64,000 bases of DNA from Phoronis australis (taxonomy: Eukaryota > Animalia > Phoronida), in NCBI GenBank assembly GCA_002633005.1, contig NMRA01000044.1, positions 1,224,283-1,288,282 of the forward strand, given 5' to 3'. The translations under genes were made by a program, and so were the position numbers. Under the pieces are notes generated by a model. That model made no database searches, had not been told where the DNA came from, and was given only the letters and a program-made list of their open reading frames with translations. Shown here one piece after another: positions 1 to 64,000 of this stretch (the first letter of the stretch is position 1; each line of letters starts with the position of its first letter).

Positions 1-19
1 TGTTTATGGAATTAATTTC

Positions 20-235
20 CCTATCGATATAGTTAATGTCTCTGTTACTAACTCTCTTTTGGTGTAGTTAATAAGTCTATCGATAGAAATAGTAACTGTA
101 GAGTTGTTATCTCTTTCGACAGACTAACTAACTCTATCGGTAGACCTACTGTAGCAACTCTATCGATGAAGTTATTAAATCTATTGGTAGAGTTAGTAAG
201 TCTGATGATAGAGTAATCAGTCTATCGGGAGAATT
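20..235. repeat. Degenerate ~20-bp minisatellite with palindromic core CTCTATCGATAGAG
   Basis: About ten variant units (ctatcgatag, ctctatcggtag, ctctatcgatg, ctattggtagag, ctatcgggag) separated by ttagtaa-like linkers; truncated by the window start. Confidence 0.7.
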
Positions 236-3200
236 AAGACAAGAGAAAAAAATCTCGTGCTAACCTTTTACAACCACCGTAAACAATAACTAAGCGTGCT
301 GGATAGCATTTAATCAACTGAAATACTGGTAGAGACGAGGTTTATTTCGGCCTCTTGAAATGACCTATATCATAGGAGCCCACGTGATGTGAGCAGACGA
401 CTGCTTCGCGGAATTTGATATCATCACAATTTTTCTTGAAAGCTGTAGTTTATTCCATAATTCAGTTCTTTCTAATTCATTTCTTTTTTCGCCTTCTTTG
501 AGATGTGACTCCTACAGAATGTAGCTTTCGAAAGAACGATTTGGTACTCGAATGCCATTGGCACATGTACAGTAGTTGATGGTAATTTATTGATTTATCC
601 AGTAAACCGCCATTTGAAGTCAAACTTTTGAAACCGTTCCGTTCTTTTAATCAAATGACAAACACTTGCTAATAATTACAAGTTATGTTTTTAATATCAC
701 CCGTGTTTCGTTTATAGTCTCACAACCATCTTCAGCACAGAAGAAGAGACAAAGCATTAACTAAACTGGCCATTCTAATCAGCCAACCAAGGGCCTAATT
801 AAACATTTTCCACAAGTAAGCACTAACTTATAGAACCGATGACTTTGTACATTCATACACAGTTAATGGCATAGGTGCTTAGGAGCTACGTACATGCATA
901 TATAGGATGTTCTAAAAGTAATGACATTCTAATTTGAAAGTGCAAGTATTTTCTATGGGTGCATAAACATTGATGAAATGACTTAAAACTACATTTGGGA
1001 AAAACTTGATGTTGTAAAACACGTTTCGTGAATTTTAGAATATGTGGGCTTTGTTCAGTTCTCGCGCTGACTGAAAACATGCAAGCAACTTTACATTTGT
1101 GTTTAATCTTTTGATTCATCTCGAAAATGCCCAGTCCCCAGCAGCCACACACTCGGTCGCTGGTTCCTCCTATGGCGTATGTGAGTTCTGCCTAAAGTTA
1201 CGATAGTTTTAACTTGTACTAGTTGCTTGATGGGTGGATTTGTTAGTCTAAAAAGCACGGCTGGTTTACACCAGTGACGTGGTACGGATTTGACATCGAT
1301 GAACAACGAATTTTCGTTGTTTTCTCCACAAAATTGCACTCCAACCAAGTTGAAGGGTATGATTGCTTGCACCCACGATGATATACAATGTATATTAGCT
1401 GATTTGCATAGTAATGGTTACAATACAACACGTGCATGGTAAACCAACATTAGGGCGCTTATTCAAATCGAGGATCATAAAATCGACCATCTTTGCAGTA
1501 ACAATTCAGATCGGAAAAGTACAAATTCAGTTTTGATATGTACACCTCCCAAAGTCCGCACCTTTGTATGTGTTTTCGAGAACAATTTAGAAATAGTGCA
1601 CGAGAGGAATACTAATCGTTACCAGCCACTTTCAAGCGAATCATTCTGTGCCCCCTCCAAACAGTTAAATCAGACTGCCGTTACTATTGGGGACATTCTG
1701 TACACGCAAAAACGCTCGTGCGCACTAGAAATCGTTTGGTTCTACCTAATTACCTCCAAACTATCTCTTTCCAATAAAAATCACATTACCTATGTTGTTC
1801 ACTGTATGCAGCTGAATGAGCGTACATGACATAATAATTTAACTTTCAGGAAAACGTTTATGAAAAAACGATCAAAATACGGTACCTACTAAGGCATGGG
1901 AGCGTAGCGTAGCGAAGGTCTTGTTACTAACACGGCACTGTGACTGAATAGACATTTGCTTAACCTTCAAGTATTTTGCAGAAGGCCTATCAAAAGTGTA
2001 TCTCGTAGTTAGTGCTGCACGGTACTAAAGTACCGGTGCAAGGCAATTATAATAATTAAGAAAATGCCAGCAAAATGCCGTTAGCAAAAGTACCGGGTTT
2101 TGTTGTCGGTGCTAGGCAAATTAGGTTACATTCGTTACTGGTATTCAGCCTTTTTTAGAACATTGGCGTGTCCTACGGCGAAAAGCCCACAAGTTTGTGC
2201 TCGAAGTCTGACAGTGTTCAGTTCGGTGAAAATGTGACTCACGTGAGCGTATTACGCGCAGGCATAAGGCTAACTTTTCGTACGTAAAGGATACAGAGTG
2301 TAGGGATCTGTGCTGCGTATTTGAATTCGTCATGATTGAAAATCTTTAGCATTCCACTACGAAGCGTGGTTTTACCTCTCTGCACATAGACTTGTCTGCA
2401 AGCCGTGCCTTAGCATATGATCTAGGGCTCGCTTCATTAAAAGAGATTTGAGGCTAGGTCATAAAAATTGCAATGAAATCGTTAGCACATAACATTATTG
2501 ACAGCTATCATTAATACAAATTATCTGAATAATTAAAAATCATGGGAATTTTCTCTGAGATTTTGTAAAGTACTTTGGTGAAGTGAGATCAAATTTATTT
2601 TTCGAAATAGTTGTGTGGTGCGTGAGGCTAAATTTCTGACTGACGTCTTGATTCACTTTCATAAACAGACCCTAGATGACATGCAGAATTGAATTAGACA
2701 TAAGAATTGTCTACTAATTACGCTCGAAGATTTCACTGATCGTTTTGAAAATATAAATTCCGAGTGTCAATCATCTTTTCTTATTTTCATTCTTCACATT
2801 ATTTCCCAGTGAGTGGATATAAATTTTAACGATGTAGTGTTAAATTCGTTACTCTTTAATCATCTTTTTGTTAGTTGTTACTTTTACAGAATTCACACAT
2901 AGAGTGCAGATACCACACCACATGGCCGCGCCTTCGGAAGTATTAATAAAAACACTGTTGAAATACCGTATCAATATTAAAGTATCACTGGCAATATTGG
3001 ATCGTGTCGATAATTTGTGCAACCCTGTGCATAATATAGACTATGATGGTTTCTAATATGCACGTGCGTAGTTGCATACATGGAAGCTACGCTCTTAACC
3101 ATGCACCTCTGTCTACATCAAAGGGCATGGAATTTTAGAAGAAGACGACAGTGGCATTAAATCTCATGGTAGATTACTCCCGTTCTCAAATACAGTTACT

Positions 3201-3385
3201 TTATACGTGGGGAGGAGTGTAGTGAAAGAAATAGGAGATCTGGGTCTTCTTTAGAAATTTGCGCTAAAGTAATTAATCAAAATTTGATGATAAGAGCAGA
3301 AGCGTGATGAAAGACTTTATAATTTGAGACAGTAATCTGGCAAGTAATGTGACTTTCAAACTGAAGAATGATTGACCACATGGCT

Positions 3386-3880
3386 GAGGTTTGCATATGC
3401 TGAGGTGACGTTCGCCTCCGAGGGGATTTGAGGCATCCGGAACACCTCGGGTATTTTGTAACCTCAACTATCCCTTTTAGCCGTTTAATATCTGCGCATG
3501 TGTGAACTTCATTAATAACAGAACGGGGTTTGTCAAGAAAAACCCGTAAAACCATGGTTTCAATCTAGTAGGTCTCAAAAATCGTACACGCGACGTCTTT
3601 CTCAATCTTAAGCCTGTTATCACAGGGAGATCCCGGCGCTTTCGACTGCGTTTTCCATTTTAAGAGACACATAACTTGATATTACGATGGAAGTTCAAAC
3701 ATGTGCAGATGTGTAACAAATCCGAAAGATAATTTGAGGCATTTGGAACACCTCGGGTAAGTTTTTCTAACATCAACTTAGCCCTGGAGACGACCTTTAT
3801 CTGCGCATGTGCGGAACTCAGTCATACGGGAACCCATATGGTAATTTGAGAATACGAAAATACCCGAGGTGTTCCCGATG
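3386..3880. mobile_element. Two ~125-bp MITE copies (3386-3510, 3690-3820) and an inverted partial third
   Basis: Shared atttgaggcat..ggaacacctcgggta and atctgcgcatgtg..gaact. Copy 2 has imperfect inverted ends. Inverted core tacccgaggtgttcc at 3861. Confidence 0.6.
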
Positions 3881-4850
3881 TAGGGTTCCGCGATGTATAC
3901 ATACGCGTCTTCATATTCTGTAAATATGGTAGATTTCCATGATTTGTTTTTATTTCTGTGAAACCAGATTGGATGATTAGTTTGCTAGATCGAAGAAATC
4001 TTGACTGAAAACAATCGGCCCACCCGAGGGAGCTAGGTCTTAAAAAAACTTGTCGCAACTTATGTAGCAAGCTGCCGAGGCCCAAACAGTTGCAGTTTCA
4101 AATTATGATAAAAGCAAGGTAGAGACTATTAATATGCTAAAATGCCGCTTCTGGCCTCAACCACGACAAAGCGTTACCAGGAGAAAAATAATTAACTTGC
4201 AGCATTTCAAGACTAGAATTATTTTTTTCTGACAGATGAGGAAACACTACACTTTACCGTTTTATTTTTCAAACATTCTTCTTAAAAGAAGGGTGAAGTG
4301 ACGGAAATTTGACCACGCGCTCACTAGGCAACTGGAATCCTCTAAAAGGTCGTAAGACAACATACCATGTGGTCGGCGACTCTATTTTGTACTTGCAAAG
4401 TCGAGAACACAATACGACTTGGATTTCTGGTATCTGATTGTTTTCTCGTCTTCGCTGACATGTCAACATTCTGAGGTTGAAAACTGAGGAGAGAAAATAA
4501 ACACAACGTCTGATTTAGAGGTCATATCTGGCTAAGTGGACTTGTATTTCTCTTTGTCTCTTAAGCAATTCGTGCTTTAGTCGGTTATTAGATTATGCAC
4601 AGGGTAACTAAAGATAGCATAAATTTTTAAAACTAAAATATACTCGTGGTAATTAAAGTAGGCTACAGGATACACTTAGAATGGGATTTGACAACATTTA
4701 TGCCTAAAAAGCCTCGTGTGCACTATCACACTCCGATTTTTCGAATATCACTTCGCATACGATTGCCATATACACCTGATCGAAGACAAATGTTCCGACA
4801 CGACTTTTCAGGCAAAGCAGACACATACCACCATACACGACAGTCTGATA

Positions 4851-5253
4851 TGAAGCGCCAAAGGGTTCTTAAACGGGCACCTTTCCGTGCGCGTTGAAAT
4901 GTGCTTAATCAAGGCGCAGTTTTGCTTAATCAACGCGTAGTTTTACTTGATCAGCGTAGTGTGAAACATACGAGTAAATTTAACAGGGCCATCATTTACG
5001 TGGTCACTTAATAAGAATCTACAACATACTTAACAAAAGTTGCCTTGCACCTACGTAGAAAGTTTTCCGCCATTTTAAGAATTCAGAGCAAGGGCGCGAT
5101 TAGATTATATGAACTGACTCAAAGTACGCGTTGATTAAGTAAAACTATGTGTTGATTAAGTAAAATCGGGCGTTGATTAAGCAAAACTACGCGTTGATTA
5201 AGCACATTTCTACGCCCAGAAAGGTTCTCGTTTGAGAACCCTTTGGCGCTTCA
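4851..5253. mobile_element. Foldback MITE with long TIRs containing 21-bp tandem subrepeats
   Basis: tgaagcgccaaagggttct... / ...agaaccctttggcgcttca. Arms carry (cttaatcaacgcgtagtttt[ag])n and its reverse complement. TA on the left flank. Confidence 0.85.
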
Positions 5254-8200
5254 GCTGAGTGAGTGGGCAACGGTCCAAAAGTTGTATACAAAAATAGTAA
5301 AGTATAGACGGGGCTTAAGAAACAAGAATTATTCGCGCGAATGATAAGTGGTAGGGTTGGTTTACATTGTAAACGGATTCACAAATGTCGCTGAACCCTT
5401 TTGGAATCTGGGTTCCACTGCAGATTATTACCATTGGGAAGCCTTTTTTATTTGATCTATTATTCAAAACCGACAGGTCCGCTTTAGATTGCTACAGGAA
5501 ACTTGTTGGGTGTTTTGACGCATGGTTTAATTTCTTACATGATCAGTAAATACGTATGCCTTGGCGATTCAGTTTAACAGGGCTTTGGCGCCTCTGACGC
5601 CTGGTGCGAGGCGTCGCACACTCTCCCGTGGATTCTCACTGCTGTGAATCTAAGAGACAACAGTTCCGTTCATTAGCAATGCGGATATTAATCTCGTTTG
5701 TAATTATACCGAGCAAATATGATAACGTCACTACAGTCGCCATAACTAATATTACCCATCCATGAAAATATAATAGTTTCCAATGTAACGGTCATTTGCT
5801 ATTGTGTGTCAAATGTGACATGTGGTGAGAGTAGGTATAACGGTTCCAGCTATCACTGCCAGTATTTACCTATTGTGCAGATCAGACGAATCCATGAGCC
5901 GCCTTCAACGATGTATTGGCATGCTCCTAACTATGCTAACGAATAGCAGGAACTAAACGACAACGCTATTTGAACATCATCTACGCAAAACAAAGTGCAA
6001 TAGTATTCACTGACAACTTGTAAAATGTGGAAACAAAAAATTCTGTAAAGAGGTGACCTTTGCACTAATGACGTACCTTGGGGGCTCACTTAGCCCGTAT
6101 CACAATGCAGTGGTATTCCCTAACACCACCATGACGTCACGGTAGCTTAGTGGACACGGCAGAGTAATTCACGAAGGCTCATTTTCGACAAGAAACTCGT
6201 TCTTAAAAACATTTCGCAAATTTTCAACGTACTTCATACTCACATCGTCGCTGTATCTTGTGTTTCTAACTAATTTGACCAAGCAATCACCAAGATAAGG
6301 AATTAGCGTGCAAGATCCACTTTAAAAGGATCAGATTTGTAATAAAATTCAATTTTCAAGATACCGAGGCATCCAGCGAGAAACGCGATGAAATAGCATC
6401 TAAATCGAATCGAGTGCTCTCTGAGATTTAAAGTTCATTTGAGCAATCATAATTGATTCTCTTGGAGTCAACAAAACGAGCGTGCATGATTAGCACAGTA
6501 CTTTCCAAATGGCTGTCGCTATGAGTGAACTTGCGTGTAACGGTAACATCCTATCATCAATGTTTAGTTCAAGCAAAAACAATAAAAGACAAAACTGAGA
6601 TTTGTAAAATTACCCTATAAAGCAATATCACAACCCCGTGAACAGATGATTGAGTGACCAAACAAATACGACAGCAACGCCCAACTGTAAGCAAATGACA
6701 TTACGGTGTAAGCTTTTTTATCCTCTAATAGCACTCAGAGACCTCAGCGTAACCAATCTTTCTCTCTCATGAATCCCAGGACCGGGAGTTACCTGAACTA
6801 CCAGCGTTCTTTTCACACCAAGCACAGTTCTATTCTTATTAATTTATTTCATTTCTCACACACCACCATTTTACAGATACATTTTTTCGCAAATCGCAGT
6901 TTTTCTTTTGACCGTTGTTATTTACAGTTAATTACTACACCGGCTGCTCTGCAATCAACAGGAGGTGACACCGGCTCGACCTCAACGCGCAGGGCTCATC
7001 AAGAACTGACAAACGATATGTCGTAGAAATCGAAAACATTTTGTGAGTCCGCTACAAAAACGGAATCGAAAAACTTCCGAGAAATGAAAGCTGGTAAAAG
7101 GAATTGCATTTGATGCCCGATATTACAAGATAATGTCACATTTTTCGTCCGAAAATACCCCATGTGATTACGTGTGGAGATAAACCCGACTGGATATTAA
7201 CTAACACACGTAAATGAGCTTCGCTCTACATGTTTTGTGCTTAGACGTCACTGTGAACATACAAACGCATTGAATGTAACTTGACATAGATTCCATTGAA
7301 AAAGTACCCGGCTGCAACAACATGACGGCGTTTGAAAGCCATTAAAGATACACAAGTAAGCCTACATGCAGCGACACCTTTAAAAATCTCTAAAGTGGGT
7401 CTTTTAATTAATGACAAGTTCGCTTTTCCAGAATTCATTTAAAGCATTTGAGATAGAATTTCTTGCTACAATTTCTTTTGTTGTACCAATGTTTTGACTT
7501 GATGTCCATTTTTCACCTTTGACTAAATCGTTGAATTTGGTCCTGGTCACAGTAAAACACATATTTTTCTTATACGACAAATCCATTTGTTTGTTAATGA
7601 TAATATTCAAAACTGATCCAAAGACGAACCTTACATGAAAGTGTATGATTAGGAATCCCTTAGTCTGAGATAACTGATCATTCGAAGATCAAACGAAGGC
7701 AAATAACGTGACATGCAATCGTTTTGAGTCATATACGTCCGTTTTAATTTACTGTTTGTAAAATACGAGAAATAACCACAGGATAAATTCAAACGGTGTA
7801 CAACATGGAACCACTGACGTGGATCGTTGAACCCAGCCCAATAGTCATTCGGCAATAAAGTGAGAGCCATTTACAAATGCAGAGCTCCATTTTACGAAAG
7901 TCATGCGCTTCGTACGGATAAATGGAAATCAAGGGATTGTGGGCCAGCAAAACCTCTGTGCAGCAGACGAATTTTCTGGTCACGTGGGGTGCGTTCTTGT
8001 AGACCCGAAACACTGGCAATTGAAGCTAGTATGATCGCATGCTTAGCTTATAATGCATGGCGGTATCTCGCAAAAATGTGCGAGTTCTTTTCTCTCAAGA
8101 AATTTGCTCTGCAGAGGGTAGTCCTAGTGAGGTGGCGAACCAAAATTCGTCGCGCTAGGCAAATATAAAACGGTGAAAGCTATATTCAAATGACTAGCAA

Positions 8201-10215
8201 TGAAAATTGGTTTAGCTATATCGTTTTAACTTAAAAATGCGTTTTGTTCGCACAAGTTTGATACCGCTAAAACGCTTTAACGATGTCGTACGAAATGTAT
8301 TAGCGGCGTGTATTTGTGCAGTCCAACATTCGGCAGACCCTTTCAGGGTTAATGCGTTGTCGACGCTTGTGTTTGACGTGTTAAAACGCTCCAGCTAAAA
8401 CTCTTTGTTTTTGCAACAAATTTAAAACGTTTTCGCTTAAAACAGTCTTGCTAATCGTAGACTATAGGACATGAACAGTCAACTGTACATTCTAAATGCA
8501 CACAATCTGAGATGCGCACAGGGTCGACCACATCGACATCACTATTCACTAGGGGCGCCTACTAGTGTTATGAACCTTTCACTTCCGGCAATAACGTCTG
8601 CTCACTAAACTTGTCAAATCAGTCTTACATTTGCTTGATTTTACACCACATTGCATGGTATGGTGAGAGAGGACAAAAACCGCCCTCTATGACAATTAAG
8701 ACTCGTTTAATTTCCTTTTGGCTCAAGACTCTGAGGGGTCACAATACGAAATTCCCGTATACAAAGTAAAAAAATTACTACTAATAGTTCACTATTATAC
8801 TAATTATGAATTTATTTCCAAATGGATCTACAGTGTTCAAAGAGTATTATCAGAAAGTGGTTTCATCTATATTTGACTGACTCACGGTCAAGACTTAGAC
8901 GAGAAATCTCAATACCTTACAAAGTTAGTTTTCCGAAATGTCCACAGAAACCACCGGCAATAGTCTGATACAACGTGCCATTGTCTGACATAACGTGTCC
9001 GAATTTTGAGAACCAGTTTGATGCCTGTTATTCAGTGGAGAAAACTGGTTCTCAAAATTCCGGCACGTTACATCAGACCATTACCAAAACCACCTTCCAT
9101 TACTACTGCTTATTTAAAACGGAATTTCATATGGAGAAAAAGCTTTTTATTATTGACAGCTATTACAGAATAACTTATTGTAAATTTAGATGTAAAACGT
9201 TTCGCCTACTTGTGAACAAAGACAAGTTTGCAAGCTGTCCAGTTGAGGACATCCATTGGTGACGAGAATCATCATACCTTAGTCTGCTATCATTTCTATG
9301 CAGGCAGAACATCACTTGTAATCGAATGATATTTTACAACCTACACGAAATCAGCAGAGTGCTTTTGTCTCATTTTTTCAGTTTCACGGAGTTGGCAAAC
9401 TCAAATGCTTTGTACAATTTGTCTACTCACAACATCTGAAAAATACAGTCTACCCCATTCAAGTGAAACATTATAACTAAGTCTTGTTAAAAGAGCAGTT
9501 TGAATATTGCCGTTGTAGACCACTTTTTGATCTTCCTTGGCCCCTTTAGATAGTTCTGCGGAATAAATATTCTCGGAATTACGTACGAAAAACGAAAACA
9601 CATTTTTGGGGATTACTGTACTGTGAGATAGACTTCTTGAAGTTATTAGCTTTGACCAGAGATAGAAGATAACATAATCCGTTGTGTTTTTGAGACTTTA
9701 TTACAAATCGCCATTTCTCGCTGTTACGTGTCAGACATTCGCTGAAATCAGTATTAATTAGTGTCTTCACCTTCTAAATGCGCTTAAAATATAGAGACAT
9801 TTAACGAGTGGGATTTTATTCAATGACACACCGTTAGGGTGCGACTTACGAGGTGCTGAGTTCGATTCCACACTGCAGCTTGTTTCAGAAAAAAAATGTC
9901 GCCAATAATGTCCTTTTAACAAAAATATTATAGTAGTTTCTTGTGCTAACAGACTTTATGTATGTAGTTAGATGATTTTCGTCAGAGAGTGATGTACATT
10001 GCAGTACTTTTAATGGTTGTTCGTTATATAAGTATTCGACTTATTCTTTTGTATTACAAATTATTAAATGCCCCATTATTGTCACCATCTTTATGTCTTT
10101 TTTATTTTATTCCTAGTTAATAATTAGTCATTTGTTTCCGTCCGGTGTGTCTAGCTACAACCAATCAATATGTTTTGAGCTTGTCTCAAATGTATTCTAC
10201 CTCAAGCCATATAAC

Positions 10216-11186
10216 TGTACGTTATTGTTTCACTTGGTTTAGTAGGCTGCATTTAAGCATAATATATACTCTCACACTCCAGTTGCGGGGAAGGTCGTAA
10301 TTTTCATATACTGTTACACATTGTGACATAATTGTATTCACTGAGACTGTTACAGCTATTGGTAATGTTACTAAACGGAGGTTGAGTTGTGCATTGGAAG
10401 CGAGTGGCACAGCATGTGGGAATTACATAAGTGTCAGAATATAGACTGACACTGCTTTTAGTTGGATTGTTTTGTTTGGTAATCTTGTTTGATTAGCCCC
10501 TGAGTTACGTACAATGATGATGTAATTTGTTTACTACAGAATAGTATGGAACTTTCTAGTAGATCGAGTTCGGTAGTGACGATGTAATTTGTTTACTGCA
10601 GTATAGTGTGGAACTTTCTAGAAGACTCTAGCATGACAGTGATCAATGCAGTCTGGAATATTCTAGAGACTAGTAAATGTTTGTAGAATGATTGGGTAGA
10701 TTCGGGAAAGTTCTAGAATGTGCTTGAATTGATGTAAAGTTCCAGAACAATGCATTAGGCTATAAATACACAAGCACGGGTTAGTGTTAGTCAGATCAAG
10801 TCAGTTCAAGAGAAGATCAAGTCCGTTAATCGGTGAGTTCAAGAAAGTTAATTAGGAGATTACAGTTTAGTTGCAGTGAAGAGAATCAGCAGTTACAGCG
10901 ATAGTCAATAGAGAGCCAGCTATAGAGACAGCAGGTTATTGAATCAACGAGTGTCGCAGTTGCTGAACGTGTCTCAGAAGTTCATCACAAGTCAAGGCTT
11001 CGCAGCATTGGCTGGAGCATAAACAGACATTACGTCGGACATTTTGTTTGAGTAGGTTTGTGAACGTACGGTCGGGATTAATAAAGGATTAACTCGAACC
11101 AGTCTTCAGTCAATCGTCGCACCGAAAGCTATTAGCACCGGTCTGTAACAACCTGCGCCCACCCACACACGGAGAAAAACGTTACA
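10216..11186 (+). mobile_element. Solo LTR (~970 bp), Gypsy or BEL/Pao type
   Basis: Begins TGTACGTT, ends AACGTTACA (TG...CA imperfect inverted termini), flanked by ATAAC/ATAAG (5-bp TSD, one mismatch). TATAAATA at 10761 and AATAAA near 11080. Confidence 0.75.
10549..10806 (+). promoter_or_regulatory. Heat-shock element array + TATA + Inr-like motif inside the LTR
   Basis: GAActTTCtaGAA at 10611-10623; TTCggGAAagTTCtaGAA at 10701-10718; GAAtaTTC at 10656; GAActTTC at 10549; TTCcaGAA at 10740; TATAAATA at 10761; TTAGTC at 10787 and TCAGTT at 10801. Confidence 0.7.
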
Positions 11187-12437
11187 ATAAGAATTATCGG
11201 AGGTGCATATCTGCTGGCTATTATCCACAGCAACACCTTTTTCTAGATGCGTGAATTGATTTAGGATAAAAAGTACCGTTAAAACGGTTAAAAGGATATC
11301 AAACCCGGGTTTCGACTTGAGAACGGAAATTAACAAGGACTTTCCCATTAAGCCCTCTAAAGCAAAACAATGCTCTGCAACTCCGTAAAAAATCTCCTAA
11401 ACGGGCAAGTTACAAGACACTTGTAGGGAAAGATCACCCACCAAGAACCATAATATCCATTCTACTACTGATGTGTTTTAATTGAATGCTGCTTTTATTG
11501 CATCAATGAGTGGGACACCGATAGTGCATTAGCAAGGAAGAGAACGAGAGTTGGTTGAAATCACCTAAATAGGACTTAATATCATTTTGGTCCCAAACGC
11601 TCAAAGTAGAAAACACTTGCAGATGCCTTGTTCTGACACTGCTTGTTTAGAAATAAGGCGTTTTCTCGTTTTCTCACTTCCAATGTCTAATGCAAAAGAA
11701 GAAATGCAAAGTGTTATTACTGGGAAATTAACGGAAATATCGAGGATATGGCTTTCCTTTTTCTGATGTGCCTTACTTTCTTGAAAGGTACAGGCAGCGC
11801 CACCATTGAAAACCGTTGTTTCGGTTCATGTTTTGTTCTTTGCTGAAGCGGCCAAACGTTCCTAAGCAACAGCGTATAGTAAAATCAAACAATATGAAAG
11901 TAGCATGTGTAGGAAATATGGAGGGGGCATAAGGGATATGTCTAGACGGTGACTGGGCTATTCAGACCTCGGGGTAACAGATAGCAAATCCCACAATACG
12001 GCTTAGACCGTAGATGAGGGTTTTAGAATGAATGATATATTCCCTGCTTCTTACGAGAGTGTATCTAGGGGCGACCTGATCCCACACCCACTTCCCTGTT
12101 CCCCCTTTTCCCGAAATTGGTGCTGTCTTATTGCCGGATTTCCTTTACCGTACGCTGTTGCTTACAACAATTAGACACGATACCCAGGCCGCTTTCAATA
12201 CATGTTTTATCAGTTTATCGTCCTTTTTACTACTTTTTAACTATTTCATTACCTCGAACAGCATTTTAGTGCTTTATATCGTTTTACAAGCATTCTTAAG
12301 TTAATATGATACCACCATGGCCTGAAAGGAATCTCCCAATTACGATAACGGGGAGATTCATAATCACTGCCGCTAACTTGATTCATTCCATTTTGATGTT
12401 TTCGGTTTCGGGTTGATTTTTATTAACACCGAGTAGG

Positions 12438-12575
12438 ATTGGCTTAGAAGACTGTACGACATGCTTCTAATATCTGTCTAAAATTGATTGACAGGTAGGT
12501 GACGACGGGCGCTAAATTAATAGTTATATTTACTTAAACGCTTCGGTTAGAACTTAAACCATCGTTGATTGACAG
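12438..12575 (+). promoter_or_regulatory. Two PBX:PREP/MEIS decamer motifs with an inverted CCAAT box
   Basis: TGATTGACAG at 12485-12494 and 12566-12575; ATTGG at 12438. Confidence 0.4.
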
Positions 12576-14523
12576 AGTCATAGGATACACTAGACATTAA
12601 AATTCTATGCAGTCAACGACTGATAACACGCCTTCGTAACAGAGCATGGCGAATTCGTTCCGACAACCTGACTTTTGAAAAGTAGTGTAGCATCATTAAA
12701 ACACACACTTCTAAGTAATGGCTACCCCCAAATTTTCTGGTTCCCGTACTCATGCTCCTGAGAACCAGCATATTGACCCAGGAGAGAAAAACTTCTTTAT
12801 CTAAATCCCGTTTATTAGTGATCCAAGCTACAAATTGAAAAGAGAGTTAAATCGTCTTGTAAAAATGTTTATCCAATCAACAAAATGACCTGAAGTGTAA
12901 ATCACCGTACTTGGATCGATTGTCGGGATTGCCCGCAGTTTTACGATGCCTTGACTACACGGCGTCTCAGTCAGCGCATAAGCGAATAAATAAAACATAC
13001 GATAGTAATGCCATCTATCGTCACTCGGTGACTGCTCAGCATCGTATCCTTTGTTATGAGAACAACTGAACACCCAATGTTTACATATCAAAGAATCCCT
13101 GCACGTTCTCCAATCAAGCATTTTTATCACTCAAGAACAATATAACGTCAACAAGACTACAGCTCTGGCCATGACTTCCGTTCCCCCGTTTACTTTACAT
13201 GTTTCCAATGTCTGGTGTCTCCTATCTTTCTGTCTGTAGGCACTGGTGGTGGTTTTAAGTTATAACCGAAACGTTTGTTTGTATATATTTATGTAAATAT
13301 GTTTATTAAAGCGTTCATCATCAACTTCCTGTTCACTATTTACCATAAAACGACCGGCTGTAAAATTTGATTGGTACACCGTTCACATGAGGGAGAAAAC
13401 ACCGGATTCTTTCTTAAAAAGACTCCTTTACAAATCATGCTTGTCTAAACAGGCATTTTGGGGGGGCTCTTTTACAACCACCAAAGCCGAACGTTAAACA
13501 TCGGCTTTTTGAAGTTGCTTGTGATTCTATGACATATTGTATTTTGGTTAAGACACTACCCAAGGAAAGTGAACAGCCAACCCCGCCGACCCCACACCCA
13601 TGGCAAAGGACTATTAAATATCAGTGGTCGTGATTTGACATGAGATTTTACGGTGGATAGAAATTCTTCAGTTCCGATATTTACTTCGTTAGCAAACTAC
13701 ACTGAACAGTATGTTTATCATGGAAACAAAAGATGTGAAAATATCCAGTCGTATTTCCTTACGTCTAATGCGCGTTTAGTTAAAATGTAACTAATAATAA
13801 CAAAGAGAATTTATTATAATGTACTGGATAGGCTACTCCTTAATAATGTCCTATTTAACTCCTGGTCATGCCGTAACTGAATATCATTTTCTGACCGGAA
13901 CGAGTAATGTGCGATTAGGTAAAAAAATTATCGTAAAGCGGTTAGTGTCTGTGAACCCCAAAACGCCTCCTCCGCCACATCTTATAATACGGATGCGTTG
14001 TTTTGTTTTCCCGCAATTCCTCGACAGTACAAACTGGCCAAAAACGATGACGCGCACAGTCCTGTTGCCACGAGGATTTTTTAATTCTGGCGTTTTGCTC
14101 TTGAAGTTGTTAGACATATAATTTGTTCATGGTTGAGTTTATGTTCCGGTCTGTTTCATCAGTATTTGTCTAATGTACGATCGATCAGAAACGTTAACAG
14201 TAACTGTACAACAACTTTGGTAACTGATCTTCAGGGTGCACGTGTACTTTCGACATTCCTACCAACCAACTCGCTCGTTCCTCCGCAAAATACTTATAGC
14301 AGTCTTCAATTACCGCAGATACACAATGGACACGGAGTTCAATTCGCAGGTTTGTGGTGTTGGCCAGCGATCAAACTATAAATCAAAAGCGCTACGGTTG
14401 CATTTGTTTTCGTCACGCAACGACCAATTTGCATGCCGATGGGAATTATTTAGGAGAAATAGTCCAGAATAGTGGCAAGCGTGGGCTTTCCAATACCCAA
14501 GACAGGGGTACCGTAGAATCATA

Positions 14524-14881
14524 CGCAGGAGCATCGCATCTTACGCACGAACCACCTACGAACCTATGAAACATGCATACTAACCCATGAATCATGCATA
14601 CGAGCCCAAAAATCACACATACGAACAAAAATCATCTGCACAAACCACAAAAATCATACATACGAACACAAAATCAAACACACGAGCATCGAATGACACG
14701 CACGAACACTTTATCGTTTGGTGGTTCGTGTGTATAGTTCGGATGCTCGTACGTATGATTTGTGTTCGTATGAGTGATTTTTGTGGTACGTGCGCATGAC
14801 TTTTGTTCGTATGCGCCATTTTGGGTTCGTATGCATGATTCATAGGTTCGTAGGTGGTGCGCATGATGCGATGCCCCTGCG
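14524..14881. mobile_element. Palindromic foldback MITE, TA-flanked
   Basis: TA|cgcaggagcatcgcatc ... gatgcgatgcccctgcg|TA. Arms built of ~20-bp catacgaac subrepeats, mirrored around ~14715. Confidence 0.85.
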
Positions 14882-17092
14882 TATGATTTGATGATACCCT
14901 CGGACAAATGCTGTCAAATAATACAATACCATAAGTCTTTTGTACACATTAGTTAGATTGATTAACGAACTTAGAAAGTCAAAATAAGTTGTAAACTTTC
15001 TCACCTTGCGACACTATAGTTTGCCTCTGAATTTCCAAAAGTGTGCTAAGCAAGTGATCCGCTTATAGACACTGGAAGACTATGAAAATGTCGTGCTAAA
15101 TTAGCGCTAGATGGCGTTTTGATGTTAGAACTCTTCTTGTTTGCGTAAAAACACCCCAGCTCGTGCAGAAACTAAATTGAAAGGAATTAATTAAATCCGA
15201 AATCATTAGATTATCAATTACATGTGGATAAGATTACTCTAACAAAGCTAAAAATACTAAAAGTCAATCGCTCGGACCCAATTTGTTCACGAACAAGTGC
15301 TTTAAAAGTGCAATCTACGTGATGAACAAGTATGTCATAGGGATTACTGAACAAAAACATTATGCTATTGCGCGGTATTCACGGTCATGCTGATTTTGAA
15401 ATCGATTATTCAAACTTTTCATTTTCTCTTCATTTTGGAGAACTTTTATTTCCAAAGGCCAATTGCTACATGCACACACTCTTATCAATGAAATAAAAGT
15501 TTCATGAGGCGAATAAACACCCATCTCATCGCTGGACGTATGTACTTCATGTACTTCGAGTGCAACACGGCTCGAGAATTTAGGGACAGATGCACAATCG
15601 ATACAATAAATATCTATAGACACTGCTCCAGCAAGTACACTTCAAACACACACGAGGTGTCAATACCCTGTACCCTGCAACGGACGACTGGAAGTGGTAC
15701 TAATGACAAAAGAGAGAGTAGAAAGCAGTTCATCGCTCGTGTTACAAGGGTACCTTTCTGAAGTGCAAGATAGTCAATAGTACTCGCGAGTGAAAGCCAC
15801 TGCGATCACATCCCTCCCTATACCAAGAATCCAACAATTAAATTGTAATGCATAGGGTGTGTTCTTGAAGCTCTATTTACGAGTTCGGCGAGATCACGTA
15901 AGTCCGAATTATGCGACGTAGACATTGGCCTTATTACACCAATTTAAGGTCACGAGCATATGAAAAGTCACCAGAGATTCTTAAGTTTCAGTTCTTATCA
16001 AAACATTATTGTAAATCCGAGATGCTAACTTACTAATGGAAAGCACAAACATTGATTTTGAACTTTGCTATTTTGGCGGAGGCTATTTTTTCGCTTGACC
16101 TGTTCACAAGATCGTATAAAATTTACATTTCTAAACATTTATATCCGAGGGTACACTTCCCTCTACCGGAAATTGTGCTGCGTACAAGTCGTCGTAGGCG
16201 AAGGCAAGGGGCAGATACTTCCCAGATTTGAACATTTAGCATTAGAGGTAAACAGTGAAACACAATGACAGCGTTTGTCATTCACTCTTTTTAGGGAATT
16301 GACTGGGCATTTTTGGGGGTGAACCAATTTAAAATGCATGTCCTCTACAAACACTTGAAGACGGACAGTGTTCATTTGAAAATCCATTAGATTTCCAGTT
16401 GCTTAATACACTCTAGAAGACAATATTTGTTTGAAAGTGTACATCATTTAACATTAACGAGGTCCCTGACGGAGAAAGGTTAAGATGAGAACATCAACAG
16501 GGGCTCCAGGTCTTGAAGAGTAGGCACGGGGCAATTGCCTCTTTGCTCTCTGACACTGTCAAATATTCACGTGGCAAAATAGACGAAATTTTGGCAAAAA
16601 TCGTAAAACATTGTCATGAGTGCGAAACACTACGGTATTAAAACACGCGGACCAAACAACCAAAAATGTGAGACTGCATTAAGAAGATAGCTATGACTGG
16701 AATGAAGAAGATTGAAGTTTGGCATCACTTAAAGACCATTGTTTATGATCTAAAATATTTCCGAAGGTTGATATCGGCTAGAATGTCAATATTTTCGCCA
16801 AATAGTTTAAAAAACTATCGTATATGTTGAAGATCGTGAATAGGAATGCATTATCATTGAAGAGGGATTGCTCGTGCGCGCGAGTGTGTGACATTACCTG
16901 ATAAGGTGAGTTTTGCCTGATTTCAAGGTGCTTAACGTATTGAACTACAAAGATTTCGTCTATTTATGTATAAGCATAAGTATAAATCATTAACTGTAGC
17001 AGGGTACCACTGGAATGAACCAATATTTACGGTTGGAAACACGAATTAAGTCTGAATATTTCTTGGGTGAGGGTTCCAAGTCCTCCCGGGAT

Positions 17093-17271
17093 ATCATCAT
17101 CATCATTATCACTATTACTATCATTATTATAATCATCACTATTATCACTAGCATTTTCAGCATAATTATCATTATTATTGTTGTTGTTACGATTATCGTC
17201 ATCGTGGTCGTCTTCGTCGTTGTCGTCGTCATTCTGGTCATCTTCATCTTCATTTTTATTACATTATCGTC
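17093..17271. repeat. Compound trinucleotide microsatellite (ATC/ATT/GTT/GTC)
   Basis: Read directly from the sequence; explains the poly-I/poly-M ORFs at 16990-17399. Confidence 0.95.
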
Positions 17272-18492
17272 GCAACCGCGCCAGAAATATGAATGAACAC
17301 ACGGGAAAAATAGTTACAGAACTTGGGAATGAGTTTATTGATGAAAGCGTGTTTTTTAAACAAATCGGTGGCTTATTGTGCGTAGTTACGTTCAGGTGAA
17401 TTAAGAAGCCCATTACAGCCTATCTACTCGCATTTTTCAGCGGAACCCGCCGGGTGGTGTCGGGGGTGACCAGAGGGGATGTTTGCTAACTGTGTTGGGC
17501 GGTCAGTGAGCCATGAAGACTGTGACAGCTGTGTTGTTTCCATCCCTTGTACCCCTACCTGCTCCATGTGACGTCGTTCATCGAGATCAACCATCCATTT
17601 GTGTTAATTTCGAAAACATACAACAGATGTCACTCATAATCCAATGTCATCTACGCATTTCCATCTAAGTGGATATCAAATCATCGATTAAGCGACCGTA
17701 AACAGGGAACAGGTGGTTTTGAATTAATGATGACGCATGGGTATATGGTGAAAACAAAAAAAAATCTAAAAAAAACCTGCCTTCCTGGAAAGGCCTAATA
17801 ATGATACATTTAGTCTCTCCAAAAAGTTTAAGCTTTGCGTCCTTTTAAACTTGTACAACAACTTAAACGAGCAAGTGTTCCAATATCAACAAAAGTTATA
17901 AGGTCTTCCAAGTCTCATTTAAGTAATACATCTATTAATTTCAGAAATAGTCACATGTGTAAACCAGACTTACCATCAAAAAGGTCGCGAATCCTCTTAT
18001 AAAACAAGCCGCTGTGTTAACAGTGAATTGTTTCTCTTATCAAATAACACGCTCCATGCAGTTTAACCAATGATACCTTAAGGTACTACGCACCGCTAAT
18101 TTGATAAAGCCAAAGTCGTAAAAATCAATGAACTTAAGTTCACTGAAAATACTAACACACGGTATTAAAATTGAACAAATGATTTCACTTTAAAAACACG
18201 GATCAAAGCTAACGCTGCATGTGAGCACGAAACCTGTCAGGCGTACACACACGTAAATAAATATATACAGACACAAACGGGCAGAAAGTTCGTAGAACAG
18301 AATTTGGGTTAAACGTTGTACATTAACTTACGTTTCCTCTTCTGGTTGTAATGATCAATGAAGCAAGACAGTGCGTGAACTTCTCACGATGAAGTAGATC
18401 GATTCACGTAGTTCGTTGGCGATATTTACCAACGATTTTGTATTTTCGACAACAATGCTGGCGGGTCGAGTTCAATGCTCTAATTGAAAATA

Positions 18493-18737
18493 CATGGGCG
18501 CACCCACGGGGCGGGGGTCGGGGGGCTCGAACGAGCCCCCAATTTGGCGAATTGGGCAAAAAGGTCCGCCTCAATGAAACAAAAAGTCCGAGCAAAGAAG
18601 ACAAAAGTCCGCAACATCGATGCACAATTCGTAGGTCTGGCCCCGTTTTTTTTTAGTCCTCGTCGATATTTTTCCGTAGAAGGTCCGCGTACCGAAAAAT
18701 ACGAGCTCCTCACTATTTCAGGCCGAGTGTGCGCATG
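18493..18737. mobile_element. CATG-ended MITE with perfect 5-bp TSD AAATA, nested in another MITE (18461-18816)
   Basis: AAATA|catgggcgcacc ... gtgtgcgcatg|AAATA. Flanks belong to the GGGTAGAGTTCA...TGAACTCTACCC family. Confidence 0.85.
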
Positions 18738-19007
18738 AAATATACAGTGATATCTCGTTGAATCTCTCGAGATACCGTTTTTCTAGAGAGACACTAGCGA
18801 TACTGAACTCTAACCTATCGAGATGGCGTCAGTTTTTAATTCTGTTGAGTGTTTCATTGAACGAGACGGTTAAATGAAACTAATTTGCATACGGTGTGGG
18901 ATCAAGAGTTATGCCTAAACGACATCTGGAAGTGGATTGTCTGTTGTGAATTTTGAAGTTGTATCTGCGAGCTCTTGCGAAGGTCATGTGAATAGCATAT
19001 AATCCAG

Positions 19008-19259
19008 GGGTTCGTTCCAAGAAACTGACTTAAGTTTATTTTTTACTTTTGTCTAAAACTTGACTCAATTTCCAAACTGTGAAACTTCCACATCAGGCAA
19101 GTTAGTCAAAATTAATAGAAGCCAAAATTTATACTAAAAAGCTTAAGTCAAACGTAAAGTCTCTTTCTTAAACGGATTTGAGACAAATTTAAGTTTTATC
19201 TTAAAATTGACTGAAAATTAAGATTTGTCTTAGCTAAATTAGTTTTCTTGGAACAGGCC
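19008..19259. mobile_element. PIF/Harbinger-like MITE
   Basis: CAG|gggttcgttccaagaaa ... ttttcttggaacaggcc|CAG; 3-bp CWG-type flanks and an AT-rich interior. Confidence 0.7.
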
Positions 19260-20032
19260 CAGGTACAAATTCATTATAAAACTTTTGATTTGCAAAACTT
19301 TCAAGACCTAGCAACTGTGGGGACAAATGACTTCTGACAGGGTGCATGGGGCTTTAAAAGAATTCGCCCTCCTGGCGGTAAGAAACGAGGCTAACTAGAC
19401 AATTAAAGGTAAGAAGTACGTTAGTGTCCTCTCCACCCTTCCGGCCACCATAGAAAAAGGTGTCAGATTGTGATTTGTTTATTAAACAACACACTTGTTG
19501 CATTATTAAAAAGTCAAACATTGAAAATTACAAATAGAAATTGAAACCCTAAAAAATGGGGTCTTTAAAAGTTCACGAAGTCAACCTAACGAGATTCAGT
19601 TGGAAATACATGAACGATGCTATTGTGGAGGTCAAATTCTTTTCGCACCTGACTAGATGAACAATCAAAGTGATCATTTTACTGCGACTTGATCAGCATG
19701 TCCCAAACGCTGCAGTGAGAGGAAAGCTTGGTAGAGTGACAAGTGAATTACATCTATTTCTAGGAATGCTATGCCCCGAACGTCTAACGATTGTTATTTG
19801 CGCATAGTTATGGAGTTGTTAGGGAGCAATACGGTGTAGGCAATGCCGCCTCAGTTATAAGTAAATTTTAACACAAACGTTGTGATCTTCATATCTAGAT
19901 TTGCAAAACAGTATATTATCTCAATCATTAAGGGTATATAAAATTGTTTAAAGTAATCTTGTTCAAAAATCCATATCATGTTCAGAAAAAAGCTCACTCA
20001 GAGTAGACTTCGCAAGGTATACGGCGCATTAT

Positions 20033-20185
20033 CAGTGACGGATGTAGGGGGCGGGGGGCCAAGGGGGCCATGCCCCCCTAAAATTCTTCCATACTCCATT
20101 TGGAAGTTCCGGGGTGCGTATGTCTGACGGGCAAAATCCTGGCTAATACTCTGCCCCCTAACTCAAAATCCTGGATCCGCCCCTG
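20033..20185 (+). mobile_element. CAGTGGCGGAT-type hAT MITE, copy A
   Basis: ATTAT|cagtgacggat ... atccgcccctg|ATTAC; homologous to copies at 38162 and 41275. Confidence 0.85.
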
Positions 20186-23100
20186 ATTACTTATTCATAG
20201 ATAAAAGGATACTAAACCCTGTTTTGATGATTTCCACCAATCCTCGTTCAATTACCTGCTAATGCATCATTGGTGTCAATCTTGCAAGGAATCAACTAAA
20301 AACTCGTATTCCCTATGTCAAATATTGAGGGGTATTATGGTCCTTAGTTGGTGGTCTTTTCACAGTGATGTGTAGGTCACGCTTGCCCGTTTAGCACACC
20401 GACTTTGAAAGAAGTTTTCAGATTTTCCTCCAGATTCAGGGTTTGTCAACTGTTACTGAGCATTATTTTGTTTCAAAGACGTGGATGGGAAAGTCGTTTA
20501 GTATCTATAAATAGGACAAAAGTGGACAACAGAGGGTTTAGTATCTTTTTAAGGGAACGTTAAGTGGTCTTCGGACTATTGAGAGGGGATGTTATGTTCC
20601 TGCTGAATTACGTTTGTGGAAAGGTGGAATTAGAAATTTATTTTCTCGAATGTAATCTATATTCAGATTTACTTGTGCAACTTTCACCTAAATTTGATAA
20701 GGTGGACGAAATAGTATTCAGGAATTCACGTTACTCAATCCCTAGAAGATTGTAAAACATTAATGCTAAGATATGAGATCTTTAAAATTAATTTTGGCTT
20801 AGATATTTAGTAGTCTCTCTATATATTATGCTGTATCTGTTTGTAATGTGGGCCGGAGGCCTGTTACATGAAATAAAGTCAATCATATTATCTTGTATCG
20901 TGTCAAATTAGCTATTATAATAGTGGTTGCGTTTTGTACAAAATAGTTGTAAAGCGACCACTCTTAAGTGCTTTTGAGGTATTTTTTATCTTTAATAAGA
21001 TGATTTGCGTCTCACATTTCTATACAGTGTACTGTACAATCAGTAATGGGCACAAATCAATCAGACCCCTTGTACTGATAATGGCAAATCATTAGAACAT
21101 ATCGAGAACATAATATACGTAAATGATCAAAGAGACTCAGATATTGCCAACTCGTGTTATTCAATCCACTTAGGCCACACCTTGCCGGGTGAAATCGACC
21201 CACACTGAGAATCCTCAGTGGGAGGTAACAGACATTTTATTCACGAATACAAATAAAACATTACAACCGTTACTGCCCGTTGCGAGTGCGTCTGGGCTCT
21301 TTTGCGTTGACACAAGAATTCCGTGACAAATGCTAAGGGTGTGCTGGTAATACTTAACGATATCTCGCGCAGTCTTTCGTAATCTTGCGTTTTCGAGAGG
21401 TTCCCTCGTCTGCGGATCGCGCACTAGGACACATTTTGTCATAGGAATATCCGATCCTCGTAGATGATTGGTCCTTACGCCTTGGTCAGATATCGGGAGA
21501 TGCAAGGTTGATCCTGCCTACTGAGTTTCATCCTGAAGACTAGAAGAATCGGGCGATTTTTATCAGATCTGTAGTAGAATTTGGTGGTTTTTGATCCCGA
21601 CACCTGAGCGGCGCTTATCACTATGATCTCCCAATAATCGCCTGATTGCAGGCAGATATGACCATTTTATTTCCGCAAACTCATCGAATCCGCGTCGGAA
21701 GTTTTACGAGATTCCTAACCCTTTAGTATCACGACATACTAGGCTCGATTCATTTTGAAACGTTACAAAATGGAGTTCACCATACAACTTCAACCGGTTG
21801 AATGAAAGTCCCAATTGACTCAACTAAGTTCCTTAAAATCATCCGCACACGTGTATTATCGTTTGCTCACAAATGTTATACGGTGTTCTATTATTATATC
21901 TTTATTATGAACCTCTCTTTGACTAACGACAATTTGAAAACTGACATTAGAAAGGGTAATCAGTATTTGCACAAATGTGGTGAAAATATTAATAGAATCT
22001 AATGGAAATTTTAAAGAACCATTTTTCCTTAGTTTAAATTCTTAAATGAAGTACTTTGGGGTTTAAAAACATTACCATGCTTAACCAATCTTAGAGTGTT
22101 GCCGAATGAGTCGGCAGCTCAAGTCTCAGCCAATGTGTATACAAGTGACGTCTACGAATTCACAATTTTAGGGTTGTTTTTTGAATCGTTGATGGTTTCT
22201 ATGTTCCTTTTGTTAATTGAAATCAAGACTAGTTCTATCACGGCCAAGGAATATTATGATATCGGTTATGATCTTAATTGGCTTATTTCATTTTAAGCAG
22301 CAAGCGGAACTGGAGGTTTTAGTTTAGTTTTTGAATGGCCATCACGCGACACCAACTGCTTTACACAGATATAGATCCAAGTAATCTAGTTGCTATTAAA
22401 AACCTTTAGTACACAAAACTGAATTCGATGCCTCTTGGACCGTGGTATTGGGCTTTCAGTGGATACCTTAAACTTCCTGTTACATCGCAGTTGTTACTTG
22501 TTAAACCAAGTTATGCGCCCACATCTTGAGGGATATTGGAAGGTCAAGGCCTATTTAACACCAGGCTACCGGCATGTAAAGATGCTGTGACGCAGTGTTA
22601 AATCGATATTAAATTTCTGTACCTCTTTGGTTTCAAATGTTAACAGGTGCATTCTGGGCTGTCTTCACGCATAAATTTGGCGTGCTCCATCAGCATTTCC
22701 CACTTACTGTGTTAATATGGAAACGATAAAATAAGCTAACTAATCCTGAAAAACTGGATTCAATGACTTTCCTTGCCAGATAGCAATTGAGAAGGCACCT
22801 GCGAATAAAACGGCTCAATTATGGAATTATAATTTCTGTCTCCAAAGTTGGACCTATGAGCCCGTGTTGGAAAAAATTGCAAGTAATATGAACCTGTTTC
22901 TAAAAATCCCCCGTGCAGTGTCTTTTTTTAGCAGGCACTGCGCAAGCTTCACCAGAGACTATCGTTGACTTTACGCACGGCTAAAAATACAGGTGAGGAA
23001 TGCTAGATGTAGTTTGAATATATAACTAGAAGGCTTTCCTAGCATCTGACTCCGAAAAACAACCGTTCTTTTTGAAATATGAAACATTTCATTATTAATT

Positions 23101-23694
23101 TTTGTTTTAACTGGGTTATGTGTATGTTTTCATTGTGTATTTTCTAAATACAGCATCACGTTCCCACATTTGACTATGATGCAGTTTTATGTCACGCAAC
23201 ATTTGAACGCTTCCAATGGCAGTCACCAGGTGGCATGACTGGCTCGACCACCAGTTAACCTCGTTCCGGCCTCCAGCGCGCAGTCGAAAACACAGTTAAG
23301 ATTCTGAAGGTCACGTGAGTTGACTAGCCTGATAGATTTCCTTATTTTCACATACCTTTATTTGTTATTTTGTTATTATACCGTACGTGATGTATTATTT
23401 CAGGTAAAGTGTACAGGCTGATAAAGTTTGCATCAGTTCTTCAAGTGCATTTCCTACGAGCTACAACTAGAGCAGTTTACGCGGGATGTGAGCTTATAAA
23501 AGTGTTCCCTTTGCCGGGCGGGTATCAGCGCGGAATTATGGACATCTCAAACATTATTCACAAAAATTGGCCAAATTTACAATGTTCCGCAGATGTCTAG
23601 CAAAATACCTTATCTTCATTCTAGGTAACTTCAAATACGAAATATATTACGTGCAGCGAAAAAAGATTTAGAAGAAAAACCTTATAACCCCACA

Positions 23695-23925
23695 AAGGCG
23701 TGGAAATTTGTTAACTACTTTTCCGAGGTCAAAGGTTACGGGGCTGTCACTCAAAACGAATCTCTCGTCAGGCACAGACCAGCTCGGTTTGCCGTATCCT
23801 CAGTCCTTTAATTCACCGAGTCGCCATAATATTGCTTCAAAGACGCGTACATATGATAGAAAGATACCAGGGTAAAATGAAGACAAAACCTAGATTTGAC
23901 CCTGAAGGAGTTGTGTGTCTGCATG
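23695..23925 (-). repeat. Dispersed repeat fragment homologous to 61950-62165 (+)
   Basis: Reverse complement shares atctttctatcatatgtac, tctgtgcctg, gagattcg.tttgagtgacagc, aagtagt.aacaaatttc with the ATM-intron copy. Confidence 0.75.
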
Positions 23926-24128
23926 TATACGACCGTTGAGAACGAATGCTATACGAGTAGCCTCACGCCTCAAGTTGGGAAAAGAGATAAGTCCTCTCCC
24001 AAATTCCTTAATTTGGGTAATTTGACATTTCGCTGTTTTGATCTCGTGGTCACGAAGTGCTTTAACCACTGACTCGATTTCTGTACCCATTCCGAACTTG
24101 GGTTTCATATCAGTTTCCCAGCGTGTGC

Positions 24129-24219
24129 TGACCTACTTTAAAATGGACCACAATGCATCGGCTTGACCCACTTAATATGTTGGCTCCGCCCGTGACCTAG
24201 TCCGCCAGTGACCTAGTTG
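24129..24219 (-). promoter_or_regulatory. Cluster of four co-oriented ROR/REV-ERB-type extended half-sites with a GC box
   Basis: Minus strand: AAAGTAGGTCA (24139-24129), TAAGTGGGTCA (24174-24164), GGACTAGGTCA (24203-24193), CAACTAGGTCA (24219-24209); GGGCGGAGCC at 24191-24182. Confidence 0.5.
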
Positions 24220-26682
24220 GAATCGACTTGGCTGATTAAACGTTTTATGATAATTATGTACGGAAAATTCAGATGACATAGCGCGTGAATGATGAAATAA
24301 TGAACGTGGCTAAGGGGTGTATAGGTTATATTAACCGAAAACAATTTTCACCAAATAATTAACCAAAAATCTTGAGACTCTCGCGACTTAATCGACTTTT
24401 TCTCGGCTTCGGCAAATCGACTTAATTTGAACTTAGAAACACGAGTTCTCGAAAACGGCTCGGTGGATTTCGCTGAAACTTTCCAAACTATTCATCAATC
24501 TCAAAAACGATCTTAGGATTTTCGATATATGCCTAGTTTTTGCGTAATGTAACAAAAGACGAATACCACTGCTATTTTTTATAAAAATACCTTACCTTTT
24601 GCGAGTTGATTCGTCTTAAAAACCAAATGAAAAGACACCGTTTTTGAGGTAACTGGTGATTTTTCATTTTAAAAAGTTTTCATTACAATCGACAGGGTGT
24701 TAAAGTAAGATAATAGTACATAAATATGAAAAACTGGGTAATAAATAGACTATTATTGTGATGAGACGACTAACTGTGCCCATTTTGTTGTTGGGGGAGG
24801 TCAGCTAAGTTAATTGACGCCATTTTACGACAAATCATGTCCCAGAAGAGATCGGATCCTTCTGGTCTCTGCTATAGGGACTAGTTTATCACAAGTCAGT
24901 TCACCACTGAAAGACTGCCAAGAACATGTCGTGAAAATTGACGACATTCCGTGAAAAGTAGTTCAGCAAGCAACCGACTGATAGAGAATGGCCAATTTAA
25001 AAGTAACTACATAAAGCAGCAGAAATGAAGCCCAGTTACCAAAAGCATTAATGCCCAATTGGCATTGATTTTTGGTACCTGACATTATAAGCATACTTTT
25101 TTCGTCTGAAAGAAAGACAACTCTGAGAGGATAGCAACTAGACAATACACGCCCGTGTTGGCTTACGAAGTAAATGCATCCACTGGACATGAGTTTGGGG
25201 CTTTATCCATCCTATTCAAGATTGCAGTCTCCCGTGGGAGGCTTTAATTACTATTATAGCTCCATACAAAGCCCAGGTAAGGCACAACAGTATACATACC
25301 CCTTTTACTGAAACAATGTTACCAAACTAGCACGTTTTCAATTATGCACGACCGCTCTGTAGAAATGTGTTTATTTAGCTTATGTTGATATTTGATTTTG
25401 CTGAAGGCAGATTTCTAAATACCTGTTACGGTATTTTTAACCTCGGTGAAATTGACAATGAAAACTTTGACAAGTAAAGTTCATATTTATATAGTTTCAC
25501 CTCAGTGATATGACCTACAGTCAACATGACTTTAATTCCGTTCCTCTAAATATTTCATGAGCAGAGTGGACGCTAGCCCCGGAGTTCCATTGGGTTTGTG
25601 GTGGCAGACCAAAAATGATTCTCGCAAGTTCTACTTAACCAAACTCTGGCTGCGTTCCCGTAACTCAGGACATTTGCTAGAAAAGTCGCTTGATCACGTG
25701 TATGCCTCGAAGACTTGAGAAATTTTGTATCTTCGAGATTGTTTTGCATCTTCGGAAAGCACGCTTTCTAATTGTTTTCAATGGCGCTGTCACAGAGAGT
25801 ACGGATCGCTGGCACTGTCGTGCACGTGCGCATGGAAGGTCCGTCTTCTGTTTTTTACTGTTACATATAACTTTTGATTGATGGTACCATTATAACACTG
25901 CCGACACAACGATATTAACGATGTAAGCATGACTTCGATCACAATGCAAAACAGGCTTAATGTCATTTGAAATTTCGAGGTCAAATCTCAAAAGGTAGCA
26001 AAAATTAGTTTTATTCTGCTTTCAAGTACCAGGATGTAAAAAGTTCAATGACGGTGAACAGCAAAAACAAATAAGGTTGTAAACAAGGAAACATAATCTA
26101 TACGCGCTAAAACAAAGAGCAACAATCCGATCTTCTTAAATCAACTTAACGTTATCTCCCTTGTGACTTCAACAAAAGTAGTCACGCTAATGCGCCTAAT
26201 TACGGAACATACCATAATTGTTGATCGAAACACAGTCTGTTTGATCATTCATTTTACGATTACTCCATGAATATGCAAATCCCTCAATGCCCGAAGGCAC
26301 AGTACTAGACTTCTACGACTGTAGGAAAGCCTTACACTTAATGGGAAAGACAACATAAGTTGGATCGCTTGTAAATTTCACTGGTATGTAAATGAATCAG
26401 TCAAACTCAGTAAGAGTAGATTTAAACATTATGTACATGCAGGTCATAATTAAGCGCCAGTTTTGTTTTTCGTCGACACGTAGACGCATCTTGTGAAAAC
26501 GGCAACAAAAAAGAAAAACAACTCCAGAGCGGAAAATTTTGAAAAACAAATCTTTCGCTGTACTCGTTGGGTCGAAGAAAATGTAATTTATGGTCCCGAC
26601 CAACAAAAAAATCGCGTCACAAGCTAAGTTTCCAGAGATAAAAAAGAGGCTTAGGTTGACTTCCAGTTTACCCGGCGGAATC

Positions 26683-26915
26683 AGATAGATAGATAGATAG
26701 ATAGGTAGATAGGTAGGTAGGTAGGTAGGTAGGTAGGTAGGTAGGTAGGTAGGTAGATAGATAGGAGAGAGAGAGGGGGGAGGGAGNNNNNNNNNNNNNN
26801 NNNNNNNNNNNNNNNNNNNNNNNNNNNNNNNNNNNNNNNNNNNNNNNNNNNNNNNNNNNNNNNNNNNNNNNNNNNNNNNNNNNNNNNNNNNNNNNNGAGA
26901 GAGAGAGAGAGAGAG
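26683..26915. repeat. (GATA)n(GGTA)n(GA)n microsatellite spanning an assembly gap
   Basis: Read directly; Ns at 26787-26896. Confidence 0.95.
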
Positions 26916-29055
26916 CTACTTACACTTGGTTTTTTAACATTTTGGGGAACTTTCCAGCCTCTTCAAAAATGCTGACGTCATACAATCAAGTTGAAGTCCT
27001 CTAAATAATCTTAGTCACCTTTTTGTAGTATTAGCGCTTTCATATGGATGAGAAAAACGATACGAAAGTGCTAGGTGTGGACGGAGCTGAAAACTGTTAG
27101 GTTTAGCATTATGTATTTAGAAAAAAATGTTATAATAATTAGTCTGCACAAATTAGTTTAGTTTCAAAAACGGAGAATGTGTAAATAAACAGTACGACAG
27201 ACTGGAAAGGTAACTGCAGAACATCTAAAATGCAACTTGACCAGAAAATCCAGCTTTTAGCAGAGATAAATGTCCTTACAAAGATTCTCCTCATTTGGAT
27301 CACTAGACGTGTCACCAACCTGCACTGTGATAAAGTAAAGGAAAGATAAACATGGTCTTAATAATTTGGGAATGCTAAGTCAGTGATATATGTTTAAATA
27401 AGAAAGCGGTTATCATATCCACACTACCATGAAAAAATAGACATTATTGTACAGTGAGAAATACACAGGTGTTCACATCAAAATCGGTTAAAAATCTCTT
27501 ACAGTATGAACATAAAAATAAAGGCGACAAACATATTCGAGAAGTCAGTGAAAAACATCCACCTCATTTTAAAACTGCTTGTTACTTCGTTTTATGTTAC
27601 AAACCTCCTTAGCAGCTTATACATGCACTTACTTTTTAGTACCTGTGGCTACCTTCATGCTCCGGTTACGCATGCTGACGAAATGATACGTTTAAAGCAA
27701 AGATTGTAAAACATGCGTGTAGGATTTTCTACTTCATCGCTTCTCCGCCTCTCCGAACACACGACAAGTTTCTAAATTTAGCTACTCTGCAGACAAATCT
27801 AAACGTTACCAAACAAAACAGTGTGCGGTTACCTGGTGAGGTTTATACACAGAGTGCATGATGTTTATTAAAATACTTCGGGTAAGTTGATTAAATAAAA
27901 CATTTTTTGATATACACGCATACGAGATTAACCACTTATCGTCATTTTTAAGTTACGTCTTTACCAAACACTTCTCTAAGTTTTCAGGCATCTCGTAATT
28001 GACTCTAAACGTAGCGTACAGTCACAAGTAATGCTGCTAATCGATTCCAATTGATCGAGATATTAGCAAAACCCCCACAGATAATAGATAATCTTTGACG
28101 TTAGGTCCACCGACACTAGACATATAAAATTCGCCCTACCTTATTTTCAAGATTCGTAGCAGTCTAACGCCACCATCGTGGAATAATATTACAACAAAAT
28201 TTTCCTCAAATGCCAAAATACGAAAAAACTAATGGTTTTATCGGTCAATTATTCTATTTTCTGGATCCGCAGACCGTGGCCGTACCATTTGGTATCCCAA
28301 TAGACAAAAAAATACCTAAAATTGTCCTTAGGCTGTCATTTTCCATAATTGTAATGGGTTTTACCAGATGGTAGTAAGTTAAGCAATTATACTTTTCTCA
28401 AACTCTTTTCAAAATACGTCGAGTGCCCTTAATGCGTCTGGTATGACAGTGACCATATGTTTTTGTAATTTGAAGGTTTTTCATTCAATTAAAAATGAAA
28501 AGAAGCAAAGGTATGAATTGGAGATGCAATAATGATATCGTTAAGCGGCAATAAACCCGCGTTCCGTCAAAGTATCTAACTTAAAGCCACTTGACGATGT
28601 AAAACTGGCCCCGGCTTCTTGCTTACTCTGAAGGGAGGTGATTTTTAGGTTTACAAAGAACTAACGGTTCGTTATTCCTCGAGACCATGTTCGGCGCATA
28701 AAATGAACCTCTGTGACGATCCAATATCGGAGTTGCAACCGCACCATATTGGAAAAGAATCAGAATGTTTCATCTTGGGTAAAGAGGTAACGTTCAGTAA
28801 ATAAATATGTCAGCAAGCGAACGGGAGAAGCGGTCACGGGAAAGTTAATATACGTATTGTGTGCCTGGCTCCTTTGATAACAGTGAACGAGATAAAAAAA
28901 GTTTAGTTATACTAACGAATTCCCGGAGATCAAGAAATTCATGAAAATTGGATAAAAACAATGGTATAGCTGAAAACAAAGGGCTGTTTAATGAATTCGC
29001 TCCTACCTTGCAGCATGAAGTAGGCAGCGCTCATGATTTTGGAAGATAAAAAATA

Positions 29056-29198
29056 GAGAATCCTACACGAGTCTCAGGTTTATGATATAGGCAAAACCTC
29101 TTGGAAATTTTGTCAAAATCCCGAGGCTTGCTGAGGGATTTTGACAAAATTTTCAAGAGATTTGCCCATGTCATCAATCTGAGACGAGTGTAGGACTC
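29056..29198. mobile_element. ~140-bp hairpin element, possibly a Crypton-like non-autonomous element
   Basis: Arms tcctacacgagtctcag...ttttgtcaaaatcc and ggattttgacaaaa...ctgagacgagtgtagga around a cgaggcttgctgag centre. The hairpin is seen directly; the family assignment is from recollection only. Confidence 0.7.
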
Positions 29199-31348
29199 AT
29201 CTTCTCACATGAACCGTAAAAACGATCTTTTTTGCTGAAAAACTCGACGTGTCTAAAACTTTCAACCACACGACGCAACTTTTGTAAAAACACGCTTGCG
29301 CAATGTTAAGTAATTCAGTTACTTTTTGTTAATAGTTTTATTTTAAGTTTGACAATTCTAAATTGCATTCAGCTTTCGTAGCAAATATACAAGTTAGAAT
29401 CTAATAAATAGTCTTTTAAGTTGTAATATTTAAACTTAAAAATTGTTTATAAATAAGTCAGCAAGGCTTCCTCGCGCGAGAGCACTGAATTGACAGTGAG
29501 ACAGCACAGCTAGAGAATCTCGTCGCGTTTCTTGATTTGGGGCTCGTCTCCGTTTGAATGAACGTGGATATGGAATTTTTCCGCAGAAGATGGGTCCGTT
29601 TAAGAAATTGTTTGCATGTCCTTCCTACTGGGAGTAGGTACAGTAGCAACACCTGATTTGCAATCATAACCTTGTTACCTTCTCGGAATTCCGGCATTGT
29701 TTGATTGACGCGGGTTTGGTTGTTTTAGCGTTTTGCAGACTATAAAATGTAAGGCACATGGATTTCTACTTTGTGATTCGTCCATGTAATATCAAAAAAT
29801 TACGTACTCGGTGTTATTAACCAGTCGTGTCGTAACACATTCCAGGTCACGTGAGAAAACGTACCTTGGAGGCTGTCTTACAATATTTCCCCTAGAAGAA
29901 ATAACAACAAGCTGGCACTCCACGGTTGACAGAGGATTGTGAAAGAAAATGTTTCCGCTTGACCAAAACTCAGACGACCGGAGCATTCTCCACGTTGATT
30001 CTGCGTCTGGGACCAGGAAGTGGAAAGCAGAGTGGCTGCAGTGCTGGCCATCGAGAACAGCTACCGTTTACAGACTAGACTGCAGTGAAAGCAGATTGTA
30101 GGATATTGTTAAGAAAGGTAACGAAATTATTGACAGTATGAGGTCAAGAATAAGTGAACTTGTGGAGGAGTTCTCAAAGGTCAAGGACGAGCTTTTTGTA
30201 TGTAAACAAGAGTTATATCACACAACCAAACATTTGGTCAAGAAATGGGGAAGTGACAATGAAAGAAAGTATCATGTGATTAAGCTGGAGTTATGATGAA
30301 CAACAAAATAAATTACAATTAGTTTAGAGGGAATAAACATGAAACAATAAATTTTACATCGAATTCAACTGGTTACGGTCATTTCGTTTATTATTTTGGT
30401 TATTAGCAAGTTCATGCCATATCTTTGTATAGGTTATTTTTAAATATTGGATGTCATTTTGTCCCTCTTGTTCTTAAAACGTTGATGTTTTCATGTTATT
30501 TGATTGGAATAAATTACTAACATAAATTTAACATGTGCAATACATTGCTGAAGTCGGGGCAGATAGGGTCTTTCTGCGTAACAACGGACACTCATTCGAT
30601 TTTATTTATGGCTTTACGCTCGTTTTTGTTGACGTACAACTTCGGGGTGATAAATTGGCACTTGGGAATTGAAGTTGTTGTACGAATGGCAAAATGCAAA
30701 ATTTGAATAATTAAGGCATGTATCACAGTTGCGGCATCATACTTCTGTGGGTAAGCAAGAAAGGGACACATATGTCCACGCACACATCTGTCCCAAACCG
30801 TACGACGGCTAATGTAAACCTATCGCAATGACGTGGCAGATTACATTCGCGATTGCCCGAAATAATACTGTACATGCAGATGCACATTTTTACAATATAT
30901 TTTCTAGGACTACATTGCTCCCAGATATTTATCATTCTCAGGCCATTCCTGTTTCCTCTATCAATCCCAGTAGGCTTTGCGCTGACTAATATCCGGACAT
31001 GCGCATTCGCCTGCAACTTTGTAGAGCTATGTCTGAAGCGATATCGACGTCCCAGTTCTTTCGAAGTATTTCTGTCAGTAAGCGCCTTTATTTGAACGGT
31101 GGTCGCGGGTACACTTTGATTTACGGTGCAGCATATGCAGGGGTCAAAACTGTGTTGGCATGAACGCGAACAAAAATACTTAAAATTTAAAACGAGGCAT
31201 TGCGTGTAGGGTCATAAATAGTTAATGTCGTATTAACTCGGCCATTACATGAAAAATTGATTCGTATGTTTCCGAAAGTCAAGTGTTACAGTGCCCTCAG
31301 TCATCTGATTTATCTACACAAAAACAGCGCTAGGGATGCGTCCCGTTG

Positions 31349-31892
31349 GGTTTCATGACATTAGTCCGAAGGTGTTCTAGTCCGAAGGTGCACTAGTTCG
31401 AAGGTGCGCACTAGTTCGAAGGCGCACTAGTTCGAAGGTGCGCACTAGTTCGAAGGCGTTAGGCGCACTGGTTCGAAAATATATGATATTTCGTACTCAG
31501 AAGTATTTCTCATATGTTTTACATGCAAGAATACACAATACTCCTGTTGTTAGTCGCAGTGATGCAACCCTCCCTATCGAAAACAACCTCCAGTCGGGTA
31601 CCAATTCACTTTGTTCGGGTTTCCCGCACGTGCGAAATCGAACTTCAAGGCATGCCTCGAGTGGTTACAGGCCGGAATGTTCTGAAAACCAGAGTATGAT
31701 TCAGATGCAGTGCTGCACTTGCTACTGTGTATCAGAAAGTTTCGTAGAATGCCCACAAAAATGCATTTTAATGCTTTATGGCTCAGTTTCGCCTTATTAT
31801 CGGACCTTCGGACGAGTGCACCTTCGGACAAGTTCACCTTCGGACTAGTGCACCTTCGGACTAGTGCACCTTCGCACTAGTGAGCTGCTCCC
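31349..31892. mobile_element. Mutator(MULE)/foldback-type element with 16-18-bp tandem-repeat arms and a 9-bp TSD
   Basis: GTCCCGTTG|gg...(ctagt[ct]cgaaggtgca)n ... (tgcaccttcggactag)n...cc|GTCCTGTTG. A 9-bp TSD (one mismatch) with G..C termini fits Mutator-like elements. Confidence 0.8.
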
Positions 31893-32124
31893 GTCCTGTT
31901 GTGGATCATTCTCTCTTGCTACGGCAAGTCACGATAAAACACGAGAAGAGAAACAAATCGTAACGTTCGTCAAGCTGCACCAACTAGTAAGTGAACCGAA
32001 GCACAAAACACGTGTTGAGATGTCAACAAAGCATCTGACAAGAAACCGTATTAAATAATTTAGATTCGCTAGCATAGTATCTGTATAAAAATGAGACCAT
32101 GAACAGTGATAAGATACTCAAACC

Positions 32125-35100
32125 TAGGTCGAGAAAAATCTAGCCAAAATCACGTGCTCTTTTTGAAAATACACGGCGATATGACCGACGCGCAATATCT
32201 TGTTTTTTTAGCGAGACACAAGGTAGTATTGAACTCTACCCTGTTCTGTGTTGCCTAAAGCAACTGCGTAGAGCTCATAAGCTGTCTCAGGACAAGAAAA
32301 TCAACCCAAAATCTCGTGTTCTCATTTAAAATACACGACGATATCTCACGTAATCTCGCGAACTCTTGCTTTTTTGGCGTACAAAGGTCCTAGCGTTACT
32401 GAACTCTACCCTGGTCTGCACTCATATTTTTATTATTTGCAGTGGGTCTGTAACACGTTGTACAAAACCTGTGCAGGCCGCGGGTGTGGGCCCATTGCAC
32501 TTATCACTTGGAACTATTTTTATGCTTTATTGATATATAGTTAAAACCGAGCTGAGGAGCTAGAAACCTGACTCAAGGCTCTAACAGTGTGGCCCAGTAG
32601 GACTCGAACCCTAGTTTGCTGACTTGGTCTAATAGTTCGTTGAGGCACATTCCGCTACCTCCGCTGCGGAAATGTATCAACGAACTGATAGCTCCAAATA
32701 AAGGACCTGTGTTTTACATTTCATCCATTTTTGCATGTCACAAACTACCTTCAATCCTTGGGGGCCTTTTTGCGCGTAATGCGGGGTAAAGGATACGCTA
32801 TCTGGCGTCGCACAATCAAAATTCAGATTTTAACGCTTAGAAAATTAAGAAAGTGGGCGGTACCCGAAAAAATACCTAATGATGAAACAATACTCGCGAC
32901 AGCACCAATTTCGCCACCTACCTTTCATTTCTTTCGTTTGCTCACCCGAAGCGACACATGTGAAAATGCTCACCCGTGACGATTCCTGAAAGAGCACAAT
33001 ACTCGCCCCCTTTGCGACAACGTCACTAACAATCCCGCCAATGGAAGACCCTCGATTTCTCTTCGCTTATCAGCGTTGGTGGGTGATATGGAAGACAGTC
33101 GTGGTCATAAGGAGAACACGGACGAGAAGATGAGAATGTGTTGTGCGACAAAATGTGTTAGATGTTGACGGCGCACTCGATGTGTATTGTCACCCGGGCG
33201 ACAATATGTGGCGAGCACGACTTTTGGTTCCAAACCTGTTTAATCAGTGCAAACCGGTGACCGTAAAGTCTGGAATTACCTCACGTGATGTCTATAGGAT
33301 TATGGACGTTTAGTTCATATTCTATTAACCTAATCAGTTTGTTTTACTGCCCGCACAACAACGTTAATTCAGGTGAATACATGCGTTGTCATCATATAAT
33401 GCACCGGCAGGCGTGTGATGAGCCGCAAAAAGTCGATCAGTGTTATTAGGCTATATTACGAAGTGGTTACGTTCAAGTGATTTCTTATTATACAAGTACT
33501 TTCAGAACAACACGAGGCATGACGTACACTAAGAAATTGAATGATTCGCATTAAAGCTCATTTACGGTCATAAAATATAAACCCGTATCATTACTCCCTG
33601 TTCTGATGACAGAATTGTTTTAATTAATAATTTGCTCTTATTAAAACATGCAACTTTCTTCATTTCTTCAAGGACCAATGGACCCACACCTTCTGACAAA
33701 ATCCAGCTTTTCAGTTAGGTCACGTGGTCTCATCTCTTTCCTTTCTCAGACAAGACATGATTTCATAGGCTTGAGAAGAACATTTCGTTATCACACCAGA
33801 CCAGGCCTTTGGCTTGTCATGGTGAATTCATTTCAGTCGCAAAGGCAATGCAGCCGTCAGAATTATTTTAGGCATTTTTGTAACCATTTTAAAAGCAAAC
33901 AAAGGTTGAGACCGCTATTGCGTCGTTTGGAATAGCAAATACACTTGTGAACGAAAGCAGTGGCAGCGGAGGAATTCTTGGTGCAAAGCTGTATAATATA
34001 CAGTTTTGAATCGATGTGGGTCAAAACTGGCCAATTCAAGTCTTATACAAAAATAACGCCTTTAAAAAAGTATATTTTCATTGAATTACGTAAACTAAAC
34101 CAGTGTAAAAATATTTCCGCTCTACCGTAGTATTCTGCTACTAAATTTGTGGGTCGATAACATGCGTTGGCTTTCAGCGTCACTGGCATGCAAAAGAACA
34201 TCGACTGGGACAAATTCTTCAGTCAACNACATAACAATCACGTGTTTTGTACACATACGCGCACGCCGCAGATCACATCTCGGAAATTGCCGATTTGACG
34301 GATGACAATGAATGAACACAATGAAATTAACAACGTCGTTTTACAGCTTGTAAGATTCATAATAAAAGTATTTTGAATGTTGCAATGCATGTGTTCCAAA
34401 ATCTAAATAATTTGGGTCCTATATTTTTGTATTAGTGCGCCCGAATGAAAGTAATCGTGAGTGTTGCTGTGTTGCAAAATCTCTTATCCTGGGCAGATTT
34501 GAAAAATTCAAAGTTGTACTCATATTTGTTTTCGCTCCCCTTTTCAAATATTACAGTAAAAACTACGTAAAACTCTCACCATAAAAAGTACAGTCTGCTA
34601 GCTAGATTGTAATCAGCTGATCATATCCGCATGAGCGAAGCCAATTATCTTCGCTCGTGACTCGATGACTAGAGCAGCCTGGCGGCATCCCTTTGATCGT
34701 GAGCTGAGTGCGACTCAGCCAAGGTGGATAAATACGGTCTACTTCAATTTTCCATACCCCGACGTTTACCTTAACCACCGGGGTTAGAACCAATTTTATT
34801 TAGTGGGAATGTTCATAGCATGACTGTTTTTCTTCCAAAAGGTTGTGTACAGTTCACACCAAGTTCTCAGGATGAGTTTCAATTCGTTATAATTAAGCTG
34901 TTAATATTTTATTACCAGCAAACCGATTTTCTGAGCAAATTTTGCTTCGGCGAAGCTGTCATCTTCTCCCGAAAGATGTCGCAAAAATAGCAAATTGCGC
35001 GTGCGCGTTTCACGAGCATACTGGGTAGAGTCAAAGACGATAACGGTCTCTGGTAGAGCTCAGTAACTCTAGGGCCTCGCTAAAAAGCAAGACTTCTCGA

Positions 35101-36660
35101 CTTACGTGATATATTGCCGTGTATTTAAACACGTGGTTTTGGCTAGATTTTTAGTGAGGTATTAGCGTTTTTGAACTCTACCCTGTTAGCAGACATGGTA
35201 GACAACAACATTTCTTCGCTGCAAAAGCCAGAGAATGACGTAGGAAAATGACGTTTATGAGATTGCTTTCCAACGGGTATGGTGAGTATTGGTTGACTAC
35301 CAGATTTTACAGGCATCCTCGCCAGTCGCGGTGAAAAGAAATGAAACGTAACTTCATATACTACTTACAAGTGTACCTAGATATCGGACGGACCTAAAAT
35401 ATCGGACTCCCTATTAAATCTTACCAGAGGCAACAGCTGAGCAAAAAATCACACCAATTTTTGGTTCCTTGCAATGCGCTATCAACGCTCGACACCGCAT
35501 CATTTTTGTAACACTGTCTAGTTTTGATTTCGCAGAGAAAGGGTACAATTTAGACTCCTGGCCCAAAGTAGACTATATCATAAACCGGTTATAAAAGTTG
35601 AAATCAAAATCCTCCGTAATGAAAACGTCTGAATGAACCTGCATTGCACGTGCGCGTGTCAGGCCAAGTTGGCAGAGTTCAGATTGCACGTGCCTTGGTC
35701 GTCTGCACTGATTCATTGAAATAACGCAATGCTGTGATCTTTTAACACTTCATAAATAATTGTATTGCTAACACAGCTATGTTCTTGCAGCAAATATATC
35801 AAAACACACGAGCTGCAATTTGGCGACAAAGTGACCGCGGACATTACATGTGTACTTGGTTTACCGCGATGCCGATGGTGTCCGATATTTGGTTCTCTGA
35901 TGCCGATGGTTGTGTGACTTGTGTTCTTCACAGATCAGCCAAAATGTTAAAAGTTTCAGTAACAGAACAATTCCGTAAACGTAAGTCTTTAATTAATTAT
36001 AGCATTTATAACAACCCGTAAGGCGTAATATTTTCAAGGAAATATTATGGACTGTGTCAAAACGTCCGATGTTAAGTCGCTTGAAAACAGGCGTGCGTTC
36101 AGTAGACGCTAGGACCTACGCTAGGACCTAAAACCTAGTCAAAGTCACGTGTTCTTATTTAAAATGCACGGTAATATCTCACGTAATCTCGCGAAGTCTT
36201 GCGTTTTAGCGAGGTCCTAGCGTTACTGAACGGGAGGCAGGATAGAATTTAGTAGGTGTCTCGCGACTAGAAAGTCACGTGATCTTATTTAAAATACACG
36301 ACAATCTTATGTAATCTCGCGAAGTCATGCTTTTTAGCGAGGTCCTAGCGTAGCCAATACTCAACTCTTAAACAAAGCTGAAGGACAATCGCATGGTATA
36401 ATTATAAAATCGCTCAAAAAAGTAGCAGCAGAATAAGGGAATAACGGTATTTTCAATACAGTGGGGCCCACTTAATGACATGCACTCGGTTCCGATGCAA
36501 ATTATGACAGTATCCAGGGAAAAGTTTAATAACCCTAGGACCTTGCGACAAAAGCAAGACTTCACGAGATTACTCGAGGCATTGCCGTGTAAGTTCAGTT
36601 AGAACACGCGATTTTGGCTAAATTTTTCTCGCCGTGAGACAGCTTTTGAACTCTACCCTC
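32125..36660. mobile_element. Cluster of a MITE family with CAGGGTAGAGTTCA-like ends (copies ~32125-32243, 32270-32414, 35021-35185, 36095-36232, 36240-36352, 36520-36660)
   Basis: Recurring aaa.tcacgtg.tctt.tttaaaatacacg.c.atatctcacgtaatctcgcgaagtcttgc.ttttagcgaggtcctagcgttactgaactctaccctg on both strands. Further copies near 8060, 18461, 45900-46165 and 46950-47210. Confidence 0.85.
32425..32667 (-). mobile_element. tRNA-derived SINE
   Basis: Minus strand: A-box-like TAGCGGAATGTG, B box GGTTCGAGTCC (32610-32600), ccttgag core-like segment and an A-rich tail. No intact cloverleaf. Confidence 0.65.
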
Positions 36661-36837
36661 GATATTCTATTATCCAGTATGACATTAAGTGGATTTCACT
36701 AATCTGTAATACAGGAAGAGTGCAGTTTTCAAGGACATTAATTTGGGCCAGATTTTGTTCTCCAGTTTTTACTCACATCGTTCCAAAGCTGTATACTTGC
36801 ACAGTCTTCAAACAAGGCTATAGTGGTACCAGTTTAA

Positions 36838-37262
36838 GTAGCAGCGGTAGCAATAGCGACTACAGCAGCAGCAGGAGGAGGAGCAGCATCAGGAGCAGCA
36901 GCAGCAGCAGCAGCAACAGCGGCAGCAGCAGCAATAGTAGCGGTACTAGTTACTGTAGCAACAAAAGTAGAGGTACTTGATACAATTATAGCAGAAATAT
37001 CAGTTGCAGAACCAGTTGCGGTTGCAGTAGCGGTAACAATTCCTTCAGCAGTGACAGCACTAGCGATACCAGTTGCTTCAGCAGTGACAACAGCAGCGGC
37101 AATAACAACAGTAGCCTCGTAGCAACACAGTAGGGAAAGTAGCTGCTGTAGTAGTAGTAGTAGCAGCAGCAGTAGCAGTAGCAGCAGCAGCAGCAGTGGC
37201 AGTAGTAGTAGCAGTAGTAGTAGCTGCAATAGCAGCAGCAGCAGCAGCAGTAGTAGCAGAAA
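36838..37262. repeat. (CAG/TAG)n trinucleotide microsatellite region
   Basis: Read directly; source of the poly-L/poly-A/poly-S ORFs. Confidence 0.95.
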
Positions 37263-38161
37263 GTAGAAAACGAGACAAAAGTCCATTGGAAAGGTAAGAA
37301 CTAACAAAATTCGTGGAATGCACAGTTTATAGCCCTGAACTGTCACCATACACCCTGAATCTTAGTAAAAGGTTCATATTCTCAAAAATTCGAGCCCCCA
37401 TCTTTTAGGCTGGGTGCGCCCATACATGGCAACACAATACAAAATCTAAACGTACACACTGCGGGTTATTGTGAATTAACCTCTGGTTGTTAAATTACAA
37501 GACTATTTCAAATCAGTAATTTCCAGTATAGAAGCGCGCGTAGATACTTGACGAGCAACAGGAGGGCACGGGAGACGAGAGTTAGTGGGCTTCCCCCGGC
37601 CAAATTTTCAGAATGTATTCGTGTCAACGTGAATTATGGTTCATGCCAGTCGTAGCCTGTTATGGTGTATAAGTTAAACTTACACTTCAAAAATTGCATG
37701 AATTTTGGTTTACAATTGGCAGTGTATGAACTATGAGCACCTAATCCGTTACACACGTATTCTGTTCAGCACTATCAAACACGATGCCTCTGACAGTCTG
37801 ATCGACACAGCGAGTTTTGTAGGAACGATCTTCAAAGAAATACTATTCATAAGCTTCGTTGTGAAGAGTACTGTCTCATATTTTATCGTTATAAAACCAT
37901 GTATAACATTTTCCTTGTGTAAATCGCAAAATAGTTGTCTTGAAGTTCGTCCATTTTTCGATTTCGGTCAATGCTATTTTGTTCTGTGGACTTCACGAGC
38001 AACTTGAATTTATTATGCTTCGCTAATGAATAGTTGTCTGTGCTGACAGTGTAGGACAGACAAAAGAGTATTTGACTCAGGCCTCCCTCCAAGAGAGGTC
38101 CCCGTTTGAGAAGGAGCCCCATAATGTGAAGAGCATGCTATCTAAATTACTCCAATATGAA

Positions 38162-38415
38162 CTGTGGCGGATCCAGGAATTTGAGTTAGGGCACAGGAAT
38201 AACCAGAATTTCGACACATACGCGTTCCCAGCCTAAAATGTAGGGATGCAGGGGTCTCCAATTTTTGGGTTTGCGGACCTTATTACTAAAAAAAACGGTA
38301 AACTGGGTTTATTCAAGGCCTATACATTGTGCATTCACCCACCCGAGAGAAATGGTATCTGAGAGAATTTTAGGGGAGGCATGGCCCCCTTGCCCCCCCC
38401 CTAAATCCGCCGCTG
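38162..38415 (-). mobile_element. CAGTGGCGGAT-type hAT MITE, copy B
   Basis: ATGAA|ctgtggcggatccagga ... aatccgccgctg|ATGAA, perfect 5-bp TSD; reverse-oriented and longer than copy A. Confidence 0.85.
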
Positions 38416-39109
38416 ATGAAAACCTATATCGTGAGTAAAAGTGACTGTTGATTCCGTCTTCGGGCCACCTTCCTTAACAAAAACAAGAAAAGAGAAGCAA
38501 TTGATTTCATTGTTGTGAGTGATCCCTTAACCAATCGTAAAACTAAGAAAAAAGCAGAAACATGGTATCCATGGATGCCATCAGCGAGCCCCCTCCAAGA
38601 GTTAGTGTTTACATCAAATGATATCGAATTTTAAAGAAACGGGAAAAGAACGACAAACGGTTGCAATGCCGCTTACCAGAGAGGGTTCCTAGAGAGATAC
38701 AGCTTTACTTTCCCAAAAATTTGTCTTCTTAAATTTAAAAATCTGAACCAATTCGATCTTTAAAATATGTGCATAAGTTTTCTCGCACTTTTCGGAGTTT
38801 GTATGAATCCATTCTGCAATTTCTAAATGGATAACCCTAACAAAATTGGGACCGCACCCCCAAAAAATTACTTTAAAACGGGTAGTTGACAACCGTTTTC
38901 TTTTTTTCTGTCTCTTCTATATGTTTCGCTGTATCTTGAGTTCTTTTCTCGACTGCAACTGATACCCTGCTGCTCTCATTTCCTTCGCTACCAAGGTTTC
39001 GTCCTCAAGCCTACTAATTATTGAGGAACACGTACGGTCGCTTCCTACGTCGCTGTTCAGTTGGGGTGCTGCCTCCCAACTTCATAAGGTGAAGGCACTT
39101 GTCTCCCCT

Positions 39110-40232
39110 CCCCCCCCCCCCCCCCCCCCCCCCCCNNNNNNNNNNNNNNNNNNNNNNNNNNNNNNNNNNNNNNNNNNNNNNNNNNNNNNNNNNNNNNNNN
39201 NNNNNNNNNNNNNNNNNNNNNNNNNNNNNNNNNNNNNNNNNNNNNNNNNNNNNNNNNNNNNNNNNNNNNNNNNNNNNNNNNNNNNNNNNNNNNNNNNNNN
39301 NNNNNNNNNNNNNNNNNNNNNNNNNNNNNNNNNNNNNNNNNNNNNNNNNNNNNNNNNNNNNNNNNNNNNNNNNNNNNNNNNNNNNNNNNNNNNNNNNNNN
39401 NNNNNNNNNNNNNNNNNNNNNNNNNNNNNNNNNNNNNNNNNNNNNNNNNNNNNNNNNNNNNNNNNNNNNNNNNNNNNNNNNNNNNNNNNNNNNNNNNNNN
39501 NNNNNNNNNNNNNNNNNNNNNNNNNNNNNNNNNNNNNNNNNNNNNNNNNNNNNNNNNNNNNNNNNNNNNNNNNNNNNNNNNNNNNNNNNNNNNNNNNNNN
39601 NNNNNNNNNNNNNNNNNNNNNNNNNNNNNNNNNNNNNNNNNNNNNNNNNNNNNNNNNNNNNNNNNNNNNNNNNNNNNNNNNNNNNNNNNNNNNNNNNNNN
39701 NNNNNNNNNNNNNNNNNNNNNNNNNNNNNNNNNNNNNNNNNNNNNNNNNNNNNNNNNNNNNNNNNNNNNNNNNNNNNNNNNNNNNNNNNNNNNNNNNNNN
39801 NNNNNNNNNNNNNNNNNNNNNNNNNNNNNNNNNNNNNNNNNNNNNNNNNNNNNNNNNNNNNNNNNNNNNNNNNNNNNNNNNNNNNNNNNNNNNNNNNNNN
39901 NNNNNNNNNNNNNNNNNNNNNNNNNNNNNNNNNNNNNNNNNNNNNNNNNNNNNNNNNNNNNNNNNNNNNNNNNNNNNNNNNNNNNNNNNNNNNNNNNNNN
40001 NNNNNNNNNNNNNNNNNNNNNNNNNNNNNNNNNNNNNNNNNNNNNNNNNNNNNNNNNNNNNNNNNNNNNNNNNNNNNNNNNNNNNNNNNNNNNNNNNNNN
40101 NNNNNNNNNNNNNNNNNNNNNNNNNNNNNACACATCACACACACACACACACACACACCACACGCATACATACATACATACATACATACATACGCACATA
40201 CATACACGCATACATACAATAGCATACATATA
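39110..40232. repeat. poly-C, ~1-kb assembly gap (39136-40129), then (CA)n(TACA)n
   Basis: Read directly from the sequence. Confidence 0.95.
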
Positions 40233-40646
40233 TAGCAGTAATAAAAGTACGCAGATTCTAGAAATGGCAACTCTCGCCGGATTAAAAATCTATTGATTCT
40301 AGCTAATTAAGACGCCAACTGTACATCACGGCACATGTACCTAAAGACCTAAGGGGCAAGGTTAAAATCAGGGACCATACAAAACTAGGTTAGTCCTGAG
40401 TGCTTATGTCGATACGACGTACAGCATACAGAAATAACACGGGGCGAGAGAACATTGGCCTAAAAGCTGTTCCCCTGGCTACCTGTCACCTCCTTTCCCG
40501 GTAGCCACCATTTTTGCTCTAGAAATCACCATTTTTCACCGATTCTATAACATTTGGTGTATCAGTTGCCAAATACGAGGGACACACCTCTGTGCATGTA
40601 TGTCAGCGCGCGATTTGGCGCCCCGCAGGTCGTCAATGCAACCGCA

Positions 40647-41038
40647 GCGTTTGGCGACCTGGGAAAATTCCAAGTTGCCACGAAGTCATCACTGCGAGTA
40701 TCAGTCAGACAATAATTCTCTCTAAATTCGTTTCAAAGTTCTTGTTCTCTTCCACACTTTAATTACTAACAGTTTTCTAAGATTTATTAATTTTGATTTA
40801 CAATTGTTCCGTGTATTTCTTAAAATCAGCGCATTTGCCACCTCGTTTAATTTACACGATGAAGTAGAGGGCGAAACTGTTCGGCAAAAACCGGGCAAAA
40901 TTCGCGCCACTAGCCCATGAAGTCACCTGCGTTCTAAGTTCGTTCGCCGGTGGGCGGATGGAGTTAAAGAATTGATTTAGGAGTCCGCCCGAGATTTCAG
41001 TTTTGGCAACGTGGGATATTTGCCAGGTCTCCAAATGC
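40647..41038. mobile_element. Degenerate inverted-repeat element
   Basis: gcgtttggcgacctgggaaaattccaagttgcca (40647-40680) is the imperfect reverse complement of tggcaacgtgggatatttgccaggtctccaaatgc (41004-41038). Confidence 0.6.
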
Positions 41039-41274
41039 GACTTGGCGTTTAGGCCAACTAATTAGCGTGCCTACTTGGTTTAGCTAGTCGTCGAGTGCTG
41101 TACGTATTCATGTAAAAATTTTCCAGAGGCACACAATAAAATTCGAAAATTAAAATTAATGGTCTCGCTACTAGTTCTGAAACGCTAGCAAAATGTTGCA
41201 TCACCTATGAATCAATTTATACAACTTTTCACAAGAACACTCAATGTTGTGTTTGATATGCTGTCCTTCCATTC

Positions 41275-41432
41275 CAGTGGCGAACTTAGGGGCGGGGGGC
41301 AAGAGGGCAATGCTCCCCTGAAATTCTCCAATATTCCATTTGGCAAAAGTCGGGGGTGTGAATGTCTGACGGGTAAAATCCTGGCTAAAACTCTGTCCTA
41401 CCCCCCAATTCAAAATCCTGGATCTGCTCCTA
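41275..41432 (+). mobile_element. CAGTGGCGGAT-type hAT MITE, copy C
   Basis: CATTC|cagtggcgaac ... ggatctgctccta|CATCC; colinear with copy A (atgtctgacggg.aaaatcctggctaa.actctg, tcaaaatcctggatc). Confidence 0.85.
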
Positions 41433-42960
41433 CATCCTGCCATTGACAAAATAAAGCGCATTGTAAAGACGTGCCCTAATGTAGGAAAAGTATTGCAAGA
41501 TGTAGACAAGTTTCCACACAATTGCGTCCTCTTGTCGACGATTAACATCGCAAAATGCCAGAGTGCTTAATGATAACTACACTAAACGAATCGCCATTGG
41601 TGAAAACAATTACATTCTGATGCCGGTGCAAATAAAAGCAAAAAACAACATGACTAGACGCTATTTATGCCTATAAGTATGATAGAGTTAGAAATTTGGG
41701 AACAGGGTGCAATTGGCACTTGTGTGGTCAGGGGAGAGGTGTGCATGGGTATTAGCTACAGTACCATGGGCGCCGCAGCACTGAAAAAAGTGGGGGCCCA
41801 TAGCCCACAGCCCCCTTGTGGTGCACCGCCCATAGGCCATGCCGCGGCGCAGCAATGAAAAAAGTAGGGCTATAGCCCCCCAGCCCTTATCGTTGTCGTA
41901 ATTGCAGCCGTAGTGATCTGATTTTAGTTAATATCAACATGTTTGGAAAACACATTCAAGTCAACTGAATCGCACACCGTCTTTGATTCGGGACCAATAT
42001 CAAATATGAGAATGTAAAACTACTGTCTGTGTTATTCCTCTGCTTTTTGACAATAATCCGAAGTCCTGATGATGATTGTTTAACAGTCGAAACGTCTACT
42101 ATCAGCATTTCTGTGTTCTCATTATTATTTTTCCTGAAAGCATGGTTGCTACAAAGCGACAAAACTACCTTGGTGCTTCGATGAGTGCGCATGCGTGCTT
42201 ACAGTTTGTACATTTTCGAGAAACAGACGTCCATATTTTAAAAAATAATGATCGCGTTTAGGAAATTCAACAACCTGGCGTAAGACTTCTTGATGTACGA
42301 ATGAAAACGCCTCACGGAGCCGGAGAGGTGTATCGCGTCGACTAACCGACGTAATGGCTGTGGAGAGTTTTTTTCAGCGTGGTACTTGCGTGTTGACGAC
42401 GTTGTACGTGTTTTGAAATCTGAATACTTTATGACCTGAAGTTAGTGATCAACTCTTGTTTATTCTATGTCCATATTGTAATGCTTCCGGGTTGACATGA
42501 CGTTCTGTTTTCTTTCATCAAATATTGAACAGAAATTAACTGGAACATGTCTTTGCTATCAGGCGACCATTTATATAGAACGCAGATTCAGTAATGTTAG
42601 CCAAACACAAGTTCTGACCTTGGTAAGGTCACAAACACAGGTTTGATCGCCGAGTACTTTTCCGATTTTGTATGAAAACCTCAAAACCATCCGTCAAAAC
42701 TGAGCGTTATTAACTATACACTAAGACTGACCTAAAATAATCGAGGGATAACGTTGATGCGTTCCACGGTAGACGGGAGAAACCCATGGAAAACAAGATC
42801 AGCAAGCGGAGGACCAGGCACGCGAGTGGAAGGTGTTTCGTGGGTGTGCTCCAAACCTTGTTACTAGCGCACTCAAAATGATCCGTGAGATTGGAATGAT
42901 GAGTTATAGGTTACAAGTCAGTTTCCATTCCATAAGTGACCGTTTCTAGGTGCATTGCGA

Positions 42961-43082
42961 TTTTTTGGGGAATGCACCTCTGTATTTCTTCAATATTTGT
43001 ACGGTTTGAATAAAATTTCGTATTTTTGGAATGCACCTCTGTATTTCTTCAGTATTTGTACGGTTTGAATAAAATTACGTAA
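42961..43082. repeat. ~59-bp tandem duplication
   Basis: ggaatgcacctctgtatttcttca[a/g]tatttgtacggtttgaataaaatt occurs twice head-to-tail. Confidence 0.9.
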
Positions 43083-44800
43083 ACGTGGGGGTAATTGAGT
43101 TTTGATTTGCAGAGATACAGGACAGTCACGTTGTGATGACGTAATTCGACACTAAAACAAAGAATTTCCAGTGTACACGAACACGTACTTGTCCAGTGAG
43201 ACAAATTAAGCTGTACTGAGCTTGTTACTGGGATGAAATGTCCCATGAGCATGATGTTAGACAGACGTTCCATAAACATTTAATTGTGGACCTTATAACA
43301 AAAATAATGATTTATCACCCGTTGCCTTCTGAGTGTCAAGGACAACATTTTTTGATAGCCTTTAGTTAGCAGACCCAGTGTTGTGCTGTCGATGCCAAAA
43401 TCATGCAGGTGTCGTCCAGTGCTGTGGTGATAAGTTAGAGGCATACATGTATATACGCCCGAAGCCCAGCGTATCACCTTGTATGCATACGCCTCATTGT
43501 ACCTCAATTTACGGCACGTTTATACATTGAAAATGAAACAGGTGGTGTACTGCGTCCAAGTGCGTGTACGACCCTCTACACCTCTGGTGTCATCAGTTAT
43601 CATGTAACAAGTTCTTCACGGGTGTTCGCAGGACGCCTGCGTATACGCGCTTGACAATCCAAGTGACATAATTTTTGATCTTATATGCAAGTCGTGACTT
43701 CTGCCGAACGCTCGTAGTCGAATTAACAAATAACATTGGATTTCAGTCTCAATAGTGCACCATTGGGGAAAATAAGCCCATTCAGTACTTGCACGAATTC
43801 GACGTTATGCTTGAAAACGAGGTTTGGTGTCCTAACCACTGTTGATTTGGAACACGCGCGCGTTCACGTTTGCGCTGTTAAAGTCGGTGCTAAAATGAGG
43901 AAGTATGTCTTAAACAACAATGCACAACAATCGTTTTTACTGCGCCACCAATGTGTGGAAGCAGTGAATGTGCGGGAAAGATGCACTGTTATTTAGTCGA
44001 GGTTATGGCGCCATGGTTTCCTGCTCGGACCACTAGTTTGTCAGTTCGAGTTTCCTGTAATCTCCTTCATCGGCGAAGTTGGATTCATTTTTCTCGTCAC
44101 ACGTCGTTTCAAGAACGTACTTTTTGTGTGCAGTTCTTAATTGCACAATCTAAGGTATACACTTCAGAACCGGGGCTGTAAAGTTCTTTGTAGCGATTCT
44201 ATTGAAAGATGTTTCGATGCCATTAACGTTGACGCCAATGACAAAATAGCCGAGCTTCCAGTCAATAATATACAAAGCTTATACGACAAACAAAAGAGTT
44301 TGACGTCTGCTTTTTTTAAAATGGCCGGACTCACAGACAAAATAGAACAGGAAAAGCCTCTGAACAAGACATCAGATATCTGACAAGAAAACTAAATACC
44401 CGACATTTCTGCGAAGTAATTGAAAGCAACGTACCTGCCAGGTTACTCCTTCGGCGTATCACTTACTTCGTACATTGTACGAATATTTTAACATCGCTCA
44501 CATGATGGTTAAATACACACGGGCGCTTACATTTCATTCTTCACATACTGGCTATGTGCTGTTGTGTAGTAGCGTAGCAATGAAATATAAAAACACGTCC
44601 CCATGGTCGTCGACTGAAGATTATCAATAATGCGGGAGCCGTTATGTTAAATAACGGATTAATTCAAGCTGAGCAGAATTATGAATACATTTGGCGCGAC
44701 AAATAGTAATGAAAAAATAAATAAGCCAGCAGTTGTTTATTTGACCACCTGACTTACGAGTTTTATGTCTGGTAATATTACCAATGCCTGCTGTTCCTGT

Positions 44801-47443
44801 TCATTTTCTACGGACAGCACAATGAATTGAGATGCCCATGTGATTTTTGAGTAAGAGTGCGCAAGGCCAGGAAAGTGTTGCAGAGGCCATAGAGAGGTCT
44901 TTGAGTGTTGTATATATTCTCAAAGGAATACAGCATAGAAAATACAAATCATTCACGACAGCAAAAGGTGTATGTGCGTCGAATACAAAATTTTTGAAGG
45001 CAACGGATAGGATGTTGGCCAAACATGATGCTTCCTGTTTGGTTTTTTAAATCATATCCTAATAACCTAAACAAGATTTGTTTGCCCTTTTTAACCAAAG
45101 ACTAGTACAGTGAACCTCGGTTAAGTCGGCGTGCTTAGTTGGATCTCCGTTCAATTCGGACAAAGTTCCGTCGAACGGTTGACCTAGCATTAATTCCTTA
45201 ATAAGGTCCTGCGTGTAAGTCGGGTTTCTTAGGTCTGTTCTTCGCTCAACTCGGAGAAAATTCGAGTAACAATTGACCAAAATCCCCCCATTTTACCTCT
45301 TTTTAAGTCGGGTTCCGGCACATAATTTTTTCTCTTAAAAAATCACCGAACATGCATGTACAAAAATGACAAGTACGGTAAGCAAACATTTATTTGTTAA
45401 TTCTAAGTACCCCGCGACCTGAAATGACGGAATGACTACTGATCACTGAAGTAGGCATAACTTGGATCAAAGTCAATCTTCAGATAAGTCGGAACTCCCT
45501 TATCTCGGAGGAAATTTCTCTGTCCCAATGGATCCGACCTAACCTAGCTTTATTGTATTTTAAATGTAAAAGAAGAACCTTTTTAGTTTTAGCACGTATT
45601 TTACTTGTTCTTACTTCTTACCACTCTTTGAGAGATACTGTGCGCATTTCAATGGTCTTATTTTAAATGGCTTCATTTTTATGTGTTTTTGAGGACCGTG
45701 TTTCTCTTTGAAAAAGATAAACTACCCTTTTCCCGCAAATTTGAGAACCACCAAGTGTGATGCCGGAGTAGGGGGACCGAGACTCCTGCACAAAGCGTCA
45801 TCAGGATGAGTTAGAATGCACATGATCACGTGAAAGAGGCTGGACCGCCACCGTGTAGTAGTAGCGAGTTGAATATGGGTAAATAAACCAAACCTGGCGT
45901 GAGCTCCGTAGACCGAGTTTCTAGCGAGAAAATCAAGAACTCACAAGACTTCGCGAGATGTCGTGTATTGTAAGCAAAGCAGGTGATCACGCTAGCTTCC
46001 TTAGCTAGATTCTTATGAAATTCATCCACAGGTGCCCTTTCCGTATGCGCAATACACTCCCAAAAACGCAAAACCCCGAGAGATTTCGCCTTGCATTAAA
46101 AACAAAGCACGTGATCACATTAGCTTTATTCGCGAGATTCTTACGTCTGCCGAACTCGGCTCAATTTAGTCATCTAGGCTATTTACGTGTTAAATCGAAA
46201 GAAAAAACGATGTTTTAAACGATTGAAACAATATTTATGTCCAAGGTATAGTTTTAAAGGGTGACAAAAGACTATTTAGGAGGACAACGACGTTATTTTT
46301 TGCCCCAATATAATCCCAGAGGGGCCATCCGTGATGACAATAACACGGAGAAAAGGGGGTGGGGTGGGGTAGCTCAGTCTCGGTGAACGAGNTCATTTTC
46401 TACGGACAGTACAATGAATTGAGATGCCCATGTGATTTTTGAGTCAGAATGCGCAAGGCCAGTAAAGTGTTGCAGAGGCCGTAGAGAGGTCTTTGAGTGT
46501 TGTATAACCTGGATAAAAGTCAATCTTCAGATAAGTCGGAACTCGCTTATCTCGGAGGAAATCTCTCGGTCCCAATGGATCCGACTTAACCTAGCTTTAT
46601 TGTATTTTAAATGTAAAAGAAGAACCTTTTTAGTTTTAGCACGTATTTTACTTGTTCTTACTACCACTCTTTGAGAGATATTGTGTGCATTTCAATGGTC
46701 TTATTTTAAATGGCTTCATTTTTATGTGTTTTTGAGGACCGTGTTTCTCTTTGAAAAAGATAAACTACCCTTTTCCCGCAATTTTGAGAACCACCAAGTG
46801 TGATGCCGGAGTAGGGGGACCGAGACTCCTGCACACAGCGTCATCAGGATGAGTTAGAATGCACATGATCACGTGAAAGAGGCTGGACCGCCACCGTGTA
46901 GTAGTAGTAGCGAGTTGAATATGGGTAAATAAACCAAACCTGGCGTGAGCTCCGTAGACCGAGTTTCTAGCGAGAAAATCAAGAACTCACAAGACTTCGC
47001 GAGATGTCGTGTATTGTAAGCAAAGCAGGTGATCACGCTAGCTTCCTTAGCTAGATTCTTGCGGCTACGAAATTCACCCACAGGTGCCCTTTCCGTATGC
47101 GCAATACACTCCCAAAAACGCAAAACCCCGAGAGATTTCGCCTTGCATTAAAAACAAAGCACGTGATCACATTAGCTTTATTCGCGAGATTCTTACGTCT
47201 GCCGAACTCGGCTCAATTTAGTCATCTGGGCTATTTACGTGTTAAATCGAAAGAGAAAACGATGTTTTAAACGATTGAAACAATGTTTATGTCCAAGGTA
47301 TAGTTTTAAAGGGTGACAAAAGACTATTTAGGAGGACAACGACGTTATTTTTTGCCCCAATATAATCCCAGAGGGGCCATCCGTGATGACAATAACACGG
47401 AGAAAAGGGGGTGGGGTGGGGTAGCTCAGTCTCGGTGAACGAG
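44801..47443 (+). repeat. Tandem near-identical duplication (44801-46391 / 46393-47443), probably two haplotypes assembled in series
   Basis: Both copies start tcattttctacggacag and end ctcggtgaacgag, separated by a single N at 46392. Copy 2 lacks 44915-45459. Confidence 0.9.
45108..45555. mobile_element. Tc1/mariner-pogo(Tigger)-like MITE
   Basis: TA|cagtgaacctcggttaagtcgg ... ccgacctaacctagctttattg|TA. Confidence 0.75.
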
Positions 47444-48630
47444 ATTTGCTGAGTTTATTTCAGAACTTTTGTGATTGCCATTTTCTAAGTAAGAAAAAAC
47501 GTTTGCATTTTATACAAAGAATTAAGATCAACAAAATTAGAAAATATTTATTTTGATTATTAGACATGGCCTCGAACAATTTTGGGCTGGAGTGACATCA
47601 AATTTTGATAATGGTCCGAGGCGAACTTTGATAACACCAGAAATAGAGTATTTTAATTTTATTTTCTGCTCAATCAATGGGTAGAATTGGGCGACCTATT
47701 TAAAACATTACAATCGTTATGGTATCTGTGACTGCGAAATTTACCAAACAATATGTACCCCTGTTTCTCGTCTGCTGAAATTGACCGCGCTATAAGAATT
47801 TCGAAAGGGGAAACCAACTGGCATTGACGATGTTACATTTGAAATTTTGAAGAGTACAAGGATAGCTATTGTTCCCGTCTTGTAATTGACCTATCGCCAG
47901 GATTTTGAGTGGCGGCTTAACTGACCATTTAGAACTCATCATTGTTGACACACCTTCGTTTCCAAGCCGCCATTATACCCAACAAACAACACGTTGCCGG
48001 GTAAAACTTATTGGTTGTCTGTTAGTCGAATTTGCGCAAGGGACCGGACCTTGCGATAAGTCAATTACCTCTCAACAGCTCACTACCAACAAAATGAGCA
48101 ACACTGATGTGACGCAACCTCGTTCTTACAGCTTATTTCTTCAGCTCTGAGACTTTAATAGAAAGAACATCACGTTGAGGAAAGCTAATCTGACAATGAT
48201 CGGTTTATCTTGAAAAAAAGTGCGGTCGTGTTTTAGTGAAATCGATATTTTTCATGCGTGATTCTGTAACGCTACGTTCCGTTCACACGCCTCATCATGC
48301 GACTGTTATCGGACCGTATTCTGTGAAAAGCATGCACATTCTGAATGTCGAAAAAAGAAAAACTTTAAAAGGCGTTGGACTCCGGGGAAAATGTGCCTGT
48401 GTAGATTCGTTGTTAATTGCACTCTGGGCCCAAGACTTTTTATACAAATAATACTAGAATACCTGCGATAAATAGGCCAACTATGGCCTAAAATGTCGAC
48501 TGCGCGCATTTGATTACCGAGTAATCTGTCTACATGTTGACAACTATGCCAATATATGAGTAAAAATGTGATTAAAAATTGATTTTCATTATTCACCACC
48601 AGTACGTCGCCGTCAGTCATAGTAAAACAA

Positions 48631-48764
48631 ATGTCACTGTACGTAACTAAATACTAAAATTCATAAAACTGGTTGAAGACACGGCGGCAATGCCCCCTCT
48701 TTACTATAAGTGAGGTCGTTGGCAGCACTGAAATGTCTTCAACCAATTTTGCGTACAGTGACAT
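48631..48764. repeat. Small nested inverted repeat
   Basis: atgtcactgtacg / cgtacagtgacat outer arms and aaaactggttgaagaca / tgtcttcaaccaatttt inner arms. Confidence 0.65.
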
Positions 48765-50166
48765 GTTTTACGAAAAGTGATTGCAGACTTAAGTCAGATA
48801 TATTGAAAAAACACTCCCACTTTGCAATTACTTAGTATAGGTTTCGCCATTTTGTTTACAAAAAATAATATTTAAATTATTTGAGCACTAGAAGTAATCA
48901 GTAACGCCCGTATATTTCAGAGACCTTGAACTTTTGTTGAGGTGAAATAGCGGTGTGGAACGTAATACGAAATTTCTGACTTACGGCATAAAGCATTTTT
49001 CATATAACTGACCCGAGGAAGTGACTGCTGCCAAACTATGCTTACACTTCATTTACTCATGTGCCAAAGAACGACACACGTCGAGCACTCACTAGGGAGC
49101 AGTAACAGCAAGCTCCTTAAGTCTATAACATTGTGATCTTAGTGAGGAGTGCTACTGGTACGATTTCATTTTATTTCGGCATTTCGAAAATTCATCATGT
49201 GTTGTATAATCAAAAAAATAACGGAAACAATAACAATTAGTTAGTACTAACGCATGAGCCGTTTCGAACACGCAATTTTAAGTAACCAACAAAAATGGCC
49301 TTACCATATCGGGGCATCTTTATTTTTTTTGGTATCCAGGTTTTCTTGACAGCGATGCAGCAACTCCTTCACTGTAAAATTTGCTAATCTTTTACGCGGC
49401 GGCAACCAGTAAGCGTACGAACTGACGTTAGCTGAGCCATGCACTCGATCATCAATGATCTAAACGAGAGCTTGCATACCCTTACACACACACACACACA
49501 TGGACACATACATGTATGTAACTGAAATAAGTAAGGCTCAGGTGGTATGCGAGAGTTAATTCACTTTTCCGCTTTTAATTTTTTACCTGCTATTTTTTCT
49601 TACAGTCGGCACTCTTTTCCATGCATACTCTAGAAATTTCACATTAGATTGGAAACTTCACTTTAGGGAGAGTCCATGTGAAACGTTAATTTAAACATTA
49701 TTCAGGTGCCAAACACGACGAGAAGGAGTTGAATAATTGTACAAAAAATTAAAGCGATATTAATACAGCGTTCACTTATTGCATCTATTTCTGATGGCTG
49801 CATTAGGGCCCGACATTTTCGACGAGAATGCACCCGGCCCCCGTTACCAAGGCGATACCATTACCTTTTCCAGGTGTTTGACTAAAGACACGTTTCTTGA
49901 TTACCTGGTATCTTGCCGTATTCTGAGAGAAACGTCATCAACTGAGAGGAGGGGGTCATTAGAAATGGGCGCCGAGAAGTGGGGGTGGGATGCGGGGTCA
50001 ATTGCCCCTATTAGATTCAGAGGCTGAATAGTAAACATTTTGGGAAAATATAAAATTTCTGGGAAATCCATTCTCACGCCCACACCTAGCGGATCTGGGG
50101 GGAGGTCATGGGTTGAAACCCCTCTCTCTGGCTAAGGTGGCAAAACAGGAAAAGAAGTCCACATTG

Positions 50167-50435
50167 CATGCGCGCACCCAGAGGAGGGGTGGGCTCGGGG
50201 TGGGGGGGGGGGGGCNNNNNNNNNNNNNNNNNNNCCCCCATTTGGCGAAGTGGGCAAAAAGATCCGCCCCCGAGAGACAAAAAGTCCGAGAAAATGGGAC
50301 GAAAGCCCACTAAATAATAGCAAACGCTCACTTCACAGTGGTGCTCTTTTTTAGTCCACCGGCTCTTTTGTTAGCAAACTTGGTCCACATCGTCAGGAAT
50401 TCGAGCCCCCATATTGAAGGCTGGATGCGCGCATG
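50167..50435. mobile_element. Second copy of the CATG-ended MITE family
   Basis: CATTG|catgcgcgcacccag ... ctggatgcgcgcatg|CACTG. Shares tttggcgaa.tgggcaaaaag.tccgcc and aaaaagtccgag with 18493-18737. A right-end fragment also occurs at ~37385-37420. Confidence 0.8.
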
Positions 50436-52174
50436 CACTGTGCGCGGAAGGGATCATCGAATTAGCTAGGGTACAAGAAAAAAACAACAAAAAAAACATA
50501 CGACAAAGCGGTTTTAGGGCCATAGTGAAAGAATACCCTTTAATTGTTGTTCGTATTAAAAGCCACAACCTTATTATAAAGTACATTAGCTCATGAGCCA
50601 CTGCTTGTTGATAAATAAAAGTTTTTGATATTTTGTTCTCGTGACTTCAGTTCCCAAATGACGTCAGTCCAGTGCTCCTTAGCGAGTTTCCAATTTAGAC
50701 TGGACTGTCCATATATCTCTCCGTCATGAAAAATTACTACGGCGTTGTTTATGTAGATTCCGAAAAAGTACTTGTATATTCAAGTTTCAATTCGTAGCTA
50801 AGTGTGTGCGTGCGCGCAAAGCGCACGTGCACGCATACATGTATATACATTATGTATATCATAGACATTTTTATGTGATGTCTATGACGTATATGCTTGC
50901 ACATTATTATCGTTTTGCATTGTTTATTTCTGTAATGTTTACTTGTTGCCCAAACTTCTGGGCAGTAATGTTATCTATAGATTTACCTATACTCGTGGAA
51001 TAAAGATTATAGATATCTGACTCATTGTCTGTGACTTTTTAGGCTGACTCGGATTTTTGCAGTGCCATGCGTCTGCCAATTTACATGGGAAGATGTTACC
51101 CTGAAATCTTACCAGATAATTTTACAATTGATTTATCTTATTAAGTTCAAAAAACTGACGCTAATATAAAAAAAATAGTAGGGCTCATTACAAATCTCAG
51201 TCAGAAACTCGGCCATAGACATCTAACAGTAGCTGCATGTATCTCAGTGGCGGGCGCCCGGTCTGTGTCACGGTGATGTCAATGCTCACAGCGGCTTTTC
51301 TCGGTGGTTCCCTGCGTTTCCGCTAGTGAACAGGAGGGAACCAGCGAGGTAGCTTATGAAGTCACAGATGTCGCTGAAAGCAGTGTTGTGTCTGTCTGTT
51401 CAGTCCGTAAGCATGACCTTTTTTCTTTTCGTTTCTATACTATATTCATTTTTGGACTTTTTATTGAACTGCAACCATCCACTGCTGTAGCTGTCAGCGT
51501 GAAGGATATGCCGTGGTTGGGTAGCGAAGATAACCAAAAAAATTGCAATTTGAATGTATTATGCATTATACCACGAAGTTGCTAAAAATCGCGCATAATT
51601 TAAAAGCGCGGACAAATCGTGCAGATGGTAGAGACGAGTTGTCAGTGCTATTTGCAACAGGAAATTCGAACCTGGGAATTCCAAAATCCGTGTTTGAAAG
51701 TTCTTATCCATATTATGGGGTAAACACATTGAATTGGTGTTAAAAGTAAACAAACTCTTAATNNNNNNNNNNNNNNNNNNNNNNNNNNNNNNNNNNNNNN
51801 NNNNNNNNNNNNNNNNNNNNNNNNNNNNNNNNNNNNNNNNNNNNNNNNNNNNNNNNNNNNNNNNNNNNNNNNNNNNNNNNNNNNNNNNNNNNNNNNNNNN
51901 NNNNNNNNNNNNNNNNNNNNNNNNNNNNNNNNNNNNNNNNNNNNNNNNNNNNNNNNNNNNNNNNNNNNNNNNNNNNNNNNNNNNNNNNNNNNNNNNNNNN
52001 NNNNNNNNNNNNNNNNNNNNNNNNNNNNNNNNNNNNNNNNNNNNNNNNNNNNNNNNNNNNNNNNNNNNNNNNNNNNNNNNNNNNNNNNNNNNNNCTGCAA
52101 TAAGCACCACTGCCGTTTTCTATACTGGGAATTTCCGCAGAAAGGCCCACCCGACGAAACGCCCATGCCCATGG

Positions 52175-52877
52175 GCATTTATTTGATGTTAGTACTTCGG
52201 GTTTCAAGCGTTCAGACATTGGGACGTTTATTTCGAAAATTGCAAGAGATGCAAATGGGTCCTGGGATACATCGTCAAGGTTTGAAGTAGTCCATGATGA
52301 ACGGATAGTTGCGCATGCTGTAAATCTTTGGAATGGACTTGGTAACCTCAGGGGGCTTAGTGCCAACTGAGCTGCGAAACGAGATGCTGATACTGTAGAG
52401 GCGTACAAGCTCATTGACACAGCAGTTGACGAAGTGAAAGTGTTAGGAACAAATGTTGAAGATGTCTGGGTAGAATGGTTCCAAGAGGAGAAAACTAGTG
52501 GATCCGATATACAGATTCCTCGGCAGGTCTAGGCAACGGAAAGATAGGACCAACGTTCCTGGAGAAACACCCAGGTAATAAGTTGCAATTCTACACAGTT
52601 TGTAATAATGTTTGTTTTTTATGCTTGTGTACAATGAAAACGAAATAGAAATTATTTTTGGACATGTCAAATTTACCCAGTACAGCAGAGTGTCTACGAG
52701 CGCACAGAAAATGATTCTGATTTGTATTTCCACTTAAGTCTGTCTGCTTCATATCCAAAATCTATTTCACGTAGTGCATAGTTAAAACTGTACTCACTTG
52801 TTTCTTTCAGTAAGTACTACAGAACGGTGCGAAAACCCTTCCTAGACAACCTCTCGCAGCAATTGACCACCAGATGT
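52175..52877 (+). pseudogene. Decayed hAT-superfamily transposase (THAP12/ZMYM1-like type) containing an intron at 52575-52810
   Basis: Translation LRGLSAN*AAKRDADTVEAYKLID...VEDVWVEWFQE...IQIPR (frameshift) RQRKDRTNVPGETPS|KYYRTVRKPFLDNLSQQLTTRC resembles the hAT block 'PR..RQ..R.N.P....YYR....PFLD....L..RF'. Stop at 52368. Phase-2 GT..AG intron with pyrimidine tract. 5' part lost in the gap. Confidence 0.8.
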
Positions 52878-52965
52878 GTAAACCACACGTATGAGCAACA
52901 CTTGGGATTAAAAAGTGTCCAGAGAGAAGTTTTCAATTCAAAGTTTTTTGTAAAGCACGCTTTAG

Positions 52966-53227
52966 GTCTCGCGACGGACCAGGCCAGCTTGATTTGTGTA
53001 GATATCGAGTTTCAGTGTACTTCTGGTCCCTCGGCGAACTAGTCTTGTGATGTTTTTCACCAAAGTGTGCTTTGTAAAACTATTTATCTCAGCCAGTGCT
53101 GTTTGGTCCCGCGACAGATCGACTATTTTTATAGGGATAACAACCAGAGGTATACTTTTGGTCTCGTGACGGACCAGGCCAGAGTTTTTGTGTACTCTCA
53201 GTGTACATCTGGTCCCTCTGCGAACTG
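52966..53227 (+). repeat. Internal direct repeats in the hAT remnant
   Basis: ggtctcg(c/t)gacggaccaggccag...tcagtgtac(t/a)tctggtccctc(g/t)gcgaact at ~52966 and ~53161, with a partial copy at ~53106. Confidence 0.75.
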
Positions 53228-53799
53228 CTCCTGTATATCTATGTACAGAATGTTTTGGTTTCGTGAAACTGTTTTCAGATGATTTGTTTCCTGATACATT
53301 TGACGTTTTTCAATTGTTTGCAACGTGATTCAGCGTAATAAAGTGATACTTAATTATTTATTGTCGCTATGAGGTGAGAGCACCATCGTTCGCCAGTTTT
53401 TCGCGTAACGAGACAGAACACATGTTTATTTCCAGACTAGCAGTACAGGTCTTTCTCTTAAACAGCTTGAGGCTGTTGCGATCATCTGATATATTCAAGT
53501 TTTTACGCCTCGTCGGTACTCCTTAGTTGTCTAAGCCCCTGTATACACACCACACTTTTTCGTATGGTAAAAAGGTGTGTGTAAACAGATGTTCCAACAA
53601 AAATTTTTGCTGGTGGTGTGACTCATACCCTGATTTGCACAAGTATAGTTTCACGAAAATTATGAACCAAGTTCATGTGACGAAATCAAGAAGGGTTTTA
53701 ATTATCTTAAGAAAAACTCCAGGGACATGTTAAGTGCCAGAAACGTATCAGGATGCATGGAAATTTCTCTGTTTGGCTACAAAAACAAAAAATTGTCTT

Positions 53800-53912
53800 A
53801 CACAACCCCCTCCCCGACCTCCACCCCCCGCTTGGCGCCACGCGCCTCGGATTCGACCTTTGCGGCGTGAATCCTAAACCCCCCCTTTACTGAAAACGTA
53901 GATCCGCCACTG
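53800..53912 (+). mobile_element. Right end/TIR of a CAGTGGCGGATC-type hAT element, probably the one carrying the decayed transposase
   Basis: Ends ...gtagatccgccactg (reverse complement CAGTGGCGGATCTAC) after C-rich subterminal sequence; lies downstream of the transposase and an AATAAA near 53337. Confidence 0.6.
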
Positions 53913-54068
53913 TCCCCAAGACACTACATATAATACTATAAGGTATGACACTCCCGACCAGAAATTCCACGGGTGCTTCACTTCAGCCGTCCATATCAAA
54001 CACAAAACTCAATAAATTTACACAAAACAGGGTTTCAGCAAGCCATTAGTAATTGTTCTTTCTTGTAG

Positions 54069-54174
54069 GCCTAATACCATTCACAGTGTCCTGTTCTGGC
54101 GACTTCGTAAGAAATTCGCAGTCAAAGAACAAAAATGTTCACAAAAAGCCTAATTGAGTTTCTTTCTGATTTTA
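54069..54174 (+). other. Putative 5'-UTR exon of ATM
   Basis: Strong acceptor ttgttctttcttgtag ending 54068 and consensus donor GTAAGT at 54175, about 200 nt before candidate acceptors at 54355/54380. No transcript evidence. Confidence 0.45.
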
Positions 54175-54384
54175 GTAAGTAGCTACAGTAAAGCTTGCAT
54201 ATGTTGGACATACACAAGTCGTATTTTTCCTTAACCTCGACAAAATAATGCAGTACAGTTGTTCTAATTCATCGTGCACTTGCTTCTGACAAGTGTGGAT
54301 TTCACCTTACTCAGTTGAAATCTCTGCCCCGTTGGGTCTGACTTTTACTGTGCAGAATTTTACGATTCTTTGTTCCAAAGGTCG

Positions 54385-54444
54385 ATGAGGCAGGGAATGC
54401 AGCAGATGGCGTGTCACTGAATGGCTGAGACCACTGCTAAGTAA
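54385..54444 (+). promoter_or_regulatory. Two abutting uORFs (MRQGMQQMACH*, MAETTAK*) ending in a TAATG overlap with the ATM start
   Basis: ATG54385..TGA54420, immediately followed by ATG54421..TAA54444; the last A of TAA is the A of the ATM ATG. Confidence 0.6.
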
Positions 54445-54503
54445 TGGACGACCTTCTTATTGCTTGCAATACCCTGAAGTCTGAGAAGGCAACAGAGAGA
54501 AAG
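54444..54503 (+). CDS. ATM: ATM kinase, first coding exon (TAN motif)
   Basis: ATG at 54444 (GTAATGG) with in-frame stops just upstream (54426, 54438). Translates MDDLLIACNTLKSEKATERK, matching human ATM N-terminus (NDLLICCRQLEHDRATERK). Donor GTAAC at 54504, phase 0, same position as the human intron after K24. Confidence 0.93.
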
Positions 54504-55092
54504 GTAACAGACTTCCTCTGCCATCGATTGGCTGATTCCACTAATGGGTGACTAATGGTGCAAGTAAAGTATGAATCATCTTTCTATCGTCTGAATAGGC
54601 AAAGAACTAGAAACTATTGAATGGTGCTGGGGTATTTTTAGACACGTTACCTGCCTGTAAGGAGGTATTTACAGGCAGGTCTGTATTGATACTTACGACC
54701 GTATGGAAAGGCACGCCGATGCGGGTTATTGTCGCGTACAAGTTTGCCTAAATTTTGCAAGTAAAATTAGATAGTTGTGGTGCCAAAATGAACCAATTGA
54801 AAATAAGTAACAAATGCTCTCAAACACACAAAAAAGTTGATGAAAGAAGTTGGCAGTATGTTCGGAAATATGTTCCACACACACACACACAAATCTTGTT
54901 TCCTGTGCCATTTTATCATATGCTTTGCTGAAAAGTCAATTTGCAAATTTCAAAAATTTCAAGCATATTCCCTGTCGGCAAATCTCACTCCCTGTTACAA
55001 AGTTTCAGAGCTATGCTGAGCTCAACATGTTAACCATTTACAGTATTTTCAGCTTATGCCTCTCACAAGATGAAATGACTCTTTCATTTTAG

Positions 55093-55218
55093 AAAGCCGC
55101 TGAAAACTTGCTGAATCAATTAAAGAGATGTGCCATTGTTGGGCAGCTTGATGAGAATACAGATGCTCGATTGAAGGATCCTTCAGCTAAGGTATTCTGC
55201 TGGTATGGAGTGTTTAAG
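55093..55218 (+). CDS. ATM: ATM coding exon 2
   Basis: Acceptor ctttcattttag, donor GTGAGT at 55219. KAAENLLNQLKRCAIVGQLDENTDARLKDPSAKVFCWYGVFK aligns to human KEVEKF...HLDRHSD...LNWDAVFR. Confidence 0.9.
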
Positions 55219-56402
55219 GTGAGTTTACCTGAAATTCTGTACCGTAAATTTACCCCTTTTGAGTTCTCATGTCGTTAGATGAAGCTGTGTCTGTATTCAA
55301 ATAAAGGAGCATTACGTGCTTGTCAGGCTTAAAGCCTGCATTCGGTAAAAAGCCCACCCCTGAATCAAGTTATGCACATTTTCAATTTTAAATGCTGGAT
55401 TACAGGTCCAAGTTTTGCATTTGTGTCTGTTGTCCGCGTTTGTGTAAACACTCTGCCGAGAAATTCAATATGAAAACCCACTCATTTCGTTTAGCTGTGA
55501 CTATTTTCAGGTAATATTTTGTTTGGTACACGTGAAGTTTCTGGCTGACATCTATGCAACCGTCTGCATGGTAAACAGCCACCTGACCTCTTAAAAGTCT
55601 CTTTTTATAAGCCCATACTTGACTTACTATCCTCAAGCCTTAAATTGTGAATTCTCAATATCAAAGTCCTAGCCAAAAACCTCACATGAAAATGTATTGC
55701 TAAATATTGAGGTCTTCAAGATTACCAATCTTACTTCCTCGTGTTCCGCGCAGGCGTTCTCATTTACAGCATCCCTTTCTCATTAAAGCAAGATGTTTTT
55801 TCTCCTCAACCTCAAATCAGTTCTTTCTAACTCGACTTAATAGGAACAAATTTGACAATGTTGGTTGGTAATTTGCCACTTAGCCTGTAGATGCTGACCA
55901 CATGTTTCTAATGTAAGGTTTTATAAGGCCTAATCATCAAGTCTGTAGTGTAATTTGTCTTCAAAACTATAGATTGTAACTCGTAGAATTCTTGACTTTT
56001 TACAAGTCTGCCAATTAATTGGGTCACGTGATCATTTCTTTTTTAGTAATATTTAGCCAAAAAGTTAAATTGGAATTAATAACATGACCAAATTTCATTT
56101 GTTGTAAAGTTTCAAGATGAAATGCCGAAAGTTCTCGTACAGTTATCAAATTATCATTTCGTTTCTATCTTATCCAACTTTTTTTCCTGAAAATCACTGA
56201 AGTCCAGTTTTTAGAAAGTCCCTCATTCAAAAGGGGAACATTTCAAAAACAAGTCCCGTCGACCTTTGGGAGAAAACTGCTTAAGGCGTGGCATCCGAAA
56301 GTTTGATATGAATCCAAAGTTAGCCAAGTTTGGATATTTTTCCTGACAGTTGCTGGATTCAGTGAGCCTGTGACTGCACCCTTGGTATCTTGTTCTATCC
56401 AG

Positions 56403-56538
56403 AGAGCTTTTGCTTATTTCTCCATCGAGTGTGACTCTCTTGAGAAGGCCACCAGCAAGAGTGCTCTAGCAAACCGGGAGAATAGACGCAAAGATATTGT
56501 CCATGTCATCAAGGAAGTGGTGCGGACCACGGAGCAAA
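56403..56538 (+). CDS. ATM: ATM coding exon 3
   Basis: Acceptor tgttctatccag, donor GTAGGT at 56539 (phase 1). RAFAYFSIECDSLEKATSKSALANRENRRKDIVHVIKEVVRTTEQ aligns to human FLQKYIQKETECL...[23 protein letters not shown]. Confidence 0.9.
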
Positions 56539-57123
56539 GTAGGTTCTTTAGGATTGTATAGTTATGGTAATATCTCGACAATATTGGACAAAGATGTATT
56601 CAATTAAAAGGATATTGTGTTTTTTTGCTGCTGAGAATGCACTAATGGGATCATTGTTGGATGGGATAGACTTGTTGAAGGAATTAGCTTTGGCCAGAGC
56701 TATAAAACAACATATGCTTTGTTTTTAAGATCTTATTACAAATCACTAAAGTCTTTTTATTGTCTGCCAGACATTCGGTGAAATCAGGGGCGGTGTCGTT
56801 CACATTTAAATACGATGGAAATATGATCATTTCCCCACCTGTTACATTCAGACCCTAATCATACTTGATGAACATTCTACAAACAAGGACTGATATCCAG
56901 TCATGTCGACTGAGGGAGAGCGATATTGCCCGGGGACAGTGGCAACAACCATCACAGTATTGTCTGTGGGAATTGAAGATGAAACATCGCTATCCAGTGC
57001 TTAATGAAGATTCAAAGCCTGTATGTCAACACCAGTACTGTACGGTCATCTTTGAATACAGGAGTGCTGTTTGTGTTTGTGATTGTTTCATAATTGTATT
57101 TATCACATTGTAATTGTTTACAG

Positions 57124-57288
57124 ATGGTCATCGACTGTGTGTCCCCGAGGTACTCAAGGCGTTTTTGTCAGTCCTACAGACACCGTTCCAGTGTGAGCAG
57201 TTTGGGAATGACTTCAGCACGATGCTTTTGAAGAACATTCTGACCTCCAGGGTTCACTGGTCGCAAATTAGTGCAACTCAGTGGAGGA
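57124..57288 (+). CDS. ATM: ATM coding exon 4
   Basis: Acceptor tttacag, donor GTAAGT at 57289. 165 nt, the same length as the orthologous human exon. GHRLCVPEVL...FGNDFSTMLLKNILTSRVHWSQISATQWR vs human APRLKCQELL...[29 protein letters not shown]. Confidence 0.95.
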
Positions 57289-58473
57289 GTAAGTGTATTT
57301 TCTGCGAATTTACTTAGCTGCACTTGATGAGCACAGGTAAAAATATTTGTGAGAATGGTATTGGGGGATTTGGTCATTCTTAGAATGTAATGCCAAGCCA
57401 GTCAATTGTGACAAGTGCCCACAAAGGAAATTTGCGAATACTTAACTAGCTTGGTAACTGAGTATCGTGCGCAGAATTTTGAAGTATTTTTCATACAACT
57501 GGCGTGCTCTCCGATAAGATGCCATGTGGAAGCTATTCAAGTCATCTCACACAGGAAGCGATTCCATATACAACTCTTTAGCATTGCAAGAGCACAAAAA
57601 CATAATTCAGTTGACCCAGTTTCTAATTCTGCTGTTTATGGCTAAGGAAATGCCATTTTATTCATTGATATTGTGAGACCTACTTGTGTGGATCACTTGT
57701 CAATTTTTCTTTGTATGACATGGCATGATGGCCACAGCGAACTTAAAAAAATGTTGAAATATATCTCACTGCATTAAATCCATACAAGAATGCACATGGC
57801 TGTCCACCAAGTACCCTATCACCCTCTAACTGCAGGCTGTTTTTAATCATATGTTTACTTTTAGATGAAGGAAATATATAACATTACAGCACCCAACCAA
57901 AATATGGTGACATTTCCGGTAGTCAGTGTGTTATTTCACCTAGTGAGGGTTTGTTTTGTTTACGTGGTTTGCAGTGTAGCCACCAGGTGTATCCTCTTTT
58001 CATAGTGTGTCTTGTGTGCCCCTTATATTTCACTGAGCTTTTGTCTTTGACCCATTGTTATGGATATGTATTCAGATTGATCATGGGTGTGGTGCAGTTT
58101 TATGGTATGGATGTTAGGTTTGGGCATCCACAGGGCTTCACATTCTGCAAGTTGAAATTTTGTTATTTTGTTTTCTCTTACACTGTGTAAAGTTAACTAG
58201 AATTTGGTCAGTGAGATGCTTATTCTGTTTAGTCTGTCATTGACTTAACTGGCAGTGCTACTACTGTTTATAGGATTTGCTGTTTAGTTAGTGTGGAATG
58301 TTACTTTGTATGCAGTGTCAGTTTGGTAGATTTTGATATCTTGTTTATTGTTGTGTGTTTTTTTTTTCAGTAAACCACAGTGACACTGAACTAAGGTGTT
58401 TTCTTTAATCCAGTTTGCCCGGCCTGTGGTGTCGTCACAAGCGTATGACCAATATCTCTGTTTTTCATTACAG

Positions 58474-58642
58474 CCATATTGAAGACATTCAAGAAGCACA
58501 TGACTCTTGACCCGCCTGTGATCAATGTTGACACGTCCTCACGTGTCTTTCACGCTGCTGTTCAGGGTGCAACATATCAGACTGACATACGAGAGGCAGC
58601 TCTGCTGCCGTTCTTCTACCAATACTTCAGCAAGGATGTCAG
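58474..58642 (+). CDS. ATM: ATM coding exon 5
   Basis: Acceptor tttttcattacag, donor GTGATT at 58643, phases 1/2 keep the frame. ...SRVFHAAVQGATYQTDIREAALLPFF... vs human [26 protein letters not shown]. Confidence 0.92.
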
Positions 58643-59957
58643 GTGATTATCAGACGTCAAAGTCTTTCAAATAGGGCATGTTTCGATGGCATATTTAGCT
58701 CTCTCAAACCTCAACTCAAGAGTGATGAGCGATGTAAACAGTCTATCATTTACTACAATTTGTGTATCTCCGTATTGGTATATTATCTGTTTCCTATACG
58801 CTCAGGGCCCAGGGCTTATCATTTTTGGATTGTAGCTTGACAATCAGGCACGTAGTGATTGAAATTTCTGTTTGTTTTTATTCAGACTTTGCTGATACTC
58901 CTCACCCCAAGATACACAAACTGTTCATGTAGTATGACTTATGGACATGCGAGGTCAATAGCACATCTGACCCAATTTTGAATCAGGTCTTTTGAATTGA
59001 GTTCCGAGTTGGGACTAAAATGGAAAACAGAAGTGAATTGTAACATGGAGTTTGGAACTCACTTGAGTGAAACGAGGAGCCTGCCCATGAATTTAGTCTG
59101 CGAGATGCGACCTTTAGCCCCACGAAACACCATGCTGATGAACTTCTTTCTACTTTTAATCTAAAAAGAGGGTCTTTCTTCTTCGTTATTCTTTCAGTGA
59201 CTATCAAGTTGCCGATTATGGGCTTTTCAGACTACTAGCTGTTGTAAGCATTAATCAACAATGTTGTGGTATTGTTAATACAGTATGGGATGGTCTATAA
59301 AATTTAGGATACCGAAATTTAATCTGAAATGAAATTTTCTTGATTCTGAAGATTGTAACAGGAGTGATTTTGGCATTGATCATATTTCTTTTTCGGACTG
59401 CATTTTGTATCAATAGAGTCAGCAAATAGACTTGGCAGTTCTTAAAATCATTAAAATTGGCCTGGCCAACTAACTTAACGCTTTTTCACATGTCCCGATT
59501 GTGCGTAACATGGAAGTGAAAGATCGTTTTCGTAATTGTTAGGAAGGCCATTAATGCCCATTTCTAAAATTTGGTACAAGCCTCGACCTGGAGCAAAACT
59601 GGTGAATTTCTACTTGTACCACTTGTTTTTTAACTGAACTACTCCAAGTCCAACAACGACGAGCAATTTTGCCACAAAATGGGGGCTAACATGGTATAGT
59701 GAATCGCGGGTAACTTTCTGTAGACCTACTTCTTGGGTGAAAAGTGAGATTATGGAGAGACCACACAGTCATTCTAGTGAAAGGTGAGCATTGCGCTCAA
59801 TACCTTACAAGCGTAATCCAGCAAAATGGTGGCCGGTGATTGATTGATGTGGTTGAAATGCTGAATTATGGCATTGAATTTACTGTTTCCATGCAGTAAG
59901 CGAAGATTTTCTCTTTAAGTGCGTTTCTAGCAGAACGAGGCTTGCTTTCCGTTTCAG

Positions 59958-60129
59958 GAGTAGTCGACACTCTCTGGTGGTGCTTGAGTACATTCTATCG
60001 TCCCTCATCACCTTGTGCCAAGCCGTCGCCTCTAACGCCAGACACCAAGTTTGTAAGTTGGGAGAGAGCGATGCAGTCTTTGTCTCACTGATGTACTACT
60101 GGGGCTCAAGGGGAAGTGAGTCAGTCAAG
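59958..60129 (+). CDS. ATM: ATM coding exon 6 (gene continues beyond the window)
   Basis: Acceptor tttccgtttcag, donor GTAGGC at 60130. LEYILSSLITLCQAVASNARHQVCKLGESDAVFVSLMYYWGSRGSESVK vs human [48 protein letters not shown]. The next expected exon (EVIIE...HHPKG-like) was not found before 64000. Confidence 0.93.
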
Positions 60130-63100
60130 GTAGGCCTCCACCAAGGGCATGTTCAGGAATGCTAGTTGCCTGTGAGATGTCGAAAGAAGTCTTGGTCTAG
60201 ACAATGCAACTAGTGGTTTTTACAACGGATTTTCCACGTGATGCAAAATTGTAGGGTAGGCATCCAGTCGGGATCAGTGGTGGCCATGTTGCTAATTTGG
60301 AGTACTTGTGGTAAGTTGCCAGCTTGTGAAACTCCAACAAGATTTCATGTTGAGCTGATGTGACCTTTGTGATCATGATAATCTCACAACTTACTAGCAT
60401 TACTGAACTCGTCCTAAATTTCACAACCCAGCTTCAACTGATTGAAGACATTGACTACGTGTGCAATCACCGCTATGGAGAAAATATGTCGCACTGGACA
60501 CGTGAAATGCCCTTCAGTTATTAACAGCCGTAGTTTGAATGGGCTGACAATAGATGTACCAGATTTCTGCCAAACATTTGCCTTCCTAAACGCCATCCAC
60601 TGTTGTAAGATTCAATGCTGGTGCTTGTGTAAAAGGGAAAGTCAAATTACGCTAGACGTAGGCGTCATGTCAAAGAAATCCTTGACAGGTCTGATCCTTG
60701 AGAAACTGCTTCGAAAGTATGCTGTTAATGGTGAAGAGATGTTTATAGTCCAGCAGCCAGTTGTGGGTACCTAGAAATGTGTGGTGATGTGAAGGGTTTT
60801 TTGTTTCATGTCTAGGTACCACTCCTGAAGCATTTAGCTGGGTTGTAATCATGACATCCTTGAACATTTCATTAAATATTCAAATTGAGGCCATGAGGCA
60901 AAATTGTACTTTTGCTTAGTAACTTCTTTATCAAGTGCTGCAAGTAGATTGTTTTGATGTTTTCACCCATGTTTCTGTGGTCATTGAATTTAATAGAGCT
61001 ATTTTAGAGGTGGATGCGTCAAGAATTTGTATAGATTATGCAAAATAAGGCACCCATGATTGAAAATTTTACTTGTGCTTATTGCTACTGGTATCAAGAA
61101 TCACAGGCTTTTTCATATTTGCATGCGGGTTTCTTGTTACGAAATGAAACCAGTTGATAGGTTGTTGCTTGATAAATTTGCATGATTTATGCAGTGAATG
61201 GCCACCATTATTTAAAATTCTGTTTCTGCTCATGATAACTTCCTTTCAAGTGCTTCATGCAGATTTTTGATATTTTGTGGTCAGTGAATTTGACAAAATC
61301 GGTAAGCACCTTAAATTTGCATAATTTATGTAAATTGAGACCACCAAGAGTAGTTTGGCTCATCATCTTGGTTGTAAGACTCTGGTTGGTTTGATTAAGT
61401 TCAAGAGACTTGCATTACTACACCATCTGAAACAAGATCTGAAATTATTTTCAGAAGTGTGCTGGTAGTATGGAGTCACTGAGTTCATACACCTGGTTAA
61501 TATTCAAATCTTCACTCCTGAGTACCGTACAGCTACAGGATCAAGCTTAACAAACTTGAAAGATCTCTTTGAAAATTTTCAAAGCTAACAACTGAACATA
61601 ATTATTCAAATAGCAATGCCTTCTGTTGACATACATGTTTTCATTTCTCATGTGTCTTCGCAACACGTGTGACTAGACTGCTGTGCATCAGCCCCAACTC
61701 TCATAAAACGGTCATAACCACGGCTAGTTTCAGTGTCACAAGCATATTTTAACTTTGTAAACTTAAAGAAAACCCAAGATTAAAGTTTCTCATGAGTTTA
61801 AAACAAAGAATTCGAACCCTTGCAATTTTTGTGATATTGTCCGTCAGCAGGTGGCAAATCAGAGAGTGACCCTGTAACGCATGTACCACATTCTCATCTC
61901 ACAGGGATTGTCTTAAACTTGTCTTTTGCATGTTGTGATCTTGAGATCGAAACACACATCTCCCTCAAGATTAAAACTGTTTTGTCTCGTTTTCCCTTGG
62001 CATCTTTCTATCATATGTACACATCGTTGACACAATATGATGGTGAGTCAGTGAATGAAAGGGGTGGGGATGCATAAAGAGCTGCTCTGTGCCTGGTCGG
62101 AGATTCGATTTGAGTGACAGCTCAGTAACCGTTGACTTCAGACAAGTAGTAAACAAATTTCTAGCCGGTTGTGCAGTTTAAAGGTGGTTCTGCTAATTTT
62201 TTTTTCTCACTATACAGTATATATTTCGCATTTGAAGTTCCCTGAGAATGAAGATAAGATATTTTGCTAGACATATATTACAAATCAATGACTAACGATA
62301 AACATCTAGTTAATAACTAAAGCTGATCTAACATTTGTACAGCTACACGTTGAAGATAACAAATATAACAACATATAAATTTAAGGTGATTTCTGCTAAG
62401 CAATTGAGTTCTGTCCTCGGGTCCATGTGGCATGAAGTTATGGCTGGAAAGTAAAAAAAAAATTGTGATTTTTAAAGTGTCCTACATTTTCAGAGGTAGT
62501 GAATTGTTTGACCCGAGAATTGTGATACTTCTGAGCTATTTCTAGCACATTACAATGTACACAACTTTGTCAGCAACATCATATAAATTGTAACCAAGTT
62601 CAACGCAATAATACACGCACCAATGCAAGGAATATAATAAGCTAGATGTATTGTGGCTACTTGTTGTGGGCACCAGAAGCAAAAAAAAAAACAGTTCAAA
62701 TTTGAGGCCTCTTATTTATTCTATGGTCAAGCTCTTAGGGATTGAACATTTTCAACACCATGGTTAACATGGAAACTTTCAGGTTAACTGATTAAACACC
62801 CCGGCTTAAGAGTGCCATGCCCTCCGCTTAACATGTTACATCATGACAAGCCAACTCGTACAGCTTGGTTTCCAGCAATAGCAAACTGCCAGTTCCTTGG
62901 AAGCCCTACATCTGCAATGATTGTCCAGCTACTTACTGCGTATGCTGCTGACACTATGCCATTTGTCCCAGTGCTTTCAACTTCTTGATTCAAATCTTTG
63001 CAGAACTGGCAGCTATAATACAAGATGCATCTTTTATTGTGTGGCTAATTCAATGGTTAAGTTTCAGTTTATATAACAAAAATAAAAATTCAGTTCCCTT

Positions 63101-63396
63101 TGAATCAGACATGCACACATAGGTGACATGAGAATTATAAGACACAATTTATGATAAAAACAAGTTATTAAAGCAAGTGGAACATGTTTGGTCAAAACTT
63201 GGTCAACTTATGGTTTAGAAACCAGATGCATAATTATTTCTGGTATGGATCCCAACTCATTTTGAAATCTGTCTTTTTAACGTGGCCATATGACCCACCG
63301 TCCTACAAAAACCAACTTTTGATTCCACGAAATAAATTTACTGTAATGCTTTAGACTAATACACGTGCAATCTCACGACTTGGAAAGTATTGAGAA

Positions 63397-64000
63397 TTTA
63401 TTTATTTTTTTAACATTTATTGCAACAATAATAACAACACAGTACAAACAGAAATCCCCAATGACACATCACATACACACATTTTACTAAACACTCAATT
63501 TTACAAACCAAAAACACTAAATAAATGAACTTTTCTCATCTGTACTACTTTTTAAGCACCCACATATTTATATGTGGATGCATTATGTCAGAAAAATATC
63601 ATATACAGGTATATCATGAGTACTTTGTTCGAATGTTCATCAACATTTGCCAGAGATGTGGGTTGAGACACTTTTGCACTTGAAAACGATCTTTTGAAAG
63701 TTAATTTCAAGCATTTTTTCACTCCGCTAATGAGCAAAAAGGGGTTTAAAACCAAATTGGTCTACAAAACAGTTGTATGACAAAATTTTTTTGTTTTCGT
63801 CAAATAAATCATCTAAGAATCTCACACCCTTTTCATTTGAAGTAGGGTAAAATATTGGTTTTCCTCCAATTTGAACCTTAATATGCCATAAAGGAAGGGA
63901 CAATATCCTGTCATCTTCTTTGACCTCTAATATCGAACCAAATTCAAATGTTGAAACAAACACATCCTTCCAAAAAGGATTCCCTGTGGACTGGGCTAAC
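63397..64000 (-). mobile_element. 3' portion of an L1/Tx1-clade LINE (ORF2 C-terminal remnant, 3' UTR, A-rich tail), antisense in an ATM intron
   Basis: Minus-strand frame GNPFWKDVF...ILSLPLWHIKVQIGGKPIFY...KGVRFLDDLFDENKKILSY...F shows the post-RT motifs typical of Tx1/L1 ORF2 (NPFW, PLW, KG...DL). GT-rich 3' UTR, AATAAA at 63421-63416, A-rich tail to ~63397. Confidence 0.8.

What the first reader, a model, noticed from the sequence alone, without database searches (positions are those of the whole stretch)
10216..11186. Solo LTR wired like an hsp70 promoter: dense heat-shock element array directly before TATA
Seen: within 220 bp upstream of TATAAATA (10761) lie five nGAAn/nTTCn arrays. They include a perfect 3-unit HSE (10611-10623) and a perfect 4-unit HSE (10701-10718) that continues in phase (TGC, then GAA at 10726). 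Two HSEs sit in an internal ~62-bp duplication (10519/10581), so the array was amplified. Established: three or more alternating nGAAn units bind HSF1 trimers, and HSE capture makes the Arabidopsis ONSEN retrotransposon heat-inducible. Inference: this is a heat/proteotoxic-stress-activated LTR retrotransposon family in an invertebrate, and its solo LTRs may act as portable heat-shock promoters.
Basis: partly seen in the sequence, partly recalled or inferred. Interest (0 to 1): 0.85.

Follow-up and report, generated by a model that had tools for sequence, protein, structure and literature searches.

The report
Heat-shock promoter in abundant solo LTR
This is the leftover promoter end of an abundant jumping gene in an animal genome, packed with textbook binding sites for the heat-shock factor just before its TATA box, so heat likely switches the family on, as already shown for similar elements in a flatworm and a plant.

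Summary
The HSE cluster is real. Both perfect arrays of three or more units in the 64-kb window lie here, and 0 of 5000 shuffles match the counts. The left boundary was wrong: the element is a 755-bp solo LTR at 10432-11186 with a perfect 5-bp target duplication, and 10216-10431 is single-copy flank. It belongs to an abundant family: summed contig depth is about 1,900-3,000 times the flank, which is not a copy number. The family also occurs in a second organism, and some copies continue into a PBS-like sequence. Differences among copies avoid the HSE cores (weak test). Family RNA lies on both orientations with no start peak, and this locus's flanks are silent; heat induction is untested. Clade and host phylum are unresolved. 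The best reading is an HSF-driven LTR promoter. Close precedent exists: reporter-validated HSE-bearing LTR families in Macrostomum lignano (PMC12801592) and ONSEN. This scan also noted HSE-rich elements on other DNA (a yeast copia LTR, a flatworm Polinton). Verdict: new member of a known kind; its possible scale is the interesting part.

The parts
10427..10431 (.). left target-site duplication (ATAAG)
   Evidence: identical to 11187-11191; only exact TSD among TG starts in 10000-10759
10432..11186 (+). solo LTR, 755 bp, TG...CA ends, member of an abundant family
   Evidence: TSD; depth step and diverse loose ends at both edges
10515..10625 (+). internal duplication, period 62 bp, each unit carrying one HSE
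   Evidence: self-BLAST 10515-10563 vs 10577-10625, 89.8%; reads suggest one-unit copies also exist
10549..10561 (.). HSE 1: two perfect units plus a one-mismatch third; a full three-unit site in most family RNA reads
   Evidence: (80 of 121, 54 of 85, 56 of 70 reads)
10611..10623 (.). HSE 2: perfect three-unit array, followed in phase by two 2-of-3 units
10651..10668 (.). HSE 3: two perfect units flanked by 2-of-3 units, in phase with HSE 4
10701..10728 (.). HSE 4: perfect four-unit array, then TGC, then GAA in phase; the perfect part ends 42 bp before TATA
10740..10747 (.). HSE 5: two perfect units, 13 bp before TATA
10761..10768 (+). TATA box (only TATAAA on the + strand of the LTR)
10791..10806 (+). 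initiator-like sites; predicted transcription start (not observed)
   Evidence: motif scan; no start pile-up in RNA (table 6)
11080..11085 (+). AATAAA, putative polyadenylation signal
11187..11191 (.). right target-site duplication (ATAAG)
10216..10431 (.).
   Evidence: flank-level DNA depth, zero RNA depth to 10413, no match elsewhere in the window

Best explanation
This is a solo LTR of an abundant LTR-retrotransposon family whose promoter region carries five heat-shock elements before a TATA box, and which is likely switched on by heat-shock factor (HSF) under heat or protein-damaging stress. Shown: the boundaries and target duplication, the HSE/TATA/AATAAA layout, many related copies, and copies that continue into a PBS-like sequence. 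Inferred: this copy arose when the two LTRs of a full element recombined. Inferred: HSF trimers would bind arrays 2 and 4 cooperatively and start transcription about 30-40 bp after TATA. Inferred: the arrays were kept because they raised transcription of full-length elements, not because they serve the host. Untested: induction itself, and whether this particular copy still fires.
For: HSE enrichment is far beyond chance and specific to the 5-bp period. The arrays sit at about -243 to -45 from a predicted start at 10792, all upstream of TATA. LTR anatomy: TG...CA ends and an exact 5-bp TSD. A stretch beginning TGG follows two bases after the 3' end, in one contig of organism B and in 27 RNA reads of organism A. 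The two agree over about 18-19 letters and then differ, as a primer-binding site would. Of 14 listed variable positions in 10549-10747, 0 fall in the 42 core letters and 2 in the 16 spacer letters (P about 0.03). Most family reads carry a full three-unit HSE 1. The share of first-mate-minus RNA rises about 1.35-fold downstream of TATA in 3 of 3 RNA runs. Precedent: in Macrostomum 4 of 6 HSE-bearing families were induced more than 250-fold, including all 3 with two or more HSEs, and mutating the HSEs abolished reporter induction (PMC12801592).
Against: No heat-treated sample or HSF binding data was available. RNA shows no start pile-up, comes from both orientations, and covers the region upstream of TATA almost as deeply as downstream (down/up 1.25-1.39, below the DNA contig ratio of 1.46-1.70). 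That fits passive read-through. The core-conservation test saw only 40 of 111 and 40 of 162 difference rows, chosen by support, and spacer vs core alone gives P=0.07. In Macrostomum 2 of 6 HSE-bearing families were not induced. No internal coding region was recovered, so autonomy and clade are unknown.
Confidence: 0.7

Rival explanations
1. The arrays are HSF sites, but they mainly serve developmental or germline expression (HSF activity in gametogenesis or embryos) rather than heat stress; germline expression is what a heritable retrotransposon needs.
For: HSFs have stress-independent roles in spermatogenesis and embryogenesis in vertebrates (PMC12366260, passages). Family RNA, including PBS-junction reads, is present in runs of unknown condition.
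Against: Long contiguous arrays are the type HSF1 prefers (PMC12366260). The Macrostomum LTR reporter was heat-dependent and appeared absent from gonads.
Confidence: 0.15
2. The HSEs once drove the family, but present copies are silenced or decayed. This solo LTR is inert and the family RNA is passive read-through inside host transcripts.
For: Zero RNA in both flanks; few reads at 99%+ identity (15 of 1339, 6 of 1144, 7 of 818); RNA on both orientations; diverse loose ends past 11186. Most contigs and reads are 90-95% alike to this copy.
Against: This copy keeps perfect 3- and 4-unit arrays and the TATA box. Heat-shock promoters are expected to be quiet without stress, so silence in untreated or unknown samples says little. 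This rival is compatible with the best explanation at family level.
Confidence: 0.3
3. The GAA/TTC pattern is a by-product of short palindromes and local duplication, or a site for another factor such as STAT or BCL6, with no HSF function.
For: Two of the five arrays come from one duplication, and TTCTAGAA is palindromic.
Against: Three arrays lie outside the duplication. Pairs occur only at spacing 2 (8) and never at spacing 3 (0), the STAT/BCL6 spacing as recalled. All five lie just upstream of TATA.
Confidence: 0.05
4. The element is not an LTR but a non-autonomous DNA transposon or other repeat with a 5-bp target duplication.
For: No reverse transcriptase, gag or polypurine tract was recovered.
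Against: TG...CA ends without long inverted repeats, TATA-then-AATAAA order, and a PBS-like continuation in two organisms.
Confidence: 0.05

Closest known systems
HSE-bearing LTR retrotransposons of Macrostomum lignano (Mlig-id115|Mag, id36 and id55|CsRN1, id38|Gmr1/Osvaldo; PMC12801592, parts 1-3 of 6 of the main text read)
   Same: Invertebrate LTR with canonical nGAAn arrays upstream of the TATA box. This copy meets that paper's canonical HSE pattern three times (overlapping count), within its range of one to four per LTR.
   Different: There, induction and HSE dependence were shown; here neither was. Their families have 4-20 mined copies each, whereas this one appears far more abundant (not counted the same way). 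Clade here is unknown and no sequence comparison with those LTRs was made.
ONSEN (Ty1/copia) of Arabidopsis (PMC13602373 listing and abstract start; summary in PMC12801592)
   Same: HSEs in the LTR promoter confer HSF-dependent heat activation.
   Different: Plant host, copia lineage, activation shown. The resemblance is functional convergence, not homology.
HSE-carrying Helitrons of Caenorhabditis (PMC6927752, abstract and section 6 read)
   Same: A repeat family spreads many HSEs through a genome (61.4% of C. elegans HSEs lie in Helitrons), the model for the 'portable promoter' idea.
   Different: Rolling-circle DNA transposons with HSF-1 binding and neighbouring-gene induction shown. Here the carrier is an LTR with its own TATA box and no host target is shown.

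Membership tests
solo LTR of an LTR retrotransposon | TG...CA termini | tested here: met
   10432 begins TGT, 11186 ends ACA
solo LTR of an LTR retrotransposon | 4-6 bp target-site duplication directly flanking one LTR | tested here: met
   exact 5-bp ATAAG at 10427-10431 and 11187-11191
solo LTR of an LTR retrotransposon | dispersed multi-copy family with the same ends | tested here: met
   34 and 37 contigs leave at 11186 and 20 at 10432 into unlike flanks, agreement 0.37-0.42
solo LTR of an LTR retrotransposon | primer-binding site after the 5' LTR in full elements | tested here: inconclusive
   TGG-starting stretch 2 nt past the end, shared over about 18-19 letters by organisms A and B; the match to a tRNA-Arg 3' end is recalled, not tested against a host tRNA
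solo LTR of an LTR retrotransposon | polypurine tract and gag-pol in full elements | not testable with these tools
   no host genome held; collection scans found no copy
Ty3/Gypsy vs BEL/Pao vs Ty1/Copia | reverse-transcriptase phylogeny and domain order | not testable with these tools
   internal region not recovered; a 5-bp TSD does not separate the three (recalled)
heat-activated HSE-LTR elements (ONSEN / Macrostomum type) | canonical three-unit HSEs upstream of the LTR TATA box | tested here: met
heat-activated HSE-LTR elements (ONSEN / Macrostomum type) | HSEs shared across the family | tested here: inconclusive
   0 of 14 listed variable positions in cores, but only the best-supported rows were shown
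heat-activated HSE-LTR elements (ONSEN / Macrostomum type) | strong transcriptional induction by heat | not testable with these tools
   RNA runs X9-X11 carry no stated treatment
heat-activated HSE-LTR elements (ONSEN / Macrostomum type) | HSE or HSF dependence of induction | not testable with these tools
   needs a reporter or ChIP

The most novel reading that the evidence does not exclude
This one LTR family, at hundreds to perhaps more than a thousand copies, supplies most of the strong (four-unit) heat-shock elements of its host genome, each with a TATA box. Heat stress would then fire a genome-wide set of retrotransposon-derived promoters and rewire the heat-shock response, as Helitrons did in Caenorhabditis, but through solo LTRs in an animal whose DNA also appears in marine samples. 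Basis: chance density of perfect four-unit HSEs is 0.31 per Mb, against a family at about 1,900-3,000 times flank depth (an overestimate of copy number).
Probability: 0.2. Interest if true: 0.65.

Novelty: new member of a known kind. Interest (0 to 1): 0.4.

Why it matters
HSE capture by LTR elements has been validated only twice according to PMC12801592 (ONSEN, Macrostomum). That paper notes that strong heat induction of LTR elements in the coral Acropora hyacinthus still lacks a cis-element explanation. A further family with five arrays, in another invertebrate and shared by a second organism, would support repeated convergence. It also gives a ready test of whether warming mobilises retrotransposons or switches on solo-LTR promoters. 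Without induction data and a named host lineage it is a good candidate, not a new principle.

Tried and rejected
Start at 10216 as the LTR end: rejected. No whole genome is held, so copies could not be collected. Scans for family copies or the internal region found nothing usable. A 20-nt window motif gave 0 hits in viral, metagenome and prokaryote genome contigs. A PBS-like motif gave 0 viral hits and 3 metagenome hits, all in contigs of GC 0.54-0.65 without LTR similarity. An HSE-TATA spacing pattern gave 5 viral hits, none homologous to the LTR beyond the motif. Pfam scans of 300 of 322 open frames of 55 aa or more gave no hit above a curated cut-off (22 frames left out, among them low-complexity, duplicated and the last few). 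Rfam and tRNA scans of the window were empty. Host lineage: the ATM exon is only 34-48% identical to its 27 hits, and of 8 looked up only 2 were named, both fish ATM at about 40%, so the phylum was not fixed; one search found nothing. No RNA holder was listed by the index, which is no evidence either way. No empty-site joint appeared among the 15 of 160 joints shown, so insertion polymorphism is unknown. A sequence look-up in earlier scan notes gave nothing. only showed that the right flank is unique in the window.

Full report
Observation. The five arrays, the TATA box at 10761 and the 62-bp duplication are present as described. The window holds only two perfect arrays of three or more alternating GAA/TTC units, and both are here; 10 of 21 one-mismatch three-unit sites lie in 10541-10790. 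In 5000 dinucleotide-preserving shuffles of 10216-11186, none reached the observed 9 two-unit, 3 three-unit, 1 four-unit or 10 one-mismatch counts. In 10541-10760 there are 8 GAA/TTC pairs at spacing 2 and none at spacings 0, 1, 3, 4 or 5, whereas window-wide each spacing gives 42-63. From window triplet frequencies, the chance of two perfect three-unit sites in 755 bp is about 7e-5. Arrays 3 and 4 are in one phase.

Boundaries. Contigs of two DNA runs of one sample stay at flank depth across 10148-10390 and rise from the 10391-10471 bin. Raw RNA reads of three runs give zero depth over 10000-10413 and after 11195. Twenty X2 contigs and one X6 contig break away at 10432, and 34 (X1) and 37 (X2) at 11186, into unlike flanks. 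Position 10432 begins TGT and has an exact 5-bp duplication with the right flank, the only such start in 10000-10759. The element is a 755-bp solo LTR, 10432-11186.

Family. Summed contig depth over the LTR is about 1,900 (X1) and 3,000 (X2) times the flank median. The tool warns this is no copy number, and overlapping short contigs inflate it, so I infer hundreds to perhaps more than a thousand copies. The largest identity class among laid contigs and reads is 90-95%. A run labelled organism B holds pieces at roughly 90-94% identity, and a marine metagenome holds pieces too. One organism B contig and 27 RNA reads of organism A continue, two bases past the 3' end, into a stretch that begins TGG and agrees over about 18-19 letters before diverging. 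This is what a primer-binding site would look like; its likeness to a tRNA-Arg end is recalled. Elements with an internal region therefore likely exist, but I could not retrieve one, so the clade is open.

HSEs across copies. Among the difference rows shown (40 of 111, 40 of 162), 14 positions fall in 10549-10747. None lies in the 42 core letters of perfect units and two lie in the 16 spacer letters (hypergeometric P 0.03; spacer vs core P 0.07). This is weak because the rows were chosen by support. Most family reads carry HSE 1 as a full three-unit site (80 of 121, 54 of 85, 56 of 70). In X9, 72 reads join the pre-repeat sequence at 10497 and 39 join it at 10575, and one X8 contig runs from that sequence through 10599-10703. 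I infer that one-unit and two-unit versions of the duplicated HSE block coexist; three units are not shown.

Expression. About 18-19% of each RNA run was read; 1339 of 12.75 million, 1144 of 11.31 million and 818 of 11.05 million reads lie on the LTR. Treatments are not stated. Joints seen in one orientation only suggest stranded libraries. RNA is on both orientations, there is no start pile-up, and depth upstream of TATA is nearly as high as downstream (ratio 1.25-1.39, against 1.46-1.70 for DNA contigs). That is the pattern of passive read-through. One hint points the other way: the first-mate-minus share rises about 1.35-fold after TATA in all three runs (1.11 to 1.50, 0.95 to 1.30, 0.65 to 0.87). 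This would be extra sense RNA if the libraries are of the usual type, though 3' bias could also give it. Reads at 99% or more identity are rare and both flanks are empty, so this locus shows no read-through in these samples.

Surroundings. Pfam scans of 300 of 322 open frames gave no hit above cut-off. The nearest gene found is ATM, from about 54.4 kb; short exons of other genes could have been missed. ATM places the host among animals but matches its hits at only 34-48% identity. 'Invertebrate' is inferred from this distance and 'marine' from X6; the phylum is not fixed.

Mechanism. Most likely (0.7), HSF trimers activated by heat or protein damage bind arrays 2 and 4 with help from the partial arrays, and start transcription 30-40 bp after TATA. 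In a full element this would produce the genomic RNA; in a solo LTR, a short RNA ending at the AATAAA at 11080 or reading into the flank. The anatomy is shown; binding, induction and start site are inferred. The HSE definition and HSF1's preference for long contiguous arrays are from PMC12366260 (passages). Rivals are developmental or germline HSF use (0.15), present-day inertness of this copy (0.3, compatible with the family-level reading), a chance pattern (0.05) and a non-LTR repeat (0.05).

Comparison with what is known. PMC12801592 (parts 1-3 of 6 read, supplements not read) reports six Macrostomum LTR families with canonical HSEs. Four were induced more than 250-fold, and HSE mutation abolished reporter induction. 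It found only two solo LTRs near mildly induced host genes, calls itself the second validated case after ONSEN, and notes coral LTR induction without a cis-element. PMC6927752 (abstract and section 6) shows Helitrons holding 61.4% of C. elegans HSEs. ONSEN was seen in a listing only. A heat-shock promoter in Dictyostelium DIRS-1 is recalled; one search was a listing only. Searches pairing heat shock element with coral (2 papers), echinoderm (0), solo LTR or invertebrate (20 of 178 listed) and mollusc or marine (20 of 353 listed) showed no description of such a family in other marine invertebrates. Two earlier notes of this scan describe HSE-rich elements on other DNA; I did not test them.

Verdict. 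A real, well-built HSE-bearing solo LTR of an abundant family, with a corrected left end. It works like the Macrostomum and ONSEN promoters by anatomy; membership of the heat-activated class awaits induction data. New member of a known kind, interest 0.4. The bolder reading, that the family supplies most strong HSEs of the genome and rewires the heat response, has probability about 0.2 and would deserve 0.65.

Noticed in passing
window 54444-54503, 57126-57311, 58521-58631, 59974-60126 (+): Exons of an ATM kinase gene (tblastn with fish ATM: two clear matches, two weak; weak Pfam TAN). It is the nearest gene found, about 43 kb downstream of the LTR on the same strand.
   Followed up: partly
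window 11188, loose end of one X8 contig: The PBS-like stretch is followed at once by a second TGG-starting stretch, which may be a second primer-binding site in tandem; organism A reads differ there.
   Followed up: no
window 10882, 11161, 11188 in RNA run X11: 25-39 reads each run from LTR sequence into one specific other sequence (agreement 0.95-1.0), so some copies elsewhere lie inside expressed transcripts.
   Followed up: no
L005:1399-1464 (IMGVR_UViG_3300020043_007819): A 2.4-kb circular contig with Rep-like and capsid-like frames (likeness recalled, no family search run) carries a dense HSE array (3 overlapping three-unit matches) next to a TATA box and a stem-loop-like origin motif. 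It may be a small eukaryotic DNA virus using host HSF; unrelated to the LTR.
   Followed up: partly
L007:2859-3100: AT-rich viral contig with a tandem array of TTCTAGAA palindromes giving 4 three-unit HSE-like matches; probably a repeat of another function.
   Followed up: no
window 45457-47365: Tandem duplication of about 1047 bp at 96-100% identity; a recent duplication or an assembly artefact.
   Followed up: no
window 4851-5253, 14506-14899, 31359-31883, 8980-9081: Palindromic MITE-like elements, some with 16- or 21-bp subterminal tandem repeats.
   Followed up: no
window about 9580-9750 and 11363-11605: Two further multi-copy repeats flank the LTR within 1 kb (raised depth and loose ends).
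   Followed up: no
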